This document shows, one piece after another, positions 1 through 64,000 of a stretch of DNA of 64,000 nt; the first letter of the stretch is position 1, and each line of letters begins with the position of its first letter. Below the pieces are notes generated by a model. That model had not been told where the DNA came from. It searched no databases and saw only the letters and a program-made list of their open reading frames with translations. Source of the stretch: Staphylococcus phage vB_SsapH-Golestan-100; the sequence record LC647030.1; one strand, given 5' to 3'. The position numbers and the translations under genes are program-made.

Positions 1-31
1 AAAAAAAAACACCTATTAATTAAAATAGGTG
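1..31 (-). terminator. Rho-independent terminator acting on the minus strand
   Basis: Perfect hairpin cacctatt/aataggtg (10-17 pairing 24-31). On the minus strand it is followed by a 9-nt U run, which is the A run at plus 1-9. Confidence 0.6.
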
Positions 32-1760
32 TCCATCAAGGCTCCCGTACTTAGATTACGGTTAATATTATTTTACGACAATTGTATGAGTATCCTTGAT
101 GTTGAAACGCTCGTCACTGCGTGTATGTACTATAACAGGGAGCTATATAAGAGTTTACCTCATATAGCTTTGTCATAGTAACTGAATATACAGTGGTTTG
201 GCTGTCTTATGGAGTTCCTCTAAGCTATACAGAGAAAATCAGCTTCCTTATGTTGTAACTCATCTAACCATAAACTTGAGTTACACGCCAAGTGTCCGAT
301 ACCTAATAATCAAGACTTGGTATCTTAAGCCATCACTCTATACTCTATGACACTTCTTCTGAGAATAAAGCTGTCCAACTTATTTCACTCTCAAGGTGCT
401 ACCTAATTTTGAGTTATCCCTATTTGGAAAGTAGGTATGGTTCACCTTAGCTAACGCTTAACCGATACTAACGCTAGTACAGGGAAACCCTAAGTTTTCA
501 GTAAAGACCAGTGCGCACCAGTCAGAACCACGGAAATTTAGATGAGCATTAAGGCTCTGTATGTCTGAGTGACTAGCTCATTTGATTTTTTAACAGCGCT
601 TATTAACTAGTCGTTAATAAAGGTTTCACGGTCTCTATTACCTACTCTTTATTATTAAAGTTAAGCTTAAGCTAGAGTGTTCTAGGAACCAAAGTCACTT
701 AACTAACTTATGGTATTATTACCATAAAACATAAACTGAAGGACTCTAACCCTCATCTTTACACATCGTGTGTAACGCTCTATATTGTGGGTAATTACTC
801 CACTCATCAACCCACCTTTAAACAGTCCCGTTTGCGCAATTAAAACTATTTAAGGTAATTAAAATTAAGCTAAGTCTATGTTTTATAATAACAAAAGTGG
901 TGAATTATTTCTACCCTGTCATCACCATCCAAGGTTTTTAACGTCTTTTCTGACGGACAGTTTACCACCAATCCACTGACAAGTTCTCCGATTATTTAGA
1001 CACGTTAGGATAGTGCGTGTAACTGCTCACGCCAGTCAGACGACACGTACTTTATTTATCCTCAATTACGGGCAGAAATGAGTTTGATAGGTGAAACCTT
1101 TTAGACTTCCTATCGACTATTATAGTCCTAGTTGGCATACGTTCCAACTAGTGTCTTTTAGTAACTTTCTGAAATGTCATAAGGGGTCAATGCTAGCAAG
1201 TAGCGACCCGACACCAGCCAACTCTCATATGGTTTAGTTACAAGGTACTTATATCTCCACCATAGGCTAGTGTAAGCGTATGGTGGTAATTCCGCTAGGC
1301 TCACTCGAAGCAACTCAAGTGGTATGAGCCTAGCAATATCTCCCGTCACTTATCGGTTATTGTTTTATACTGGAAAACGGGACGGGTACCACGAAAAACA
1401 GTCCCATCATGAAACCTGTAACCTCAGATGGTAAAATAAGTTTTTTGATAACAGGATAGTCACCGCACGTGTTCAGCAACTATATAAGATGTTCCCTATA
1501 GAACTCTCTATAGGTTTACATAAGCTAGAGTAGCTAACTTTAACTTACTACTACAGGAGTATACCCTCTAAAACCACTAAACTTTGTGGGATATACAGAT
1601 TACATAATAGCACTTATGTAACCAGTTTTTTATGCTATAAGTGGAATTGAAAGAACTCCACATATACTCAAGGTATACTAGAGTCCTCTGAGTGACCAAT
1701 AAGTAATCTCTAATTAGCGGTTAGAGAGTCGATTAGATGGAAATCACTTTTCTATAATTA
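32..1760 (-). ncRNA. Candidate large structured non-coding RNA; class unassigned, with GOLLD/ROOL-type phage RNAs as one hypothesis
   Basis: The block is 1.7 kb with no credible ORF in a gene-dense phage. Its GC is visibly higher than in flanking genes. It holds many perfect long stems: gctaggctca 1294-1303 pairs tgagcctagc 1325-1334; ccaccata 1257-1264 pairs tatggtgg 1280-1287; ctagttgg 1128-1135 pairs ccaactag 1144-1151. A minus-strand promoter lies at its 3' side and a minus-strand terminator at its 5' side. Confidence 0.3.
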
Positions 1761-1788
1761 ATATAACATAAGTTTGCTATTTTTGCAA
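1760..1788 (-). promoter_or_regulatory. Sigma-70-like promoter reading leftward into the ORF-free region
   Basis: On the minus strand: TTGCAA, a 17-nt spacer, then TATATT with an upstream TG (extended -10). It lies immediately 3' of the stop of CDS 1792..2298. Confidence 0.3.
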
Positions 1789-1791
1789 CCC

Positions 1792-2298
1792 TTATTTTAA
1801 ACTTTCTTCTACTTCTTTTCTAATACGCATTAGCTCATCATATGTTTCTTGGTCTGTGTAGTCGATGATAAGTGTAAGGTCAGGAGATTCCATAGGATTA
1901 GTAAAGTATAATTTAGTTACTACAACCCCTTCTCCTAATTCCATAACCTTACCTTGGTCTACATATTCCTCTCTAAACACTTTAGATGCTTCAATAGGGC
2001 TTAATCTATAGTCACTAAATATTTTAAATAGCTTAGCAAGAGCAATAAATCTATCCTCATTACGTCCTGTAATTTTAAAAGTTAAAGAGTGTGCACTTTC
2101 TTTATCTCCTTCTTGAGGTGTGAACTTTCTAAATTCATATGTATAGTACATCTCTCTGATAATAGGAGCTAAGATTTCAGCTACTTTATGAGAACCTTCA
2201 GTCGTTTCTTCTTTTGTAGGAGATTCTAAAGTTTTTGATAAAGGTAAATCATGTCTAATTAAATCCATTATTGTATCATTCTTGTCTATTTTTGGCAT
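1792..2298 (-). CDS. Hypothetical protein (168 aa)
   Basis: ORF with a start codon overlapping the upstream gene. No recognisable motif. Confidence 0.5.
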   Translation of the reverse strand: MPKIDKNDTIMDLIRHDLPLSKTLESPTKEETTEGSHKVAEILAPIIREMYYTYEFRKFTPQEGDKESAHSLTFKITGRNEDRFIALAKLFKIFSDYRLSPIEASKVFREEYVDQGKVMELGEGVVVTKLYFTNPMESPDLTLIIDYTDQETYDELMRIRKEVEESLK

Positions 2299-2480
2299 TT
2301 ATTATCACCATGCTTATTAAGTATTTTATCTATCCTAATTTTAGCCTCTAAAATTACTTCTTGGTAATAGAGTCTCTTCATTTCTTTTCTAATAGATAGT
2401 ATAACATACAAGCATAGTATTGTAGCATAAAGTGCAATAGCAACAATTTCCTCTGTAGTAATATTAAGAAGAACTAGCAT
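2286..2480 (-). CDS. Small membrane protein (64 aa, one TM)
   Basis: Hydrophobic N-terminal helix. The start is tightly packed against the upstream terL exon. Confidence 0.4.
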   Translation of the reverse strand: MLVLLNITTEEIVAIALYATILCLYVILSIRKEMKRLYYQEVILEAKIRIDKILNKHGDNKCQK

Positions 2481-2483
2481 AGG

Positions 2484-3248
2484 CTAATCCTTCTTATAAA
2501 TGTCTTGTAATAATGATGATACATCTTTTTCATTATCCATACCACCTTTAGGAGCCTCAGGATTCAGTGTACTAATGAATGTAGAACCAAATTCATTTCC
2601 GCCACCACTGTTAAGAAGTTGTAGACGTTTTAACCCTATATAGCCAATTACTGATGCTTGGCTATAATGGTCATCGCCTTTACGAGATATTGTTTGGTAA
2701 AAACCACCATTAGTCTCATCTTCTTCATCTCTTATAACTACATTTTTCCAATGTACTAAATATTTCTTTAAGTCCTCATCTATGATTTTATAAGTTTTTA
2801 TATAACCTGATTTTAATGCATCTATATAAATCTTATTTTGAGTTAACTTATCTACTTTCATATTATGTTGATTGGCATTTACTTGAGGTACAAATTCTCC
2901 TGTAGATTTAGGAGCTGATTTATATTCACAAGAAAAAACTCTACCTTCACCAAAGTGGTTGATTAGTTTTAGTACTTTGTCACCACTATCTCCTTTATCA
3001 GCCATAACAATGTCAGGTTTGTACTTAGAAAATTCTATAATAATTTGTTGAACATCCATACCTATCTGTTTAGGGTCTCTAACTTCAGGGATAGAGAATA
3101 GTCTTATTAAATGAACTTCTCCTGATTCTGTCATGCCATGTACAGTACAATAATGTGTTCTACCCCAATCCACAGAACATGATATATATTTATAACCTTT
3201 ACGGTCATGCTTTTGTGTTAATAAGTTTTCTGCATAGTTGTCAAACAC
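2484..3248 (-). CDS. terL: Large terminase subunit, 3' exon (RNaseH-like nuclease domain). The true 3' splice site lies somewhere in 3249-3293.
   Basis: YKYISCSVDWGRTHY aligns with T4 gp17 YIATLDCSEGRGQDY, and a C-terminal GDDHYSQASVIGYIG hDD motif is present. The reading frame stays open 15 codons upstream of the GTG with no independent start needed. Confidence 0.7.
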   Translation of the reverse strand: MFDNYAENLLTQKHDRKGYKYISCSVDWGRTHYCTVHGMTESGEVHLIRLFSIPEVRDPKQIGMDVQQIIIEFSKYKPDIVMADKGDSGDKVLKLINHFGEGRVFSCEYKSAPKSTGEFVPQVNANQHNMKVDKLTQNKIYIDALKSGYIKTYKIIDEDLKKYLVHWKNVVIRDEEDETNGGFYQTISRKGDDHYSQASVIGYIGLKRLQLLNSGGGNEFGSTFISTLNPEAPKGGMDNEKDVSSLLQDIYKKD

Positions 3249-4561
3249 GTCTTCCTCTAATACTGTTAAGCTAGCATCTTCATATGGAAACGATTATACC
3301 GCTAGTTTCCTAGTACTTTAACACTCATTTAAGAGTCGGTCTAGACTATCTCATACTCCTTAGTTTAGGTTAAGGAGTCTCTGCTTTACACTATAAATTT
3401 AGTTTCATCTTTAAATACGCACTAACTTGATTATAAGTTTTCTGAGTATAAGGTATTTCTATAAGAGTTATGTTATTATTCTTAGCATACTTTCTTTTAA
3501 TGTCATCTCTGATTACTTGTTCTTCATACTTCTCAATACCTCCAAATATTTCTACAGGAGTGAAGTGTTGTATTCCTTGATACTCTAGTAAAAATTCTTT
3601 ACCTTCGAGAGATGGTATATGAAAGTCATAGGATAATTTTCTTGAATGCAGAAGGTCTTCATACTTCTTTTGTTCAGTATAAGTTATTTTGTTATCATCT
3701 AAGAATCGTCTAACATAACTCTCACCAACAGATATATTACAGTAAGAACAGCAAGGCTTTTCTAGTAGATGATAAGGAGTGACTAATAACTCCGTCTTAC
3801 ACTTGTTATGTCTAACCTTTATCTTTGTAGTACTGCCCTTATATTCACCTAATACTGTATACTCATTTTTGTATTTATTAAAAACATCCTTCTCAAATTC
3901 TTTTTGTGTTTTGCGTTGAGAAAGACCTTGCAGTTTTCTCATACATTTAAAACATCTAGTTTTTGAAGAAAGAAAAGCGTTAGGAGTAACTTGCCACTCA
4001 GTTCCACAAGATTTATGTAAAAGAGTTACTTTATTATATACACCGTTATAGCTACCTATAAGTTGGTACTCACCTTTAGTTAGGTCATACAGCTCTTTTT
4101 CAAATTGAGCTGTTGTTTTGGCTTTAGCTCCTCTTTTTTTATTTCTACATAAAGGACATCTATTACCATCTAAAAAACCCTTAGGTGTTACCATGTACGT
4201 ATTAGAACAAGTATTATGCTTAATTTTAATTTTTGTTCTATTGTTAATGTAGGTTCCTTCAACTACGTACTCATTATTTACTAAGGTATATACTTCTTTT
4301 TCAAATTGTTCTTGTGTTTTCTTTATTGACATGTTACTCTGCTCCTTTAATTTATAGTTTTTATCTAGTTTTCACTATCTCCTTTTAGATAGCTATCTAG
4401 AAACTTAGTCGTTGGACATTTATCTTGATTTAATCATAGCATTAATAGTTAACTATGTCAAGAATTTAGTAACGGATTGTCATATACTTTTTAAAGTACT
4501 TAGAGTTCCCCGTTTTAACAGAGTTTTCTACCGCCATTACTGACGATAGGGGCTGAAATTA
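3249..4561 (-). mobile_element. Group I intron (td-like, subgroup IA) interrupting terL and carrying a homing-endonuclease ORF. Boundaries approximate: 5' splice site after plus 4562, 3' splice site within 3249-3293.
   Basis: Read on the minus strand. The exon ends GGGU and can pair with an IGS GCCC to form P1. AAAACGGGGAAC...GACAAUCCGU (plus 4505-4516 region) closely resembles the T4 td P3/P4 sequence. An R-like element GUCCAACGACUAAG lies at plus 4404-4416 and a second R-like element GCAGAGACUCC at 3374-3384. An S element GAGAUAGUCUAGACC lies at 3338-3352. Confidence 0.65.
3391..4332 (-). CDS. Intron-encoded homing-endonuclease-like protein. It has three about 55-aa zinc-ribbon repeats and a C-terminal PD-(D/E)XK-like domain.
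   Basis: The module FEKE.Y....EY...G.Y.N...K..H..C...W.V.P..FL....C..C appears three times. The C-terminus carries YDFHIP...EYQG...RDDIK. The ORF has its own RBS (aaaggagcag) and lies between the terL exons inside the ribozyme. Confidence 0.55.
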   Translation of the reverse strand: MSIKKTQEQFEKEVYTLVNNEYVVEGTYINNRTKIKIKHNTCSNTYMVTPKGFLDGNRCPLCRNKKRGAKAKTTAQFEKELYDLTKGEYQLIGSYNGVYNKVTLLHKSCGTEWQVTPNAFLSSKTRCFKCMRKLQGLSQRKTQKEFEKDVFNKYKNEYTVLGEYKGSTTKIKVRHNKCKTELLVTPYHLLEKPCCSYCNISVGESYVRRFLDDNKITYTEQKKYEDLLHSRKLSYDFHIPSLEGKEFLLEYQGIQHFTPVEIFGGIEKYEEQVIRDDIKRKYAKNNNITLIEIPYTQKTYNQVSAYLKMKLNL

Positions 4562-5608
4562 ACCCAGCATGTAGTTATAGAAGGCTTGCTTACTTGGTGT
4601 AGCTAATTCTTTACGTTTTAAGTCATCGGCTGTTATCCATACAGCATTCATTTGAGAAATTGAGTATCCTCTGATACCTCCACCATCTTTAGTGCGCTCA
4701 GGATACTTAGCAACCCACTCTCCATTATACCATCGGTCTAGTGGTTTACCACATTTCTGACAGACATATTGGAAGGTTCCATCTACTACTGTTTGACTTA
4801 ATCTGTCAACACCATCAGGGTTAACACATAAGATGTTGCCTCCTGCCTCAATGGAACTAGAATCATAATCCTCATAACTCATTTGGTTCCAGTGGTTACA
4901 TTTGTCGCACTTGTGTAAGTATTGATGTTGGTCTGATGCTTCAAACAAACGATGTATTCCTGTATTAGGAGCGGAAGGTGTTGACCACCGTCTTTTTACT
5001 CCAAATTTAGAACTTGACATTGATTCCTCTGCTGAAGCTTCTGCTAGTTTATTAATTCTGTCGTACTCATCGAGGGATAGAAAGTCAATGTCTACACCCT
5101 CTACACTTCCTGGTTTACTACTAGTACGGAAAAACAAACTTGAATTTCTAAACCTTTTCAATTGTACTGAGTTATAATCTTTATCTACGATACTTTTAAA
5201 GTAAGGTTGGTCAAGGGTAGGGTCTAACCTAGTTTGAACAAACTCCTTCATTTGTCTATTTGTTGGGAAAGTGTAAAGACATTTAGCAGATGCATAGCTA
5301 TGCATGTCTGCAAACCACATCATTTCCCATACTCCCATCTCACTGAGCCCCAATTGTCTTGCCTTTATTATAGCTTTATTTGGATGCTGGTCGTTTACGA
5401 TTTGAGTTTGCCATGGCCTATGAGAATGGGCATTCGCAGAGTCTCTATTTGGAATAGAGAAAGTCAACGGATGCCCTTTTACTTTACTATGTTTTAGAAT
5501 ATAACTCGAAGGCCTAGACGTTGTTAACACATAATCAAGTTGCTCCTTTGTAGGATTATCCGTCTTGAATGTCTCTTTGGTAATCTTTAAAAGTTCTTTA
5601 CCATCCAT
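4562..5608 (-). CDS. terL: Large terminase subunit, 5' exon (ATPase domain). The ORF stop at 4559-4561 lies inside the intron.
   Basis: KARQLGLS is a lambda-gpA-type deviant Walker A and aligns with T4 SRQLGKT. NSSLFFRTSSKPGSVEGVDIDFLSLDEYD aligns with the T4 gp17 Walker B region [42 protein letters not shown] aligns with GTSGTLISGMKLAVM. Confidence 0.65.
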
Positions 5609-5627
5609 ATGTATATACCTTCTTTAT

Positions 5628-6053
5628 CTAAAATTGTCTATAGTTGTCTTCATTCATTGCTTCTTCTTTTTGTGCTATCATCTTCATTAAATCTTCTTCT
5701 GTCATGTCTTCAATTGATGATTCCACTACATACTGCTCACCTTCATCATCAGACTCAAATTCTATGTTTTGGTCTAACGCTCTATTTTGAGAAACGGACA
5801 ATTGAGGTAGCACACCGTTACCATCTGTACCGTTTTCTAGTTCATTAATCTGAAGGAACATAGCAAATATTCTTTGGAACTCATTTACATCTGTTATCTC
5901 TACCTCACCATTTTGAACTTTTTGGAAAAAAGCTTTTGTTAAGGTTTGAGCAGTATTATTAAAGTTACTGATAGTTTCTTTTTTTGTGTCCTCTAAAGAT
6001 GCTTTCTTTTGTTGCATACGGTCTCTAATTTGGGCAGCTCTCACTTTCCTCAA
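5628..6053 (-). CDS. Hypothetical acidic coiled-coil protein (141 aa)
   Basis: ORF only. Confidence 0.45.
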   Translation of the reverse strand: MRKVRAAQIRDRMQQKKASLEDTKKETISNFNNTAQTLTKAFFQKVQNGEVEITDVNEFQRIFAMFLQINELENGTDGNGVLPQLSVSQNRALDQNIEFESDDEGEQYVVESSIEDMTEEDLMKMIAQKEEAMNEDNYRQF

Positions 6054-6345
6054 GGTCTCCTTTCCACCGTAGATAAGTCTTACAGCTTTTTATGTAGTAA
6101 CATACATGAACTTTCAGTCCATATCCTACAGTTATTTGTTTGTGTTCAACGTCTGTTATAACTTGACCAGTAGCTAGATTTACCTTAGTTAGAGGTCTTC
6201 CGCAAACACAACACACTCTTGTAGAGTCTGTAGGTCTTTTATCATACCTTCTAAAATGTACGATGTTTTTATTACTTATTTGTTTTTTTGATACTGATAA
6301 CCTTTTCTTCTTCAGTTCTTGCAGAGTCATCTGACTTATCACCAC
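6025..6345 (-). CDS. Small zinc-ribbon protein (106 aa)
   Basis: CCVCG ... CPN cysteine pairs. Confidence 0.4.
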   Translation of the reverse strand: MVISQMTLQELKKKRLSVSKKQISNKNIVHFRRYDKRPTDSTRVCCVCGRPLTKVNLATGQVITDVEHKQITVGYGLKVHVCYYIKSCKTYLRWKGDLEESESCPN

Positions 6346-6697
6346 CTGACTTTTGGTCTTGGAGGTGTTTTTCTGCTAAGACTTCAATCTCTGAACGTGT
6401 TAAATTAATTCCTTCTATGTTGTTAATAGCTTCTTTTATAATTTGTAGTTCCTTATCTTTACGCTCTAATTTATCTATTACGTATTTAGGTAAAGGGTCT
6501 TCATAATTATTAGCTATTCTATCATACCAATTGAGTACAGTATTAGTCAGCACCACACCAAATAGTATATAAATTATTATAGATGTCGGTCTAAGACCTA
6601 ACATAAATGCTAAATGATTTACTACTGCTAGTGCTAGCATGGACACAAATACCACTAAAAAAGCTTTAAGAATAACGTCTTTTAAGTTTGAAAACAA
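6272..6697 (-). CDS. Membrane protein (two TM) with a coiled-coil tail
   Basis: TTG start with an agaggtg RBS. Two hydrophobic helices. Confidence 0.45.
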   Translation of the reverse strand: MFSNLKDVILKAFLVVFVSMLALAVVNHLAFMLGLRPTSIIIYILFGVVLTNTVLNWYDRIANNYEDPLPKYVIDKLERKDKELQIIKEAINNIEGINLTRSEIEVLAEKHLQDQKSGGDKSDDSARTEEEKVISIKKTNK

Positions 6698-6812
6698 AGC
6701 TTATCACACCTCTACTTTTCTTAGGCTAAAATTACAGCCTATATACTATTAATTTAACACAACTGCCTGCCAAACCATTGTGTTATATTATTTTTTTGAG
6801 AGGTGAAGACTT

Positions 6813-7088
6813 ATGTGGTTATTTTTTGCACTTTATTTTGCGTCTAGCTTGTGGTACATCTTCCTTCTTGAGCATAGTACAAAAAGACTTTCTCATAATC
6901 TATACTATTGCAATGGTATTGATAAATGTTATAGTGCTATTTCAGTTATAGTTTTGATATGCTTGCTCATATTAAACTTGCTAGGTCTTGCTACTAGGTC
7001 ACTGCCAATAACCTTTATTACAGTAATAGCTACTACTCTATCACTGATTAACTATATTATAACATACTTTAAAGAAAAATCAACATAA
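6813..7088 (+). CDS. Small three-TM membrane protein; holin-like topology
   Basis: 91 aa with three predicted TM helices. RBS gagaggtgaag. An extended -10 TGTTATATT lies upstream. Confidence 0.4.
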   Translation: MWLFFALYFASSLWYIFLLEHSTKRLSHNLYYCNGIDKCYSAISVIVLICLLILNLLGLATRSLPITFITVIATTLSLINYIITYFKEKST

Positions 7089-7122
7089 AGTGCAGTAAAA
7101 GTTTTGATGGGAGGGTAAGGTC

Positions 7123-7461
7123 TTGGACACTAGCAATCTTTCAGATGTATTGAATAGATTAAGAAGCATAGAGCAAGATTTAATAGCAGGTAAATATGTT
7201 AAAACTGAAGATTTCAAAGCATTAATTCAGTCTCTAGAAGACTTAGAAGCTAAGCTAAACAGCCTAGATAGAAATTATGAAATAGATAAGATAAAAAACC
7301 AACAACTGTTTGATACTGTCAATGAGCTATCTCAACAACTAAAAGCTTTACAAGATAGTGACCAAGACCGTAGTGATAACAGAAAAGCTTTTGCTGAGAA
7401 GGCTATACTAGGTGCTATTGGTGTTGCTATACCTTATATACTTGGTAAATTCTTAAATTAA
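7123..7461 (+). CDS. Coiled-coil protein with a C-terminal TM anchor
   Basis: ORF with a hydrophobic C-terminus AILGAIGVAIPYILGKFL. Confidence 0.4.
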   Translation: MDTSNLSDVLNRLRSIEQDLIAGKYVKTEDFKALIQSLEDLEAKLNSLDRNYEIDKIKNQQLFDTVNELSQQLKALQDSDQDRSDNRKAFAEKAILGAIGVAIPYILGKFLN

Positions 7462-7478
7462 AAGAGAGGAAGTTGTAA

Positions 7479-7697
7479 ATGTATAACTTTAAAAAACTAG
7501 AAATAACAATGATTGATGGTAGTAAATTCTTTGCTTTCCCTGAAGGAGAGGCTGGGGTAATATCTGTAACTCATGTTTCTCAGTCTATCGGTAAAGGTGG
7601 ACATAGTTTATTCTTAGCTAATACTGAAGATAGTGTAGACTCTAAACAAATCTTTATTAATGCTAACTTAATTATATCTGTAGAAGGTAAAGTTTAA
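7479..7697 (+). CDS. Hypothetical protein (72 aa)
   Basis: ORF with RBS gagaggaag. Confidence 0.4.
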   Translation: MYNFKKLEITMIDGSKFFAFPEGEAGVISVTHVSQSIGKGGHSLFLANTEDSVDSKQIFINANLIISVEGKV

Positions 7698-7710
7698 TAA
7701 ATATATCTTG

Positions 7711-7743
7711 AAGAGAGCTATTAGTTTAGTTCTCTTTTTTTTT
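7711..7743 (+). terminator. Rho-independent terminator
   Basis: Hairpin agagagcta...ttctct followed by T9. Nearly the same sequence recurs at 10256-10286. Confidence 0.6.
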
Positions 7744-7749
7744 ATTATA

Positions 7750-8060
7750 TTGTGTAATACAGAAAGTGACACATTTAAGATTTTATTAATCTTTATATAT
7801 AACTATATACTTTATATATCTTTAATTATAATTACTAGTATTATAACTATAGTTACTAATAAAGGTTAATAAATTCCTAAATACGTCATAATAGATAGTA
7901 TACAACATAAAGTGACACATTTAGAACATTTATCAATCTTTATATATAACTATTATTATAATAACTATTAAAGAACTAATAAAGATATATAAAGTATATA
8001 TACTAATAAACATCGTTAAAATCCTAAATGTGTCATAATAAGTTTTATACAACATAAATA
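7750..8060. repeat. Tandem 146-bp repeats (two full copies and one partial), each carrying an inverted motif pair
   Basis: gtgacacattta occurs at 7766 and 7912. The inverted partners taaatacgtcat and taaatgtgtcat lie at 7879 and 8026. The unit spacing is 146-147 bp. Confidence 0.6.
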
Positions 8061-8099
8061 AAGGTAAGAACTCCCACATTCAAGATTAAATAACTATAT

Positions 8100-8137
8100 G
8101 TAAAAGATAAAAAAATATAACTACTCTGTGTTATAAT
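8100..8137 (+). promoter_or_regulatory. Extended -10 promoter (TGtTATAAT) for the lysis cassette
   Basis: tgttataat at 8129-8137 with no strong -35. It sits downstream of the repeat region and upstream of the 8267 gene. Confidence 0.4.
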
Positions 8138-8266
8138 GTATTTATAGTCAAGGTAATCTACTACTTATTTTGACTATACTCTAAGCTGTTAAATCAAAGA
8201 GGTATTAGGGTGGCTCCTTTTACCTCCTCTTCAAATACATATAAACAAAATTAAAGGCGGTATATT

Positions 8267-8473
8267 ATGAATAATACTTCTCAACCAATGAGTTCAAAAC
8301 AATTTAATTATATTCAAAGTTTAATTGGTAAATCATTTATAAATAATAAAGTTCAAACAAAAGAAGAACTGTGGGATAAAATGGATTTACTCCCTGATGT
8401 AGATTTAAAAACACTAGATGGTAAATACGCTAGTCAGATTATTAAGTCTCTTTTAACTATTCAAGAAGATTAG
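8267..8473 (+). CDS. Hypothetical protein (68 aa), first gene of the lysis cassette
   Basis: ORF with RBS aaaggcgg. No TM helix. Confidence 0.45.
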   Translation: MNNTSQPMSSKQFNYIQSLIGKSFINNKVQTKEELWDKMDLLPDVDLKTLDGKYASQIIKSLLTIQED

Positions 8474-8514
8474 TACTTGCTATATTATTCAAGCAAGGAA
8501 AATATAAAGAAAGA

Positions 8515-9438
8515 ATGGTGAAGTTAATGGCAGAGACGTGGAAAGGTGTAAAAGTCAAAACAGACTTATTACCAATCGGTACTAGACGTTCAGGTCAAAA
8601 GTTAACAACAGGGAAGCCAAAATTTATTGTGGCTCATGATACAGGAAACATTAATACTACAGCTCAAAATAATGTAGACTATTACAGAAATAGTTATAAC
8701 ATCTCTTGGGACTTAGTAGCATCAGCTCATATCTTTGTTGATGACAAAGAGGCTATTATTTGTATACCTACTACAGAAAAAGCCTGGCATGTGTTATATG
8801 ATGCACAACAAGATAATGTTTGGTATGGTGTAGATGCTAACGATGGTGCTATTGGTGTAGAAATATCTTACTTCTCAGATAAAGCACGCTCTAAGAAATC
8901 ATTAGAAAATGGAGCAAAAGTTTTAGCTTACTTAGCTGAGTATTGGGGTATTAACTATAAAACTAATATGCCTGGGCATCAGGACATCCAAGCTGGTAAA
9001 CAAGACCCTGGTAACGTATTACAAGCTTCAGGATACGGAAGAGCAACTTCTAACTTAGACAAAATTGTAGCTAAATACTATAAGAAAGATGTAGCTCCTG
9101 CTAAAGACACTACAGCAGAGAAAGCTAAACCTTCTAAACCAGCTCCTAGAACTAAATGGAATTGGAAAGGTACTTTCTATCCAAATACAACTATTAAGGT
9201 TCGTAAGTCCCCTAGTCTTAGTGGAGCTGTAGTTGACTCAGGTTCTTGGTTATATGATAAAAATGACTGGGTAAAATTTGACCAAGTTATTAAAGCTAAT
9301 GGTTATTGGTGGATTAGATTCAAATATCAAGCACCAGGTTCAAGCAAAAATTATTTCTATTGTGCAGTTACTAAAATAACTGACAAGAAAGAAAAAATTA
9401 AGAATGAACGTTACTGGGGAACTATTAAATGGGCGTAA
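8515..9438 (+). CDS. Endolysin: N-acetylmuramoyl-L-alanine amidase (Amidase_2/PGRP) with a C-terminal SH3b-type wall-binding domain
   Basis: KFIVAHDTGN and the HQD zinc-ligand region. The C-terminal about 95 aa end in YWGTIKWA, like the lysostaphin SH3b ending LWGTIK. Confidence 0.8.
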   Translation: MVKLMAETWKGVKVKTDLLPIGTRRSGQKLTTGKPKFIVAHDTGNINTTAQNNVDYYRNSYNISWDLVASAHIFVDDKEAIICIPTTEKAWHVLYDAQQDNVWYGVDANDGAIGVEISYFSDKARSKKSLENGAKVLAYLAEYWGINYKTNMPGHQDIQAGKQDPGNVLQASGYGRATSNLDKIVAKYYKKDVAPAKDTTAEKAKPSKPAPRTKWNWKGTFYPNTTIKVRKSPSLSGAVVDSGSWLYDKNDWVKFDQVIKANGYWWIRFKYQAPGSSKNYFYCAVTKITDKKEKIKNERYWGTIKWA

Positions 9439-9503
9439 GCATATAAGACAAAAGAGGCTAGATGATTCTAGCCCCTTATCTATATTAGAAAGGATGTAAT
9501 AGA

Positions 9504-10247
9504 ATGGCAACAGCAAAGTTGACACAAAAAGAGTTTATAGCATGGATGAATCAGTCCATTGGTAAACGTTATGATGCAGATGGTTGGTTTGGTTTTCAGT
9601 GCTATGACTATGCAAACGCAGGATGGCTAAAGTTATTCCCTGGTAAGATGCTTTCAGGAGCATATGCAAAAAATATCGCAGGAGATAACAAAGCTATATT
9701 CAAAAACACAGCTACTATCTATATGTGTATATTCCCTGGTACATACGGTAATGGGGCTGGTCATGTTGCATGGGTACTATCTGCAACGTTAAACAGCTTA
9801 ACTCTCCTAGAACAGAATTGGCTTGGAGGAGGCTGGACAGAAGGTGGAGAAATGGGAGGTACAGGTTGGGAAACAGTAACAAAACGTGTACACAACTATG
9901 ACCCTAACATGATTTTTGTTAGACCTAAATTCAAGAAACTACCTGTACCTAAGCCTTCTAAGAAAATTACATGGGCTTGGAAAGGACGCTTTACAGCTAA
10001 TACTACTATCAAAGTTAGACGTAGTGCTGGATTAAAAGGTTCTATTGTAGATAAAGGCTCTTGGCTATACGCTAACCAATGGGTAGACTTTGTATCTATC
10101 ACTAAAAAAGACGGTTACTGGTGGATTAAGTTTAAATACCCAACAAACCCTTCAGCAGGTTATTTCTACTTAGCAGTATGTAAAATCACCGATAAGAAAG
10201 AAAGAATCAAGAGTGAGAAATATTGGGGAAAAATTAAGTGGAAATAA
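9504..10247 (+). CDS. Endolysin: CHAP-domain peptidase with a C-terminal SH3b-type wall-binding domain
   Basis: FQCYDY...GHVAW gives the Cys/His CHAP catalytic pair. Its C-terminal domain is a paralog of the one in 8515..9438 (WAWKGRF...YWGKIKW). Confidence 0.8.
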   Translation: MATAKLTQKEFIAWMNQSIGKRYDADGWFGFQCYDYANAGWLKLFPGKMLSGAYAKNIAGDNKAIFKNTATIYMCIFPGTYGNGAGHVAWVLSATLNSLTLLEQNWLGGGWTEGGEMGGTGWETVTKRVHNYDPNMIFVRPKFKKLPVPKPSKKITWAWKGRFTANTTIKVRRSAGLKGSIVDKGSWLYANQWVDFVSITKKDGYWWIKFKYPTNPSAGYFYLAVCKITDKKERIKSEKYWGKIKWK

Positions 10248-10255
10248 GTTAAAAC

Positions 10256-10286
10256 TAGAGAGCTATTAATTTAGCTCTCTTTTTTG
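10256..10286 (+). terminator. Rho-independent terminator
   Basis: Hairpin agagagctattaatttagctctct followed by T6. Confidence 0.6.
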
Positions 10287-10343
10287 TTGACAATAAAGTA
10301 GCGTTATTATATTATTGAAAGTAAACTAAAAGGAGGTATAAAA

Positions 10344-11627
10344 GTGAAAAGTGGAAAACAAAATAAGCTTATAAGTGATGTGTTAGTAATTGCTATAGGT
10401 ATCGTAGTCATTTTAGGTCTTATTTTCTTGTATGTGAATAATAGAAAGTTATCTTCTGATGCAGAGAATCTAGAAGATAAGGTGGAGCTTTACAAAGAGC
10501 GTTCAGAAGATAGTAAGAGTAAACTAGATGAAGCTCAAAAGCAAATAATAAAAATAAAAAAAGACTCCGACTACAAAGACTATAATAAGAAGAGTAAACA
10601 AGAAAAAATAGAAGACGCAGAAAAAATGAAAGAAACAATAGATAAAGAATCCAACAAAGATAAGTCTATTAAAGAAGTTATTAGTGACGATACTAAAATG
10701 AAGGATAGCTCTAATAAAGAAGTAAGAGCTAATGAAAGTGAGGGTTACAAAGCAGGTGATAAAGAGTCTTTAGATAGAGCTCGAAGCGCACAAGCACCTG
10801 TACCAGCTCAGGATGATTCATTAGTTAATAACCCTTACAATACCTCACCAAATATAAATAGCTCCTCTCCGCCCGTTATTGGTCAAGAATATGGAAGTAT
10901 AATAGACCCTGATGTTAATGTTAATCCTAACCCTAACATTAATACCCCAGGAGGTTTAGGAGGAGGAGATGACAACAATGCAGAGGGTGTTGACAATGGA
11001 GTAACACAGCCTTCTCCACCTACTGATAACCCTGAAGACCCTGATGTTAATGTAAACCCTAACCCCGACCCTAACACTCCTGGAGGAATAGGAGGGGGAG
11101 CTAATTCAGGTACTAACAACGGGGATAGTAATAATGGTGGAGATGGAAACACTACACCTATAGAGCCTGAGCCTACAGACCCTACTGTACCAACTGACCC
11201 TGACGTTAATATTAACCCTAATCCTGACCCTAATACACCTGGAGGAATAGGAGGAGGTAATACAGATGGTGGTAACGGGGAAGTTACTAATCCTGAAGAG
11301 CCTTCTGATAATGGCAATACAGATGGTGGTAGTGGAGAAGAGGCTACTGAACCTGAAGTCCCTCCAGCAGAAGACAACAATGAAAACAGTAATGGAGAAG
11401 AGACAGTCAACCCTACACCTCCTGAAGAAGGGCAAGATAATACAGAAGAAGAAGTAACTAATCCTTCGCCTCCTGAAGAGGAAGAACCTAATATGGAAGA
11501 AGATGGAGGTAACTCTGAGAATCCTGAAGAGACTATAGAAACTGGAGAAGAGACACCTGATAATGAGACAGAAAATGCTCAAGAAGAACAAACATTAGAA
11601 CCCACAGACCCTCAATTAGGACAGTAG
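10344..11627 (+). CDS. Membrane-anchored low-complexity repeat protein (427 aa)
   Basis: GTG start with RBS aaaggagg. An N-terminal TM helix, a coiled coil, three DPDVN(V/I)NPNP(D/N)PNTPGGIGGG repeats and an acidic tail. Confidence 0.6.
   Translation: MKSGKQNKLISDVLVIAIGIVVILGLIFLYVNNRKLSSDAENLEDKVELYKERSEDSKSKLDEAQKQIIKIKKDSDYKDYNKKSKQEKIEDAEKMKETIDKESNKDKSIKEVISDDTKMKDSSNKEVRANESEGYKAGDKESLDRARSAQAPVPAQDDSLVNNPYNTSPNINSSSPPVIGQEYGSIIDPDVNVNPNPNINTPGGLGGGDDNNAEGVDNGVTQPSPPTDNPEDPDVNVNPNPDPNTPGGIGGGANSGTNNGDSNNGGDGNTTPIEPEPTDPTVPTDPDVNINPNPDPNTPGGIGGGNTDGGNGEVTNPEEPSDNGNTDGGSGEEATEPEVPPAEDNNENSNGEETVNPTPPEEGQDNTEEEVTNPSPPEEEEPNMEEDGGNSENPEETIETGEETPDNETENAQEEQTLEPTDPQLGQ
10905..11265 (+). 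repeat. Three imperfect about 63-bp direct repeats inside CDS 10344..11627
   Basis: gaccctgatgttaatgt...ggaggag at about 10905, 11037 and 11199. Confidence 0.6.
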
Positions 11628-11647
11628 ACCATCTACTGTCCTTTTTG
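11619..11647 (+). terminator. Rho-independent terminator
   Basis: ggacagtag/ctactgtcc 9-bp stem followed by tttttg. The stop codon lies within the stem. Confidence 0.6.
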
Positions 11648-11694
11648 ATGCTATATTAATAAAGTAGAAATTAAATTGAGTGAGGTGTTTTTCT

Positions 11695-12105
11695 ATGACT
11701 TTTGACAAGGTTTTAACTATATCTACACTATCCGTTATCCTACTATCTATCTCTTTATTACTATTAGTTGTCTACTTAGGAATAAACAAGAAGAAAAACA
11801 TACTACAGAACACGGTATTGTATGGTATACTAATATTAGGCACATATATTTTAGCTGTGGCTTTTTCCCGAACTTCTAGTTTAATAAAGACAGACATATT
11901 GAACAACACGGAATCTGCAAATAGATTTAATAGTTTTACTGAACCGTATGTTGTAGTTGAACTTGTATTAACTGGAGTTGTTATAGGGGTAATAGCATGG
12001 ATAATAACAAAATACGTGAAACGACATAGATTCAAGTGGATAGGTAGTGATAAACTTGGTATTTTCTCAGGATGGGAAATGGAAAGAAGCAAAAGACTTT
12101 ATTAG
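11695..12105 (+). CDS. Three-TM membrane protein; holin candidate
   Basis: ATG with a gagtgaggtg RBS; the track start at 11680 is GTG. Three hydrophobic helices and a charged C-terminus. Confidence 0.45.
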   Translation: MTFDKVLTISTLSVILLSISLLLLVVYLGINKKKNILQNTVLYGILILGTYILAVAFSRTSSLIKTDILNNTESANRFNSFTEPYVVVELVLTGVVIGVIAWIITKYVKRHRFKWIGSDKLGIFSGWEMERSKRLY

Positions 12106-12412
12106 AGAGCAAGGACAAGATGGTAATTGGATAGAAGTTGTAGACTACTACCGACAAATAGGAGGAAAGCATGTAGCTGTATTTGTAGCTATAGATAGAG
12201 TGCAGTATAGGATTTTAGAAGCTACAACTGATAACAAAGTTGTTTTAATAGATGCTAACGATACTATACACCTAATGGATTATAATCTTGTTATGGAAAG
12301 CAGAAAAACATTTTATTACATAGAACAACCAACACATCAGGAAGTAGAAATAGAGCCTGAGATAAGTAAAGTATTATATAATACAACAGATAAATTAACA
12401 TTAAGTAAATAA
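12047..12412 (+). CDS. Hypothetical protein (121 aa); start uncertain
   Basis: GTG start overlapping the upstream gene by 59 nt in the +1 frame. No good RBS. Confidence 0.35.
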   Translation: MINLVFSQDGKWKEAKDFIREQGQDGNWIEVVDYYRQIGGKHVAVFVAIDRVQYRILEATTDNKVVLIDANDTIHLMDYNLVMESRKTFYYIEQPTHQEVEIEPEISKVLYNTTDKLTLSK

Positions 12413-12426
12413 GGAGGGCTAACAAC

Positions 12427-14091
12427 GTGGGTTTTTTTGAGAAATTAGCACTTTCAGGTACACAACAAAATAATAATCAGCAACCAAATACACTAGCTAG
12501 TCAAGTTGACGCTGAACAACTTACTAGTAGTATCAAAAGCTATGAAGACTTACTTAAAAAAGGGTATGTTGAAAAAGCTATAGGCCAAGAAGATACTGCA
12601 CAACAAGAACCTTTACTAGGTATGATGAGTGTTAACCCTGACTATAGGGAAAAGAATAACTATACTAAAAGTATGCATAGAGTCCAAGAAGTTCTTAAGC
12701 GTTTTGGTAATAACATTATTGTCAATGCTATTATTAACACACGTTCTGACCAAGTATCTTTATACTGTCAACCTACTAGATACTCTAAAAAAGGTATGGG
12801 ATTTGAAGTAAGATTAAAAGATGTTACAGCAGAGGCTACAGACTCTGAGAAAAAAGAAATGAAAGAGATAGAAGATTTCTTAGTTAATACATCTAAAAAA
12901 GTAGATACAGAAAGAGATTCTTTTTATGACTTTTGTAAGAAAATAATAAGAGACACGTTATTATATGACCAAGTAAACTTTGAGAAAAATATAGATAAGA
13001 ATACAGGAGAGTTATTATCTTTCTTAGCTGTTGACCCTACGACTATATTTTACAAAACTAAAGATAGTAAAATTGTAAGGAATAAAGAAAAGTTACCAAA
13101 GTTTGTACAAGTTATAGATGATAAAGTTGTTAATGAGTACACTGCAAGAGAGATGGCTATGGGAGTAAGAAGACCTAGAACAGACATATCTTCTAGTGGT
13201 TATGGGTACTCAGAACTAGAAGTAGCATTAAAGCAGATTATAGCTCATGAAAATACAGAAGCTTTTAATGATAGATTCTTCTCTCACGGTGGTACTACTA
13301 GAGGTGTGTTATTAATTAAGCAAGAGCAACAATCTACTACATATGCTTTAGAGAACTTTAAACGTGAATGGAAATCAAGTCTTTCAGGTATTAATGGTTC
13401 ATGGCAAATACCTGTAATCAATGCTGAAGATGTTAAGTTCATTAACATGACACCTACAGCTAATGACATGCAATTTGAGAAATGGTTAAACTATCTTATC
13501 AATGTTATCTGTTCTGTATATGGTATTGACCCATCTGAAATCAACTTCCCTAACAGAGGGGGAGCAACAGGTTCAAAATCAAACTCCTTGAATGAAGGTA
13601 ATTCTTCTGAAAAACACAGAGATTCAAAAACTAAAGGTTTAGAGCCTTTACTGAAGTTTATCGAAAACATGATAAATAAATATATTATCCCTGAGTTTAA
13701 TGATAAATATACATTTGAATTTAGTGGTGGAGATAATAAAACAGAACTTGAAAAACTTGCAATTCTTGAGAAACAAATGGAACTATTTAAAACTCCTGAT
13801 GAAGCACGTGTTGAACAAGGCGCTGAAGGTACTGTACCAGGTGGAGATACAATCCTAAATGGTGTAGCAGTCCAAAGACAAATTCAATTGATGCAAGAGA
13901 AAGAGTTTGCTTACAAACAAGAAAGAGATAAGAAAGAAGATGCTAAAGAACAAGAACAACAAGATGCTAATGACAATGAACAAGAACAGCCTGAAGAGGA
14001 GCAATCTAATTCAGATGTTAAAGGTCAAATGAAAGACCATTCTAACGACAGAGACAATGCATCAGGAAACATAAAAATGCCTAAACAATAA
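12427..14091 (+). CDS. Portal protein
   Basis: GTG with an aaggaggg RBS. 554 aa, with position and size like Twort-like portal proteins. Acidic C-terminal tail. Confidence 0.65.
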   Translation: MGFFEKLALSGTQQNNNQQPNTLASQVDAEQLTSSIKSYEDLLKKGYVEKAIGQEDTAQQEPLLGMMSVNPDYREKNNYTKSMHRVQEVLKRFGNNIIVNAIINTRSDQVSLYCQPTRYSKKGMGFEVRLKDVTAEATDSEKKEMKEIEDFLVNTSKKVDTERDSFYDFCKKIIRDTLLYDQVNFEKNIDKNTGELLSFLAVDPTTIFYKTKDSKIVRNKEKLPKFVQVIDDKVVNEYTAREMAMGVRRPRTDISSSGYGYSELEVALKQIIAHENTEAFNDRFFSHGGTTRGVLLIKQEQQSTTYALENFKREWKSSLSGINGSWQIPVINAEDVKFINMTPTANDMQFEKWLNYLINVICSVYGIDPSEINFPNRGGATGSKSNSLNEGNSSEKHRDSKTKGLEPLLKFIENMINKYIIPEFNDKYTFEFSGGDNKTELEKLAILEKQMELFKTPDEARVEQGAEGTVPGGDTILNGVAVQRQIQLMQEKEFAYKQERDKKEDAKEQEQQDANDNEQEQPEEEQSNSDVKGQMKDHSNDRDNASGNIKMPKQ

Positions 14092-14097
14092 TAAGTG

Positions 14098-14124
14098 TAG
14101 GGGTACACCCCCTATGCTTTTTAT
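14098..14124 (+). terminator. Rho-independent terminator
   Basis: tagggg-tacac-ccccta hairpin followed by gcttttta. Confidence 0.5.
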
Positions 14125-14171
14125 AATAAAAAATAGCAATAATATGATACTATAACTATAGGTAGTTAAAA

Positions 14172-15023
14172 GTGCTATATTATGAAGGAAATCCAAAAAG
14201 AGGAGTGAATATCCTTGTGAATAATGTAGAAACAAAGTCAATGAGTATTTTCCTTCCCATAGACACTGTTAAGTCTGTAGATACAGAGGCAGAAAAGAAA
14301 ACAGTCTATGTACAAGGATGGGCTTCTAATGACACTTTAGACTTACAAAATGAGATAGTAAATCCAACAGGTATTGACATTTCTTATTTTAAAGAACATG
14401 GTTGGATAAACTATGAGCACCAACAAGATGCTGAGTATGTTATTGGTGTACCTACAGAGAACTGTAGCGTAGATGTGAATAAAGGATTATTTGTAGAAGC
14501 TAAACTTTTTGATGAAAATCCTTATGCACAAACCATTATAACCTTAGCTGATACCTTAACTAAAACAGGTGTTGAACGCAAATTAGGTTTCTCTATAGAA
14601 GGTGTAATTAAACAACGTAATGAGAATGACAGTCGTATTATAGAGGAAGTTATGATTACTAATGTTGCTATCACAAAATCTCCTGCTAATCCAACAGCTA
14701 CATGGGATGTATTCAGGAAGAGTTTAACATCTAAAGCTTTTGAAACAGGTCATGGTACTTCACCTGAAACTCAAGTAGATGGTGGAGCTGTGAGAAGAGA
14801 ATCCTTAGCACAAAGTATTACAAGACTATCAGATGTGTACTCCTTAGATAACGCACAAGCAATTAGAGACACATGGAAGTCTGTAGTTGATTGTTTAGAA
14901 AGTGAGAATAAACTAGATTATAATACAGCAGTTCTTACTCTTCAAGTTGTAAAAGGACTTTCAAGAGTAGAAGCAGAAAGAGCTGTATTAAACATGAGAG
15001 AGGAGCAATTGAGGAATGGGTAA
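14172..15023 (+). CDS. Prohead (maturation) protease
   Basis: VQGWASNDTLDLQNEIVNPTGI matches the HK97-family S78/U35 prohead-protease N-terminal region. It sits between the portal and the scaffold/MCP genes. Confidence 0.65.
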   Translation: MLYYEGNPKRGVNILVNNVETKSMSIFLPIDTVKSVDTEAEKKTVYVQGWASNDTLDLQNEIVNPTGIDISYFKEHGWINYEHQQDAEYVIGVPTENCSVDVNKGLFVEAKLFDENPYAQTIITLADTLTKTGVERKLGFSIEGVIKQRNENDSRIIEEVMITNVAITKSPANPTATWDVFRKSLTSKAFETGHGTSPETQVDGGAVRRESLAQSITRLSDVYSLDNAQAIRDTWKSVVDCLESENKLDYNTAVLTLQVVKGLSRVEAERAVLNMREEQLRNG

Positions 15024-15918
15024 TTTCTTAGATAAATTTGAAGAAACAGAAAAATCTGTAGAAGAAAACAAAGAGCAAGAAGTAGTAGAGCAAGAACAAG
15101 AAGCAGGTAAAGAAGAGGAAGTTGAGAAATCAGCTAAAGAATCTAATGACCCTGTAGACCATACAGATACTAACACAGAAGATAAAGACAACAAGAAACG
15201 TAAAGATAAAAAAGATGAAGATGAGGAAGATGAAGACAAGGAAGCTGAAAAGTCTACTGATGACTCAAAAGATAAAAAAGAAACAGACTCTAAAGAAGAA
15301 GAGGAAGAATCTGATAAAGATAAGAACTCTAAAGAAGTAAAAGATAAAGACAAGAAGAAAGAAGACAAGACTGAAAAATCTTTAACTACTGAAGAGACTT
15401 TAGCTAAAGCTTTAGAGACATTTACAACAACTGTTAAATCACTTGAAGACAAACTAGATGCTGTTTTAAATCAAGAAAAAGAGAACAAAGAAGAAGAAAC
15501 AGCTAAATCTATTGAAGACAAGATTGTAGAAGAACAAGAAGTAAATGAAGAACAACCTGAAGAAAAACCTGAACAACAAGAACAACCTGAAGAAAAAGAA
15601 GAGCATCCTGAAGAGCAACAAGTAGAAAAATCTGTAACTTCTAAAGAAGAAGGTAATGGAGAAGCTGTAGAAAAATCATTCTCTTCTGCTGAAGAAGAAA
15701 CTGAAGAAACAGCTAAATCTATTGAAGAACAAGAAGAGGAAGAAACTGATTTTGATTTTGTTAAGAAAAACAAAGATGCTTACATCCAAGCGTACAAAAC
15801 TAAAACTGACAACAGACAGTTTAGAGACCTTGATGTAGCTAAAAATGCTTGGTACAGAATTGGTACAGGTAGAGGTTCTGAGCAAGATAAAAACATAATC
15901 AAATCCTTCTTGAAGTAA
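15016..15918 (+). CDS. Highly acidic E/K-rich scaffold-like protein
   Basis: 300 aa with extreme E/K/D composition, lying between the protease and the MCP. Confidence 0.5.
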   Translation: MGNFLDKFEETEKSVEENKEQEVVEQEQEAGKEEEVEKSAKESNDPVDHTDTNTEDKDNKKRKDKKDEDEEDEDKEAEKSTDDSKDKKETDSKEEEEESDKDKNSKEVKDKDKKKEDKTEKSLTTEETLAKALETFTTTVKSLEDKLDAVLNQEKENKEEETAKSIEDKIVEEQEVNEEQPEEKPEQQEQPEEKEEHPEEQQVEKSVTSKEEGNGEAVEKSFSSAEEETEETAKSIEEQEEEETDFDFVKKNKDAYIQAYKTKTDNRQFRDLDVAKNAWYRIGTGRGSEQDKNIIKSFLK

Positions 15919-16018
15919 TTTATGAAATAAAGTAACTAAGGTGTGCTATATTATAAGCATACCTAGTTAGACAAATAAAATACATAAACTAAAACCCATA
16001 CGAAAGGTGATTTAATAA

Positions 16019-17407
16019 ATGGCAGACAATAATATCGAAAAACAATTATCTTCAGCTCAAGAACAAGCTTTAAAAGCTTTCCAAACAGGATACGGAGTTA
16101 GCCCTGATACACAAGTAGATGCAGGTGCGCTACGTAGAGAAGCATTAGACTCTGAAATCACGACATTAACTTATGACCGTAAAGATTTAACTTTATGGAA
16201 AGACTTAGTACAAACTACACGTCCAGCAGAATCAACTGTACAAAAGTACGTTGTATTTGATAGCTATGGTGAAGTTGGTTCAAGCCGATTCACTCCTGAG
16301 ATTGGATTAGCTCCTGAAAATGACCCAGCATTACGTCAAAAAACAGTATCTATGAAGTTCGTATCTGATACTCGTAGATTATCTATCGCTTCACAAGTAG
16401 TAACTAATATCGCTGACCCTGAGCGTGTAGAATTAAACGCAGGTATCGTAACAGTTGCAAAATCAATTGAATGGGCTTCATTCTATGGTGATGCTTCATT
16501 AGCTCCTGAAGGTGAAGAAGGTTATGAATTTGATGGATTAGCTACATTAATCCCTGAACGTAACGTAATGGACTTACGTGGACGTGACTTAGAAGAACGT
16601 GACTTAAATCAGGCGGCCACAATTATCGGTACTGGTTATGGTCAACCAACTGATGCTTACATGCCTATCGGTGTACAAGCTTCATTCAACAATAACTTAT
16701 TAGACCGTCAACGTCAATTAGTACGTGACAATAACGGTAACGTTGCTACTGGTTATGCAGTAACTCAATTCTTCTCAGCTCGTGGTTTGATTAACTTACA
16801 CGGTTCTACTGTAATGGACTTAGACAACATCTTAGATGAAAACTATGTTCCTCGTAACGGTTTAGCTCCACAACAAGCTAAAGTTACTGCTACAGTTAAA
16901 ACTGGTCAAAAAGGTGAATTTGCTGATGTAGACTTAGCTACTCATTCATATAAAGTAGTTGTTAACTCATCTAGCTCTAAATCATTACCATCTGAAGAAG
17001 TTACAGCAGTTGTAGCTAACAAAGATGACGGTGTAGAATTAAAAATTCAAATGACTTCATTATACCAAAACCGTCCAGTATCTGTATCTGTATACCGTAA
17101 AGCAAATGATGGAGTACGTCAATACTACTTATTAGAACGTATTTCAGTTTCTGAAGCAGATGAAGATGGTATCATCACATTTGTAGACAAAAACCAAACA
17201 ATCCCAGGTACAGCAGACGTGTTCGTAGGTGAGTTACACCCTGACGTAATCCACTTATTCGAGTTGTTACCAATGATGCGTTTAGACTTAGCTCAAGTAA
17301 CATCAGCTAAACAGTTCGCAGTATTATGGTATGGTGCCTTAGCTCTACGTGCTCCTAAACGTTGGGTACGCATCAAAAACGTTGGTTACTTAGCTTCTTA
17401 CCGTTAA
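16019..17407 (+). CDS. Major capsid protein
   Basis: 462 aa with highly expressed-gene codon usage. It follows the protease and scaffold and is followed by a strong terminator. The N-terminal propeptide motif is shared with the protease. Confidence 0.75.
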   Translation: MADNNIEKQLSSAQEQALKAFQTGYGVSPDTQVDAGALRREALDSEITTLTYDRKDLTLWKDLVQTTRPAESTVQKYVVFDSYGEVGSSRFTPEIGLAPENDPALRQKTVSMKFVSDTRRLSIASQVVTNIADPERVELNAGIVTVAKSIEWASFYGDASLAPEGEEGYEFDGLATLIPERNVMDLRGRDLEERDLNQAATIIGTGYGQPTDAYMPIGVQASFNNNLLDRQRQLVRDNNGNVATGYAVTQFFSARGLINLHGSTVMDLDNILDENYVPRNGLAPQQAKVTATVKTGQKGEFADVDLATHSYKVVVNSSSSKSLPSEEVTAVVANKDDGVELKIQMTSLYQNRPVSVSVYRKANDGVRQYYLLERISVSEADEDGIITFVDKNQTIPGTADVFVGELHPDVIHLFELLPMMRLDLAQVTSAKQFAVLWYGALALRAPKRWVRIKNVGYLASYR

Positions 17408-17448
17408 GATAATGCAACCTAATAACAACTAAATAGCAATAAAATTAA

Positions 17449-17481
17449 ATAGTGGGTATCTAATATCCACTATTTTTTTAT
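17449..17481 (+). terminator. Rho-independent terminator after the capsid gene
   Basis: atagtgg/ccactat stem followed by T7. Confidence 0.6.
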
Positions 17482-17510
17482 TTAATAAAACAAATAGAGG
17501 AGACTAAACT

Positions 17511-17789
17511 ATGTTATATAATTTTGACTATAAAGGTAAAACATTAGCAACACACTATGGAGATTTAGAAGTTGGAGAAGATGGAGTAATTAAAGGTCTT
17601 ACAAAAGCTCAAGAACAAGCAATGGGTAAACTACAAGGTTTCCGCTATGAAGAACCTGAAGTAGCACCTAAGAAGACAGCATCAAAATCAAATACAACTA
17701 AATCTAATACAGCGTCTAAGAGTACAACAAAAACTACACCTAAAAAGACGACAACACGTAAAACTACTACTAAGAAAACTGAAGAGTAA
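17511..17789 (+). CDS. Small protein with a K/T-rich basic tail (92 aa)
   Basis: ORF with RBS agaggag. Confidence 0.45.
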   Translation: MLYNFDYKGKTLATHYGDLEVGEDGVIKGLTKAQEQAMGKLQGFRYEEPEVAPKKTASKSNTTKSNTASKSTTKTTPKKTTTRKTTTKKTEE

Positions 17790-17801
17790 GGAGGGCTCTA
17801 T

Positions 17802-18704
17802 ATGTATGGCAACAATAGCTCCTTTACGTCACATTTAACAAACTTTAACAAAGACCCACATAGAGACCCGTCAAACCCTAAGCGTGTAGACGTAAAAGAC
17901 ATAGATGACATTACGCTAGAAGATTATGGGTGGACACCTGATGTAATAAAAAACTATTTCATGTTTGGTATTGACATCAAGGATGAGAATGGTAATATTT
18001 TAGATGAACACTTTTACAACTATCTATTTGAATCTGCAATTGCTGAAGCAGAACAAGAACTAGACATAGTTATCTTACCTAGACTAGAAACTGAGATACA
18101 TGATTATAATGAACAAGAGTTCCAAAGTTTCATGTTTACTCATGTTAGAAAGAAACCTATCATCCAGGTGGAACATTTAGGACTTCAGTTTAATGGTAAG
18201 CCTATTTATGATTATCCAAGTGACTGGTGGAAAGTATATAGTCTACCAGGTCATATAGAAATCTTCCCTACTACACTAATGCAAACAGGAGGGGATGGCT
18301 ATAATACAAATGCTTTCCTAGGATACCCTAACTTAAATGGAGCTACAGCTACAGGTTACAATAGAACATTTGCACCTCAGATGATTAAGATAGAATATGT
18401 AGCAGGTTTATTACCAAGAAAACGTGAAGGTGTAACTAGGGAGTATGAGCTTCCAGCTAACTTACATAAACTAGTAATACAATATGCTATGAAAGAACTG
18501 TTTAAAGTTGGAGGACGTTTAATTATTGGTGCAGGTATTGCTTCACGTTCATTATCTATGGATGATGTAACAGAATCTGTAGTAACTACTCAATCAGCTA
18601 TGTATGGTGGTTATTCAGCAGACATCTTACAAATTGATGCAGACATAAAAGATTTAGTTAGTAAACTGCGTTCTTACTTCGGAACAAACATGACTGCACT
18701 ATAG
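17802..18704 (+). CDS. Head/neck structural protein (300 aa)
   Basis: ORF with RBS ggaggg. Called from its position in the structural module. Confidence 0.45.
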   Translation: MYGNNSSFTSHLTNFNKDPHRDPSNPKRVDVKDIDDITLEDYGWTPDVIKNYFMFGIDIKDENGNILDEHFYNYLFESAIAEAEQELDIVILPRLETEIHDYNEQEFQSFMFTHVRKKPIIQVEHLGLQFNGKPIYDYPSDWWKVYSLPGHIEIFPTTLMQTGGDGYNTNAFLGYPNLNGATATGYNRTFAPQMIKIEYVAGLLPRKREGVTREYELPANLHKLVIQYAMKELFKVGGRLIIGAGIASRSLSMDDVTESVVTTQSAMYGGYSADILQIDADIKDLVSKLRSYFGTNMTAL

Positions 18705-18716
18705 GAGGTTTAGTAA

Positions 18717-19634
18717 TTGAAAGAACCTGTAAATTTAAGTAAGCCAAGTACATACCAATCACAAGAACCAAAGGAACAACCACTTAGTAACCAACTTAAT
18801 AATAACTATGTACCTGAGAAAACAGGTACAGGCTCTAGGACTGAGTTTACTTCTGAAAACTTTAAAAAACACGTTCAAGACCGTTCTATTAAAGTACTGT
18901 GGGAAAGAGGTTATATATGTACCTGTATAAGTAAGAGAACACAATCACCTAGAGCTACATGCCCTAGGTGTCATGGTACAGGAGTAGCTTATAAACCTGC
19001 ACAGCATACATTTGGTATGATTCAGTCGCAAATGAAGGGTGCAAATAACATAGACTTAGGTCTTGTAGACTCAGGCACAGCTATATTTACAACAAGATTT
19101 GAAACTAGAATGGGATTTAGAGACAGAATCACAATACCTGATGTCGTTATACCTCAAAGTATGATTTACCATATAACTCCTGAGAGACAACGTAAAGGTG
19201 TACGATTAAAGTATGATGTAAGAGAGGTAGAGTTTATTACTGGAGAGACAAGAGACTTGACAGAAAATGACTACTATATTGAAAATGGAAAATTGTTTGT
19301 AACAGAAGAGTTCCAAAATCAAAATATATCTATAAATATATTTATGACATTACGTTATATTGTTATGGATTTACTGAAAGAGAGTAGATACCAGTATACT
19401 GAGAATGGTCGAGTAGAACCAACATTTGAAAACTTACCACAAAAGATTCTATTAAAACGTGAAGATAATGTTGTACCTCCTGAGCCATTTATACTAGATA
19501 ACATGGATGATGATAAAGAACGTAGAGAAGCTGAAGCTAAAATAAATAACTTTATGCAACCATCTTCAACAACACCTTCTAAACCTGAGGGTAATGTGCA
19601 AAACAGAGATGGATTCTTTGGAAGTATGCTATAA
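18717..19634 (+). CDS. Structural protein with a CxxC...CxxC zinc ribbon (305 aa)
   Basis: TTG start with RBS ggagg. Contains ICTCIS...TCPRCHG. Confidence 0.45.
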   Translation: MKEPVNLSKPSTYQSQEPKEQPLSNQLNNNYVPEKTGTGSRTEFTSENFKKHVQDRSIKVLWERGYICTCISKRTQSPRATCPRCHGTGVAYKPAQHTFGMIQSQMKGANNIDLGLVDSGTAIFTTRFETRMGFRDRITIPDVVIPQSMIYHITPERQRKGVRLKYDVREVEFITGETRDLTENDYYIENGKLFVTEEFQNQNISINIFMTLRYIVMDLLKESRYQYTENGRVEPTFENLPQKILLKREDNVVPPEPFILDNMDDDKERREAEAKINNFMQPSSTTPSKPEGNVQNRDGFFGSML

Positions 19635-20242
19635 TGAGGTATAGCAGTAAAAGACCTGACGTTTTTAATCATCCGTCCAAACATATTAACAATGTCACAA
19701 ATGCAGTAGAAAATGAAGTAATAAATCAATTTAGATACGCTATAGATAACTCAGGTGAAAATGTAAATGTTAAACAAATGCCTAGGTACTTAGAAGTAAC
19801 AGAGAAGCAAAAGAATAAGAATGGTTATGTGGATTTAAAGCAATCTTTTGCAAGGTCTCCTAAGAGAAAGATGAAGAAAAATGGTGGATGGTACTTAGTG
19901 GTACCTATGAGACTAAAAACATCTAAAATGAGTAGGAGCATGTACTACCAAGTAAATAAAATACCAACAAATCGTAAGTTTAATAATGCTAACCTAGCAG
20001 ACATTTTACAAAATTCTAATGGTTATAAAAATGACATACCTATTACACAAGGCTCTAAGAATAATATCACTAGAGTTAAACCAAAAGGTAAACGTAATTC
20101 TACTTATGTCATGTTCCGTACAGTATCGGACAAATCACCAGCAGGTAGTTGGTTTAGTAACGGTAGAGATAAAAAATCTAAAACATTCTCAGAAAACCTT
20201 AGAAGGCTTGTACAATGGCAAGCTAAGAATCTAGGAAAGTAG
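19634..20242 (+). CDS. Hypothetical structural-module protein (202 aa)
   Basis: ATG overlapping the upstream stop (taATGa). Confidence 0.45.
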   Translation: MRYSSKRPDVFNHPSKHINNVTNAVENEVINQFRYAIDNSGENVNVKQMPRYLEVTEKQKNKNGYVDLKQSFARSPKRKMKKNGGWYLVVPMRLKTSKMSRSMYYQVNKIPTNRKFNNANLADILQNSNGYKNDIPITQGSKNNITRVKPKGKRNSTYVMFRTVSDKSPAGSWFSNGRDKKSKTFSENLRRLVQWQAKNLGK

Positions 20243-20257
20243 ATTGGAGGAACCAAT

Positions 20258-21118
20258 TTGGCAATAGTAAGCCCTGATACATATATTTCACAATTATTAA
20301 AAGATAAAACAAGAGCATTACTATCAAAGTGCTATATTATGAAGGAAGTTTTAAAAGACTTTGATAGTGAGGTGAGGGACAATTTCCTACAAGATTTTTG
20401 TGGTGAGAATCCTAAGTTAGACGTTAATATTTCCTATACATTTCCACAGAGCCCATTAGAAGCTACAGCAAGTTATGTTGTGCAACTGGGAAACAGCAAT
20501 GAGAATGGTTCATCACTAGGGAATATCTTAGGTTCTTATGAAGGAGAAGAGGGGGATGAGAATTCTGTACAGCTAGAAATACAAGAAGCTGAAGATTACT
20601 TATTCTTCGAGTTCCCTACTGAACTAGCTTCTATGCCAATATCTACTGACCTTCAATTCTCAGATTATGATAATGTAACTTTAGATAAAAACCTCTTAAA
20701 GATACGAAAGGATGGTAATGAACATTTAGTTGGTAATTACTATACATTCTTTTATATTGAACATAGAGGAGATAGTAAAGGTAGTGTGAAAGGGTTCGAG
20801 GCCGATGAATCGGTAGTTGTTATACCTCTAAGTAACTCAATTGATACAGCAAGATGCTTGGATGCTGTTCTTAAAATGATACTAATAATGTCAAGAGAGA
20901 ACCTAGAAGAGCAAAATGTTATGAAGTTGCAAAATCTTACTTTTGGGGACATGGCTCCTGTATATGATGATGGTGAAAGACCAATATTTGGGAGACCTGT
21001 AACAATTAGATACCAAGTAACACACTCTATTGATTACACAATAGCTAGAGAAATAACAGAACTATTATTTAAAACACGTGGAGGTTACACAGATGGCAAA
21101 GAAGAAACAAACAGTTAA
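20258..21118 (+). CDS. Hypothetical structural-module protein (286 aa)
   Basis: TTG start with RBS ggagg. Confidence 0.45.
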   Translation: MAIVSPDTYISQLLKDKTRALLSKCYIMKEVLKDFDSEVRDNFLQDFCGENPKLDVNISYTFPQSPLEATASYVVQLGNSNENGSSLGNILGSYEGEEGDENSVQLEIQEAEDYLFFEFPTELASMPISTDLQFSDYDNVTLDKNLLKIRKDGNEHLVGNYYTFFYIEHRGDSKGSVKGFEADESVVVIPLSNSIDTARCLDAVLKMILIMSRENLEEQNVMKLQNLTFGDMAPVYDDGERPIFGRPVTIRYQVTHSIDYTIAREITELLFKTRGGYTDGKEETNS

Positions 21119-21305
21119 GACAGTTAAAACGTCTAAACCCTATGCAGACATCTTTACTTTCTTAGATACTGCTGAGAACTACTTTGGTCTCACAGCAGGT
21201 CAAGTAGAAGGATTTAAAGCATTCATGCAAGGTAAATATTACCAACATGCAGAACAGGATTTTATCCCTTACTTAGAGCAGTATTTAGGTAAGAAATTAA
21301 AATAA
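21093..21305 (+). CDS. Small protein (70 aa)
   Basis: ATG with a ggagg RBS. The track start at 21078 lacks an RBS. Confidence 0.4.
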   Translation: MAKKKQTVKTVKTSKPYADIFTFLDTAENYFGLTAGQVEGFKAFMQGKYYQHAEQDFIPYLEQYLGKKLK

Positions 21306-21326
21306 ATATTGAAAGGTGACTAAAAA

Positions 21327-23156
21327 ATGGCAGAAATACAATACCCACGTTATGACATTAGTAGACCTCACACAGTCATTAAAACAGACACAAGTAATTT
21401 AAGTGGTACTGCAAGTGACAGTGAGAAAGTTCTTTGCCTTATCGGTAAGGCAGAGGGAGGAAAACCTAATACAGTCTATGAAATAAAAAATATTACATTT
21501 GCAAGAAGCATTTTCCGTTCAGGTGAACTGATGGATGCAATTGAGTTAGCTTGGACAGGCTCTCCTGATGCAACAGCAGGAACAATTCTTGCGATGCGTT
21601 TAGAGAATGCAGAAGCATCTCAGTTAACAACAACTGGAATGAAAGTCCTTTCTAAGGTTTACGGTAGTGTATCTAACAATATCTCTGTAGCATTAGAGGA
21701 TAACACAATCTCAGACTCAAAACGTTTAAAAGTTAATTTCCCTGATGATAACAGATTTGAAGTATACGACAACTTAGGTAACATCTTCCAAATCCATTAT
21801 ACGGGTGATGAGGGTTCAGCATTCTATAGTGTTGTTAAAGACCCTGAAACTCATAAATCAACTAAATTAGTTTTATCAGTAGGAAGCAAGATTGATGCTG
21901 AAGAAGCTAAGAAAGGTAATGTTGTTTTAGGAGCTACTCAAGCAGAAGACCCTGAAAATGTAAGTGTTGAAGCAGGTGAGGAAAGTGCTAATGTTACAGC
22001 CACTCAATCAACTCCTGAAGGCACTGGAAGAATTGCTAAAATTTACGACTTAGCTAAAACATATAGAGATGCTAACTCACTTATCTCTGACATTAATAAC
22101 TTACCTGACTTTGAAGTTAAAGTTTCTCCATTTGGTGATAAGAATGTTGATACTACATCTTTAGATGAAGCAACTAACGTAAGTGTTAAAGAAGACTTTG
22201 TTTACCTTAAAGCTATTTTTGGTGACATCAAACTTCAAACAGAATACAGTGACCTTGTAGAATTTGAAGAAGTTCAAGGAGAGAAAATTGAAGCTTTTGA
22301 TGAAACATCGTTAACAGGTGGTTCTAATGGAGACCCTGTTACTACTTGGTCAGATAAATTTGCTAAGTTTGCTAATGAAGGTGGTTACTACTTAGTACCA
22401 TTAACTGATAAAGAATCTGTTCATGCAGAGGCAGGACACTTTGTAAAAGAACGTTCTGACATTGGTGAACCTATGAGAGCTATTGTAGGTGGAGGATTCA
22501 AAGAATCTAAAGAAAAGCTCTTAGCTCGTGTATCAGGACTAAAATCTAACCCACGTGTAATGCTTATTGCTTCTAGTGGTGAGTTCTCAATGCAAGATGG
22601 TCGTGCTTTACATGTACCAGCTTACTTGATGGCTTCTGCTATCGGTGGATTAGCTACAGGTTTAGACATTGGTGAATCTATTACATTCAAACGTTTATTC
22701 TTGAATAATCTAGACATTGTTTTAGATGGTACAGGTTTAGACCAATTGAATGATAATGGTATTGTACCTATTGAATTTGTACGTAGTCGTACTGAGACAT
22801 TCTTCCGTATTGTCAATGACATCACTACTTACAATGATAAATCAGACCCTGTTAAACAAGAGATGTCAGTCGGAGAAGCTAATGACTTCTTAGTATCTGA
22901 ACTTAAAGTTAGACTAGACAATAGATTCATTGGTACAAGAACATTTGCAACAAGTGCTTCACTTATCAAAGACTTCTTAATTGGATACTTGAATGAGAAA
23001 GTTGCAGACCAAGAAATCCAAGGATTTGATGCTGAAGACATCCAAGTTAGTGTAATTGGAAATCAAGCTCAAATTGCTATGACAGTTTACCCAATCAGAA
23101 GCTTCAAGAAAATTACTGTTAGCTTGGTTTACAAGCAACAAACATTACAAGCCTAA
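21327..23156 (+). CDS. Tail sheath protein
   Basis: 609 aa, immediately upstream of the tube gene, with size and position typical of myovirus sheath proteins. Confidence 0.6.
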   Translation: MAEIQYPRYDISRPHTVIKTDTSNLSGTASDSEKVLCLIGKAEGGKPNTVYEIKNITFARSIFRSGELMDAIELAWTGSPDATAGTILAMRLENAEASQLTTTGMKVLSKVYGSVSNNISVALEDNTISDSKRLKVNFPDDNRFEVYDNLGNIFQIHYTGDEGSAFYSVVKDPETHKSTKLVLSVGSKIDAEEAKKGNVVLGATQAEDPENVSVEAGEESANVTATQSTPEGTGRIAKIYDLAKTYRDANSLISDINNLPDFEVKVSPFGDKNVDTTSLDEATNVSVKEDFVYLKAIFGDIKLQTEYSDLVEFEEVQGEKIEAFDETSLTGGSNGDPVTTWSDKFAKFANEGGYYLVPLTDKESVHAEAGHFVKERSDIGEPMRAIVGGGFKESKEKLLARVSGLKSNPRVMLIASSGEFSMQDGRALHVPAYLMASAIGGLATGLDIGESITFKRLFLNNLDIVLDGTGLDQLNDNGIVPIEFVRSRTETFFRIVNDITTYNDKSDPVKQEMSVGEANDFLVSELKVRLDNRFIGTRTFATSASLIKDFLIGYLNEKVADQEIQGFDAEDIQVSVIGNQAQIAMTVYPIRSFKKITVSLVYKQQTLQA

Positions 23157-23228
23157 TCTAGGTGATGGAGTACCTAGGTTAGGTACTCCTATTAATATAA
23201 TTTAAATATTCTAGGAGAGTGAATATAG

Positions 23229-23556
23229 ATGGCATCAGAAAAGAAACAGTCTGTACACAGTGGTAATACCGTCTACATTATGGTAGGTGGAAAAATCGTT
23301 GGTCGTGCACAATCAGCTTCAGGACAACGTGAATATGGTACTACAGGTGTTTATGAAATTGGTTCTATTATGCCTCAAGAACACGTATACTTACGTTATG
23401 AGGGTACAATCACAGTAGAACGTTTACGTATGAAAAAAGAGAACTTTGCTAAGTTAGGCTTTGCTTCACTAGGTGAAGAGATTCTTAAAAAAGACGTAAT
23501 TGACCTTGTAGTCGTAGATAATTTAACTAAAGATGTTATTATATCTTACCACGGTT
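23229..23556 (+). CDS. Tail tube protein, exon 1. The in-frame TAA at 23556-23558 is proposed to be intronic.
   Basis: RBS aggagag. 109 codons. Exon 1 ends GGUU and can pair with the intron IGS GACC. Confidence 0.5.
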
Positions 23557-23791
23557 AAAATAATTGACCCCTCTATTAGGAAACTAATAGTTGAATCATA
23601 CCTTACAGAAAAAATAGTTTAGATACCATAAGCTGAGAAAAAGCTCTAAATTGATTAGAGTGCTAAGTGGTTAATAATCGGAAATCAGCATCGAAGCTCC
23701 TGTAAAATGGATAACGTTCAACGACTATAATAGGTAGACCTTAAATGGTTATGGTATAGTCTAGCCCCTTTAAAATATATCGAAAGATAGG
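23557..23791 (+). mobile_element. Small ORF-less group I intron in the tail tube gene
   Basis: R element GUUCAACGACUAUA at 23716-23730. S element GGUAUAGUCUAGCC at 23753-23766. P1 is the hairpin GGUU|AAaauaaUUGACC. The 5' region ugaCCCCUCUAU resembles the terL intron cagCCCCUAUCG. A short open frame follows, ending exactly at the terminator. Confidence 0.55.
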
Positions 23792-23904
23792 GTATAAGCG
23801 GTAGCGCACAGAACTATAATGAAGAATTCCGAGTAGGGGAAATCGTAACAGAACAAATTGCTTTCCTTTACCTATATGCTAGTGATAAAGCTTCAAGCAA
23901 GTAA
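23792..23904 (+). CDS. Tail tube protein, exon 2. Predicted spliced product is about 146 aa.
   Basis: After splicing, codon t|gt is followed by ISGSAQNYNEEFRVGEIVTEQIAFLYLYASDKASSK and then a stop. The intrinsic terminator starts 5 nt after this stop. Confidence 0.45.
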
Positions 23905-23908
23905 TACT

Positions 23909-23941
23909 AAGAGACCTAAATATAAGGTCTCTTTTTTTTTG
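23909..23941 (+). terminator. Rho-independent terminator
   Basis: agagacct/aggtctct stem followed by T9. Confidence 0.65.
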
Positions 23942-24008
23942 TCTAAGGATATAGACCCTATGTTATATTAAATTGTATAAGAAAAGACTATACAAAAAAC
24001 TCCTTGTA

Positions 24009-24017
24009 TGTTATAAT
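24009..24017 (+). promoter_or_regulatory. Extended -10 promoter (TGTTATAAT) for the chaperone/TMP operon
   Basis: tgttataat, 34 nt upstream of the chaperone ATG. Confidence 0.35.
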
Positions 24018-24050
24018 AGATTATATCAAATAGGTAAAGGAGAAGGAATA

Positions 24051-24509
24051 ATGACAGAACAAGATAAAAACAAGGAAACTATTGAACAAGAAGAGAAAGT
24101 AGAAGAAAAAAATTATAGTAAGATGACTAAAGAAGAAATTGATGCTATTAAGTATAAAGAGGAAGAAGAGCAAGAAGTTGTATTAGATAAGATACTTAAA
24201 GGCGTAAATGATGTATTTAAAAAAGACTATGATTTTAAAGAGCTAGACTTAAAGTTCTCTATAGCACTACACATACCTAATGCTCTAGAAACAGGTAGAA
24301 TATTAAAGCTAACTTCTGAACTTCTAGATGGTGACGTGTTCAATGTACCTAAGATGTATTACGATGCATTCCATATGTTAGCTACAATTATGGTTGTAGG
24401 TGACGACATCCCTAAAGAGTTTGAAGACCCTGAAAAAGTGTATAACTTAGACCCATTACTTATTGTAAGAAGGGATTGGTTAGAGTTCTTAAACTCCTTT
24501 CGCTATTAG
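24051..24509 (+). CDS. Tail assembly chaperone (gpG-like), upstream frame
   Basis: ATG with a taaaggagaagg RBS; the track start at 23973 has no RBS. The product is acidic. The gene lies between the tube and TMP genes. Confidence 0.55.
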   Translation: MTEQDKNKETIEQEEKVEEKNYSKMTKEEIDAIKYKEEEEQEVVLDKILKGVNDVFKKDYDFKELDLKFSIALHIPNALETGRILKLTSELLDGDVFNVPKMYYDAFHMLATIMVVGDDIPKEFEDPEKVYNLDPLLIVRRDWLEFLNSFRY

Positions 24510-25119
24510 AGAAAGCACTGTAGACGCATATGAGATAGATGATGTTGGGGGTTATGATGTTATAGCTAAAACCCCCAAAGCTAGAAATATGTGGGCTATT
24601 ATGAAAGAGTTTAAAGTACTACCAACAGACCAAAGGTTCCAAGACTTGAGTATGCATCAAATAAACTTTATTATAGCATCAATGAACTATGATGTTAAAC
24701 TCCAAGAAAGAGCTAATAGAGGAATAGACATCAACTCTACAATTGAAGATAATGATACTTCATGGTGGGATGCTCCGCATGATGAATTTAACCCTATTGC
24801 TGAAGGTCATGATGAAGAAGACATTGCTAGACAAGTAGAAGAACGTCTTACTGAAGCAGAACGTAAGTCTATGAAAGATAGATTTGAAGATGAGATTGCT
24901 TATGAAGAGTACATCAGAAATGGTGGCGTAGACTTCGAGAAAGAATCTATTAAGCAGATAATTCATAACAACTTAGAAGAACTTAGAGAAGAAGCGCAAA
25001 GTGGTGAATTTACTGAAGGAACTACCCCAACGATACAAGAAACATCAGAAGAAGACATTCAAGAAGCAATTAACTTGTTTGATGAAGAGAATGATGATGA
25101 CCTAAGTGGTTACATGTAA
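24493..25119 (+). CDS. Tail assembly chaperone extension (gpGT-like), probably expressed by a +1 frameshift from 24051..24509
   Basis: The +1 frame opens at 24493 and overlaps the upstream stop by 17 nt. There is no RBS before the first ATG at 24589. A candidate shift site is UUU_CGC at 24498-24503. Confidence 0.4.
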   Translation, partial: TPFAIRESTVDAYEIDDVGGYDVIAKTPKARNMWAIMKEFKVLPTDQRFQDLSMHQINFIIASMNYDVKLQERANRGIDINSTIEDNDTSWWDAPHDEFNPIAEGHDEEDIARQVEERLTEAERKSMKDRFEDEIAYEEYIRNGGVDFEKESIKQIIHNNLEELREEAQSGEFTEGTTPTIQETSEEDIQEAINLFDEENDDDLSGYM

Positions 25120-25150
25120 GACAGGGGTCACACCCTGTCTATTATTTTTA
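25120..25150 (+). terminator. Hairpin plus U run; weak terminator or attenuator before the TMP gene
   Basis: gacaggg/ccctgtc stem followed by tattattttta. Confidence 0.4.
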
Positions 25151-25166
25151 TGGTAGGTGAGAACAT

Positions 25167-28100
25167 TTGGATAATTATAGAATTCGAGTCACAGGTGATG
25201 GCTCCAATGCTTTAAATGAGATACAAAAGATTAATAAAGCAATGGACAATATTGACAAACGTGACAGTGGTAAAGGATTTAAAGGAATAGAAAGTGCCTT
25301 AAAGAATGTTAGTAAGTTGACAGATGAAATCAATAAATCTGTAGACAATGCTAGTAACAAAAGCGTACTATCACAATCGCAACTAGAAAAAGACCAAAAA
25401 AATATACAACAAACTTTAGATACGTTAAGAGCTCTTAGAACGGAAGTAGACAGAGCTACTAAACAAGCATCTAAAAAAGGATTAACATTAGACCCTCAAG
25501 CTCAACGTTCTTATAAAGCACTAGGTAAAGAAATAGATAAGATAGCTCAGAAGAGAGACATGTTAGGTAGTAAAAATGTAAAACCTGATGCTTCTATGAG
25601 ACAAGCTATTAATGATGCTAAGGTGTTTGAAAGCAGAACTCAAAAAGCTACAGACGCATTACGAGAGCAACAACGTGTAGCTAAACAGTTACAAAGAGAT
25701 AATAGGGAAGCAACAAGAGCAAGTCGTATTGTAAACGATGGGTTAACTAATGGGAGAGTTACATACAATGATAGACAACGATTGAACTCTGCATTAGATA
25801 AAGGTCGTGACGTAGGTGGTACACCAAGCTATTACAAGCAACAGTCTAATAAAATACAAAGTAATATAGAATCATCAGGTTCTGCTATTAGAGAAAATAG
25901 AGAAAAGATAGAAGCATTAAACAAAAGACCTCAAAATTTGGAGAACAAAGAACGTAAAGCTCAATTGATGGATGAGAATGAAGAGCTAGAAAAATTAATT
26001 AGAAACCTTCAAAAAGCTAAAGGTCGTTATGAGGACATGGATGCTACAGCTAAGAAGAACTTTAATGCTACTAAAACAGAAACAGGTAGAGATTCATTTG
26101 GTACCCAAGCTGAAAGAGGTTCCTTTAAAGCAACTATGGCTGATAGAGCACCATCTATAGCAATGGCTGGTATTGGAGCTACAGGTTTTGCCCTAACAAG
26201 TAGCTATATGAAAGGTGATACCATAAATAAGAGCAATAGAGACGACATGTTCTTTAGAGGTAATCTTATGGGAGAAACAGACTATGGTCAAGTCCGTAGA
26301 GATATGTTCTCTCAGGGCATAGATGCTGGTTATGGTTATAATGCAGAAAACTTAAATGCAATGGCTGGACAATATCTAGAAGTTAATGGATACCAAGGTA
26401 AAAAATCTATGGAAGAGGGGCTTACTCAGTACCAAAGAGCAGGTCGTTCCCTAAATATAGACAATGAAGCTTTCCAACAGTCTTATACTAATATTGGTAG
26501 AACAGGTGGTATGCAAGGTGGTCAAGAGATTGCTGACTTTACCAATACTTTTGTAGGTGCCTTAGACAAATCTAAAATGACTCATAAAAGTGAACAACAG
26601 TTAAAAGCTTTAGATTCAATGGTATCACAAATGGGTAGTACAAGAACCCTAGGAGCTAATGATGTTAATGAGATGACTGCACTACAAGGTGTAATGGCTG
26701 AGTCAGGTCTCAAAACCTTACAAGGAGAAAAAGGTGCAGATGCTGTTAATAAAATCTCTACAGGTCTGCAATCTAATAAAACTGACCCATTTAACTTACA
26801 GGCTATGGGATACGGTTCAGAGTTAAATAGCGTTTCAGGTTTGAGAGAAGCTATGCGTAGAGAAGATGAAGGAGCAACACCTGAGAATATTAAAAGATTA
26901 ATAAGCCAATCAGGTGGCGGAGACATGTCTGCTATTGCTTTACAAACACAGTTTGGTCTATCTTCAGAACAAGCAGACGGTATGTTAAAACTATACGATG
27001 AAGGTAAGTTAGACAAAAAGAATATTGACAAGTACATGGAAGACTCTAAGAAAAAAGGCAAGAAAAAAGCTGATAAGGACTCAGACAATGTTAAGGACTC
27101 TAAAGAAAATAAAGCTAATAAAAATGAAGTTGCAAGAGAAAGCCAAAATTCTAGAACAAGAGAAAACGGTCAATGGGTTGATGATTTAGCATCAGCAGGT
27201 ACTAGCTTAAACAACGCTGGATACCTATTAACTGCGGCCGCTGGAGCACTTATGGTCTCTGCTACTGGAAGTGCGCTGATGGGTGGACTAAGTTCTATGG
27301 TTCGTAAGTTAGGTTCTAAAGGTATTAAAGGTACAGGTCAACATTACGGAGGTAAAGTCAAAGAGTTTGGTTCTAAAGCCAAAGAATGGGGCGGTAATGT
27401 TAGACGTGGCGGAAGTGATAACGCTGGTAAAACTTCTAAAGGTGGAGAATCTACTAAAGGTGGAACTAAAGGCGGTCAAACAGACTCTATGAGAGACTTT
27501 AAAACCTTTGACAAAGATTCTACATCAGGCAAGACTAAAAGAGGTAGAATGAGAGGCTTTGGTAAAACTATTACTGATGCTGGTAGAAGCTTCGGAGACT
27601 TTATAGGTCTAGGTGGAGATACCGCTAAAAACCAAAATGGTCGTGGACTAGGAAGAAGTGCTACAGGTAATACAAGACGTGCTAAGTTTGGTAAAGGTCT
27701 AAAAGACTTTATCTTTAGAGACCCTATGAGTAAAGGCGGAGCAGGTATTATATCAGGAGGTAGCAAAGCTGGTAATATAGCCAAAGGAGCTGTAGGAAAA
27801 CTAGGGCTTATTGGCGCAGGTATAAACGCTATAGACATTGGAAGCTCACTAGCAAAAGGTGATGACAAAGCAGTTTCTAGTAAGTTTGGTAATTTCATGG
27901 GAGGTATAATAGACCCTCTAGGTCTAGGTTACGGTGATGGTCTTAAGAAACATGCTACAGAAACAGCTGACAAAGCTCAGAATAATAAAGGCTTATTTGG
28001 TAAAGGTGGCTTAATAGACTTTAGTTGGAGTAATGGAGATAAAGATAGTAAAAACCAATTTAAAGACTCTATACTAGGCAAACCTATCTCCAAAGCTTGG

Positions 28101-29207
28101 GGAGGAGTTAAGTCCTTCTTTAGTGGTGGAGACGATGATAAGAAAAAAGATGGTAAGAAAAAAGATAAAACTAAAGGTAGAAAAGTAGACAAAGGAAGTC
28201 ACGTAGGTGCTTTTTCTAAGGCCTCAACAGCACCTCTTATTTCAGGCGTAGGTATGAAGGTAGGAATGTTCCCTACTAATACTGATGATGAAGAGAAAGA
28301 GAAAGGTGACAAGGCTAAAGGTAATAAGAAGAAAAAAGACCGTATGTCAGCAGAAAGACTACGTGAGAAGAACAATACTACTGAAACTAAAAACCTTTCT
28401 GTTTACAGAAACCTTTTAGAAAGAGCTGAACAAGTCCTCAATGATGCTAAATCACTTGACATGAATGGAGGAGACTCTGAAGGTGGAGACTCTGAAGGTG
28501 GTTCTGCTTCAGATGTAAAAGGTAAAGGAAAAGAAAAGATTTATAAATTCCTTAAAGGTAAAGGGTTATCTGACAACCAAGTATCTGCTGTTATGGGTAA
28601 CTTGCAACAAGAATCTCAGCTAGACCCTAAAGCTGTTAACAAGTCCAGTGGAGCTTTTGGTATTGCTCAATGGATGGGTTCTAGAAAATCAGGCCTTGAT
28701 GCACTAGCTAAGAAAAGAGGTAAAAAGAATACCGACCTGGATGTCCAACTTGATTATTTATGGTCAGAGATGGAAAAAGGGTATGACGCTGACATGCTGA
28801 AAAATGCAGGTTGGAGTGATAAAGCAAGTCTAGAAAAGAATACTGAAGCATTTGCTACTGGCTTTGAGCGTATGGGAACAGATGAAGCCATGATGAGTAC
28901 TCGTATCAGCAATGCTAAGAAATATAAGAAACAGTATGGTAAAGGCGGTAAAGGTGGAGGAGTTGTACTAGGTGGTTCAGGAGGAGGAGTTGCAATGGCT
29001 TCTCTTGACAATAACGTAACACCTATGGTAAACTCTTCACAGGGAGGAAATAACTCTTCAAATACAGATAACCGTACTTACAACGTTACAGTTAATGTCA
29101 ATGGTGCAGGAGACCCGCAACAAGTGGCAGAAAGTACAGCTAGCAAAATAGAGAGTATGTTACAGAATTCCAATGACTTCTTCTCTAGACAGCAAAACAA
29201 GAGATAG
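25167..29207 (+). CDS. Tail tape-measure protein with a C-terminal lysozyme-like (lytic transglycosylase) domain
   Basis: TTG start with RBS ggtaggtga. 1346 aa with coiled-coil and Gly-rich segments. ESQLDPKAVNKSSGAFGIAQWMG is an SLT/lysozyme-like motif at about aa 1150-1240. Confidence 0.7.
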   Translation: MDNYRIRVTGDGSNALNEIQKINKAMDNIDKRDSGKGFKGIESALKNVSKLTDEINKSVDNASNKSVLSQSQLEKDQKNIQQTLDTLRALRTEVDRATKQASKKGLTLDPQAQRSYKALGKEIDKIAQKRDMLGSKNVKPDASMRQAINDAKVFESRTQKATDALREQQRVAKQLQRDNREATRASRIVNDGLTNGRVTYNDRQRLNSALDKGRDVGGTPSYYKQQSNKIQSNIESSGSAIRENREKIEALNKRPQNLENKERKAQLMDENEELEKLIRNLQKAKGRYEDMDATAKKNFNATKTETGRDSFGTQAERGSFKATMADRAPSIAMAGIGATGFALTSSYMKGDTINKSNRDDMFFRGNLMGETDYGQVRRDMFSQGIDAGYGYNAENLNAMAGQYLEVNGYQGKKSMEEGLTQYQRAGRSLNIDNEAFQQSYTNIGRTGGMQGGQEIADFTNTFVGALDKSKMTHKSEQQLKALDSMVSQMGSTRTLGANDVNEMTALQGVMAESGLKTLQGEKGADAVNKISTGLQSNKTDPFNLQAMGYGSELNSVSGLREAMRREDEGATPENIKRLISQSGGGDMSAIALQTQFGLSSEQADGMLKLYDEGKLDKKNIDKYMEDSKKKGKKKADKDSDNVKDSKENKANKNEVARESQNSRTRENGQWVDDLASAGTSLNNAGYLLTAAAGALMVSATGSALMGGLSSMVRKLGSKGIKGTGQHYGGKVKEFGSKAKEWGGNVRRGGSDNAGKTSKGGESTKGGTKGGQTDSMRDFKTFDKDSTSGKTKRGRMRGFGKTITDAGRSFGDFIGLGGDTAKNQNGRGLGRSATGNTRRAKFGKGLKDFIFRDPMSKGGAGIISGGSKAGNIAKGAVGKLGLIGAGINAIDIGSSLAKGDDKAVSSKFGNFMGGIIDPLGLGYGDGLKKHATETADKAQNNKGLFGKGGLIDFSWSNGDKDSKNQFKDSILGKPISKAWGGVKSFFSGGDDDKKKDGKKKDKTKGRKVDKGSHVGAFSKASTAPLISGVGMKVGMFPTNTDDEEKEKGDKAKGNKKKKDRMSAERLREKNNTTETKNLSVYRNLLERAEQVLNDAKSLDMNGGDSEGGDSEGGSASDVKGKGKEKIYKFLKGKGLSDNQVSAVMGNLQQESQLDPKAVNKSSGAFGIAQWMGSRKSGLDALAKKRGKKNTDLDVQLDYLWSEMEKGYDADMLKNAGWSDKASLEKNTEAFATGFERMGTDEAMMSTRISNAKKYKKQYGKGGKGGGVVLGGSGGGVAMASLDNNVTPMVNSSQGGNNSSNTDNRTYNVTVNVNGAGDPQQVAESTASKIESMLQNSNDFFSRQQNKR

Positions 29208-29232
29208 GGTCTTCCCTATCTCTTTATTTTTA
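29202..29232 (+). terminator. Rho-independent terminator
   Basis: agataggg/ccctatct stem followed by ctttattttta. Confidence 0.5.
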
Positions 29233-29251
29233 ATAGAAAGTAGGTAAAGAT

Positions 29252-31645
29252 GTGGTCATAAATAAAAAGTTTCCAGGATTTAAAGTTTCTTTTAAAAGTG
29301 AGGAAAATGAATACTCAGTTAAATACAATACTAATGTAACCCCATCTTCTGAGCTTATAGAGGATAGGATAGTTGGGATGCAAAGTAAAAATGCCTTTGC
29401 AGATGATGCAGGAACATTCAGTGTTGTGTTAGCAGGAGACACTTATTGGGATAAACTTATAGATGTAAATGACATTATGAGAATATACATTAATCCTGAT
29501 ACAACAGATTCAAATAAGAGCTATCAAATGGTTGCTATAGGTATGGTTAGTAGAGTTGCAAAACAAGGGTCATATGACCAAAATCAAAATACCTATTTAA
29601 TAACTGGTCAATCATTTGCAAAACCTTTTATGAAGTTTGGTTTAGGAGTTATACAAGAGGTACAATCAGTACTCTCTAGTGTCGGGTGGCTACCTGATGG
29701 TGGAGATAAAGGTATACAATTTACAGGCTCTAACGCTAGAGATGTAGCAGAGCAAATACTAAATAGGTTTTCTAAGTTTATGAAATATAATTATGACAAT
29801 AAACAAACACCAATCACAGATTTTTTTGAGTGGAATCTAGATTCCTGGACAGCCTATGAAAACCTTAAAGACCCAACACCGTACATAAACTTCGATGGTT
29901 CTTTGAAGCAACTGTTAGATGATGTTACAGCAAAACCTTTCAATGAGTCATTCTTTAGGAATAGTACAATCACTGATAAAGGTGAATACGTAATGAGAAG
30001 AACTCCTTTTAATGTGACAGATTGGAAAAACCTAGATTATGTAGGTATAACTACACGAGATGTAATAGAGGAGGATGTAAGTAAAAGTGATACAGAAACT
30101 AACTCTATATTTACAGTTACAAGTCCTCAAATGATTAAAGAACTATCTCCTGACCTATTCTCTAAACCCCAATTTCACCAATCATTAGTTGATAGATACG
30201 GTTACTCTAAACTAGAAGTCGAAAACAGGTATATTGCTATTGATTCAAAAACAGGTGAGGGTGATGAAGACAAGGATAAAGATAAGGAATCTGAGACATC
30301 TAAAGGTACTGATAACCTTACCTACAATAGAATCAGTGTAATATTTAGTAACTATGACAAACAAACAGCTCAAGTAAACTCTAAAAAACTTACAGGTCAA
30401 ATTGCAGGTACTTATAAAGGCGTTTCTAAAAAGCAAGCTAAAAAAGCTGTAGATAAGTTTATAAAATCAGGTCAATTTACAAAAGCTGATTATAAAGAAG
30501 CATTTAATAAAGACCCTGATGAAGAAGTTAAAGAGGATAAACGTGAAGAACCTACCGTAGCAAATGTTAGAGGCTATTTAAAAGACAAGTACCCTGAAGC
30601 TAAAGGTCTTAAAAAGACAGCTGACAGAAATGAAGCAATAGATAAGCTAGTTAAAAAGTATAAGGGCGTAACTAACATTACAGGAGCCAACCTTATAAAT
30701 AAATATGTAAAATCAAACGGACAATTACCTGATAGTGATTATCAAGCCTTTATAAAGTCATTACAAGATGGGCAAAACACAGCTATAGAAACTGACACAG
30801 ATGAAGGTACTGAGGGTTTGAAGGTCTTCTCTAAAATGCTATTTAATTGGTATCACATGAACTCTAACTTCTATTCAGGAGAAATTACTATAGTAGGTAA
30901 TCCGTATATAGAACTTGGTAAGAGACTATTTATTATAGATAAACAAGATAATGATAACTGGGAGTTTTACATAGAATCTGTTGAGCATAAGTTCACTTTT
31001 AAAGAAGGTTTTAAAACCGTTATAGGCGTTACTAGAGGATTGAAAGAAGCTACAGTTCCTGAAGGAAGTCCATACAGATTTGGTGTGCTGTGGAACAAAT
31101 CATCAGACTTTAAAGGTGGATTACTGGGTGAGAAAGAATCAGAAGACCTTAAAAAAGAAGGTTATGAATCTAAGAAAAGTAAGGGTGACGATTCAGACAG
31201 CTCAGGAGCTAATGATGGTGGTAGTCTTGATAAACTAAAAGAGTTTGACGGTAAGTTACCTAAATATGATTTTAAAACACGTTCAGGAAACTACTTTACT
31301 GTTAATCAGTGTACATGGTACTGTTATAATAGAAGAGCCCAGCTAGGTATTAAGCTAGAAATAAGTCAAAGTAACTGGTGGCACGATGCTTGGAAATGGG
31401 TAGACAGAAGTAAGAGAGATGGATACAGTGGAGGTAAAACCCCTAAACAAGGAGCTGTTGCTGTATGGCAACGTGGAGTACCAGGAGGAAGCGCTCAGTT
31501 TGGTCACGTATCTATTGTAGAGAAGGTTCTAGATGGTGGTAAAAGAATGAAATTATCAGAGTATAACTTTAAAAATCCTGAAGCCTACGGTGAACGTACA
31601 GTAGATGTTGACAATGACGTATACTTCATATATGATAAAGGGTAG
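29252..31645 (+). CDS. Tail-associated peptidoglycan hydrolase with a C-terminal CHAP domain
   Basis: GTG start. 797 aa. NQCTWYCYNRR...GHVSIVEKV is a CHAP Cys/His motif within the last about 110 aa. Confidence 0.7.
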   Translation: MVINKKFPGFKVSFKSEENEYSVKYNTNVTPSSELIEDRIVGMQSKNAFADDAGTFSVVLAGDTYWDKLIDVNDIMRIYINPDTTDSNKSYQMVAIGMVSRVAKQGSYDQNQNTYLITGQSFAKPFMKFGLGVIQEVQSVLSSVGWLPDGGDKGIQFTGSNARDVAEQILNRFSKFMKYNYDNKQTPITDFFEWNLDSWTAYENLKDPTPYINFDGSLKQLLDDVTAKPFNESFFRNSTITDKGEYVMRRTPFNVTDWKNLDYVGITTRDVIEEDVSKSDTETNSIFTVTSPQMIKELSPDLFSKPQFHQSLVDRYGYSKLEVENRYIAIDSKTGEGDEDKDKDKESETSKGTDNLTYNRISVIFSNYDKQTAQVNSKKLTGQIAGTYKGVSKKQAKKAVDKFIKSGQFTKADYKEAFNKDPDEEVKEDKREEPTVANVRGYLKDKYPEAKGLKKTADRNEAIDKLVKKYKGVTNITGANLINKYVKSNGQLPDSDYQAFIKSLQDGQNTAIETDTDEGTEGLKVFSKMLFNWYHMNSNFYSGEITIVGNPYIELGKRLFIIDKQDNDNWEFYIESVEHKFTFKEGFKTVIGVTRGLKEATVPEGSPYRFGVLWNKSSDFKGGLLGEKESEDLKKEGYESKKSKGDDSDSSGANDGGSLDKLKEFDGKLPKYDFKTRSGNYFTVNQCTWYCYNRRAQLGIKLEISQSNWWHDAWKWVDRSKRDGYSGGKTPKQGAVAVWQRGVPGGSAQFGHVSIVEKVLDGGKRMKLSEYNFKNPEAYGERTVDVDNDVYFIYDKG

Positions 31646-31659
31646 GGGGTAATTGACAA

Positions 31660-32577
31660 ATGGAAGTAACAAAAAGACTAGCAACAGACACTATAAACAA
31701 ATTTATATATAATACAAATGAATACATCAGTAACAGTTTAGAAGAGCAAGCAGAAAAGGACAAAGAGTTGGATTCACTTGTAATACCTGACTTAATACCC
31801 GCAATATCTGAAGTTAGGCCTTACACTAACATTGTTACAGGAATGCGTATCATAGACTATAACATTAACTATAATAGGCTAGATAATTATAAAGTAGATG
31901 CTGATGTTGAATTAACTTCTAGAAGTGCTTTGACAACAAGTACAACTAGCTCTACCAATGTAATAAAAATAAAATTAGTTTTAGAGCCTATTAATGAGAG
32001 TCTATTAATTACAGAGTATAGTAAAGATGTAGTTAATATCAGTGAGGAAGATACTTATGATGAAGACATGGCAGAGGGTATACCTATGGTTATATCCTTT
32101 ACTAATTCATTACTAGAAGACAAACCTAATTTAACTAATCTATATTATGCTTATAGAGGAAGACCTTCTACAGACCCATTAGACTATATTAACGATAATC
32201 CTGTAGGCGTGGACATGTATACTATAATTTACTGGATGATGAAACACCAAGAAATACCTAATGACTTTAATTATCCTTTGACATCAGAGGACTTTATAAG
32301 TTATGATGGTATATATGAGGTATACTCTAAAGGGCATAAGTATAAGTATTATCTTGATGAGATGGAAAAAGGTGACTTTGTATTCTTTGATGATAATGAC
32401 ACTACAGTAGGTATATACATTGGAGACAACAGATGCATCACCATTACAGGTAAACAGCCATATGACAGAAGTGGAGGTTTAGACTTTATTGTATTAGAGG
32501 ATGAATGGTGGGATAGATTTAATGGTAGGATTATGAGATTTAAAGAGGAGGATGTAGTAAGATGGGAGCTAATGTAG
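31660..32577 (+). CDS. Tail/baseplate protein (305 aa)
   Basis: ORF with RBS tagggggtaa. Called from its position. Confidence 0.45.
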   Translation: MEVTKRLATDTINKFIYNTNEYISNSLEEQAEKDKELDSLVIPDLIPAISEVRPYTNIVTGMRIIDYNINYNRLDNYKVDADVELTSRSALTTSTTSSTNVIKIKLVLEPINESLLITEYSKDVVNISEEDTYDEDMAEGIPMVISFTNSLLEDKPNLTNLYYAYRGRPSTDPLDYINDNPVGVDMYTIIYWMMKHQEIPNDFNYPLTSEDFISYDGIYEVYSKGHKYKYYLDEMEKGDFVFFDDNDTTVGIYIGDNRCITITGKQPYDRSGGLDFIVLEDEWWDRFNGRIMRFKEEDVVRWELM

Positions 32578-35500
32578 TAAGAAGACAATCAGGACTTGGA
32601 ACTACCTTTTCAGAAACAACTTCTGAAGACAATAAAATGAAGAGCTTGATTTTAGCTAGAATCATAAAAGTATACTATAAGTATCAAACTGTTGAATTAG
32701 AGGCACTATCAGGTAAGTTGTCATTAGGTAAAGGTAACAACACAGAAGGTAGATTTTCAGCTCCATATCCTAAGTCTTTCACAGGATTAACTCCTGAGAA
32801 TGAAGTATATGGCTCTATACCTGTTATGTCTCCAGGCATGATAGTACTTGTTGGTTTTATTAATGATAACCCTAGTAACCCTATAATCGTTAATAGTTAT
32901 GGACTAAATGAGCATAATAAGCAATTAGTTAGAACACCATTATTAAGTGGTGACATGAGAGATGGCAAGAACTATAAATTCAACTCAGCATCTTTTACAC
33001 TATCACCTAGTTTAACTTATCAGTTTAAAGATGGTGAAGGCAATGAAGTTAATACATGGAATGGTTATACATTTCAATCTATAACTTCTGATGCTAATAA
33101 TTTACCTGTAGCTACTGACTACATGGATGGTAGTTATTACATGGATTTATATACTAGTAAGTATGGTGACGGTTCTTTAATTGAACCTAGAACTAAGCAA
33201 GCTCCTGCAATATTTTTTAAACACCAAGGAGAATATACATCAGATGGTGAGTTAGATAATCATATATACATGGACTATATAGAGCCTGATGGTACACATA
33301 GAACTACTTCTATGAATAGAGAAGAGCAATGGAGAACATCTGTTGAGCAAGGACATAAAGGTGACTGGAGAGTAAGGTACCAAGCAGATAGCATTATATT
33401 AGACGATGCACTAGACTACATAGAATTTGGTTTAGATAGTGATAACCAAAGATTTTATGTAGAAAACCCAAATCATTCTTTTGAAGTCACAGATGAGGGT
33501 ATTATGGTTGATGGAAAGCCTCTATTAGCTAACATAGATGACAGTATTGAAGAAGCCTTTAAACATCTAGATGAGATAGAAAGTCAAATGGAAGAAGTTC
33601 AGAACATACTTGAAGGCTTAGGTGAGAGAAGTTTAAGAGAACTTATAAACGCTACTAATGAAGCTATAGCTAAAACTGAACAAAATGAAACTAAGATAAG
33701 TGCGCTTAATAAGGCTATAAATGAAAATACTAATAATATTGCAGGTATGATAGAGAAGTACGATAACTTTATGGATACTGTAAGAACCTATATTCAAGAT
33801 AATGATACTAATATTAACAGTATTAGAGACCGATTGAGAGCGGTTGAAAACTCATCTGATTTAGAACCACTCAAAAAAGATTTAGAAAAATATAAATATA
33901 AAACATACAAAGATGTTAGAGTGGAAGCTGATTTACCTAGATACTTTGCTGGTTATGATGCTATACTAACAGGCTCTCAAAATACAAAGTATAACTTGCA
34001 AGCATTTGCCATGGATAGTAAATACTACTTTTTATTATTTAAACCTGAAGGTTCAGGAGACAAAAGAAATATCTTGGTAGTTTATGATAAGTTTTTAAAA
34101 GAAATCAATAAGTATTTCTTTGGCCAAGGAGTAATTCAAACGATAGCTATTGACGTGCCTGCTAATACGACTAATCGTTATCTCTATACTAAGCTCGATG
34201 ACCAAACAATAGTTTCTTATGACTTAACAGCAATAGATAGTAAGGATGTCTTGACATTTAGTGACATTACTAGTAAAGAGCCTAGAGCATCATATTCAGT
34301 ACCTGTTCAGGACACTATACTAAAGGTTAGAGATAACTGGTTAGTTAAGACAGTAATTGACAGCTTTGGTTATGCTACTTACACGCTTTATGATAAGAAT
34401 TTCTCTAACCCATCTAAGTTATACAAATTACGTAATAATAGTAATGTTGTAGGCTCTATGATGGATGGTGGAAACTTAGCCCAAGTAATTCAAACCCAAA
34501 ATACAGCAGGAGTACAAATAGTTAATTCTGACAATAGTATTCAGGATTACACGTACAGTAACACAGAGTTAAACTCCTTTATCCAAAGTAAGATAGGAGT
34601 TTCTACTTCAACAGCTAAACAGGTAGGTGCTTTTAGTAGCTCTGATGTTTACTTATCTACTATAGTTTACAATGAGGATACAAGCTATGGAAAGACTAAG
34701 GGCATTGCGATTATAGAACATAAAGCATCTAATAGGGATTACAAGTTTAGAGAGTTCTCTTTACCTGTAGACCAAAGACTTACAGTGGCCTGTATAGGTA
34801 CAAAGCTATTTAACACAAATACAAACTCTGAGATTAATAGTATAGAGGATTTACTCACTACTATGACAGACTTGAAGATGAGTTCATTCTCACTATATAC
34901 AAGTAATACTAATATAATTGATTTTAATTCATCTACAAAAGTACCTACAGATGTTATTGTAACTATATCCATGTTAACGGATAAAACATTCTATGTTACC
35001 TATACATTTACTAAAAACAACCAAGAGAACAATTACATCATAAAGAACACAAGCTCAGGTTATGCTTACACAAGTATTGATAATGAACCTGTACTTAATA
35101 ACATAGATGTATATACACTTAAAAATGTAGGTAAATCGTACGTAGTAAATGGTACTAACCTACCTGAAGGAAGTACAGAAGGCTTTGTAGAATTCAGACA
35201 AACACCTAATGCAAGTTTGTTAGTATTTATTGATGCTACATCATTAAACCAATACGGTGCTATAAAAAAAGGCACACAATGGGGAGATTGGAAACTATTA
35301 TCAAAGGAGATTTTTAAACCAAAAGGAGGCGGGTCGGATAAGTATAAATCAATGACAGAGTTGATGAGTGTGGTTCCTGCTGGTACACAATGGGAGATAG
35401 TAACTAAAAACCTATATTCAGACACACTGGTATCAGCCATACATGGAGGAGGTATAGAGATAGGTACATCAGAGTTAGCAGAAGAAGTAGCAACAGAATC

Positions 35501-35960
35501 TAACAAGGATTACTTCTCCTTCTTAGGTAAGAAATCATCAAATAACTCTGAATTACATGTTACCTCTACTAATTATGATGAGCCTACATTGTTTACTATG
35601 CTTAGACGTTCTTTATATTCTGTAGCAATACACGGAGCTAGTGGAGATGACAAAGTTATCTATGTAGGAGGAGCAGACGCTACAAACAAGGCTATCATGA
35701 AAGCAGAACTGATTAATGCTGGATTTGACGCTCAAGATGCTCCTGATAACCTAGCGGGTCTAGAGCCAAATAATATATCTAATCAGACCAAAAGAAAAGG
35801 GTGTGTTCAGTTAGAGTTAACTACAGCACTTAGAAAATCATTCTTTTTAAATGATGACTGGTCTAAAGCTAACAGAAGTAATAGGGATAATTGGACACCT
35901 ACTCTATTTAACTTAACAACAGCTATAACAACTGCAATTAGTAAATTTGAAAATGACTAA
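32562..35960 (+). CDS. Large tail fiber/baseplate protein with a C-terminal poly-gamma-glutamate hydrolase (PghP)-like domain
   Basis: 1132 aa. The C-terminal about 200 aa carry AIHGGGIEIGTSELAEE ... LHVTSTNYDEPT ... AIHGASGDD ... YVGGAD, which matches the PghP/Gamma_PGA_hydro family signature as I recall it. Confidence 0.5.
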   Translation: MGANVVRRQSGLGTTFSETTSEDNKMKSLILARIIKVYYKYQTVELEALSGKLSLGKGNNTEGRFSAPYPKSFTGLTPENEVYGSIPVMSPGMIVLVGFINDNPSNPIIVNSYGLNEHNKQLVRTPLLSGDMRDGKNYKFNSASFTLSPSLTYQFKDGEGNEVNTWNGYTFQSITSDANNLPVATDYMDGSYYMDLYTSKYGDGSLIEPRTKQAPAIFFKHQGEYTSDGELDNHIYMDYIEPDGTHRTTSMNREEQWRTSVEQGHKGDWRVRYQADSIILDDALDYIEFGLDSDNQRFYVENPNHSFEVTDEGIMVDGKPLLANIDDSIEEAFKHLDEIESQMEEVQNILEGLGERSLRELINATNEAIAKTEQNETKISALNKAINENTNNIAGMIEKYDNFMDTVRTYIQDNDTNINSIRDRLRAVENSSDLEPLKKDLEKYKYKTYKDVRVEADLPRYFAGYDAILTGSQNTKYNLQAFAMDSKYYFLLFKPEGSGDKRNILVVYDKFLKEINKYFFGQGVIQTIAIDVPANTTNRYLYTKLDDQTIVSYDLTAIDSKDVLTFSDITSKEPRASYSVPVQDTILKVRDNWLVKTVIDSFGYATYTLYDKNFSNPSKLYKLRNNSNVVGSMMDGGNLAQVIQTQNTAGVQIVNSDNSIQDYTYSNTELNSFIQSKIGVSTSTAKQVGAFSSSDVYLSTIVYNEDTSYGKTKGIAIIEHKASNRDYKFREFSLPVDQRLTVACIGTKLFNTNTNSEINSIEDLLTTMTDLKMSSFSLYTSNTNIIDFNSSTKVPTDVIVTISMLTDKTFYVTYTFTKNNQENNYIIKNTSSGYAYTSIDNEPVLNNIDVYTLKNVGKSYVVNGTNLPEGSTEGFVEFRQTPNASLLVFIDATSLNQYGAIKKGTQWGDWKLLSKEIFKPKGGGSDKYKSMTELMSVVPAGTQWEIVTKNLYSDTLVSAIHGGGIEIGTSELAEEVATESNKDYFSFLGKKSSNNSELHVTSTNYDEPTLFTMLRRSLYSVAIHGASGDDKVIYVGGADATNKAIMKAELINAGFDAQDAPDNLAGLEPNNISNQTKRKGCVQLELTTALRKSFFLNDDWSKANRSNRDNWTPTLFNLTTAITTAISKFEND

Positions 35961-35962
35961 GT

Positions 35963-35990
35963 AGAAGAGGATAACACCTCTTCTTTTTTA
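35963..35990 (+). terminator. Rho-independent terminator
   Basis: agaagagg/cctcttct stem followed by T6. Confidence 0.6.
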
Positions 35991-36093
35991 TTGTATGTTA
36001 TATTAATTTTGAAGAAGACCACAAGATAAAATACTTGCAATACCTTATAAGTATGGTATAATAATTGCATAGACTATAGAAAGGAGTTATATT

Positions 36094-36888
36094 ATGCCTC
36101 AATCAGACGGTACAAATACACTAAAAAGAATTGCATTACACTTTTCTGATGACAATGGTAGTTTTACTAACTCTACTGAAGACATTTATAGATTTGCTGT
36201 AAACCCTGAAAATTATAGACATACAATGCCACAACGTTCTAATGTTTTAAAAACTAAGTCAAGTATAATAGTAGAAGACTATGGAAAAGACATTGAAACT
36301 ATTACCTTTTCAGGTACAACAGGCTTTAGAAAGATAAAACAAAATGGCAAGGTAATGAATGGTAAACAAAGAATGGATGAGTTAATATCTCTAGTAGACT
36401 ACTACGCTCAGTCAAGTGGAGGTAGCGGTAATAGACCTTCACATTTAAGATTTTATAATCGTACAGACGATGTTAACAAACTAGTGACATTAGCACCTGA
36501 AGGATTAACAGTTACAAGAGACAAAGAAAATCCATTGATGTACCAGTATGAAATAACATTAATAGTTTTAGGGTTTGCTTGGGAAGATGGAGACAATGCA
36601 AAAACAGACCCTGAGTTTGGTAACGTTAAACCTAGTCCTAGCCAAGATGCTACCAATAAGTTTTTAGACCAAAATGACTATGACTACGGGTATAGAGACC
36701 AAAATAATAATGCTATGAACAATGGTGACAACAGGTTTACTGACCATATCAAAGATACTGATAACAACATACAAGCTAATAATACTAGTAGTACAGTAGC
36801 TAACCCAAGAGTTAACCTCAGAGGTATGTCGAGTTCTGTATCAAATATGGCTCAAATTGTAGGCTATGGGAATGGTGGTGTAGGTTAA
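36094..36888 (+). CDS. Baseplate/tail protein (264 aa)
   Basis: ORF with RBS aaaggag. Confidence 0.45.
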   Translation: MPQSDGTNTLKRIALHFSDDNGSFTNSTEDIYRFAVNPENYRHTMPQRSNVLKTKSSIIVEDYGKDIETITFSGTTGFRKIKQNGKVMNGKQRMDELISLVDYYAQSSGGSGNRPSHLRFYNRTDDVNKLVTLAPEGLTVTRDKENPLMYQYEITLIVLGFAWEDGDNAKTDPEFGNVKPSPSQDATNKFLDQNDYDYGYRDQNNNAMNNGDNRFTDHIKDTDNNIQANNTSSTVANPRVNLRGMSSSVSNMAQIVGYGNGGVG

Positions 36889-37421
36889 TGGATTATAGAA
36901 TAAGACAAACAAGTAGTTTACTAAGATTTTTAAAAACAATTGATGTCTCAGATGACACAAGAGTATTAGCTAATAGACTAGATGGTGAGCTAACTTTCAC
37001 TTCTAAGTACTATACTCCCAATTTAATACTAAGTGAGCTAGCAGTAAAAGCTTTACAAGACATAAAAAATAATGTAGTACCTTATACGGATACTGACATC
37101 AATAAGGAGAGTATAGTTAATAGCCTTAGAAAAACAGACTTAGCTATAAGAGAGCCTGGTGTTTACCAAATACTACAAACTATTGTATTAGAAGCGTTTG
37201 CATTAATAAACAGTGTTACTGAATCACCTACAGCCCTAAAGTATGTAACAAAGAAAGACATAGCTCTTACTAGAGATAACCTAAACTATGTATCTGATTA
37301 TTTAGGTGATTACCCTGATTACATTACTGTTTTAGATAAGCTAAGAGAACTAGACATCAGTTTTGGTTATATTGAGAACCAATTAGATTTAATGAAAGTA
37401 GGTGTTGTTGATGAGGTATAA
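36888..37421 (+). CDS. Baseplate protein (177 aa)
   Basis: ATG overlapping the upstream stop. Confidence 0.45.
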   Translation: MDYRIRQTSSLLRFLKTIDVSDDTRVLANRLDGELTFTSKYYTPNLILSELAVKALQDIKNNVVPYTDTDINKESIVNSLRKTDLAIREPGVYQILQTIVLEAFALINSVTESPTALKYVTKKDIALTRDNLNYVSDYLGDYPDYITVLDKLRELDISFGYIENQLDLMKVGVVDEV

Positions 37422-38118
37422 AAAGTATAGAATACAATACCAAGACACCGTACAAGGTATAGCACAAAGATTTTATGGAGATGTGAGTAGTTGGTTTGAA
37501 CTAGTAGAGTATAATAACTTAGAGTATCCTTATATAGTAGATACTAATGCAGAAAAACTTGAAAATTTAGAGCATTTAGTGACGATAGGTGATGAGCTTA
37601 TCATACCTATAGAGGATGATTTAGCTACATATGATGTAAGTAAAATAAACAAACATGACTCAAGTATTATGATGGATTGGTCTCTAGGCATGGATATAGA
37701 CATGCTTAGTGGTGAACAGACTTTTAAGAATCATGGTACAAGTGATGAGATTACAGAGTTAGACGCAGACCCTAGTACACATGACTTATCTTTAAGAAAA
37801 GGTGTATCTAATATGGTTCAGGCCTTAACTGCTAGACTCTTAACCGCTAGAGGTAGTTTATTATTACATCCTGATTATGGCTCAGAGTTACATAACCTAT
37901 TTGGTAAAGCTTTACCTGAGCAAGCATTGCTTATAGAAACAGAAATAACTAGATGTTTAATGAGTGATTCACGAGTAAAATCGGTAACACAAGATAACTA
38001 CACTATACAAGGAAATGAATACAAAGGAGCCTTTACGGTTGACTTAGAGTCTGTGGAGAAATCGTTAAGATTTGTATTAGAGGCAGACCCATCAGGAATT
38101 ATCGCTAGATTTGAATAG
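37402..38118 (+). CDS. Baseplate wedge protein: N-terminal LysM-like domain plus gp25/GpW-like domain
   Basis: YRIQYQDTVQGIAQRFYGD...GDELIIP is a LysM-like fold motif. LLLHPDYGSELHNLFGKALPE resembles gp25/GPW. Confidence 0.5.
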   Translation: MLLMRYKKYRIQYQDTVQGIAQRFYGDVSSWFELVEYNNLEYPYIVDTNAEKLENLEHLVTIGDELIIPIEDDLATYDVSKINKHDSSIMMDWSLGMDIDMLSGEQTFKNHGTSDEITELDADPSTHDLSLRKGVSNMVQALTARLLTARGSLLLHPDYGSELHNLFGKALPEQALLIETEITRCLMSDSRVKSVTQDNYTIQGNEYKGAFTVDLESVEKSLRFVLEADPSGIIARFE

Positions 38119-38136
38119 GAAGGAAGGACAAACGAC

Positions 38137-39183
38137 ATGAAAACAAAAAAGCTATCAGAGATACTCTCTAGGCTTATAGATAAGACAATGATTTCTACAG
38201 GTAAAATAAATGATTTTACTCCAGGAAGTGTCATACGTTCTCTATATGAAGCTATAGCATTAGAGATAGAACAGTTCTACATGCTCACTAGACAAAACAT
38301 ACTATGGGGTATACAAGAAGGTGTATTACAGGCTTTTGACTTTAAGAAGAGAAAAGCTAAGAGAGCTTATGGTCAAGTGACTATAGAGTTTTATAATCCT
38401 TTGAAAGAGAGACTTACAATCTCTAGAGGTACAACATTCACATCTAGTAAGCAAGAAATTACACAACAGTTTGAAACATTAACTGAATATTATGTTGAAC
38501 CAGGAACAACATCGACAAGAGTAGAAGTCTATTGTACTTCTATAGGAGAAGTAGGTAATGTACCTGAAGAATCTATAAACATAATCAATACAAGCTCAAC
38601 TCTAATAAGTAGGGTGTATAATGAAACTTCATTTAGCACAGGAACAGATGAAGAGCCTATAGAAGATGTAAAAAGAAGATTTAATTTATTTGTAGAAACT
38701 AGAGGTAGAGCAACAAATAAATCAATACGTTACGGGGCAACTCAAGTCGATGAAGTAGCAGGTGTACATGTGTATGAGGAAGTAGGTCATGTTACCGTTT
38801 TTACTCATGATAGAAATGGGGAGTTAACACCTGAGTTAAAGAGTAGAGTAACACAAGCATTAGAGGATTATAGACCTAGTGGTATTATGCTTGAAGTAAA
38901 ACCTGTTATAAAAACAACACAAGACATTAATGTTACAGTAACACTATCAGATAAAAACCAAATAACAAATGACTATAAACTTCGCATTGAAAGTACTATT
39001 AGAAGCTACTTAAATAACTTTACCGTATCTAAAGATTTAATATTATCAGACTTAACACAAGTTATAATGAATATAGATGACTATATGATTTATGATTGTA
39101 GTTATAATAACATTACAGGAAATGTTATAACAAATCCTGAAGAAATATTGCGTGCAGGTAATATTAATGTTACACTAGTATAG
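38137..39183 (+). CDS. Baseplate J-like protein
   Basis: 348 aa, with position and size as for gp6/J-family baseplate proteins of Twort-like phages. Confidence 0.5.
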   Translation: MKTKKLSEILSRLIDKTMISTGKINDFTPGSVIRSLYEAIALEIEQFYMLTRQNILWGIQEGVLQAFDFKKRKAKRAYGQVTIEFYNPLKERLTISRGTTFTSSKQEITQQFETLTEYYVEPGTTSTRVEVYCTSIGEVGNVPEESINIINTSSTLISRVYNETSFSTGTDEEPIEDVKRRFNLFVETRGRATNKSIRYGATQVDEVAGVHVYEEVGHVTVFTHDRNGELTPELKSRVTQALEDYRPSGIMLEVKPVIKTTQDINVTVTLSDKNQITNDYKLRIESTIRSYLNNFTVSKDLILSDLTQVIMNIDDYMIYDCSYNNITGNVITNPEEILRAGNINVTLV

Positions 39184-39199
39184 AAAGGAGGGAATATTT

Positions 39200-42100
39200 T
39201 TGGGTAACTTTTTAAAATACATACATCCTCTACTGAAAAGAAAGAAAAGTGATAAGAATTATGAGGATGTAAACTACGCTATAATAAATGCTCTAGACAC
39301 TGAAATAAGTGATTTAGAAAAAGAGGCTATGGCAAGTAAAATACAGTCATCTCTAAAAACCGCAAAAGGAGAGTATTTAGACCTTTGGGGTGAGTGGTTT
39401 TATGTAACAAGAAGAGACAATGAGGAAGATGACTTGTACAGAGAACGTATTATAAAGTTCTTATTATTGAAAAGAGGAACTAATAATGCTATTATCGAAG
39501 CATTAAGAGACTTTTTAAATGACTATGATTCTTACATCAATATCTATGAACCGTTTACTAATATCTTCTATACTAATAAATCTAAACTTGATGGGGAAGA
39601 CCATCTTATGGGTGACTATTACCGTTTTGCTATTATCGACATCACATTAGGTCGTAAGTTCCCTGTAGAGATTATAGACGTTATTAATGAGTTTAAACCA
39701 GCAGGAGTTAAGTTTTACTTAACCTATGACCACTCAAGAGATGTAGAAGGTGATGGTATTATAGAGATGCCACCAGCTAATGTAGACATAACTGCTAGAA
39801 CACATATCAGAACTTTAGGAGGTTACGGAGGTTATATTAGAGGTCATGTTAATTTAGGAAATTTAACTTATAAATCCATTTTTGACTATGAAGATGATAG
39901 AGAGGGTAGCAATAATATCTTTAAAACTGATAATTCCCTAATTAATAGTTTAGATGTTCTAGGAGGGGAAGCAGGAGCAGGAAGCAAGTATGCTAATACC
40001 GCTATGTTAACATCCAAAGCTTACTACCCTACACCTCAAGATACAGCACATACTTTTAGTGAAACAAGTGGCGTTACATTGCTAGACTCAGAGTTTAATA
40101 GAGGTACCAATAAAATAGATAATCTAGTAGGCTCTTTAAAAACATTAGGAGGTAACAAGGAAAGTAATATTTACATAGGTCTTGATGTCTATCGTTACTT
40201 AAATCTAAATTACCCTAGTACGGTTAAGGACTATGCAGATACTTCAGAGCTAAAAAACAAAATTACGAAGGTTACAAAAGACCCTAAGATAGTTTTTAAA
40301 GCTAATGCTTTAGTGTCACCTTCAGAACCTGTATCAGCCCATATGTATATATTTAACTTTACTAACAACCAATGGGATTTTTTAGATACAGTAAATCTTG
40401 ACTTGAATGGTGTTCATAAGACCGCAGAGCTAGGTAACTTATATGACAACATATCAGATACTGGAACTGTATTCTTGAAGGGTGTGGTAGATGCTACTGA
40501 AGAGCAGATACAGATAAATGTAGACTATCTAGACCTATCATTTAAAGATTATGTAAAAGATTACTATACTATAATGCCTTATGAAGGTTCAGTAGTAGGC
40601 TACCATAATCTTATAAACCTAGCTGTAGAAGTTAACGCTTATAAGACGTATACAGGCTCTAACCCTGAAGTTATGTTAGATTCTTATTACAGACCCACGG
40701 GATTTTATAGGATTAAAGGTTTAGGCTCTACTAGAATATCTCATGTGTTGAAAGATGAAGATTATAATATGGGTATAGAATCTGAAGAGAATAGCTATCA
40801 CTATTTACCTACAGGGCTTCTTAGTAAAGAATATCTTAAACCCTTTACTATTACAGATGACAAAACTTATTTAACTTTAGATAATAATTTCAACTTTGCT
40901 GAATACTATACACTTAGCTTTATGCTAGACAATAGTGCGGACATTAACACTAGTGAGTATAAATTGCACTTTTATCAAGAAAGAAAGTCAACAAATACTC
41001 AAGAGCTTGTAGCTACTTTTAACTTATCCGATAGCTCTAAAAGCTCAGAAGAGGTGTTTAGTCAAACTAAGCAATTCCTTAAGTTCCCGTACAAAGAAGC
41101 TATTGGTGACGATGACATTAACTTTTATGTTAAAGCTGAATCTACTGGTCAGAATGCACAAGAACCTTTACAGGTTAAAGCATTTGTGTTAAAAAATTCT
41201 AGTATAGTTAAGGATGTTCCCTCAGATGCTAGCTCTATTTCTTATGGAGGTCAGAGTAACCTAAGAGATTACACAATAGAGGATACAGAAAATGGTGTGT
41301 ACTTAAAATCACCTACTGATGGGATTTTTGACTTTGCCTTAAGTTTCCCTGATGCTCCTAAGACGGACAAGGAGAAACCCTATTATTACAATGAACTTAT
41401 TGAAAAAGGACTTACACCATCGCTTTTAATTCCTTATAAAGTTACTGATGGTACTAAAGGCAGTGGAATGGTTAGAGCGTATATCAGAGACACTAAAACA
41501 AGTGCTATTATTTCTAGCTTTTATATAAGCAACAATAAAGATTCAAATTCTCCTTATGATTATATAACTATACCATTATCTAAGCTAAATTCTTCTAGTA
41601 GTCTTTACATATCTACGAGTAGCATCACTGGCATTAAGATTATAGGAAACATGAAAATAGCATTTTACACAGAAGACAATGCACTAACTTTATCATCAGG
41701 AATGTCTTACTTGCCTATAGTATCTAAAGAGTATATTGTTAAAGGTGAGATGACAGTTAAGTTTAAAATGAATAAGAAATATAGTTTACAAGAACTTCAA
41801 TTGTATTATGGTACAAGAAACACTCAAGGTATGGAAAATGTACCTTATTCATTAGAAAATGTCCAACAAGTTACTTCTACGGTTGTAGATGATACTACAA
41901 ATGAGTATTTATTTACGGTCAAAGTACCTACAGCACGCAGGGGTTATAACATAGAAGATGTTTATTCATTGTTAACTGACATGTCTAAACTCGAAGTAGA
42001 ATCCAAAGATGATACAACAGAAGTTTTTAATGATTACGATGACACGTATACAATAATTAATTATAGTAACCCTATAGACGTAACTATACCTATATATAAT

Positions 42101-43213
42101 AGTACTGTATTTAAAGAGTATCCTGTTGTTAATAGCTCTGTTGATACCTATCAGTTATATTTAAGTCTGATGAGTCCTGTAGCCACAACAGTTAAACTAT
42201 CTACTACTGTATCAGAAGAGCAAACGTATGAGTTAGAGGCTAATAAAGTATACCGACTACATATCCAAACCCCTATCTCAAATGGTCGTAATGCACCTAT
42301 AAACTTGAATATTAAATCAAGCAGTACTGAGTTGACTTATGGTTCATTTATTTATGTGAATGATGACCAAGACTTAGCTCGATTTATTAAAGAAGAAGAA
42401 CCTATAAAGATAGCAGTACCTATGCAAGAAGACTCTTTACAAGTTAGAGACTTAGAAGTTACAGTACCGCAGTCAGAAGATAGTGAAGATGGTGTTACTG
42501 ACTCTTATCTAACGGTTACTTCAACAGACGGTAGTGAGATACCTCTATATGAGTATCGTGCAGATTCTTTAAACAAGGAGCGTAAAAACTATAGCCTTCA
42601 TGGTAACTACACTAACATTAGTAAAGTTACTTACCACTCAGACGGAATCTTGAAGAATGTTGAGATTGAGCGTTCTATTGATGGTAAAAACTGGAAGCCG
42701 ATAGAAAGTATAAAACCTGACCTAGCTGAAGGTGAGACATTAGCTATTAATAATGAGTTGATTGGTAAATATGGTATTGATGTCTTTAGTTTAGACACTA
42801 TTAATGCAATGTCTAAAGTTCTTCTTAGAAGTATATGGGAGACAAAAATAGAAGAGTTTGAAAATGGTAGTAACACAGACGTTAGTAGTATATCTGACGA
42901 TTTCTTTAATACTACCTTTACTAACCTTGTACATCTAGCTGAATTAAAAGAGAACAAAATCACAGTTATTACTGATGTACGTGGCGGTAATATGGATAAC
43001 TCATCAGGAGAGGTAATTAGTATGAGTGGCTCAGACCCTATATCAAGAGCTGTACTCCATATGAATTCAGAGACCGCAACTAGATACAAGCTACCATTAT
43101 TAGCAGGTTCTTACGTAGCATTAGAAGAACTAGGTGACAAGACTTATAACGATACTGAGTATGAAGTTAATGAGGACTATAAAGCCTATTCTTACAGAAA
43201 AGAAAATAATTAA
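39200..43213 (+). CDS. Large baseplate/tail protein (1337 aa)
   Basis: TTG start with RBS aaaggaggg. Called from size and position. Confidence 0.5.
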   Translation: MGNFLKYIHPLLKRKKSDKNYEDVNYAIINALDTEISDLEKEAMASKIQSSLKTAKGEYLDLWGEWFYVTRRDNEEDDLYRERIIKFLLLKRGTNNAIIEALRDFLNDYDSYINIYEPFTNIFYTNKSKLDGEDHLMGDYYRFAIIDITLGRKFPVEIIDVINEFKPAGVKFYLTYDHSRDVEGDGIIEMPPANVDITARTHIRTLGGYGGYIRGHVNLGNLTYKSIFDYEDDREGSNNIFKTDNSLINSLDVLGGEAGAGSKYANTAMLTSKAYYPTPQDTAHTFSETSGVTLLDSEFNRGTNKIDNLVGSLKTLGGNKESNIYIGLDVYRYLNLNYPSTVKDYADTSELKNKITKVTKDPKIVFKANALVSPSEPVSAHMYIFNFTNNQWDFLDTVNLDLNGVHKTAELGNLYDNISDTGTVFLKGVVDATEEQIQINVDYLDLSFKDYVKDYYTIMPYEGSVVGYHNLINLAVEVNAYKTYTGSNPEVMLDSYYRPTGFYRIKGLGSTRISHVLKDEDYNMGIESEENSYHYLPTGLLSKEYLKPFTITDDKTYLTLDNNFNFAEYYTLSFMLDNSADINTSEYKLHFYQERKSTNTQELVATFNLSDSSKSSEEVFSQTKQFLKFPYKEAIGDDDINFYVKAESTGQNAQEPLQVKAFVLKNSSIVKDVPSDASSISYGGQSNLRDYTIEDTENGVYLKSPTDGIFDFALSFPDAPKTDKEKPYYYNELIEKGLTPSLLIPYKVTDGTKGSGMVRAYIRDTKTSAIISSFYISNNKDSNSPYDYITIPLSKLNSSSSLYISTSSITGIKIIGNMKIAFYTEDNALTLSSGMSYLPIVSKEYIVKGEMTVKFKMNKKYSLQELQLYYGTRNTQGMENVPYSLENVQQVTSTVVDDTTNEYLFTVKVPTARRGYNIEDVYSLLTDMSKLEVESKDDTTEVFNDYDDTYTIINYSNPIDVTIPIYNSTVFKEYPVVNSSVDTYQLYLSLMSPVATTVKLSTTVSEEQTYELEANKVYRLHIQTPISNGRNAPINLNIKSSSTELTYGSFIYVNDDQDLARFIKEEEPIKIAVPMQEDSLQVRDLEVTVPQSEDSEDGVTDSYLTVTSTDGSEIPLYEYRADSLNKERKNYSLHGNYTNISKVTYHSDGILKNVEIERSIDGKNWKPIESIKPDLAEGETLAINNELIGKYGIDVFSLDTINAMSKVLLRSIWETKIEEFENGSNTDVSSISDDFFNTTFTNLVHLAELKENKITVITDVRGGNMDNSSGEVISMSGSDPISRAVLHMNSETATRYKLPLLAGSYVALEELGDKTYNDTEYEVNEDYKAYSYRKENN

Positions 43214-43222
43214 AAATAATGC

Positions 43223-43251
43223 TTGCATACTACTTGTAGTTATGTTATACT
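43223..43251 (+). promoter_or_regulatory. Sigma-70-like promoter
   Basis: TTGCAT, a 17-nt spacer, then TGtTATACT. Confidence 0.4.
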
Positions 43252-43325
43252 ATAGTAGTAGCAAGCATATACATGATTTATAGCTTTTGTATGTTATATT
43301 ACTAAAAAAGAGGAGAGATTCAAAG

Positions 43326-43847
43326 ATGGCAGTAGCTACTTATAACTCACATGTTGAGTCAGCAAAATACTTTTTAGACAAAAACGCATCAACATATTTA
43401 GCAATAGGAAAGACATCTACATGGTCTGATGAGGAAAACCCGCCTCAAGATGACCCTAATGCAACAAAATTAGAAGAAGTAATAGGTTATAAAAAAGCTG
43501 ATAAGGTTTCATTATGTAGACCTTTAGTTAGTGGAGAAGAGACTACATTTACAAAAATTGTTTATGGGAATAAAACTTGGGTCTTAGTACCTAAAGAACA
43601 AGCTACAGAAGAAGGAGCTAAGTGGCTATACGCACATGCTACTATTGAAGCTGATGACTTACCATTAGGTATGTACCGACAAGTTGGTATCCACGTAGAC
43701 TTAACACCTGGAAGTGGAATCTCTAAATTAAATCTTTTACCATCTGAAGTAAGCAATTTAGGTACTTTAATGGCTATTGATAATAGAGAGCCTCAAAACC
43801 GTATTGCTTCAAGTTCTGTAGAAGAAGCTTTTATCTTAGCATTTTAA
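43326..43847 (+). CDS. Tail structural protein (about 173 aa)
   Basis: ATG with an aagaggagag RBS; the track start at 43287 lacks an RBS. Confidence 0.45.
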   Translation: MAVATYNSHVESAKYFLDKNASTYLAIGKTSTWSDEENPPQDDPNATKLEEVIGYKKADKVSLCRPLVSGEETTFTKIVYGNKTWVLVPKEQATEEGAKWLYAHATIEADDLPLGMYRQVGIHVDLTPGSGISKLNLLPSEVSNLGTLMAIDNREPQNRIASSSVEEAFILAF

Positions 43848-43868
43848 TAAGGAAGGAGAACAACACTA

Positions 43869-46800
43869 ATGGCTTATGATTTTTCAAGCAGACCATATTA
43901 TGATAGATTTAACCAAAGCAAGAATATAACAAGAGTTCTATTTAAACCCGATGTTCCCTTACAAAACTCAGAATTGAATGAGATGGCATCAATCCAATCT
44001 AGTGCACTTCAATTATTAGGAGATTCTATCTTTAAAGATGGAGACATGCAGTCGGGACTGAACTATACGATAGATGGAAATAATGTATTAACAGTTAACC
44101 CTGGTTACTTATATATTCAAGGAAAAATGAGATACTATGATTCTAACGACAGCGTTAAGTTAACAGGAGTAGGTAAAGAACAAGTAGGTATTAAAGTCGT
44201 TGGTTCTATCGTAACTAGCGATGATGATAATAGTTTATTAGACCCTGCTACAGGAGCTCCAAGTTATTTCTCTGAAGGTGCAGACCGTTTTAAAGAGGAA
44301 TTAAAATTAACATTAAACGACCCAACATCTGCTACTATCTATACATTCCAAAATGGAGACTTATTTACCAAACCGAGTGACCCTCAATTTGATAAAGTAG
44401 TTAAAGTTATGGAACAACGTACTTTTGAGGAATCAGGTTCTTACAAAGTACAAGGCCTTACAATCTTCTCAGCGGAAGAGCAAGATGAAGAAAGTGGTTT
44501 TGTTAATATTGTAGTAGATACAGGAGTAGCTTATGTAAAAGGTAGACGTATTGAAAAACCTACTTCTACACATATTGCTCTAGACTCAGCTACTGATTTA
44601 GAGAATGCACAGAATGAGAGTACTATTTATAATAAATCTACTGATAGAATTAGATTAGCTAATACACCTGTCAAAGACATTAATCGTGTATCGGCATCTG
44701 TTGCAATCACTAAAGAACGTAAAACAAGAGATGCTATTGGAGACTCTCAAGATTATTTAGCTAATAACACAGCGTATAAAATAACTAGAGTTTGGACTGA
44801 GAACTCAAGTGGTGATGTAACTAAAGAATATAAACAAGGAGAAGACTACAACCTGATTGATGGTCAAGCAGTAGATTGGTCTCCTGGAGGTCAAGAACCT
44901 GCATCAGGAGCTTCTTACTATGTAGCATATGAGTACACTAAAAGATTAGAAAAGGGTGTAGACTTTGTTGTAGAAACTGAAGGTGAAGGACAATTTAAAC
45001 GTTGGTTCCTTAATTTCTCTAAAGCAACAGGTGTTAAGCCTATTGACCAATCATTAGTGCAAGTAGACTATACTTTCTACTTAGCTAGACAAGACTTACT
45101 TAGCTTGAATGTAAATGGTGAAGTAGTTGTACTTAAAGGTAAACCTAACTTAATGAGATTAGTTAACCCACCAATCCAGGAAGACCCTGAGACATTACAA
45201 TTAGGTTATGTTACGGTCTTACCTAACTCTACAGAAACAGACTGTGTTACTGATGCTATAACTAACTTATCTATGGAGCAATTACAAAAAGTTAAAACAC
45301 GAGTAGATAACTTAGAAATTAACCAAGCCATTAATGCATTAGATGATGGAGCTATGGAAGGTCAGAACCCGTTATACTTACGTTCAGTATTTAGTGAAGG
45401 CTTTATTAGTTTAGATAAAGCTGACATTTCACATCCTGACTTTGGTGTAGCATTTAGTTTTGATGATGCAGAGATTACACTTCAGTTTACAGAAGAAGTA
45501 CAATCACCGACTGTTTCTCAGATTACAACAAATGCTCATGTATGGGGACGTATCATATCAGCTCCATTTACAGAGGAACTTTCCATCTATCAACCATTAG
45601 CTTCGGAACCTTTAAACGTTAACCCTTATAATATCCCTAACAAACAAGGGGTTATGAAGTTAACACCATCTGAAGATAACTGGATTGATGAAGAACGTGT
45701 TACTATTACAGAACAGAAAACAAAAACAATTACTATGAACCGTTGGTGGAGACACCCTGGTCGTGATTTTGGTTCTAAACAAGATTACTACCAAAGTAAT
45801 ATTCAACTTGATAAAGGTCAAGTGTGGGAAGGTAAGTCATATGCTTATGATAAAGAGCATGGACGTACAGGTACATTACTAGAATCAGGTGGTCATAGAA
45901 CGTTAGAAGAAATGATTGAGTTTATTAGACAAAGACAGGTTAAGATTGATGTCAAAGGATTAAATCCTAATGATAATGACTTATACTTACTGTTTGATGG
46001 CATCCGTTGTGCCTTAACTCCTGAGTCAGGATTTAGAAAAGGTAGTGAGCCTGGTACAGTTATGTCTGATGAGAAGGGTAGAGTTAAAGCAACATTTGAG
46101 ATACCAGCAGGTGTACGTTGTGGTAACAGAGAGGTTACATTGAAAAATGCTAACTCTACAAGTGCAACGACTTACTCAGCTCACGGACGTAAGAAGATTA
46201 CACAAGACATTATCTTAAAAACACGTGTTACGATTAACTTAGTTGACCCATTGGCTCAGTCATTCCAATATGATGAGAACCGTATTATATCATCATTAGG
46301 TTTATACTTCGCATCGAAAGGTGACGCTAACTCTAATGTTACAGTACAGATTAGAGGAATGGGAGACCAAGGTTTCCCTAACAAAACTGTCTATGCAGAA
46401 ACTGTATTGAATGCTAGTGAGGTTAAAGTGTCTAAGAATGCTAGTGCAGAAACTAGAGTATACTTTGATGACCCTATGATGGCAGAAGCAGGAAGAGAGT
46501 ACGCTATTGTTATCATGACAGAAAATAGTGACTACACTATGTGGGTTGGTACTAGAACACAACCACGTATTGATAAACCTAGTGAGAACATCTCAGGTAA
46601 TCCATATGTACAAGGTGTATTATTCAGTTCATCAAACGCATCAACATGGACTCCACATCAAAACTCTGACCTTAAATTTGGTATCTATACACCAGTATTT
46701 GAGAAAGAGGCAGTAATAGAGTTTGACTCTATGAAGAATGTTAAAGCTGATAGACTTGTATTAATGTCTACATACTTAACACCTGAAAATACAGGCTGTG

Positions 46801-47330
46801 CTTGGGAAGCTAAGATTCTTAGAGAAGACATGGACTCTAGTGTAACGATTGACTCACTTCCATGGCAACCAATAGCTAACTACCAAGATTTAGAACTTAT
46901 TGAGATTGCTAAAGAAGTAAAATTAAGAGCAACTTTTGATTCTAATAAATACATTTCTCCACTATTATCTGTTAGTGATTTGACATTCACATCATTCTTA
47001 ACAGAATTATCAGGAAGTTATGTAGGTAGAGCTATAGACATGGCTGAAGCTCCTTACAATACGTTGAGATTTAGTTATGAAGGCTTCTTACCAAAAGGTA
47101 CAAAGATTGTCCCTAGATACTCTACTGACAATGGTGAGACGTGGAAGACGTTAAGTAGTTCTCCAAAAACACAAAAAGCCAATAATGAGTTTACACGTTA
47201 TGTATATGATGAAAAAGTTACTACTGGAGCTAAGTTTACAAAACTACAAGTTAGGCTAGACCTTTCTACTGAAAATAGTTTCTTAAGACCACGTTGTAGA
47301 AGATTGATGGTCACTACAAGAGATGAGTAA
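43869..47330 (+). CDS. Adsorption-associated tail protein (1153 aa)
   Basis: RBS aaggagaa. Size and position match the about 1150-aa adsorption protein of Twort-like phages. Confidence 0.5.
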   Translation: MAYDFSSRPYYDRFNQSKNITRVLFKPDVPLQNSELNEMASIQSSALQLLGDSIFKDGDMQSGLNYTIDGNNVLTVNPGYLYIQGKMRYYDSNDSVKLTGVGKEQVGIKVVGSIVTSDDDNSLLDPATGAPSYFSEGADRFKEELKLTLNDPTSATIYTFQNGDLFTKPSDPQFDKVVKVMEQRTFEESGSYKVQGLTIFSAEEQDEESGFVNIVVDTGVAYVKGRRIEKPTSTHIALDSATDLENAQNESTIYNKSTDRIRLANTPVKDINRVSASVAITKERKTRDAIGDSQDYLANNTAYKITRVWTENSSGDVTKEYKQGEDYNLIDGQAVDWSPGGQEPASGASYYVAYEYTKRLEKGVDFVVETEGEGQFKRWFLNFSKATGVKPIDQSLVQVDYTFYLARQDLLSLNVNGEVVVLKGKPNLMRLVNPPIQEDPETLQLGYVTVLPNSTETDCVTDAITNLSMEQLQKVKTRVDNLEINQAINALDDGAMEGQNPLYLRSVFSEGFISLDKADISHPDFGVAFSFDDAEITLQFTEEVQSPTVSQITTNAHVWGRIISAPFTEELSIYQPLASEPLNVNPYNIPNKQGVMKLTPSEDNWIDEERVTITEQKTKTITMNRWWRHPGRDFGSKQDYYQSNIQLDKGQVWEGKSYAYDKEHGRTGTLLESGGHRTLEEMIEFIRQRQVKIDVKGLNPNDNDLYLLFDGIRCALTPESGFRKGSEPGTVMSDEKGRVKATFEIPAGVRCGNREVTLKNANSTSATTYSAHGRKKITQDIILKTRVTINLVDPLAQSFQYDENRIISSLGLYFASKGDANSNVTVQIRGMGDQGFPNKTVYAETVLNASEVKVSKNASAETRVYFDDPMMAEAGREYAIVIMTENSDYTMWVGTRTQPRIDKPSENISGNPYVQGVLFSSSNASTWTPHQNSDLKFGIYTPVFEKEAVIEFDSMKNVKADRLVLMSTYLTPENTGCAWEAKILREDMDSSVTIDSLPWQPIANYQDLELIEIAKEVKLRATFDSNKYISPLLSVSDLTFTSFLTELSGSYVGRAIDMAEAPYNTLRFSYEGFLPKGTKIVPRYSTDNGETWKTLSSSPKTQKANNEFTRYVYDEKVTTGAKFTKLQVRLDLSTENSFLRPRCRRLMVTTRDE

Positions 47331-47344
47331 TAAGTAATTAGGGA

Positions 47345-47372
47345 GGCTAGGTTAATTCCTAGCCTTTTCTTA
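47345..47372 (+). terminator. Rho-independent terminator
   Basis: ggctagg/cctagcc stem followed by ttttctt. Confidence 0.55.
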
Positions 47373-47384
47373 TATATAAAACCT

Positions 47385-47413
47385 ATTGACGTACTATATT
47401 AACTATGGTATAC
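47385..47413 (+). promoter_or_regulatory. Sigma-70-like promoter
   Basis: TTGACG, a 17-nt spacer, then TATACT. Confidence 0.5.
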
Positions 47414-47441
47414 TTGTTAAGTAACAAGGAGATGATACATT

Positions 47442-47627
47442 ATGGCTAGAGACTACAGAGACCCTTATTCTAAGGCTTTAGTTTTTATACCAACAAAAGA
47501 AGATAAAGACAGATTAGAAGAACAAAAAGAAATTCAAAGAAAGAGTAAATTACTTGATGACAAACTGAGTCAAGCTGATGAACTAATAGCTAAATTAAAT
47601 GCTCAATTAGAAAGGAAGGAACAATAG
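47442..47627 (+). CDS. Small coiled-coil protein (61 aa)
   Basis: ORF with RBS aaggagatg. Confidence 0.4.
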   Translation: MARDYRDPYSKALVFIPTKEDKDRLEEQKEIQRKSKLLDDKLSQADELIAKLNAQLERKEQ

Positions 47628-49583
47628 ATGGCTTTTAAGTACACTAAAGTTCAAGATACAGACTACGTAAGAGAAATATCTCATACATTAAATAGTGTAG
47701 GGGACTACCTCCAAACTATGTCTAATGAACGTGATACATTACCAACATATTCTAGGTTAGTAGTTACAGATTCTGCTAGTCTACTACAAACAAACGTAGT
47801 ATACTACTTAACAAACATACAAGGATTCCCAACACAATTTGGTGCTAGTTATAATGGTTATGGTATGCTATTGAAACGTAACCCATCAGTAAACTATCAC
47901 ACATTTGTATTTTTACCTTACAATAGCTCAGTAGTATACTATAGAGTTTACAACGGAGCGTGGCAAGATTGGCAGAGTACTTTAACTACAGAAAATACTA
48001 CTAATTATCAGAAGTACGCTTTTACAGATGAGAAAGGTCAAGTAAGTAATAATAAATCTATAGACATTAAGAATACTACAGGCTACAGTAAGAGTAAAGG
48101 TACTCTAGTTGATGCACCAACTGAAGACTCTAAAGGATGGATAGATTATTCTGATACACAGGGTGGGGAAGCGTCACAAACACTATTTAACCCTACAGAA
48201 AGTACATCGTTATTTACAAAACAGAAGAAACAAGCAATTGTAAAACAAAATCCAAATATTATTCAAGATTCCTTATTTACAAATCATGTACCTTATACTT
48301 ATATATTCCAAAATGATACAAACTATTGGGGAACAAGTAAAGGAGTAGGTAGGGTAATAAGAACAGATAAAAAATTTAAAGGGCAGAATATAGTAGAATT
48401 AAATGACACTAAAGGTTCCTATAGTACTTTTAGAGGGAAAGCACTTACTGTAGGTGAAGGCAAAGACTTACAAGTAGGTAAAACTTATACTCTCTCAGCC
48501 TATGTTATGACACCTGATGTAAGTAAACTAAAAGAAAATTACCCTTATATAGAAGTGTCTTATCCATCGTCACTAGATGCTCAATCAAACCCAACTATAG
48601 ATAGTCAGCTAAATATAACAGGACTAGAGAATAATCAATGGAAAAGAGTATCTGTAACTTTCACTGTACCTAGTAATGTTGTTTACGCTAGACCAAATTT
48701 ACGGTTTAACATTGTTAAATCAGGAACTAATAATGGAGGTCTTGTATACTATGCATTACCAAAATTAGAGGAAGGTTCTGAAGCTACACCTTTTATTACT
48801 AATTCTAACGATTCAAAACAGTTTGATGAACTTTGGTCTAACTGGAATGAATATATTTCTAAAGAAAAATTAGCAGAAACTGCTACTACAGACATTCTAG
48901 GTAAAGTAGGATACTTTAAGTACCCTCTAACTAAAGAGTTCTTAGATAACTTAGGTATGGACTTTTACACTTATGTTGGTGACTTACCACAAGGATTCCA
49001 TACTTTCTATATGCAAAATGGTGCACCAGGTAATGTCTTTAATGATTCTGTCAGAGGTACTATCATGCTTGATTACTCTCAAGGTGACGAGATGTCTACT
49101 AATAAACGGTATGCAATAGTAGAGTGTGTAAATAATAAAGGGGTTCATTATAGTGCTTTCTTTGATTGGGGTAATGAGCCTAGACAAATAGTTAGACAAT
49201 CTGAAATGCAAACACTTCTATGGGAAGACTCTAGTTCTTTTGACTTAGCAACAGGCGGAACGATAACTTTAAATGATGATTACACTAACTATAAAGCTCT
49301 AGACTTTGTGGTATACTTCAGGTTATCTGCTACCTATAGGACTATAAGAGTATATCCAGTTGCATCTTCTATAGTAGTTAGAGACCTTAACTTAGCTAAT
49401 AATAACACCAATGCTAATTTAGATACTTATGAAGGTAATATGAGTCTTGTAGATAGTAAAACAATAAAAGCAGACTCTGCTAAACAATTGACACTGAACA
49501 TAGGTTCAGGTACTGAAAACATAGTATGGAATCAAACAAATACAATTAACATATATAAAATAATAGGTGTACACACAGTATAA
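47628..49583 (+). CDS. Tail fiber / receptor-binding protein (651 aa)
   Basis: Start overlaps the upstream stop. Called from size and position in the fiber module. Confidence 0.45.
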   Translation: MAFKYTKVQDTDYVREISHTLNSVGDYLQTMSNERDTLPTYSRLVVTDSASLLQTNVVYYLTNIQGFPTQFGASYNGYGMLLKRNPSVNYHTFVFLPYNSSVVYYRVYNGAWQDWQSTLTTENTTNYQKYAFTDEKGQVSNNKSIDIKNTTGYSKSKGTLVDAPTEDSKGWIDYSDTQGGEASQTLFNPTESTSLFTKQKKQAIVKQNPNIIQDSLFTNHVPYTYIFQNDTNYWGTSKGVGRVIRTDKKFKGQNIVELNDTKGSYSTFRGKALTVGEGKDLQVGKTYTLSAYVMTPDVSKLKENYPYIEVSYPSSLDAQSNPTIDSQLNITGLENNQWKRVSVTFTVPSNVVYARPNLRFNIVKSGTNNGGLVYYALPKLEEGSEATPFITNSNDSKQFDELWSNWNEYISKEKLAETATTDILGKVGYFKYPLTKEFLDNLGMDFYTYVGDLPQGFHTFYMQNGAPGNVFNDSVRGTIMLDYSQGDEMSTNKRYAIVECVNNKGVHYSAFFDWGNEPRQIVRQSEMQTLLWEDSSSFDLATGGTITLNDDYTNYKALDFVVYFRLSATYRTIRVYPVASSIVVRDLNLANNNTNANLDTYEGNMSLVDSKTIKADSAKQLTLNIGSGTENIVWNQTNTINIYKIIGVHTV

Positions 49584-49598
49584 TAGGAGGTAATATAA

Positions 49599-49922
49599 AT
49601 GGCATGGGTTTACAATAATGTAGAAGCATCAGGTATGTGTTTATTAACAATAGATGAGATAGACCACAAAACGCTAGTTATGGACTTTATGACAGAGGGT
49701 TGGTATGATAACACTGACCCTAACTTAGTTCTTAAACCAAAAAGAATATGCCCTTATGTTTGGTTTGAAGGATTTGAAACTGACTATTGGTTTTTTGCAC
49801 CAATGAGGTTCATGATTTTAAGTGCACGAGAAGAAATAATAGAAGATACAGATTGGAAATACTACTACACAGGTAAAGATTCTATACCAACGCCAGGAAG
49901 AGGTGAGCCATACCCATGGTAA
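49599..49922 (+). CDS. Hypothetical protein (107 aa)
   Basis: ORF with RBS aggagg. Confidence 0.4.
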   Translation: MAWVYNNVEASGMCLLTIDEIDHKTLVMDFMTEGWYDNTDPNLVLKPKRICPYVWFEGFETDYWFFAPMRFMILSAREEIIEDTDWKYYYTGKDSIPTPGRGEPYPW

Positions 49923-51292
49923 TACAATTTTCACCATTAACAAAAGACAATAATGTAAAAGACCTTTCAGAAACAGTTAATAGTATTGGAGCTGAGCTAA
50001 CTAAGAGTAATAACATATTTACTCAAGTTGATTCTATGTCCAAGACTTTGCAAAATGTTCAACAATTTACATTAACTAATAAGGATGGCTATTCTAAAGT
50101 ACCAGGTTCTTTGAAAAGTATCAGAGAATTGAGAGAGGCAGGTTATTACTATATATCTGCTTCTACTCTTGCTACTTTATCAGATGCCCCACCCGTTAAC
50201 TCTGATGTTGTAATTACTGTAATGCCTTCTTCAACAAAAGATTATTGCATACAGTACTTACATACGCTAAGAGCATCTATTAATCCTAGGGCATTGTTTA
50301 GATACGCTACTCCTTCAATGTCTACAGAGTGGTTATCCGTAGTTACAACACCGTTAACTATGAATACTACCATAAGTGATAAAGACTTAAACAAAGACGT
50401 TATAGATGTTGGAACTTATTACTTTTATAACCTTAAAGGCGTCCCAACAGGTATAACACGAGGGTTTTTAGATGTAAGGAAAGGGCAAAATGACTTAACT
50501 ATATATGAGATTACTAATGCTTCTACAGCTTTGAAATATACATCAATATTTTCACCTGACACAGGACTTTCTAGTTGGGTAGAGGAGACTACATTAGATA
50601 ATATAAATGACTATACTTTAGCAGGTAAGGAAGATAACTATACGTACCCTAGATTTGGACTATATATTTATAAATCAGATAACATATCCTTTGGGGATGC
50701 TGTACAGAAGAAGTTAAAAGAAACTAACCAAGGGTCTTTCACTTTCTATTGCCAAGGAGGAGTACCCGATGCTCCTAGCCAGTATTCAACACGAGGGTTA
50801 TTCATTTCTGATACACCTAAAGACTCAGGCTCTGCAACTAATCATGGTGTATACTACGCTATTGAGACTAGTGGTAAGTTGGTAACAGGAGCTTTGGCTA
50901 GTGATAAATGGTCTACGCCAAAGAAAGCTCCCTCTATAGATACCTTATGGACAGGTAATAAGTTATTTACAGATACAAGTAAGACTGAAAAGTTATCAGC
51001 ACCTATTACAGACTATGATTATGTAGAGATTTTTATTAAGCCTAGAGTAACAACTAACTCCTCAGGAGACGTATGGGACGTAGTAAACAATGAAGGTCGT
51101 AGGTTCTATATAGGTAATGATACCTTCTTTATCGTTTCAGGAACGATTGTAGACTCTAAAGCTAAGACTATAGGTGTTGACCATTATAGAGTGGACATCA
51201 GATTCGATGGAGATACTTTTAAAGTAGATGGTTCTGCTACTATAAACAAAAAAGCACATTATGTAACTAGAATCGTTGGTCATAGAGTTTAG
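49916..51292 (+). CDS. Receptor-binding protein (458 aa)
   Basis: Size and position match the 458-aa RBP of Twort-like staphylococcal phages. Confidence 0.45.
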   Translation: MVIQFSPLTKDNNVKDLSETVNSIGAELTKSNNIFTQVDSMSKTLQNVQQFTLTNKDGYSKVPGSLKSIRELREAGYYYISASTLATLSDAPPVNSDVVITVMPSSTKDYCIQYLHTLRASINPRALFRYATPSMSTEWLSVVTTPLTMNTTISDKDLNKDVIDVGTYYFYNLKGVPTGITRGFLDVRKGQNDLTIYEITNASTALKYTSIFSPDTGLSSWVEETTLDNINDYTLAGKEDNYTYPRFGLYIYKSDNISFGDAVQKKLKETNQGSFTFYCQGGVPDAPSQYSTRGLFISDTPKDSGSATNHGVYYAIETSGKLVTGALASDKWSTPKKAPSIDTLWTGNKLFTDTSKTEKLSAPITDYDYVEIFIKPRVTTNSSGDVWDVVNNEGRRFYIGNDTFFIVSGTIVDSKAKTIGVDHYRVDIRFDGDTFKVDGSATINKKAHYVTRIVGHRV

Positions 51293-51295
51293 ACT

Positions 51296-51997
51296 TTAAG
51301 TACAGGATATTTCCTGTGCTTTTTTTTTCTCATACCTTCCAAAGTTGAATAGTCGATTTTCATCATCCTTATCTAATTGTTTTAATCCTGCGTCTAACTT
51401 CTGGTGTGCTTGTGCAATTTCTTTTTGGGATATTTTATTGATGTTGGTAACGCCTAACCAACGCATTGTTTTTTCTAACGTGGCATCTCTACCTTTTTCT
51501 TGAGAGATAGTTACAAATTGATTAATCTTTTCTTCAAGCTCAGTTACGTCATTATCATTGGCACTTGGTAATTCTTCACCGTTATAGATGTACAACCCTA
51601 GTCCATGTAACGCTGCCGCTTTAACGAAGCATCTTTTCTGTGCTTTGTTGATGTCGAATGTAGTTGCGCTACCTTTAGCTAATGATTTATTTCTAAAATC
51701 TAGTACAGGCAACCATTCGGTTTCAGTTTGTCCTTTAACCGTTACTGATACTTGAACAAAATAACCTTCTGGTGCAGCTAAATATGGAACGAAATAATCA
51801 TCTCTTTCAACATCTGGATGTGGAAACTCATGTGTTTTAATAGTGAAATTTGGGTCAATCTTCTTTAATTCTTGGTGTGCATATGACCATGCAAGATAAG
51901 TAAGTCCATTCTTTTTCTCTACATGATCGTTTACATTTTTGGAATTAAGTTGATTAAATAGTGTTTGTTCAGTCATAATCCACCTCTTCATATTCAA
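51296..51997 (-). CDS. Putative Rad52-like single-strand annealing protein (Sak/DUF1071-type)
   Basis: The N-terminal LTYLAWSYAHQELKKIDPNF resembles the Sak-family YLSWA motif. Confidence 0.35.
   Translation of the reverse strand: MNMKRWIMTEQTLFNQLNSKNVNDHVEKKNGLTYLAWSYAHQELKKIDPNFTIKTHEFPHPDVERDDYFVPYLAAPEGYFVQVSVTVKGQTETEWLPVLDFRNKSLAKGSATTFDINKAQKRCFVKAAALHGLGLYIYNGEELPSANDNDVTELEEKINQFVTISQEKGRDATLEKTMRWLGVTNINKISQKEIAQAHQKLDAGLKQLDKDDENRLFNFGRYEKKKAQEISCT
51301..51329 (+). terminator. Rho-independent terminator at a convergent junction
   Basis: tacagga/tcctgtg stem followed by T9. Confidence 0.6.
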
Positions 51998-52256
51998 CTG
52001 TTTCAGTCAGTGTTTTTTTAATTGCTGTGTGCTTTGTCATATCTATACTAGTGTTATCTAGTCCGTTAAAATCTTTTGCATCTCTTTTGTTAGTTGAGTA
52101 TTTAACGTCAGGAAACGATTCTGAAGGTCTGTTCATAATGTAGAGATCATCGTAATCGTCTTTACGTTTAATTAGATACGTGACTGTCTGTTTCATCGCT
52201 AACCAACCTTTCACCAGCCAAAACTTCTTTAATAGCTTCGAATGACTGTTTAGCAT
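51969..52256 (-). CDS. Hypothetical protein (95 aa)
   Basis: ORF. Confidence 0.35.
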   Translation of the reverse strand: MLNSHSKLLKKFWLVKGWLAMKQTVTYLIKRKDDYDDLYIMNRPSESFPDVKYSTNKRDAKDFNGLDNTSIDMTKHTAIKKTLTETVEYEEVDYD

Positions 52257-52518
52257 CTTCTAGTTCATGCCAGTCATATATGTGTATTGAGCCATAGCCT
52301 TTTTCGTAGTAGTCGCTGAAATGTGTAAATGCGATACCTAGTGTTCCTTCATCAAATTGCTTGAATATAACATGTGCTTCTATGTCTGAATAGGCGAGCT
52401 TGATGTTTAAGTCGTAGGACATGTTGAGTAAACGGTGTTTATTCATAAGTTTCCACCTCCTTATATTTCGATTTGTGATGGGTACACATAAAGTGCGTAT
52501 CTCATGTGGTACTATCAA
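52168..52518 (-). CDS. Hypothetical protein (116 aa)
   Basis: ORF. Confidence 0.35.
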   Translation of the reverse strand: MIVPHEIRTLCVPITNRNIRRWKLMNKHRLLNMSYDLNIKLAYSDIEAHVIFKQFDEGTLGIAFTHFSDYYEKGYGSIHIYDWHELEDAKQSFEAIKEVLAGERLVSDETDSHVSN

Positions 52519-52570
52519 AGATAGTAACCTTATATTGTGAGGTGGTAGTTAGCCACCTCGTGTGGTATAA

Positions 52571-53296
52571 TTAAATAAATAACAACATTGTATCTAATTT
52601 GTTTTTGTTATGTTTTCTCTTGTTATAAATCTCTGCCAGTGCTAGTGGTAGGGATTCTTTTTTCGTTTTAAATCCCACTTGTTTTTTAGTTGCTTCTTGG
52701 ATAAAGCCTTCATAACCAATTTCTTTCAAACGATTAATCAAATGTGACACATCTATTTTATTTCCGTAAGTAGCAATGAATTGTGCAAATCCTTTTATTA
52801 TAAACGCTTGGTAAAATCTTCTTTCTAGTCCAAATGATGATTTAATTACTTGTAGAACTATTTCTAAAAATTCTTTACCATATTTTTTATGAACGCTTTG
52901 CAATGAAGCATACGCAGTAATGTAACCTTCTTTTGTTCCCTTTTTATCGTAGTCAATACTTAAACCAACATTCTGAACAGCTTCTTCAATTTCAATTGCG
53001 TTTTGATCTCCAAACTTTAGTGATGATTTACCTTTTGAATTTGGCGATTTAGCAGGTCTGTCGTTAATGCCATAGTACATTTCAGCTTCTTCTTCCACCG
53101 TTAATCCTTCATGAACAGTAGAGTCTATAGTCGGTATACCTAATTCTTTTAGAGCTTCAACTCTATGTTGTCCATCTATTACGAAAAATTGTCCATTTTC
53201 CCTTTTGTTAACTACTATTGTGTGTAACTTTTGTGGGTCGAAGTTTTTAACTATTTTTTTAACTTGCGAATCCTTTACTGGCGACTGATAACTCAT
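52571..53296 (-). CDS. DGQHR-domain (ParB/DndB-like) nuclease-family protein
   Basis: FFVIDGQHRVEAL signature. Confidence 0.55.
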   Translation of the reverse strand: MSYQSPVKDSQVKKIVKNFDPQKLHTIVVNKRENGQFFVIDGQHRVEALKELGIPTIDSTVHEGLTVEEEAEMYYGINDRPAKSPNSKGKSSLKFGDQNAIEIEEAVQNVGLSIDYDKKGTKEGYITAYASLQSVHKKYGKEFLEIVLQVIKSSFGLERRFYQAFIIKGFAQFIATYGNKIDVSHLINRLKEIGYEGFIQEATKKQVGFKTKKESLPLALAEIYNKRKHNKNKLDTMLLFI

Positions 53297-53348
53297 ATCT
53301 GTTTTTAAACTCGTTAACCTTCATTGTTCTCACTCTTGTTTTTTTTTG

Positions 53349-53377
53349 TTGCAAAATAAGTGAAAGTGTGGTATACT
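53349..53377 (+). promoter_or_regulatory. Strong sigma-70-like promoter for the replication operon
   Basis: TTGCAA, a 17-nt spacer, then TGgTATACT. Confidence 0.55.
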
Positions 53378-53408
53378 AGTAAAAGACCATAGAATAGGAG
53401 GATTTATA

Positions 53409-55967
53409 GTGAAGATTATTGTAGACATTATAGACAGCAAGATAGAGTTTGAACCTGAAGATGAGCATTTAAAACCCGCTATTATCAACAGAGCACATAC
53501 TGATTTAGGTGCTAGAGACCCGAACTTTTTGCATGACAGAAGGTATAAGTTAGGTATATGGGATGGGATGATAGACTTTTACGATGCAAAAAACCATTCA
53601 TTCCCTACAGGCCTTCTAGAAAAAGTTATGATTATGCTAGGGGACATGCAGTCGCAGTATGGATTTACATATTCTGTAGAGGACTTCAGACCTGATACGT
53701 TTTTAGATGTTGATGAGATGGATGAGGAAATAGTTTTAAAGGATGAAGATTTAGGCTCCATAACACTTAGAGACTATCAGCATGATGCAGTAAAAGGTAT
53801 TATAGAACACATGAATGGTATTGTTAACCTAAGTACTAATGCAGGTAAATGTATCAATAAGAATACAAGAATACTTACAGCGCAAGGTTATAAAACACTA
53901 GAGGACATCTTTACAGAGCAAGGTATAAGTTTAGATGGTGATGAGGAAGTTATACCATTACAGTATACGCTCATTAATCGTTATGGAAAGAGAGAACAAA
54001 CAAGTCATTTTACAAAGAATGGTATTAAGCCTACTAAAGTGATAACTACACATAGAGGAACAACATTGAATACAACTTACAACCATCCCTTATTAGTAGA
54101 TAGAGAGGGTACACCTGAGTGGGTTAAAGCAGAGGACTTAAAAGCAGGAGACAAGCTATATGCTAGAGCTGGTGATAACATATTTGGCACAGATAAAACA
54201 GTTAGGTCTGAGAGTGAAGCTTATAGAAGAGGTGCTATACAATCTGCAACAAAACCTCTACCAAAGTATATTCATCAAGCACCAAGAAAGATACAATTAG
54301 CATTTCTTACTGGGTTTTTAAATCTTAGAGAAGGTATTGACTTACTAAAAACATTACATACCTATAATGAACGTATTGTAATAGAAAGTCCATGTAAAGA
54401 GCTATTAGAGGACTTACAGCTAGTTCTATCTAACCTAGGTATTCTATCTTCCCTAAAGGATACAGAAAAATCTTCTTTTACATATTACGGTTTATTGGAT
54501 GTATATGAAGGGCAAGAAGAGTTGAATATAGAAACGCAAACCTATTTACAAGAAGTTGTTTCTATAGAAGAGGGAGAAGAGATTCCTACATTTGATGTTA
54601 GTATGCCTGAGACAAACTCATTCATAGGACAGGGGATTATAAACCATAATACAGAAGTAGCTAGTGGAATCATTCAGCAGTTACTCCCTCAGTTAGAAAG
54701 AGGAGAGCGTATTGCTTTCTTCACTAATAACTCATCTATCTTTTACCAGTCAGCTAAACGTATAGGAGATAGATTAGGTATTAAAGTAGGATTATATGGT
54801 GGAGGTAAAAAAGACATACAACAAGTTACATGCGTAATGTTACCTACGATACATGCTGGGTTGACAGACCCTGAAAAAAATGTTAAACTAACTGAGAAAG
54901 AAAGATTATTTAAACGTATAGCTAAAGAGGTACTACCTCAGTTTGAATCAGGAGTAAACCAACGTTATCTACTGAAGCTATTTATTGACCGTTTTGAACC
55001 TAAGACCAAAGTTGACTTAAAGTTTAAGCATGAGCTTGAAGAGGTCTTACATAGAAGTGGTTCTGATAGTGAAGTATTGATGAACTTAACAAAGTATGCT
55101 AAGCTATATAGAGAAACAATACAGAAGAAAAATAATAAAGTATATAAGAAGAATAAAGAAGTGGTAGACTTCTTAGAGAGTGTTTCTGTTATGATTTGTG
55201 ATGAAGCACACCATACGTCAGCAGATACTTGGTACTACTCACTCAGACGATGCATCAATGCTCAATACAGAGTAGCCCTAACAGGTTCAATAGAAGAGAG
55301 CAATGAACTACTCGTAATGAGGCTGAAATCAGTATTTGGAGAGATAGTAGCTAAAGTAAGAAACAAACAAATGATTGAAAGAGGATTTTCTGCTAAACCT
55401 ATCATAAAAGTTTTTCCTGTAACTCAACCTAAAGACATATCAGGATTAAAAGAGTTCCAAGAAATATACAGGAAAGGTATAGTTGAGAATGAGTATAGAA
55501 ACCTGTTGATGGCTAAACTAACTAAAACATTAAACACACAAGGTAAAACAACACTATTGATAGTAAACCATACAAAACATGGAGAGGCATTAGTAGAGTT
55601 ATTAGAGCAACTAGAGATAGACCATAGATTCATTCATGGTCAATTATCTACAGAGTATAGAGAAGAGTCATTACAATTAGTGAGAGATGGGAAACTAGAT
55701 GTTCTCATAGCCACATCTATTGTAGATGAAGGTGTAGACATCTCAGCTATTGACGCTTTAATACTTTGTGCAGGAGGTAAATCTTTACGACAAACCCTTC
55801 AGCGTATAGGTAGAACATTAAGAAAGAAAAAAGGTGACAATACCTGCCAAGTATTTGATTTCACCGATTACACACATGACATTTTACTTTCACACTCTAA
55901 GAAGAGAAGAAAAATATATGTAGAAGAAGAGTTTGAGATAGTTGACATACAGCCAAAAGCAAAATAA
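53409..55967 (+). CDS. SF2 (DEAH-type) helicase precursor with an intein in the Walker A motif
   Basis: STNAGK|C...HN|TEVASG. DEAHH Walker B. C-terminal helicase motifs TGS, IATSIVDEGVDI and QRIGRTLR. Confidence 0.75.
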   Translation: MKIIVDIIDSKIEFEPEDEHLKPAIINRAHTDLGARDPNFLHDRRYKLGIWDGMIDFYDAKNHSFPTGLLEKVMIMLGDMQSQYGFTYSVEDFRPDTFLDVDEMDEEIVLKDEDLGSITLRDYQHDAVKGIIEHMNGIVNLSTNAGKCINKNTRILTAQGYKTLEDIFTEQGISLDGDEEVIPLQYTLINRYGKREQTSHFTKNGIKPTKVITTHRGTTLNTTYNHPLLVDREGTPEWVKAEDLKAGDKLYARAGDNIFGTDKTVRSESEAYRRGAIQSATKPLPKYIHQAPRKIQLAFLTGFLNLREGIDLLKTLHTYNERIVIESPCKELLEDLQLVLSNLGILSSLKDTEKSSFTYYGLLDVYEGQEELNIETQTYLQEVVSIEEGEEIPTFDVSMPETNSFIGQGIINHNTEVASGIIQQLLPQLERGERIAFFTNNSSIFYQSAKRIGDRLGIKVGLYGGGKKDIQQVTCVMLPTIHAGLTDPEKNVKLTEKERLFKRIAKEVLPQFESGVNQRYLLKLFIDRFEPKTKVDLKFKHELEEVLHRSGSDSEVLMNLTKYAKLYRETIQKKNNKVYKKNKEVVDFLESVSVMICDEAHHTSADTWYYSLRRCINAQYRVALTGSIEESNELLVMRLKSVFGEIVAKVRNKQMIERGFSAKPIIKVFPVTQPKDISGLKEFQEIYRKGIVENEYRNLLMAKLTKTLNTQGKTTLLIVNHTKHGEALVELLEQLEIDHRFIHGQLSTEYREESLQLVRDGKLDVLIATSIVDEGVDISAIDALILCAGGKSLRQTLQRIGRTLRKKKGDNTCQVFDFTDYTHDILLSHSKKRRKIYVEEEFEIVDIQPKAK
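53850..54650 (+). mobile_element. Intein (267 aa) inserted in the helicase P-loop
   Basis: Block A CINKNTRILTAQGY begins immediately after GK. Block B GTPEWVKAEDLKAGDKL. Blocks F/G TFDVSMPETNSFIGQGIINHN|T. Removal restores TNAGKT. Confidence 0.7.
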
Positions 55968-55992
55968 GAGTAATAAAAGGAGAGGAGAGCAT

Positions 55993-57636
55993 ATGCAACA
56001 GCTTAGAGAAGAAGGTAATCAAGTAGCATTAACTAAGTCTACTGAACATTTTTTAGACTTTCTAAAAGACCAAGTTAATGAAGATGGAACATATGCTATA
56101 GGTACTAGGAAACAGCTAGAAGAATCCTATGGCAAGTCCCGTTCTGTTATTGACCGTAAGTTAAAAGAACTAACAGAAAAAGAAATTATTACTTGTGTTA
56201 CAAAAAGAGGTAAGAATGGTGGTACTATCATTACTTTAAACTACTACAAACCTAGTGATTTTAATGCTTGGGTTAAGAAAGATGATAGTGTTATTACTTC
56301 TAATGAAAAGTATGCAAGAGATTTACGGAAAAAGGTATTTCCTAAATATAAAAGACCTTTAGGCCAAGGAAGACCTAGACGTACTAAAGAAGAAATGAGA
56401 GCTTATAAGCTAGCTAGAACTGAATTTGAAAAGTTAATGGTAACAATGAATCAGAGTACAAGTAACTTATACCCTTCTAAAGAAGTTTTTAATATGGCTC
56501 CTGACCCTGAAGGTTATTATAAAGCATACACTATGGCTAGACTGTATGATGTTATGTGTTATGAATACATGAAGCAAGCATGGATAGACCATAAGAATAT
56601 CAAGAATCCTACAGAAAAAGAAAAAAGTGCTGTAGACTTCTACTACACTAAGATGTTATACTATAGAAACAGTAACATATTAGGTAAAGACTTCTTTGGT
56701 ACTAAACTATTTAATACCTTCTATAATGCTTATCATAAACTAAAAGAGAGTAAGTTAATGATGAGTATAGAAGAGTACATGCATTCAGTATTCAAAAACT
56801 ATGTTACTCACTTTGAGTATTATAGAGGAACAAAGTATGGCTTAAAGAGTCCCGTACCTTACCCTAACTACTTACACAGTGAGACAGCATTCAAGAATTT
56901 CTACCAGCATAGAGACTATTTAAGAAAGAACAAATGTAACTTCGATAGTTACTTACCTATAGGTAACTATGTTAGTATAATAGGTATAGCAAACCCAGTA
57001 TACAAGGCTATATCACGACTATTCAATTCCGACTTCAACAACAAAGAAGAGTATAATATCATCGAGGATAAATTTAATGTAGTTATGAAGACACGAGGTT
57101 TATATAGCCCTATTACAGATTCCTTGTATACGTCTGATGAGCTATCGGAAGAGCCTGAGTTACAAGATACACTGAGCTACTTCAAGAAATATAGAGATAC
57201 AATTGATGAGGTCAAATCAGTTATAGAGGATGAGAAGGAGTATAAACTGATAGACCTATTCTTAAAACAACTATACATGATAAAAGTAGACCCTATGAAG
57301 TTAACTATATTTGATAGAATGACTATGTACCCTGTACAGCAACGTTACTACTTTGAAATGCTAGATTTCTCAGGAAGACTTAGAAAGGATAGAGAAGAGT
57401 CTTACGCTTGTATAGGAGCTGTAGGACAGCCTATAAAACAAGAACAGTTTGAGGATTTTGCTAGAGCAGGAGAAGAGTACTCTAATATCGCTAATGGAGG
57501 AGCTATGTACCAAATTATTAATATGTATATGGGTTACAATAGCACTGCCTTAAATGTACATGAAGTACATAATGTAATAAATAAATATAAATTAAATCAC
57601 ATTATAAAGCTTGACAAAAATGGTTTATTAGTATAA
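55993..57636 (+). CDS. Rep-like / replication-associated protein (547 aa)
   Basis: ATG with an aggagaggagagc RBS; the track start at 55942 overlaps the helicase. A wHTH-like N-terminus. Confidence 0.4.
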   Translation: MQQLREEGNQVALTKSTEHFLDFLKDQVNEDGTYAIGTRKQLEESYGKSRSVIDRKLKELTEKEIITCVTKRGKNGGTIITLNYYKPSDFNAWVKKDDSVITSNEKYARDLRKKVFPKYKRPLGQGRPRRTKEEMRAYKLARTEFEKLMVTMNQSTSNLYPSKEVFNMAPDPEGYYKAYTMARLYDVMCYEYMKQAWIDHKNIKNPTEKEKSAVDFYYTKMLYYRNSNILGKDFFGTKLFNTFYNAYHKLKESKLMMSIEEYMHSVFKNYVTHFEYYRGTKYGLKSPVPYPNYLHSETAFKNFYQHRDYLRKNKCNFDSYLPIGNYVSIIGIANPVYKAISRLFNSDFNNKEEYNIIEDKFNVVMKTRGLYSPITDSLYTSDELSEEPELQDTLSYFKKYRDTIDEVKSVIEDEKEYKLIDLFLKQLYMIKVDPMKLTIFDRMTMYPVQQRYYFEMLDFSGRLRKDREESYACIGAVGQPIKQEQFEDFARAGEEYSNIANGGAMYQIINMYMGYNSTALNVHEVHNVINKYKLNHIIKLDKNGLLV

Positions 57637-57668
57637 GATGAATATATAATATTTTAGGAGGCACTTGT

Positions 57669-59108
57669 ATGAGTAGAAAAATGAAAGAGCTAGTAATTAC
57701 ACGTTCTTTAAAAGACTTAGAATTTGCAAGAGGGGCTTTATTAAAGCTCCCTGCAACAGTCTTTGAAGATGATAAGTCTTTACAAACTATTTACACAGTT
57801 TTAAAGAGACAGTTAATGAGCTCTCAAAATAGACCGAGCCAAGAAGTAATGACATTAAAAATTGAAGACCTTTTAACAAAACAAGGTAAAGATGATGAAG
57901 TTATAGATACTGCCATATCTACACTTAACTCTTTATATGAAGTAGAGAAGGATAAGAAGTTAGAAGATGAATCAATCAATACAGAAGTAGATAACTACGT
58001 TAAAGCTGAAATGACCAAGGATGCTATTATTAAAGCTGTTAGAAAAAATGAATTAGAAGATGTGGACAAAATAGGTAAACTTGGTGAAGAGATTACAAAG
58101 ATTGCAGTTCAGAATCTCTCAGGAGGTTCAGGAGACTTTTTAGACTTCTTCAATGACATAGACAAGAAAAAAGAATTGCTATCTAATATCTATTCTCATA
58201 AATACCCAACAGGATTTAAAACTTTAGATGGTATTATTGAAGGTGGATTATCTAGAGGAGAAGTTGGTGTCATCTCAGGTATTACAGGTGGTGGTAAATC
58301 ACTTACTATCACTAACCTTATTGCTAACTACGTCCGTAGTGGATTAAATGTATTACTTGTATCACTTGAGGAAAACATGGAACGTATTGTATTACGTTCT
58401 GAGCAACAGATGTTTGGTATTAAAAAGAGCAGTATCTTAAATACAGACTACACATTAAATGAAGCTTCATATGAAGCTATTCAAAAGCTATACCAACAAA
58501 AAGGTAAAACGTTTGGAAACTACTTTATTTCTAAACATAAACCTCAAGAGGTAAGTCCTTCAAAACTAGAACAAATAATCGTTAATACAACAGTGAGAGA
58601 AGATACAAATATTGATGTAGTCATTATTGACTATCCTGAGCTTATGATTAATCCATATAATAATGCTAGTGAGTCAGAAGCTGGTTCTTTAATCTATGAA
58701 CATATCCGTAAGCTATCACAAGAGTATGACTTCTTATGTTGGACTATATCTCAGGTAAACCGTAACGCATCTCAAAATAGTGAAGTTATAACTAAGTCTC
58801 ACATTGAAGGTTCTAAACGTAAACTTAACGCAGTAGAGCTTCACTTAACATTAAACCAAACATCAGAAGAGTTTGAAGCAGGTTACTTAAGATTTTATTT
58901 AGATAAAGTACGTAACAACTCAGGTAGAGTATCTAGTAAAATCATACCTATGAGAGTAGAGCCTGAGACTATGACAGTTAGAGATTGCTTGCCTGAAGAG
59001 CTACAAGAGCATTCAGAAGTGATGAACTCTAGAGATAGTCAAGTGTTTAACAAACCTAAACAAGAGTCACCTACTTCAAGAGCTAAAAGTTTTGATAATG
59101 GATTTTAG
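57669..59108 (+). CDS. DnaB-like replicative helicase
   Basis: GITGGGKS Walker A. LVSLEENMERIV resembles the DnaB H2/SLEM motif. Confidence 0.55.
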   Translation: MSRKMKELVITRSLKDLEFARGALLKLPATVFEDDKSLQTIYTVLKRQLMSSQNRPSQEVMTLKIEDLLTKQGKDDEVIDTAISTLNSLYEVEKDKKLEDESINTEVDNYVKAEMTKDAIIKAVRKNELEDVDKIGKLGEEITKIAVQNLSGGSGDFLDFFNDIDKKKELLSNIYSHKYPTGFKTLDGIIEGGLSRGEVGVISGITGGGKSLTITNLIANYVRSGLNVLLVSLEENMERIVLRSEQQMFGIKKSSILNTDYTLNEASYEAIQKLYQQKGKTFGNYFISKHKPQEVSPSKLEQIIVNTTVREDTNIDVVIIDYPELMINPYNNASESEAGSLIYEHIRKLSQEYDFLCWTISQVNRNASQNSEVITKSHIEGSKRKLNAVELHLTLNQTSEEFEAGYLRFYLDKVRNNSGRVSSKIIPMRVEPETMTVRDCLPEELQEHSEVMNSRDSQVFNKPKQESPTSRAKSFDNGF

Positions 59109-59119
59109 GAGGAACTTTA

Positions 59120-60145
59120 ATGAAATTTATATTTTTTACAGACAGTCATTTTCACTTATTCACAGACTTTAGTAAACCTGACGAGTTTTATCGCAACGAC
59201 AGGTTTAAAGAACAAATGGAAGCCTTAAACTCTGTCTTTGAGATAGCAAGGGAAAAGGAAGCTACAATTATCTTTGGAGGAGACTTATTCCATAAACGTA
59301 ACGCTGTAGACACAGTAGTCTACAATGAAGTATTTAAAGTATTTGCTAGAAATAAAGATGTAGCTGTCTTATTACTCAGAGGTAATCATGATGCTACTAC
59401 CAATTCAGTATATACTGATTCAAGTATAGATACGTTTGAATACTTACCTAATGTAAGTGTATTTCAATCTTTTGGAACTATAGAGAAGGATAATGTAAAT
59501 ATAGTCTTTACAGCTTATGGTGATGAGACTGAAGAGATTAAAGAATACATCAAGGAGAATAATAAACTAGGTAAAGTAAACATTCTTGTAGGCCACTTAG
59601 GTGTAGAAGGGTCTTTAACAGGCAAGGGTTCTCATAGATTAGAAGGGGCGTTTGGGTACCAAGACCTATTACCTGATAAGTATGATTTTATTCTTTTAGG
59701 GCATTATCATAGAAGACAGTATTTCCAAAACCCAAATCACTTTTATGGTGGCTCTTTAATGCAACAATCATTCTCAGATGAGCAAGAAGCTAATGGTGTT
59801 CACTTAATAGATACTGATACTATTACAACAGAATTTATACCTCTAGATACACGTAGGTTTATTACAGTAAGAGGGGATGATGTCCCTGAAGACCTAGACC
59901 AACTTATAGAGTATGGTCACTTCATTAGATTTGTAGGTAGTACTAACCAAGCTAAAGCGATAGAGTTAGCATCTACAGATGAGACTAATAACATACGAGT
60001 AGAGTTACAGAAAGATTATACAGTAGAAAAACGTATAGATAGTGAAGTCACTGATTCACCGTTATCTATAGCATCAAGCTACTCAGATAAGTACTATCCT
60101 GAAGCTAAGAAAGAAATATTAGAATGTCTACAGGAGGTTTTATAG
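59120..60145 (+). CDS. sbcD: SbcD/Mre11-like nuclease
   Basis: Calcineurin-like phosphoesterase motifs DSHFH, GGDLFH, GNHD and GHYH. Confidence 0.7.
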   Translation: MKFIFFTDSHFHLFTDFSKPDEFYRNDRFKEQMEALNSVFEIAREKEATIIFGGDLFHKRNAVDTVVYNEVFKVFARNKDVAVLLLRGNHDATTNSVYTDSSIDTFEYLPNVSVFQSFGTIEKDNVNIVFTAYGDETEEIKEYIKENNKLGKVNILVGHLGVEGSLTGKGSHRLEGAFGYQDLLPDKYDFILLGHYHRRQYFQNPNHFYGGSLMQQSFSDEQEANGVHLIDTDTITTEFIPLDTRRFITVRGDDVPEDLDQLIEYGHFIRFVGSTNQAKAIELASTDETNNIRVELQKDYTVEKRIDSEVTDSPLSIASSYSDKYYPEAKKEILECLQEVL

Positions 60146-60525
60146 TGAGTGATTATATCAATAAGTTTAATGAGGTTAAACAAGGGAAGAAATCAGGAAA
60201 GAGTATAGCTGAATTTGTAGATGACTTTATGAAAGGTGTAGACCCTGACATTTTTAAACCTAAAATCACTTTCCTTGACATTTCTAGTGTAATAGACGAT
60301 AATGTAGTAGACACTAAACCAATATTACAATTTAGGGATTGGGATGGTGTTGAGGAGAACATATGTAATGTTATTGACTTAGATGATGGTTTAAATAAAG
60401 TTAGACAAATTTTAAAAGATAGTAATTATGAATTTCATTATATGAGAACTTATAAACCTAATAACATTTGGGTTATAGATTATGGCTCTCATAATACATC
60501 TTTTTTAGTTAAGGAGGCAAAATAG
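60124..60525 (+). CDS. Hypothetical protein (133 aa)
   Basis: ORF overlapping the end of sbcD. Confidence 0.35.
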   Translation: MSTGGFIVSDYINKFNEVKQGKKSGKSIAEFVDDFMKGVDPDIFKPKITFLDISSVIDDNVVDTKPILQFRDWDGVEENICNVIDLDDGLNKVRQILKDSNYEFHYMRTYKPNNIWVIDYGSHNTSFLVKEAK

Positions 60526-62403
60526 ATGGTTGTTTTTAAGAAGGTCATAATAAAAAACTTTATGGCAATAGAAGAAGCTGTGTTAGAATTAGATAATAGA
60601 GGTCTAGTTCTGATAGAAGGAGAAAATAAGTCTAATGAATCATATGTAAGTAATGGTTCATCAAAAACAACTTTATTATCTTCTATTACATACGCTTTAT
60701 ATGGTAAAACTGAAAAAGGTATTAAAGCTGATGATGTAGTAAACAACAAGCATAAAAAGAATACTAGTATTGTACTAGAGTTTATGATAGCAGAAGACTT
60801 ATATAGAATTGAACGTTATCGTAAAGATAAGGTAAACAAGAATAAGGTTAAATTATTCTGTAATGATAAAGAGATAACAGGCTCTACAAATGATGTAACT
60901 GACCAGCAGATACAAGACTTATTTAAGATAGATTATAACACATACTTAAATGCAATCATGTATGGTCAGGGAGACGTTCCTATGTTCTCTCAAGCTACAG
61001 ATAAAGGTAAAAAAGAGATACTTGAGTCTGTAACTGGAGTTGCTGTGTATCAGAAAGCACAGGAGGTAGCTAAAGAAAAGGTAAAGGAAGTAGCTTCTCA
61101 ACAGCAAGAGATAGAAAGAGACATTCAAACAAAAGAAATGGAAAAACAAAACATCAGAAATATATTTGATAGTAAGCTAGTAGACTATCAAAATACAATG
61201 GATGCTGTTAATCAAAAAACTGAGCAATTGAAATATGAGCAAGAGCAATACAATACACTTAGTCAGACCATAGATAGCCAGGTACAAGAGTTAGAATCTC
61301 AGAAACAAGAAGTACCTAGCAATGAGTTTACATACTCACAGGATTACTATAGTGCAAAGTCTAAGCTTGACCAAGTAGTTAAGATAGAGCAAGACCAATC
61401 ACAAAAGTATTATCAATGTTCTTCAGAGATAAAAATGTTAGAGCAAAATAAGAATAACTTAAATATAAATAAGAACTGCCCTGTTTGTGGGTCTGAATTA
61501 GATACCTCACACAAGGAGAAAGAGCTACAGTCTATAGAAGAACAACTAAGTTCATTAGCTGTCAATATAGGTACTATTAGCTCTCAAATGGATAAGATAA
61601 AACAAGCTAAAGAAAAGTTAGAAGGTATCATCCAAGATGAGGATAATAAAGCTTATCAAAATTCAAATAATGTATTGACAATAAAAGAAGCTAATGATAA
61701 GATAGACTCAGAGATAAGAAGAGTTAGGGAGCAGTTAACGCAAAAAGAGCATCAGCTATCTTTAATGCAAAATACGATAGACTCAATGTCTACCGTTCCA
61801 AAGCCTGTTTTAGATAATGAATCTATAGAGGAATTAGAAGCAGTTATTAAGTCTATGCAAAAAGACATTCTTGACTTAGAAGATAAGAAGACGTATTACT
61901 CACAAGCAGTAGATGCTTTTTCTAATAAAGGTATACGTTCTGTTATCTTAGATTTTGTAACACCATTCTTAAATGAAAAAGCTAATAAGTATTTAACTAT
62001 ACTTTCAGGCTCTGACATTGAAGTTAAGTTTCAAACTCAAGTAGAGAATAATAAAGGTGAATTAAAAGATAAGTTTGATGTTACTGTAGTAAACAAAAAC
62101 GGAGGTCAATCTTATAAAGCTAACTCAGCAGGAGAACAAAAGCGTATTGATTTAGCTATCAGCTTTGCTATACAAGACTTAATCATGGATAAGAATGACT
62201 TAGCTACTAATATCGCTCTATATGATGAGTGCTTTGATGGTTTGGACATTATCGGATGTGAAAATGTTATTACACTATTGAAAGATAGATTAAAAACTGT
62301 TCCAACTATCTTTGTTATCACGCATAATACCCATCTTGCTCCTTTATTTGAGAATTCAATAAAGGTTGTAAAAGAAAACGGAATAGCAAGACTAAAAAAT
62401 TAG
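60526..62403 (+). CDS. sbcC: SbcC/Rad50-like ATPase
   Basis: N-terminal P-loop region. CPVCG zinc hook in the coiled coil. SAGEQ signature and LYDECFDGLD Walker B at the C-terminus. Confidence 0.7.
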   Translation: MVVFKKVIIKNFMAIEEAVLELDNRGLVLIEGENKSNESYVSNGSSKTTLLSSITYALYGKTEKGIKADDVVNNKHKKNTSIVLEFMIAEDLYRIERYRKDKVNKNKVKLFCNDKEITGSTNDVTDQQIQDLFKIDYNTYLNAIMYGQGDVPMFSQATDKGKKEILESVTGVAVYQKAQEVAKEKVKEVASQQQEIERDIQTKEMEKQNIRNIFDSKLVDYQNTMDAVNQKTEQLKYEQEQYNTLSQTIDSQVQELESQKQEVPSNEFTYSQDYYSAKSKLDQVVKIEQDQSQKYYQCSSEIKMLEQNKNNLNINKNCPVCGSELDTSHKEKELQSIEEQLSSLAVNIGTISSQMDKIKQAKEKLEGIIQDEDNKAYQNSNNVLTIKEANDKIDSEIRRVREQLTQKEHQLSLMQNTIDSMSTVPKPVLDNESIEELEAVIKSMQKDILDLEDKKTYYSQAVDAFSNKGIRSVILDFVTPFLNEKANKYLTILSGSDIEVKFQTQVENNKGELKDKFDVTVVNKNGGQSYKANSAGEQKRIDLAISFAIQDLIMDKNDLATNIALYDECFDGLDIIGCENVITLLKDRLKTVPTIFVITHNTHLAPLFENSIKVVKENGIARLKN

Positions 62404-62414
62404 GAGGATTTAAG

Positions 62415-63017
62415 TTGAAACTACAACCTATAGATAAAGATTACTCTATGCTAGTTGTAAGGCATAAGAGATGTAATAAAGAAATTAAAGTGCATAATTC
62501 AGATTTAGTAAAGTTTTTCCCTTTCAATAACTTATACCAATACTATGTAAATGAGGAAGGAGATAGACTTATTTTTAGAAGATACGCAGGGGTATCTAAT
62601 ACCTCTTATGGTGTGGATGATACGTCAGCTGATGTTATTGAGGATAATAAAACATGTCGATTAGAGAATATGACTAATCCAGTTGTAGAGCAAGAGAACT
62701 TAGCTCTCATAGCACAAGCTAAAGAATGGGGTATACCAACCTTAGTAGATGAGGACTTCACAGAGAAGGACATACAGCAGGGATTCTACAAGCTAGGAGA
62801 CATTTTAGACATGTACTCTTCTATAATTACAGAACGTTATAAGGAGACAGTTAAAAACCCATTCTTTGATGAGAAGCAACGCATTCAGCAGACACGTATT
62901 GCTTTACATAAAGATAACAATAAGAGTTTTGAAGATGAATATAAGTTCATAGGAAGCTTATATACGATGTTAAACTATATGAGAAAAATGGTACGTAAAA
63001 AACAGTACGCAAGGTAG
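62415..63017 (+). CDS. Hypothetical protein (200 aa)
   Basis: TTG start with RBS aggagg. Confidence 0.4.
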   Translation: MKLQPIDKDYSMLVVRHKRCNKEIKVHNSDLVKFFPFNNLYQYYVNEEGDRLIFRRYAGVSNTSYGVDDTSADVIEDNKTCRLENMTNPVVEQENLALIAQAKEWGIPTLVDEDFTEKDIQQGFYKLGDILDMYSSIITERYKETVKNPFFDEKQRIQQTRIALHKDNNKSFEDEYKFIGSLYTMLNYMRKMVRKKQYAR

Positions 63018-63028
63018 GTGGATAGTTT

Positions 63029-64000
63029 ATGAAGTTTGAAGATTTCTTACCCTCTATTGCAGGGGAGTATAGAGAAGATGCTGTAGGAGAGTATAGATTT
63101 TGTTGCCCTTTCTGTGGAGAGACAAAGTATAAGTTCTATTTAAAGGTTTCTTTAGATAGTGATAATGGACTTTACCAGTGTAAGAAGTGTGGAGAATCAG
63201 GAAACCCTATCACCTTCATGAAAACCTACTTTGGAGCTAAGGACTATAAAGAAGCTAAAGACTTATTAGAGTCTAATGGTGTAGAAATAGAAGATACAGA
63301 CTTCAGAGGGGATTATAAAGACAAGTCATTGAGTGACCATGAGAAATTCATGCTATTCTTAAGTGGAGTGAAAGATACTCCTGAAGTTAAAAGTGATAAG
63401 TCCCCTGTGCCATTACCTACTAATCTCAAGTACATTAGACATAATGCTAATACACAAGAGGCACAACCTTTTATAAAGTATCTTCTTGGAAGAGGTATAA
63501 CAATGCAACAAATGATGAGCTTATCTATTGGTTACGTAGTCAATGGAGGTTATTATAAATCTGATGGCTCATATGCAACTCTAAGAAATTCAGTTGTATT
63601 CTTTACTTATGATTTAGACGGTAACTATGTTTACTGGAATACTAGAAGTATTGATGCCAATGCAGGAATTAAATCTATAAATGCTCCAGGTAAAAAGACT
63701 GAGTATACACGTAAAGATGTTGTTTTTAACTTGGATAAAGCACAGCACGCACCTTATATAGTATTACATGAAGGGGTTTTTGATGCTTTAACATTCTATA
63801 ATACAGGTATAGCCACTTTTGGTAAGCAGGTTACAGATACCCAAGTAGAGTTAATATTGTCAGTACTTAAAGGAACTGAAAAACCTTTATACTTATTTCT
63901 TGATAAGGATGCATTAACAGAAACCATGAATAGCGCAGAGAAGTTTTATAGGGAACACCCGTATACTTATGTAGTACCTCATGGAGATGAAGATGCTAAC
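63029..64000 (+). CDS. DNA primase (partial; continues past the window end)
   Basis: CPFCGE...CKKCG CHC2 zinc finger. TOPRIM-like VLHEGVFDALTF. RBS aaggtagg. Confidence 0.6.
   Translation, partial: MKFEDFLPSIAGEYREDAVGEYRFCCPFCGETKYKFYLKVSLDSDNGLYQCKKCGESGNPITFMKTYFGAKDYKEAKDLLESNGVEIEDTDFRGDYKDKSLSDHEKFMLFLSGVKDTPEVKSDKSPVPLPTNLKYIRHNANTQEAQPFIKYLLGRGITMQQMMSLSIGYVVNGGYYKSDGSYATLRNSVVFFTYDLDGNYVYWNTRSIDANAGIKSINAPGKKTEYTRKDVVFNLDKAQHAPYIVLHEGVFDALTFYNTGIATFGKQVTDTQVELILSVLKGTEKPLYLFLDKDALTETMNSAEKFYREHPYTYVVPHGDEDAN

Follow-up and report, generated by a model that had tools for sequence, protein, structure and literature searches.

A P-loop intein with an eroded homing endonuclease in the UvsW-like helicase of Staphylococcus phage vB_SsapH-Golestan-100

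In Staphylococcus phage vB_SsapH-Golestan-100 (LC647030.1), of which a stretch of 64,000 nucleotides was analyzed (hereafter the window), the Walker A motif of a helicase gene is split by a long in-frame insert, which raises the question of what this insert is, and whether it still splices, still moves or has acquired another role. The initial annotation, made from the letters of the DNA, had read it as an intein carrying a degenerate LAGLIDADG endonuclease core. We conclude that the segment is very probably a canonical class 1 intein at the 'classic' P-loop site of a UvsW-like helicase, inherited vertically, with an eroded endonuclease and intact splicing. The features of the locus are listed in Table 1.

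Table 1. Features of the helicase locus (coordinates are those of the window; int, intein residue)
Feature	Coordinates	Strand	Residues	Details and basis
Shine-Dalgarno box AGGAGG	53396..53401	+		7 nt upstream of GTG start; read off the sequence
Intein-containing helicase precursor ORF	53409..55967	+	852 aa + stop	UvsW-like SF2 'DNA helicase A' of Twort-like phages, as assigned from ORF list, Pfam, phrog_16 and nucleotide identity
N-extein	53409..53849	+	aa 1-147	Ends in first Walker A half (STNAGK); NG86 omega 0.01-0.04
Class 1 intein	53850..54650	+	precursor 148-414 (267 aa)	30.2 kDa, Cys1 to Asn267; profiles, alignment, AF2, Foldseek
Intein block A	53850..53888	+	int 1-13	CINKNTRILTAQG; Cys1 nucleophile; C1, G13 invariant in 41 alleles
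Intein block B	54057..54098	+	int 70-83	GTTLNTTYNHPLLV; T76-x-x-H79 motif (T76-Y-N-H79); T76, N78, H79, P80 invariant
LAGLIDADG motif 1 stump	54219..54251	+		AYRRGAIQSAT, aligns to AYVLGCMIADS of full-size inteins; Asp replaced by Ala; 70-aa deletion directly after
Homing-endonuclease remnant	54231..54515	+	int 128-222	About one LAGLIDADG half-domain; PF14528, AF2, purifying selection
LAGLIDADG motif 2, degenerate	54297..54335	+		LAFLTGFLNLREG versus LSFLSGYLECESS in Twillingate; acidic positions replaced by Asn and Arg
Intein block F	54582..54632	+	int 245-261	IPTFDVSMPETNSFIGQ; Asp249; T247, D249, P253, T255, S257, F258 invariant
Intein block G	54633..54650	+	int 262-267	GIINHN, ends His266-Asn267; N265, H266, N267 invariant
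C-extein	54651..55964	+	aa 415-852	Begins with +1 Thr completing Walker A (GK/T); holds DEAH and Helicase_C; NG86 omega 0.02

The precursor, whose start codon is GTG, matches the Pfam families ResIII (35.8 bits), Helicase_C (68.6 bits) and, weakly, UvsW_N, as well as the DNA helicase family phrog_16 (4e-116). It is 51-58% identical to annotated phage helicases, and the gene is ~96% identical at the nucleotide level to 'DNA helicase' genes of the S. capitis phages S2G3 and Fi4S2. Once the insert is conceptually excised, a Walker A motif GK(T/S) is present, together with a DEAH Walker B motif (MICDEAHH) and a C-terminal RecA-like Helicase_C domain. Judged by these similarities, the host protein is an SF2 helicase, namely the UvsW-like 'DNA helicase A' of Herelleviridae, in a Twort-like Staphylococcus myophage.

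Translation reproduces exactly the boundaries and the 267-aa length first proposed for the insert, and reads ...NLSTNAGK/CINKNTRILT...FIGQGIINHN/TEVASG... across the junctions (slashes), which places the insertion point between the Lys and the Thr of the helicase Walker A motif. As the initial annotation had claimed, excision restores a canonical motif: conceptual removal of the 30.2-kDa intein leaves a 585-aa protein (67.2 kDa) in which GKT is continuous. The residue directly following Asn267, precursor Thr415, is at the same time the +1 extein nucleophile and the Walker A Thr. Insertion between Lys and Thr is known as the 'classic' P-loop insertion (PMC5050341), and inteins are enriched in P-loops (PMC4760082).

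Blocks A, B, F and G and the terminal His-Asn followed by Thr, all proposed at the outset, were all located, and every splicing residue is present. In an alignment of 41 alleles, all 22 invariant columns are kept by the Golestan-100 intein, including C1, T76, H79, D249, H266 and N267. The search for a Hint domain that the initial annotation had suggested gave a match to the Pfam family Intein_splicing (PF14890; E 4.4e-13, 49.8 bits for a cut-off of 35.8), and the NCBIfam models TIGR01445 intein_Nterm (29.5, cut-off 24.5) and TIGR01443 intein_Cterm (16.3, cut-off 15.6) also matched. At these profile scores, the match of the insert to intein families is not due to chance. The insert is also predicted to take the Hint fold, with an AF2 model of high quality (pLDDT 92.7, pTM 0.89) that Foldseek relates with a probability of 1.00 to dozens of solved inteins. 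The best PDB matches of the model are endonuclease-associated inteins (7qsu and 7qst, TMq 0.70-0.73, followed by PI-TkoII, PI-PfuI and PI-SceI), while PDB mini-inteins match only its Hint half (TMq 0.4-0.5). As a PDB sequence search with the intein returned only weak matches, to mini-inteins (E at least 0.0025), the fold search was needed to reveal this resemblance to endonuclease-bearing inteins. The insert thereby combines Cys1, a T-x-x-H motif in block B, an Asp in block F, a His-Asn in block G and a +1 Thr with profile scores above threshold, a predicted Hint fold and an in-frame position at which intein-less orthologues are contiguous, all of which characterize class 1 inteins.

Intein-less alleles of related phages, a comparison also called for by the initial annotation, are indeed unbroken at the GK/T bond, with TNGGK/TEIASG in Alsa_1, A511, phage 110 and others. 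We surveyed the site among 120 cluster representatives obtained from a large protein-database search with the whole precursor (the same search with the intein alone yielded three partial fragments, of no use). No insert is found in 28 of the 120 representatives, nor in phages Alsa_1 and A511, which read TNGGK/TE(I/V)ASG, and every insert at the site is bounded by C...HN/T. Insert sizes form a series of 0, 155-180, 250-316 and 386-438 aa, and the deletion boundaries of partly eroded alleles (250-316 aa) differ between lineages. A conserved, non-splicing insertion shared by homologous helicases had been named as evidence that would count against an intein; the homologues display a presence/absence polymorphism and a size series instead.

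Several alleles at the site had already been recognized. The same GK/T junction occurs in annotated inteins of Twillingate (mat_peptide 'intein'), Twort (ORF006) and S25-3/S25-4 ('putative helicase with intein'); a helicase intein has been described in Twillingate, Quidividi and Terranova (PMC6597688), and a Hint domain has been reported in the Twort helicase (PMC5526547). The element is thus less novel than first thought, since annotations or publications already cover the same intein allele in related phages: the Golestan-100 allele is an eroded, presumably endonuclease-dead form of an intein already known at this site, real but ordinary. Our literature search retrieved no published demonstration that any allele of this helicase intein splices; the support for it comes from annotation and bioinformatics. 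The 267-aa architecture is shared by S2G3 and Fi4S2 (97% aa identity), which annotate the gene merely as 'DNA helicase' and for which the literature search found no descriptive paper, and by a Logan contig (80% aa identity in the intein, ~95% in the extein). All occurrences of this form that we found fall in a single narrow phage clade, and its divergence tracks that of the exteins, a pattern that fits vertical inheritance rather than recent spread.

Could the insert be something other than a resident intein? A group I intron or other RNA element was rejected, as the ORF continues in frame through the insert and Rfam, at gathering thresholds, matched nothing there or anywhere else in the 64-kb window. 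Recently acquired foreign DNA was likewise rejected, because the GC content of the intein (34.5%) matches those of the exteins (35.2%) and the window (34.3%), and because the architecture recurs in a relative with 80% identity in the intein. Beyond the helicase gene, no further intein turned up in the ten largest ORFs of the window.

The endonuclease part of the intein is degenerate, as its small size and its LAFLTGFLN segment had led the initial annotation to propose. LAFLTGFLN (int 150-158) is a LAGLIDADG motif, although not the sole one: it aligns with the second motif of full-size relatives, and the first survives as a stump. Compared with the 418-aa Twillingate intein, the deletion map reads -70, +6, -2, -39 and -46 aa (~151 aa net loss); the 70-aa loss starts inside motif 1, and another 87 aa (2 + 39 + 46) beyond the second half-domain are absent. 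The end of motif 1 reads ALGCMIADS in relatives and RRGAIQSAT here (D to A), and that of motif 2 reads LSGYLECES in relatives and LTGFLNLRE here (E-x-E to N-x-R). In the alignment to relatives, neither motif retains an acidic residue at its C-terminal end, at the positions which we take to be catalytic from established knowledge of I-CreI and PI-SceI; a Glu does occur one position past the substituted motif 2 site (LNLRE). The match to LAGLIDADG_3 (PF14528) reaches 24.0 bits for a cut-off of 22.5, but covers only profile positions 22-64 of 82 (protein aa 321-360), and is a sign of LAGLIDADG ancestry, not of an intact domain. The AF2 model likewise holds roughly one half-domain, with helices at 146-161 and 183-195 and strands at 176-180, 200-208 and 211-218, and its confidence falls to 67-77 where the first beta-hairpin of the half-domain is expected. 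Neither the alignment nor the AF2 model contains the two motifs heading two alpha-beta-beta-alpha-beta-beta-alpha half-domains that a double-motif LAGLIDADG enzyme requires. These losses argue that the endonuclease has probably been inactivated, or at most retains some residual activity.

Despite this decay, purifying selection acts on the entire intein, and also on its remnant core (omega ~0.03-0.1). NG86 omega is 0.01-0.04 for the exteins, 0.05-0.06 for the intein, 0.08-0.11 for the remnant and 0-0.03 for the remnant core (int 141-196), and neutrality is rejected in every segment. Omega values against the distant relative are rough figures only, since dS is saturated (above 1), and we also relied on binomial tests and per-segment amino-acid identity; those from the close comparison depend on a small number of substitutions (4-5 non-synonymous ones in the remnant).

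These data bear on the fate of the element. Given the clear decay of the endonuclease part, a decay of splicing is conceivable, and the insert might be a Hint-type element that does not splice (a dead intein or bacterial-intein-like domain), leaving the helicase permanently interrupted, either non-functional or tolerant of the insertion. This seems extremely improbable to us: the splicing residues are intact in all the invariant columns, orthologues either have or cleanly lack an insert at precisely this peptide bond, and the intein itself is constrained (omega ~0.05). Moreover, the strong constraint on the exteins, both P-loop halves included, would be inexplicable if 267 residues permanently split the Walker A motif of the helicase. 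Single-motif LAGLIDADG enzymes can act as homodimers, and the remaining half-domain could in principle be such a homing endonuclease (for example a dimer), the intein still homing into intein-less alleles during co-infection. The PF14528 score just above its cut-off, the strong conservation of the remnant core and the Glu next to the substituted catalytic position would fit such mobility. It is nonetheless highly improbable, as the first half-domain is gone from the middle of motif 1 onwards, the region following the second half-domain is lost, the aligned acids of both motifs are replaced, the model is least certain at the expected first hairpin, and the 267-aa form stays within one narrow clade, where it diverges as the exteins do.

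More subtly, the intein may have been domesticated, its splicing being conditional on redox state, metals or temperature and thereby timing or gating the helicase during infection, with the remnant aiding regulation. An immobile intein persisting under purifying selection across a clade, remnant core included, agrees with this proposal, as does the second Cys at int 182. Selective retention has been proposed for P-loop inteins (PMC4760082), and the mycobacterial DnaB P-loop intein offers a precedent in which conditional splicing is documented (PMC6195587). Yet an intein lodged in an essential gene should experience purifying selection even if it regulates nothing, as mutations slowing splicing are deleterious and precise deletion is rare; furthermore, many relatives thrive although this site is empty in them or holds a mini-intein of 155-180 aa, so that no special function is required. 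We therefore consider domestication quite unlikely. Its specific version, in which the half-domain remnant and the second Cys of an endonuclease-dead intein were co-opted to make splicing conditional and to gate helicase maturation post-translationally, is very unlikely; if true, it would give the 'intein as sensor' idea, put forward for P-loop inteins, an example from a phage.

The preferred reading, an ordinary intein that still splices and no longer moves, suggests the following history. The ancestor would have been a LAGLIDADG-containing intein of 418-432 aa, such as those that Twort, Sepunavirus, Listeria, Enterococcus and Bacillus myophages carry at this position. The endonuclease of the Golestan-100 lineage would have been inactivated through deletion of one half-domain and of the C-terminal part, and through replacement of both motif-end acids, so that the element would no longer home by itself and would be inherited vertically. 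From the intact catalytic residues, and from the strong purifying selection to which the split helicase is subject, we infer that the precursor undergoes protein splicing. The gene would be translated as a 97-kDa precursor, from which the Hint domain would then remove itself: an N-S acyl shift by Cys1 would generate a thioester, to be attacked by the +1 Thr (trans-esterification); cyclization of Asn267, assisted by His266, would free the 30-kDa intein; and an O-N shift would yield a normal peptide bond, re-creating GKT in an active helicase of 585 aa. The remaining half-domain is most probably kept by selection because production of an essential replication/recombination helicase still depends on efficient folding and splicing of the intein.

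For annotation purposes, the gene should read 'intein-containing DNA helicase precursor' in Golestan-100, S2G3 and Fi4S2, with mature products of 585 aa and 267 aa. More generally, this one gene displays a natural homing-cycle series, from empty sites through full-size (386-438 aa) and partly eroded (250-316 aa) inteins to mini-inteins (155-180 aa), in which the Golestan-100 allele occupies an intermediate place, its remnant still being subject to purifying selection. Such naturally minimized inteins with a +1 Thr may be of use to protein engineers, and for studying why endonuclease remnants persist. Current views of inteins or of Twort-like phages are unchanged by the finding.

Among known systems, the closest are the helicase inteins of Twort-like phages (Twort ORF006, Twillingate gp122 'intein-containing DNA helicase precursor', S25-3/S25-4), which share the host gene, the GK/T bond, the C1...HN/T termini and colinear Hint blocks with the Golestan-100 intein (~49% aa identity over shared parts). 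They differ from it in being 418-420 aa long (418-432 aa among related phages with an intein at this site) and in carrying two LAGLIDADG motifs with acidic ends, both of which are replaced in the 267-aa form. 'Classic' P-loop (Lys/Thr or Lys/Ser) inteins, such as those of mycobacteriophage TerL1-a, DnaB site b, MCM site a and RFC-S site a, occupy the same Walker A position, use the hydroxyl residue following the Lys as +1 nucleophile and reside, as here, in replication/recombination ATPases (PMC5050341, PMC4760082). Their hosts, however, are SF4, SF6 and AAA+ ATPases and terminases instead of an SF2 UvsW-like helicase, and close sequence kinship is lacking, as NCBIfam intein-containing models match only partially and far below threshold. 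The best structural matches, namely the archaeal VMA inteins TliVMA and PhoVMA (7qsu/7qss/7qst), PI-TkoII (2cw7), PI-PfuI (1dq3) and PI-SceI (1vde, 1lws), have a Hint domain with an inserted LAGLIDADG-type domain in common with the AF2 model (E 1e-13 to 1e-6, TMq 0.58-0.73), but are 9-17% identical to it, belong to archaeal or yeast V-ATPase, polymerase or RNR hosts, and carry complete endonuclease domains within 360-540 aa; TMt is low (0.37-0.55) because parts of them are missing in the Golestan-100 intein. Finally, the metagenomic mini-inteins P0103 (155 aa), P0064 (175 aa), P0119 and P0121 (both 180 aa) share the GK/T site and the Hint blocks, with 38-44% identity over shared Hint residues. 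Their endonuclease domain is wholly gone, whereas the Golestan-100 intein, as an intermediate, still keeps ~95 residues of it.

The 267-residue insert interrupts the Walker A motif of a helicase at exactly the coordinates given by the initial annotation, whose observation proved right in every detail. The precursor reads GIVNLSTNAGK/CINKNTRILTAQG...SFIGQGIINHN/TEVASGIIQQ (slashes mark junctions), and conceptual removal of the insert (computed mass 30.2 kDa) yields a 585-aa protein (67.2 kDa) with the Walker A motif NAGKT unbroken, as had been proposed. The host is indeed an SF2 helicase: the flanking parts (exteins) match the Pfam families ResIII, Helicase_C (68.6 bits) and, weakly, UvsW_N, contain a DEAH box (MICDEAHH), and match phrog_16 (DNA helicase; PHROGs) at 4e-116. 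GC content does not distinguish the insert (34.5%; exteins 35.2%, window 34.3%).

Coordinates of the features discussed (window nucleotides unless residues are indicated)
Feature	Position	Strand	Details
AGGAGG (sequence)	7 nt upstream of the GTG start of ORF 53409..55967	+	
Helicase precursor ORF	53409..55967	+	852 codons, GTG start
Intein (translation)	53850..54650; precursor residues 148-414	+	267 aa, Cys to Asn
Intein_splicing (Pfam PF14890)	precursor residues 156-414		E 4.4e-13; 49.8 bits (curated cut-off 35.8)
LAGLIDADG_3 (Pfam PF14528)	precursor residues 321-360		24.0 bits (curated cut-off 22.5)
intein_Nterm (NCBIfam TIGR01445)			29.5 bits (curated cut-off 24.5)
intein_Cterm (NCBIfam TIGR01443)			16.3 bits (curated cut-off 15.6)
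Tail-fibre gene	49916..51292		
Four-ORF module	51296..53296	-	
ORF with hydrolase domain	32562..35960	+	1132 aa; tail/baseplate gene region
Metallophos (SbcD-like) ORF	59120..60145	+	341 aa

The curated profile cut-offs are passed, including that of the Pfam intein profile proposed as a check, which at the sequence level places the likeness to inteins beyond chance. In an alignment of 41 alleles, 22 intein columns are invariant and the window carries the consensus residue at 22 of 22. These columns include Cys1, Thr76 and His79 (TxxH of block B), Asp249 (block F) and His266-Asn267 (block G), in agreement with the initial assignment of blocks B, F and G and of a terminal HN followed by Thr, this +1 residue doubling as the Walker A Thr. 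An AlphaFold2 model of the intein built on this alignment has a mean pLDDT of 92.7 and a pTM of 0.89, and its Foldseek matches in the PDB are all inteins: the best are the endonuclease-associated TliVMA and PhoVMA (7qsu, 7qst; E ~1e-13, TMq 0.70-0.73), followed by PI-TkoII, PI-PfuI and PI-SceI, while mini-inteins align to the Hint half only (TMq 0.4-0.5). Searching the PDB by sequence alone gave weak matches. By every feature testable in silico the insert is a class 1 intein, and it is very probably one with a degenerate LAGLIDADG remnant. Class 1 inteins are excised by N-S shift, trans-esterification, Asn cyclisation and O-N shift. Here, an N-S shift at Cys1 would start splicing, trans-esterification onto the hydroxyl of Thr+1 would follow, and Asn267 would then cyclise before the O-N shift; the intein is likely to splice efficiently.

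Alleles at the GK/T bond were surveyed in phage records by tblastn with the spliced 585-aa helicase (789 records) and with the intein alone (121 records). The same site holds an intein of 418-432 aa in Twort (ORF006), Sepunavirus, S25-3 and S25-4, and in Listeria Pecentumvirus, Enterococcus and Bacillus phages. The intein annotated as a mat_peptide in the staphylococcal phage Twillingate agrees in its coordinates with our match, S25-3 and S25-4 are labelled "putative helicase with intein", and some of the Listeria, Enterococcus and Bacillus records "intein containing DNA helicase". The GK/C...HN/T junction is identical in every intein-bearing allele of an eight-sequence alignment. In a wider protein database, 28 of 120 cluster representatives of the helicase have no insert at this bond, and inserts of 155-180, 250-316 and 386-438 aa are found in 4, 8 and 80, respectively, all bounded by C...HN/T; a search of a large protein database with the intein alone returned three fragments only. 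A conserved structural insertion, the kind of finding that had been named as refuting an intein, is rejected: the helicase of phage Alsa_1, 57% identical, reads TNGGK/TEIASGII without interruption, and such presence/absence polymorphism together with size decay is the signature of an intein. Homologue P0043 (1004 aa, with 81 member sequences), like fragment P0003, has a second intein insertion point three residues upstream (ATN/C...HN/SGKT, with Ser as +1), and thus two different bonds of one Walker A motif are targeted in this helicase family. Five long homologues, P0088 (1391 aa), P0092 (1342 aa), P0091 (1272 aa), P0108 (1141 aa) and P0098 (1120 aa), exceed by 100-400 aa what one GK/T intein explains and probably carry a second intein or other insertion elsewhere in the gene.

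Relative to the 418-aa Twillingate intein, the window allele lacks 70 residues from the middle of LAGLIDADG motif 1 onwards, gains 6, and lacks 2, 39 and 46 more in the C-terminal portion of the endonuclease domain (418 - 70 + 6 - 2 - 39 - 46 = 267). The stump of motif 1 reads AYRRGAIQSAT versus AYVLGCMIADS in relatives (Asp to Ala). The LAFLTGFLN segment, rightly suspected of belonging to a degenerate core, is motif 2 (LAFLTGFLNLREG versus LSFLSGYLECESS in relatives), with two Glu replaced by Asn and Arg. Both motifs have lost their acidic ends. In the model, about one half-domain remains (helix 146-161, strand 176-180, helix 183-195, hairpin 200-218), confidence being lowest (67-77) where the first hairpin is expected. 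We infer from these sequence changes that the endonuclease is inactive. A small door is left to residual activity by a Glu one position downstream of the replaced motif 2 acid (LNLRE) and by possible homodimerisation of the half-domain. Deletion boundaries differ in other intermediate-size alleles (250, 271, 293, 305 and 316 aa), and erosion has therefore occurred independently several times at this site.

The closest relatives are two ~153-kb Staphylococcus capitis myophages, S2G3 (PV037055) and Fi4S2 (PV037056), for which our literature search found no paper. Their helicase genes, labelled plainly "DNA helicase", are 95.8-95.9% identical to ours in DNA and carry the same 801-nt insert (97.4% aa identity); the surrounding 20 kb are 95.4% identical across 90% of their length. 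Gene order is Twort-like (Herelleviridae): tail fibre, helicase, HTH protein, DnaB-like helicase, SbcD/SbcC. The 267-aa architecture recurs in a Logan metagenome contig (L008, cluster P0005; intein 80% and exteins ~92-95% aa identity), so the deletions arose before this clade diverged, and the intein has since been passed on vertically. Nei-Gojobori omega of the window against Fi4S2 and L008, respectively, is 0.012-0.021 and 0.024-0.038 for the exteins, 0.048 and 0.062 for the whole intein, 0.083 and 0.113 for the endonuclease remnant, and 0 (0 non-synonymous, 6 synonymous changes) and 0.032 for the remnant core (intein residues 141-196). Binomial tests reject neutrality in all segments, dS being saturated against L008 and counts small against Fi4S2. 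Changes harming folding or splicing would be selected against because they would cripple the helicase. The simplest reading places the intein at the stage of the homing cycle at which it is fixed and its endonuclease dead: it would be unable to spread and could be lost only through precise deletion. Co-option as a conditional splicing switch seems improbable.

Between the tail-fibre and helicase genes, the window has a four-ORF module that S2G3, Fi4S2 and L008 lack, the two genes lying ~80-100 nt apart there; it encodes a Sak-like ssDNA-annealing protein (phrog_659, 4e-82), a ParB-like protein (phrog_1033, 7e-35) and two unknowns (phrog_946, phrog_3119). The only DNA matches of the module, which are partial (76-82%), come from two staphylococcal phages with ~42-kb genomes, vB_SarS_BM31 and IME1354_01. 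A lytic myophage seems to have gained it here through mosaic exchange. The Metallophos ORF is intact in the window and L008; in the corresponding region of Fi4S2 (locus L001, 11712..14556), the annotation lists in turn a 585-nt "recombination exonuclease", a 1275-nt "transposase" CDS and a "nuclease SbcCD D subunit", indicating a mobile-element insertion missing from the window. The product of the 1132-aa ORF, which has a poly-gamma-glutamate hydrolase domain at its C-terminal end (residues 928-1110; PF05908, 2.8e-54), may be a depolymerase carried on the virion. Outside the helicase, no further Hint domain turned up in the ten largest ORFs, and Rfam at gathering thresholds gave zero matches over the whole window, group I intron and tRNA models included; group I introns are abundant in published Twort-like phages (PMC6597688).

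The novelty is modest, consisting of a shortened, unannotated allele in an S. capitis phage clade and of the size series at the GK/T site. Helicase inteins are already known from Twort-like phages, the Twort ORF6 intein presumably being listed in the InBase registry as well. An intein that separates the invariant Walker A Lys from the nucleophilic Thr is termed a "classic" P-loop insertion (PMC5050341), and inteins are over-represented in the P-loops of replication ATPases (PMC4760082).
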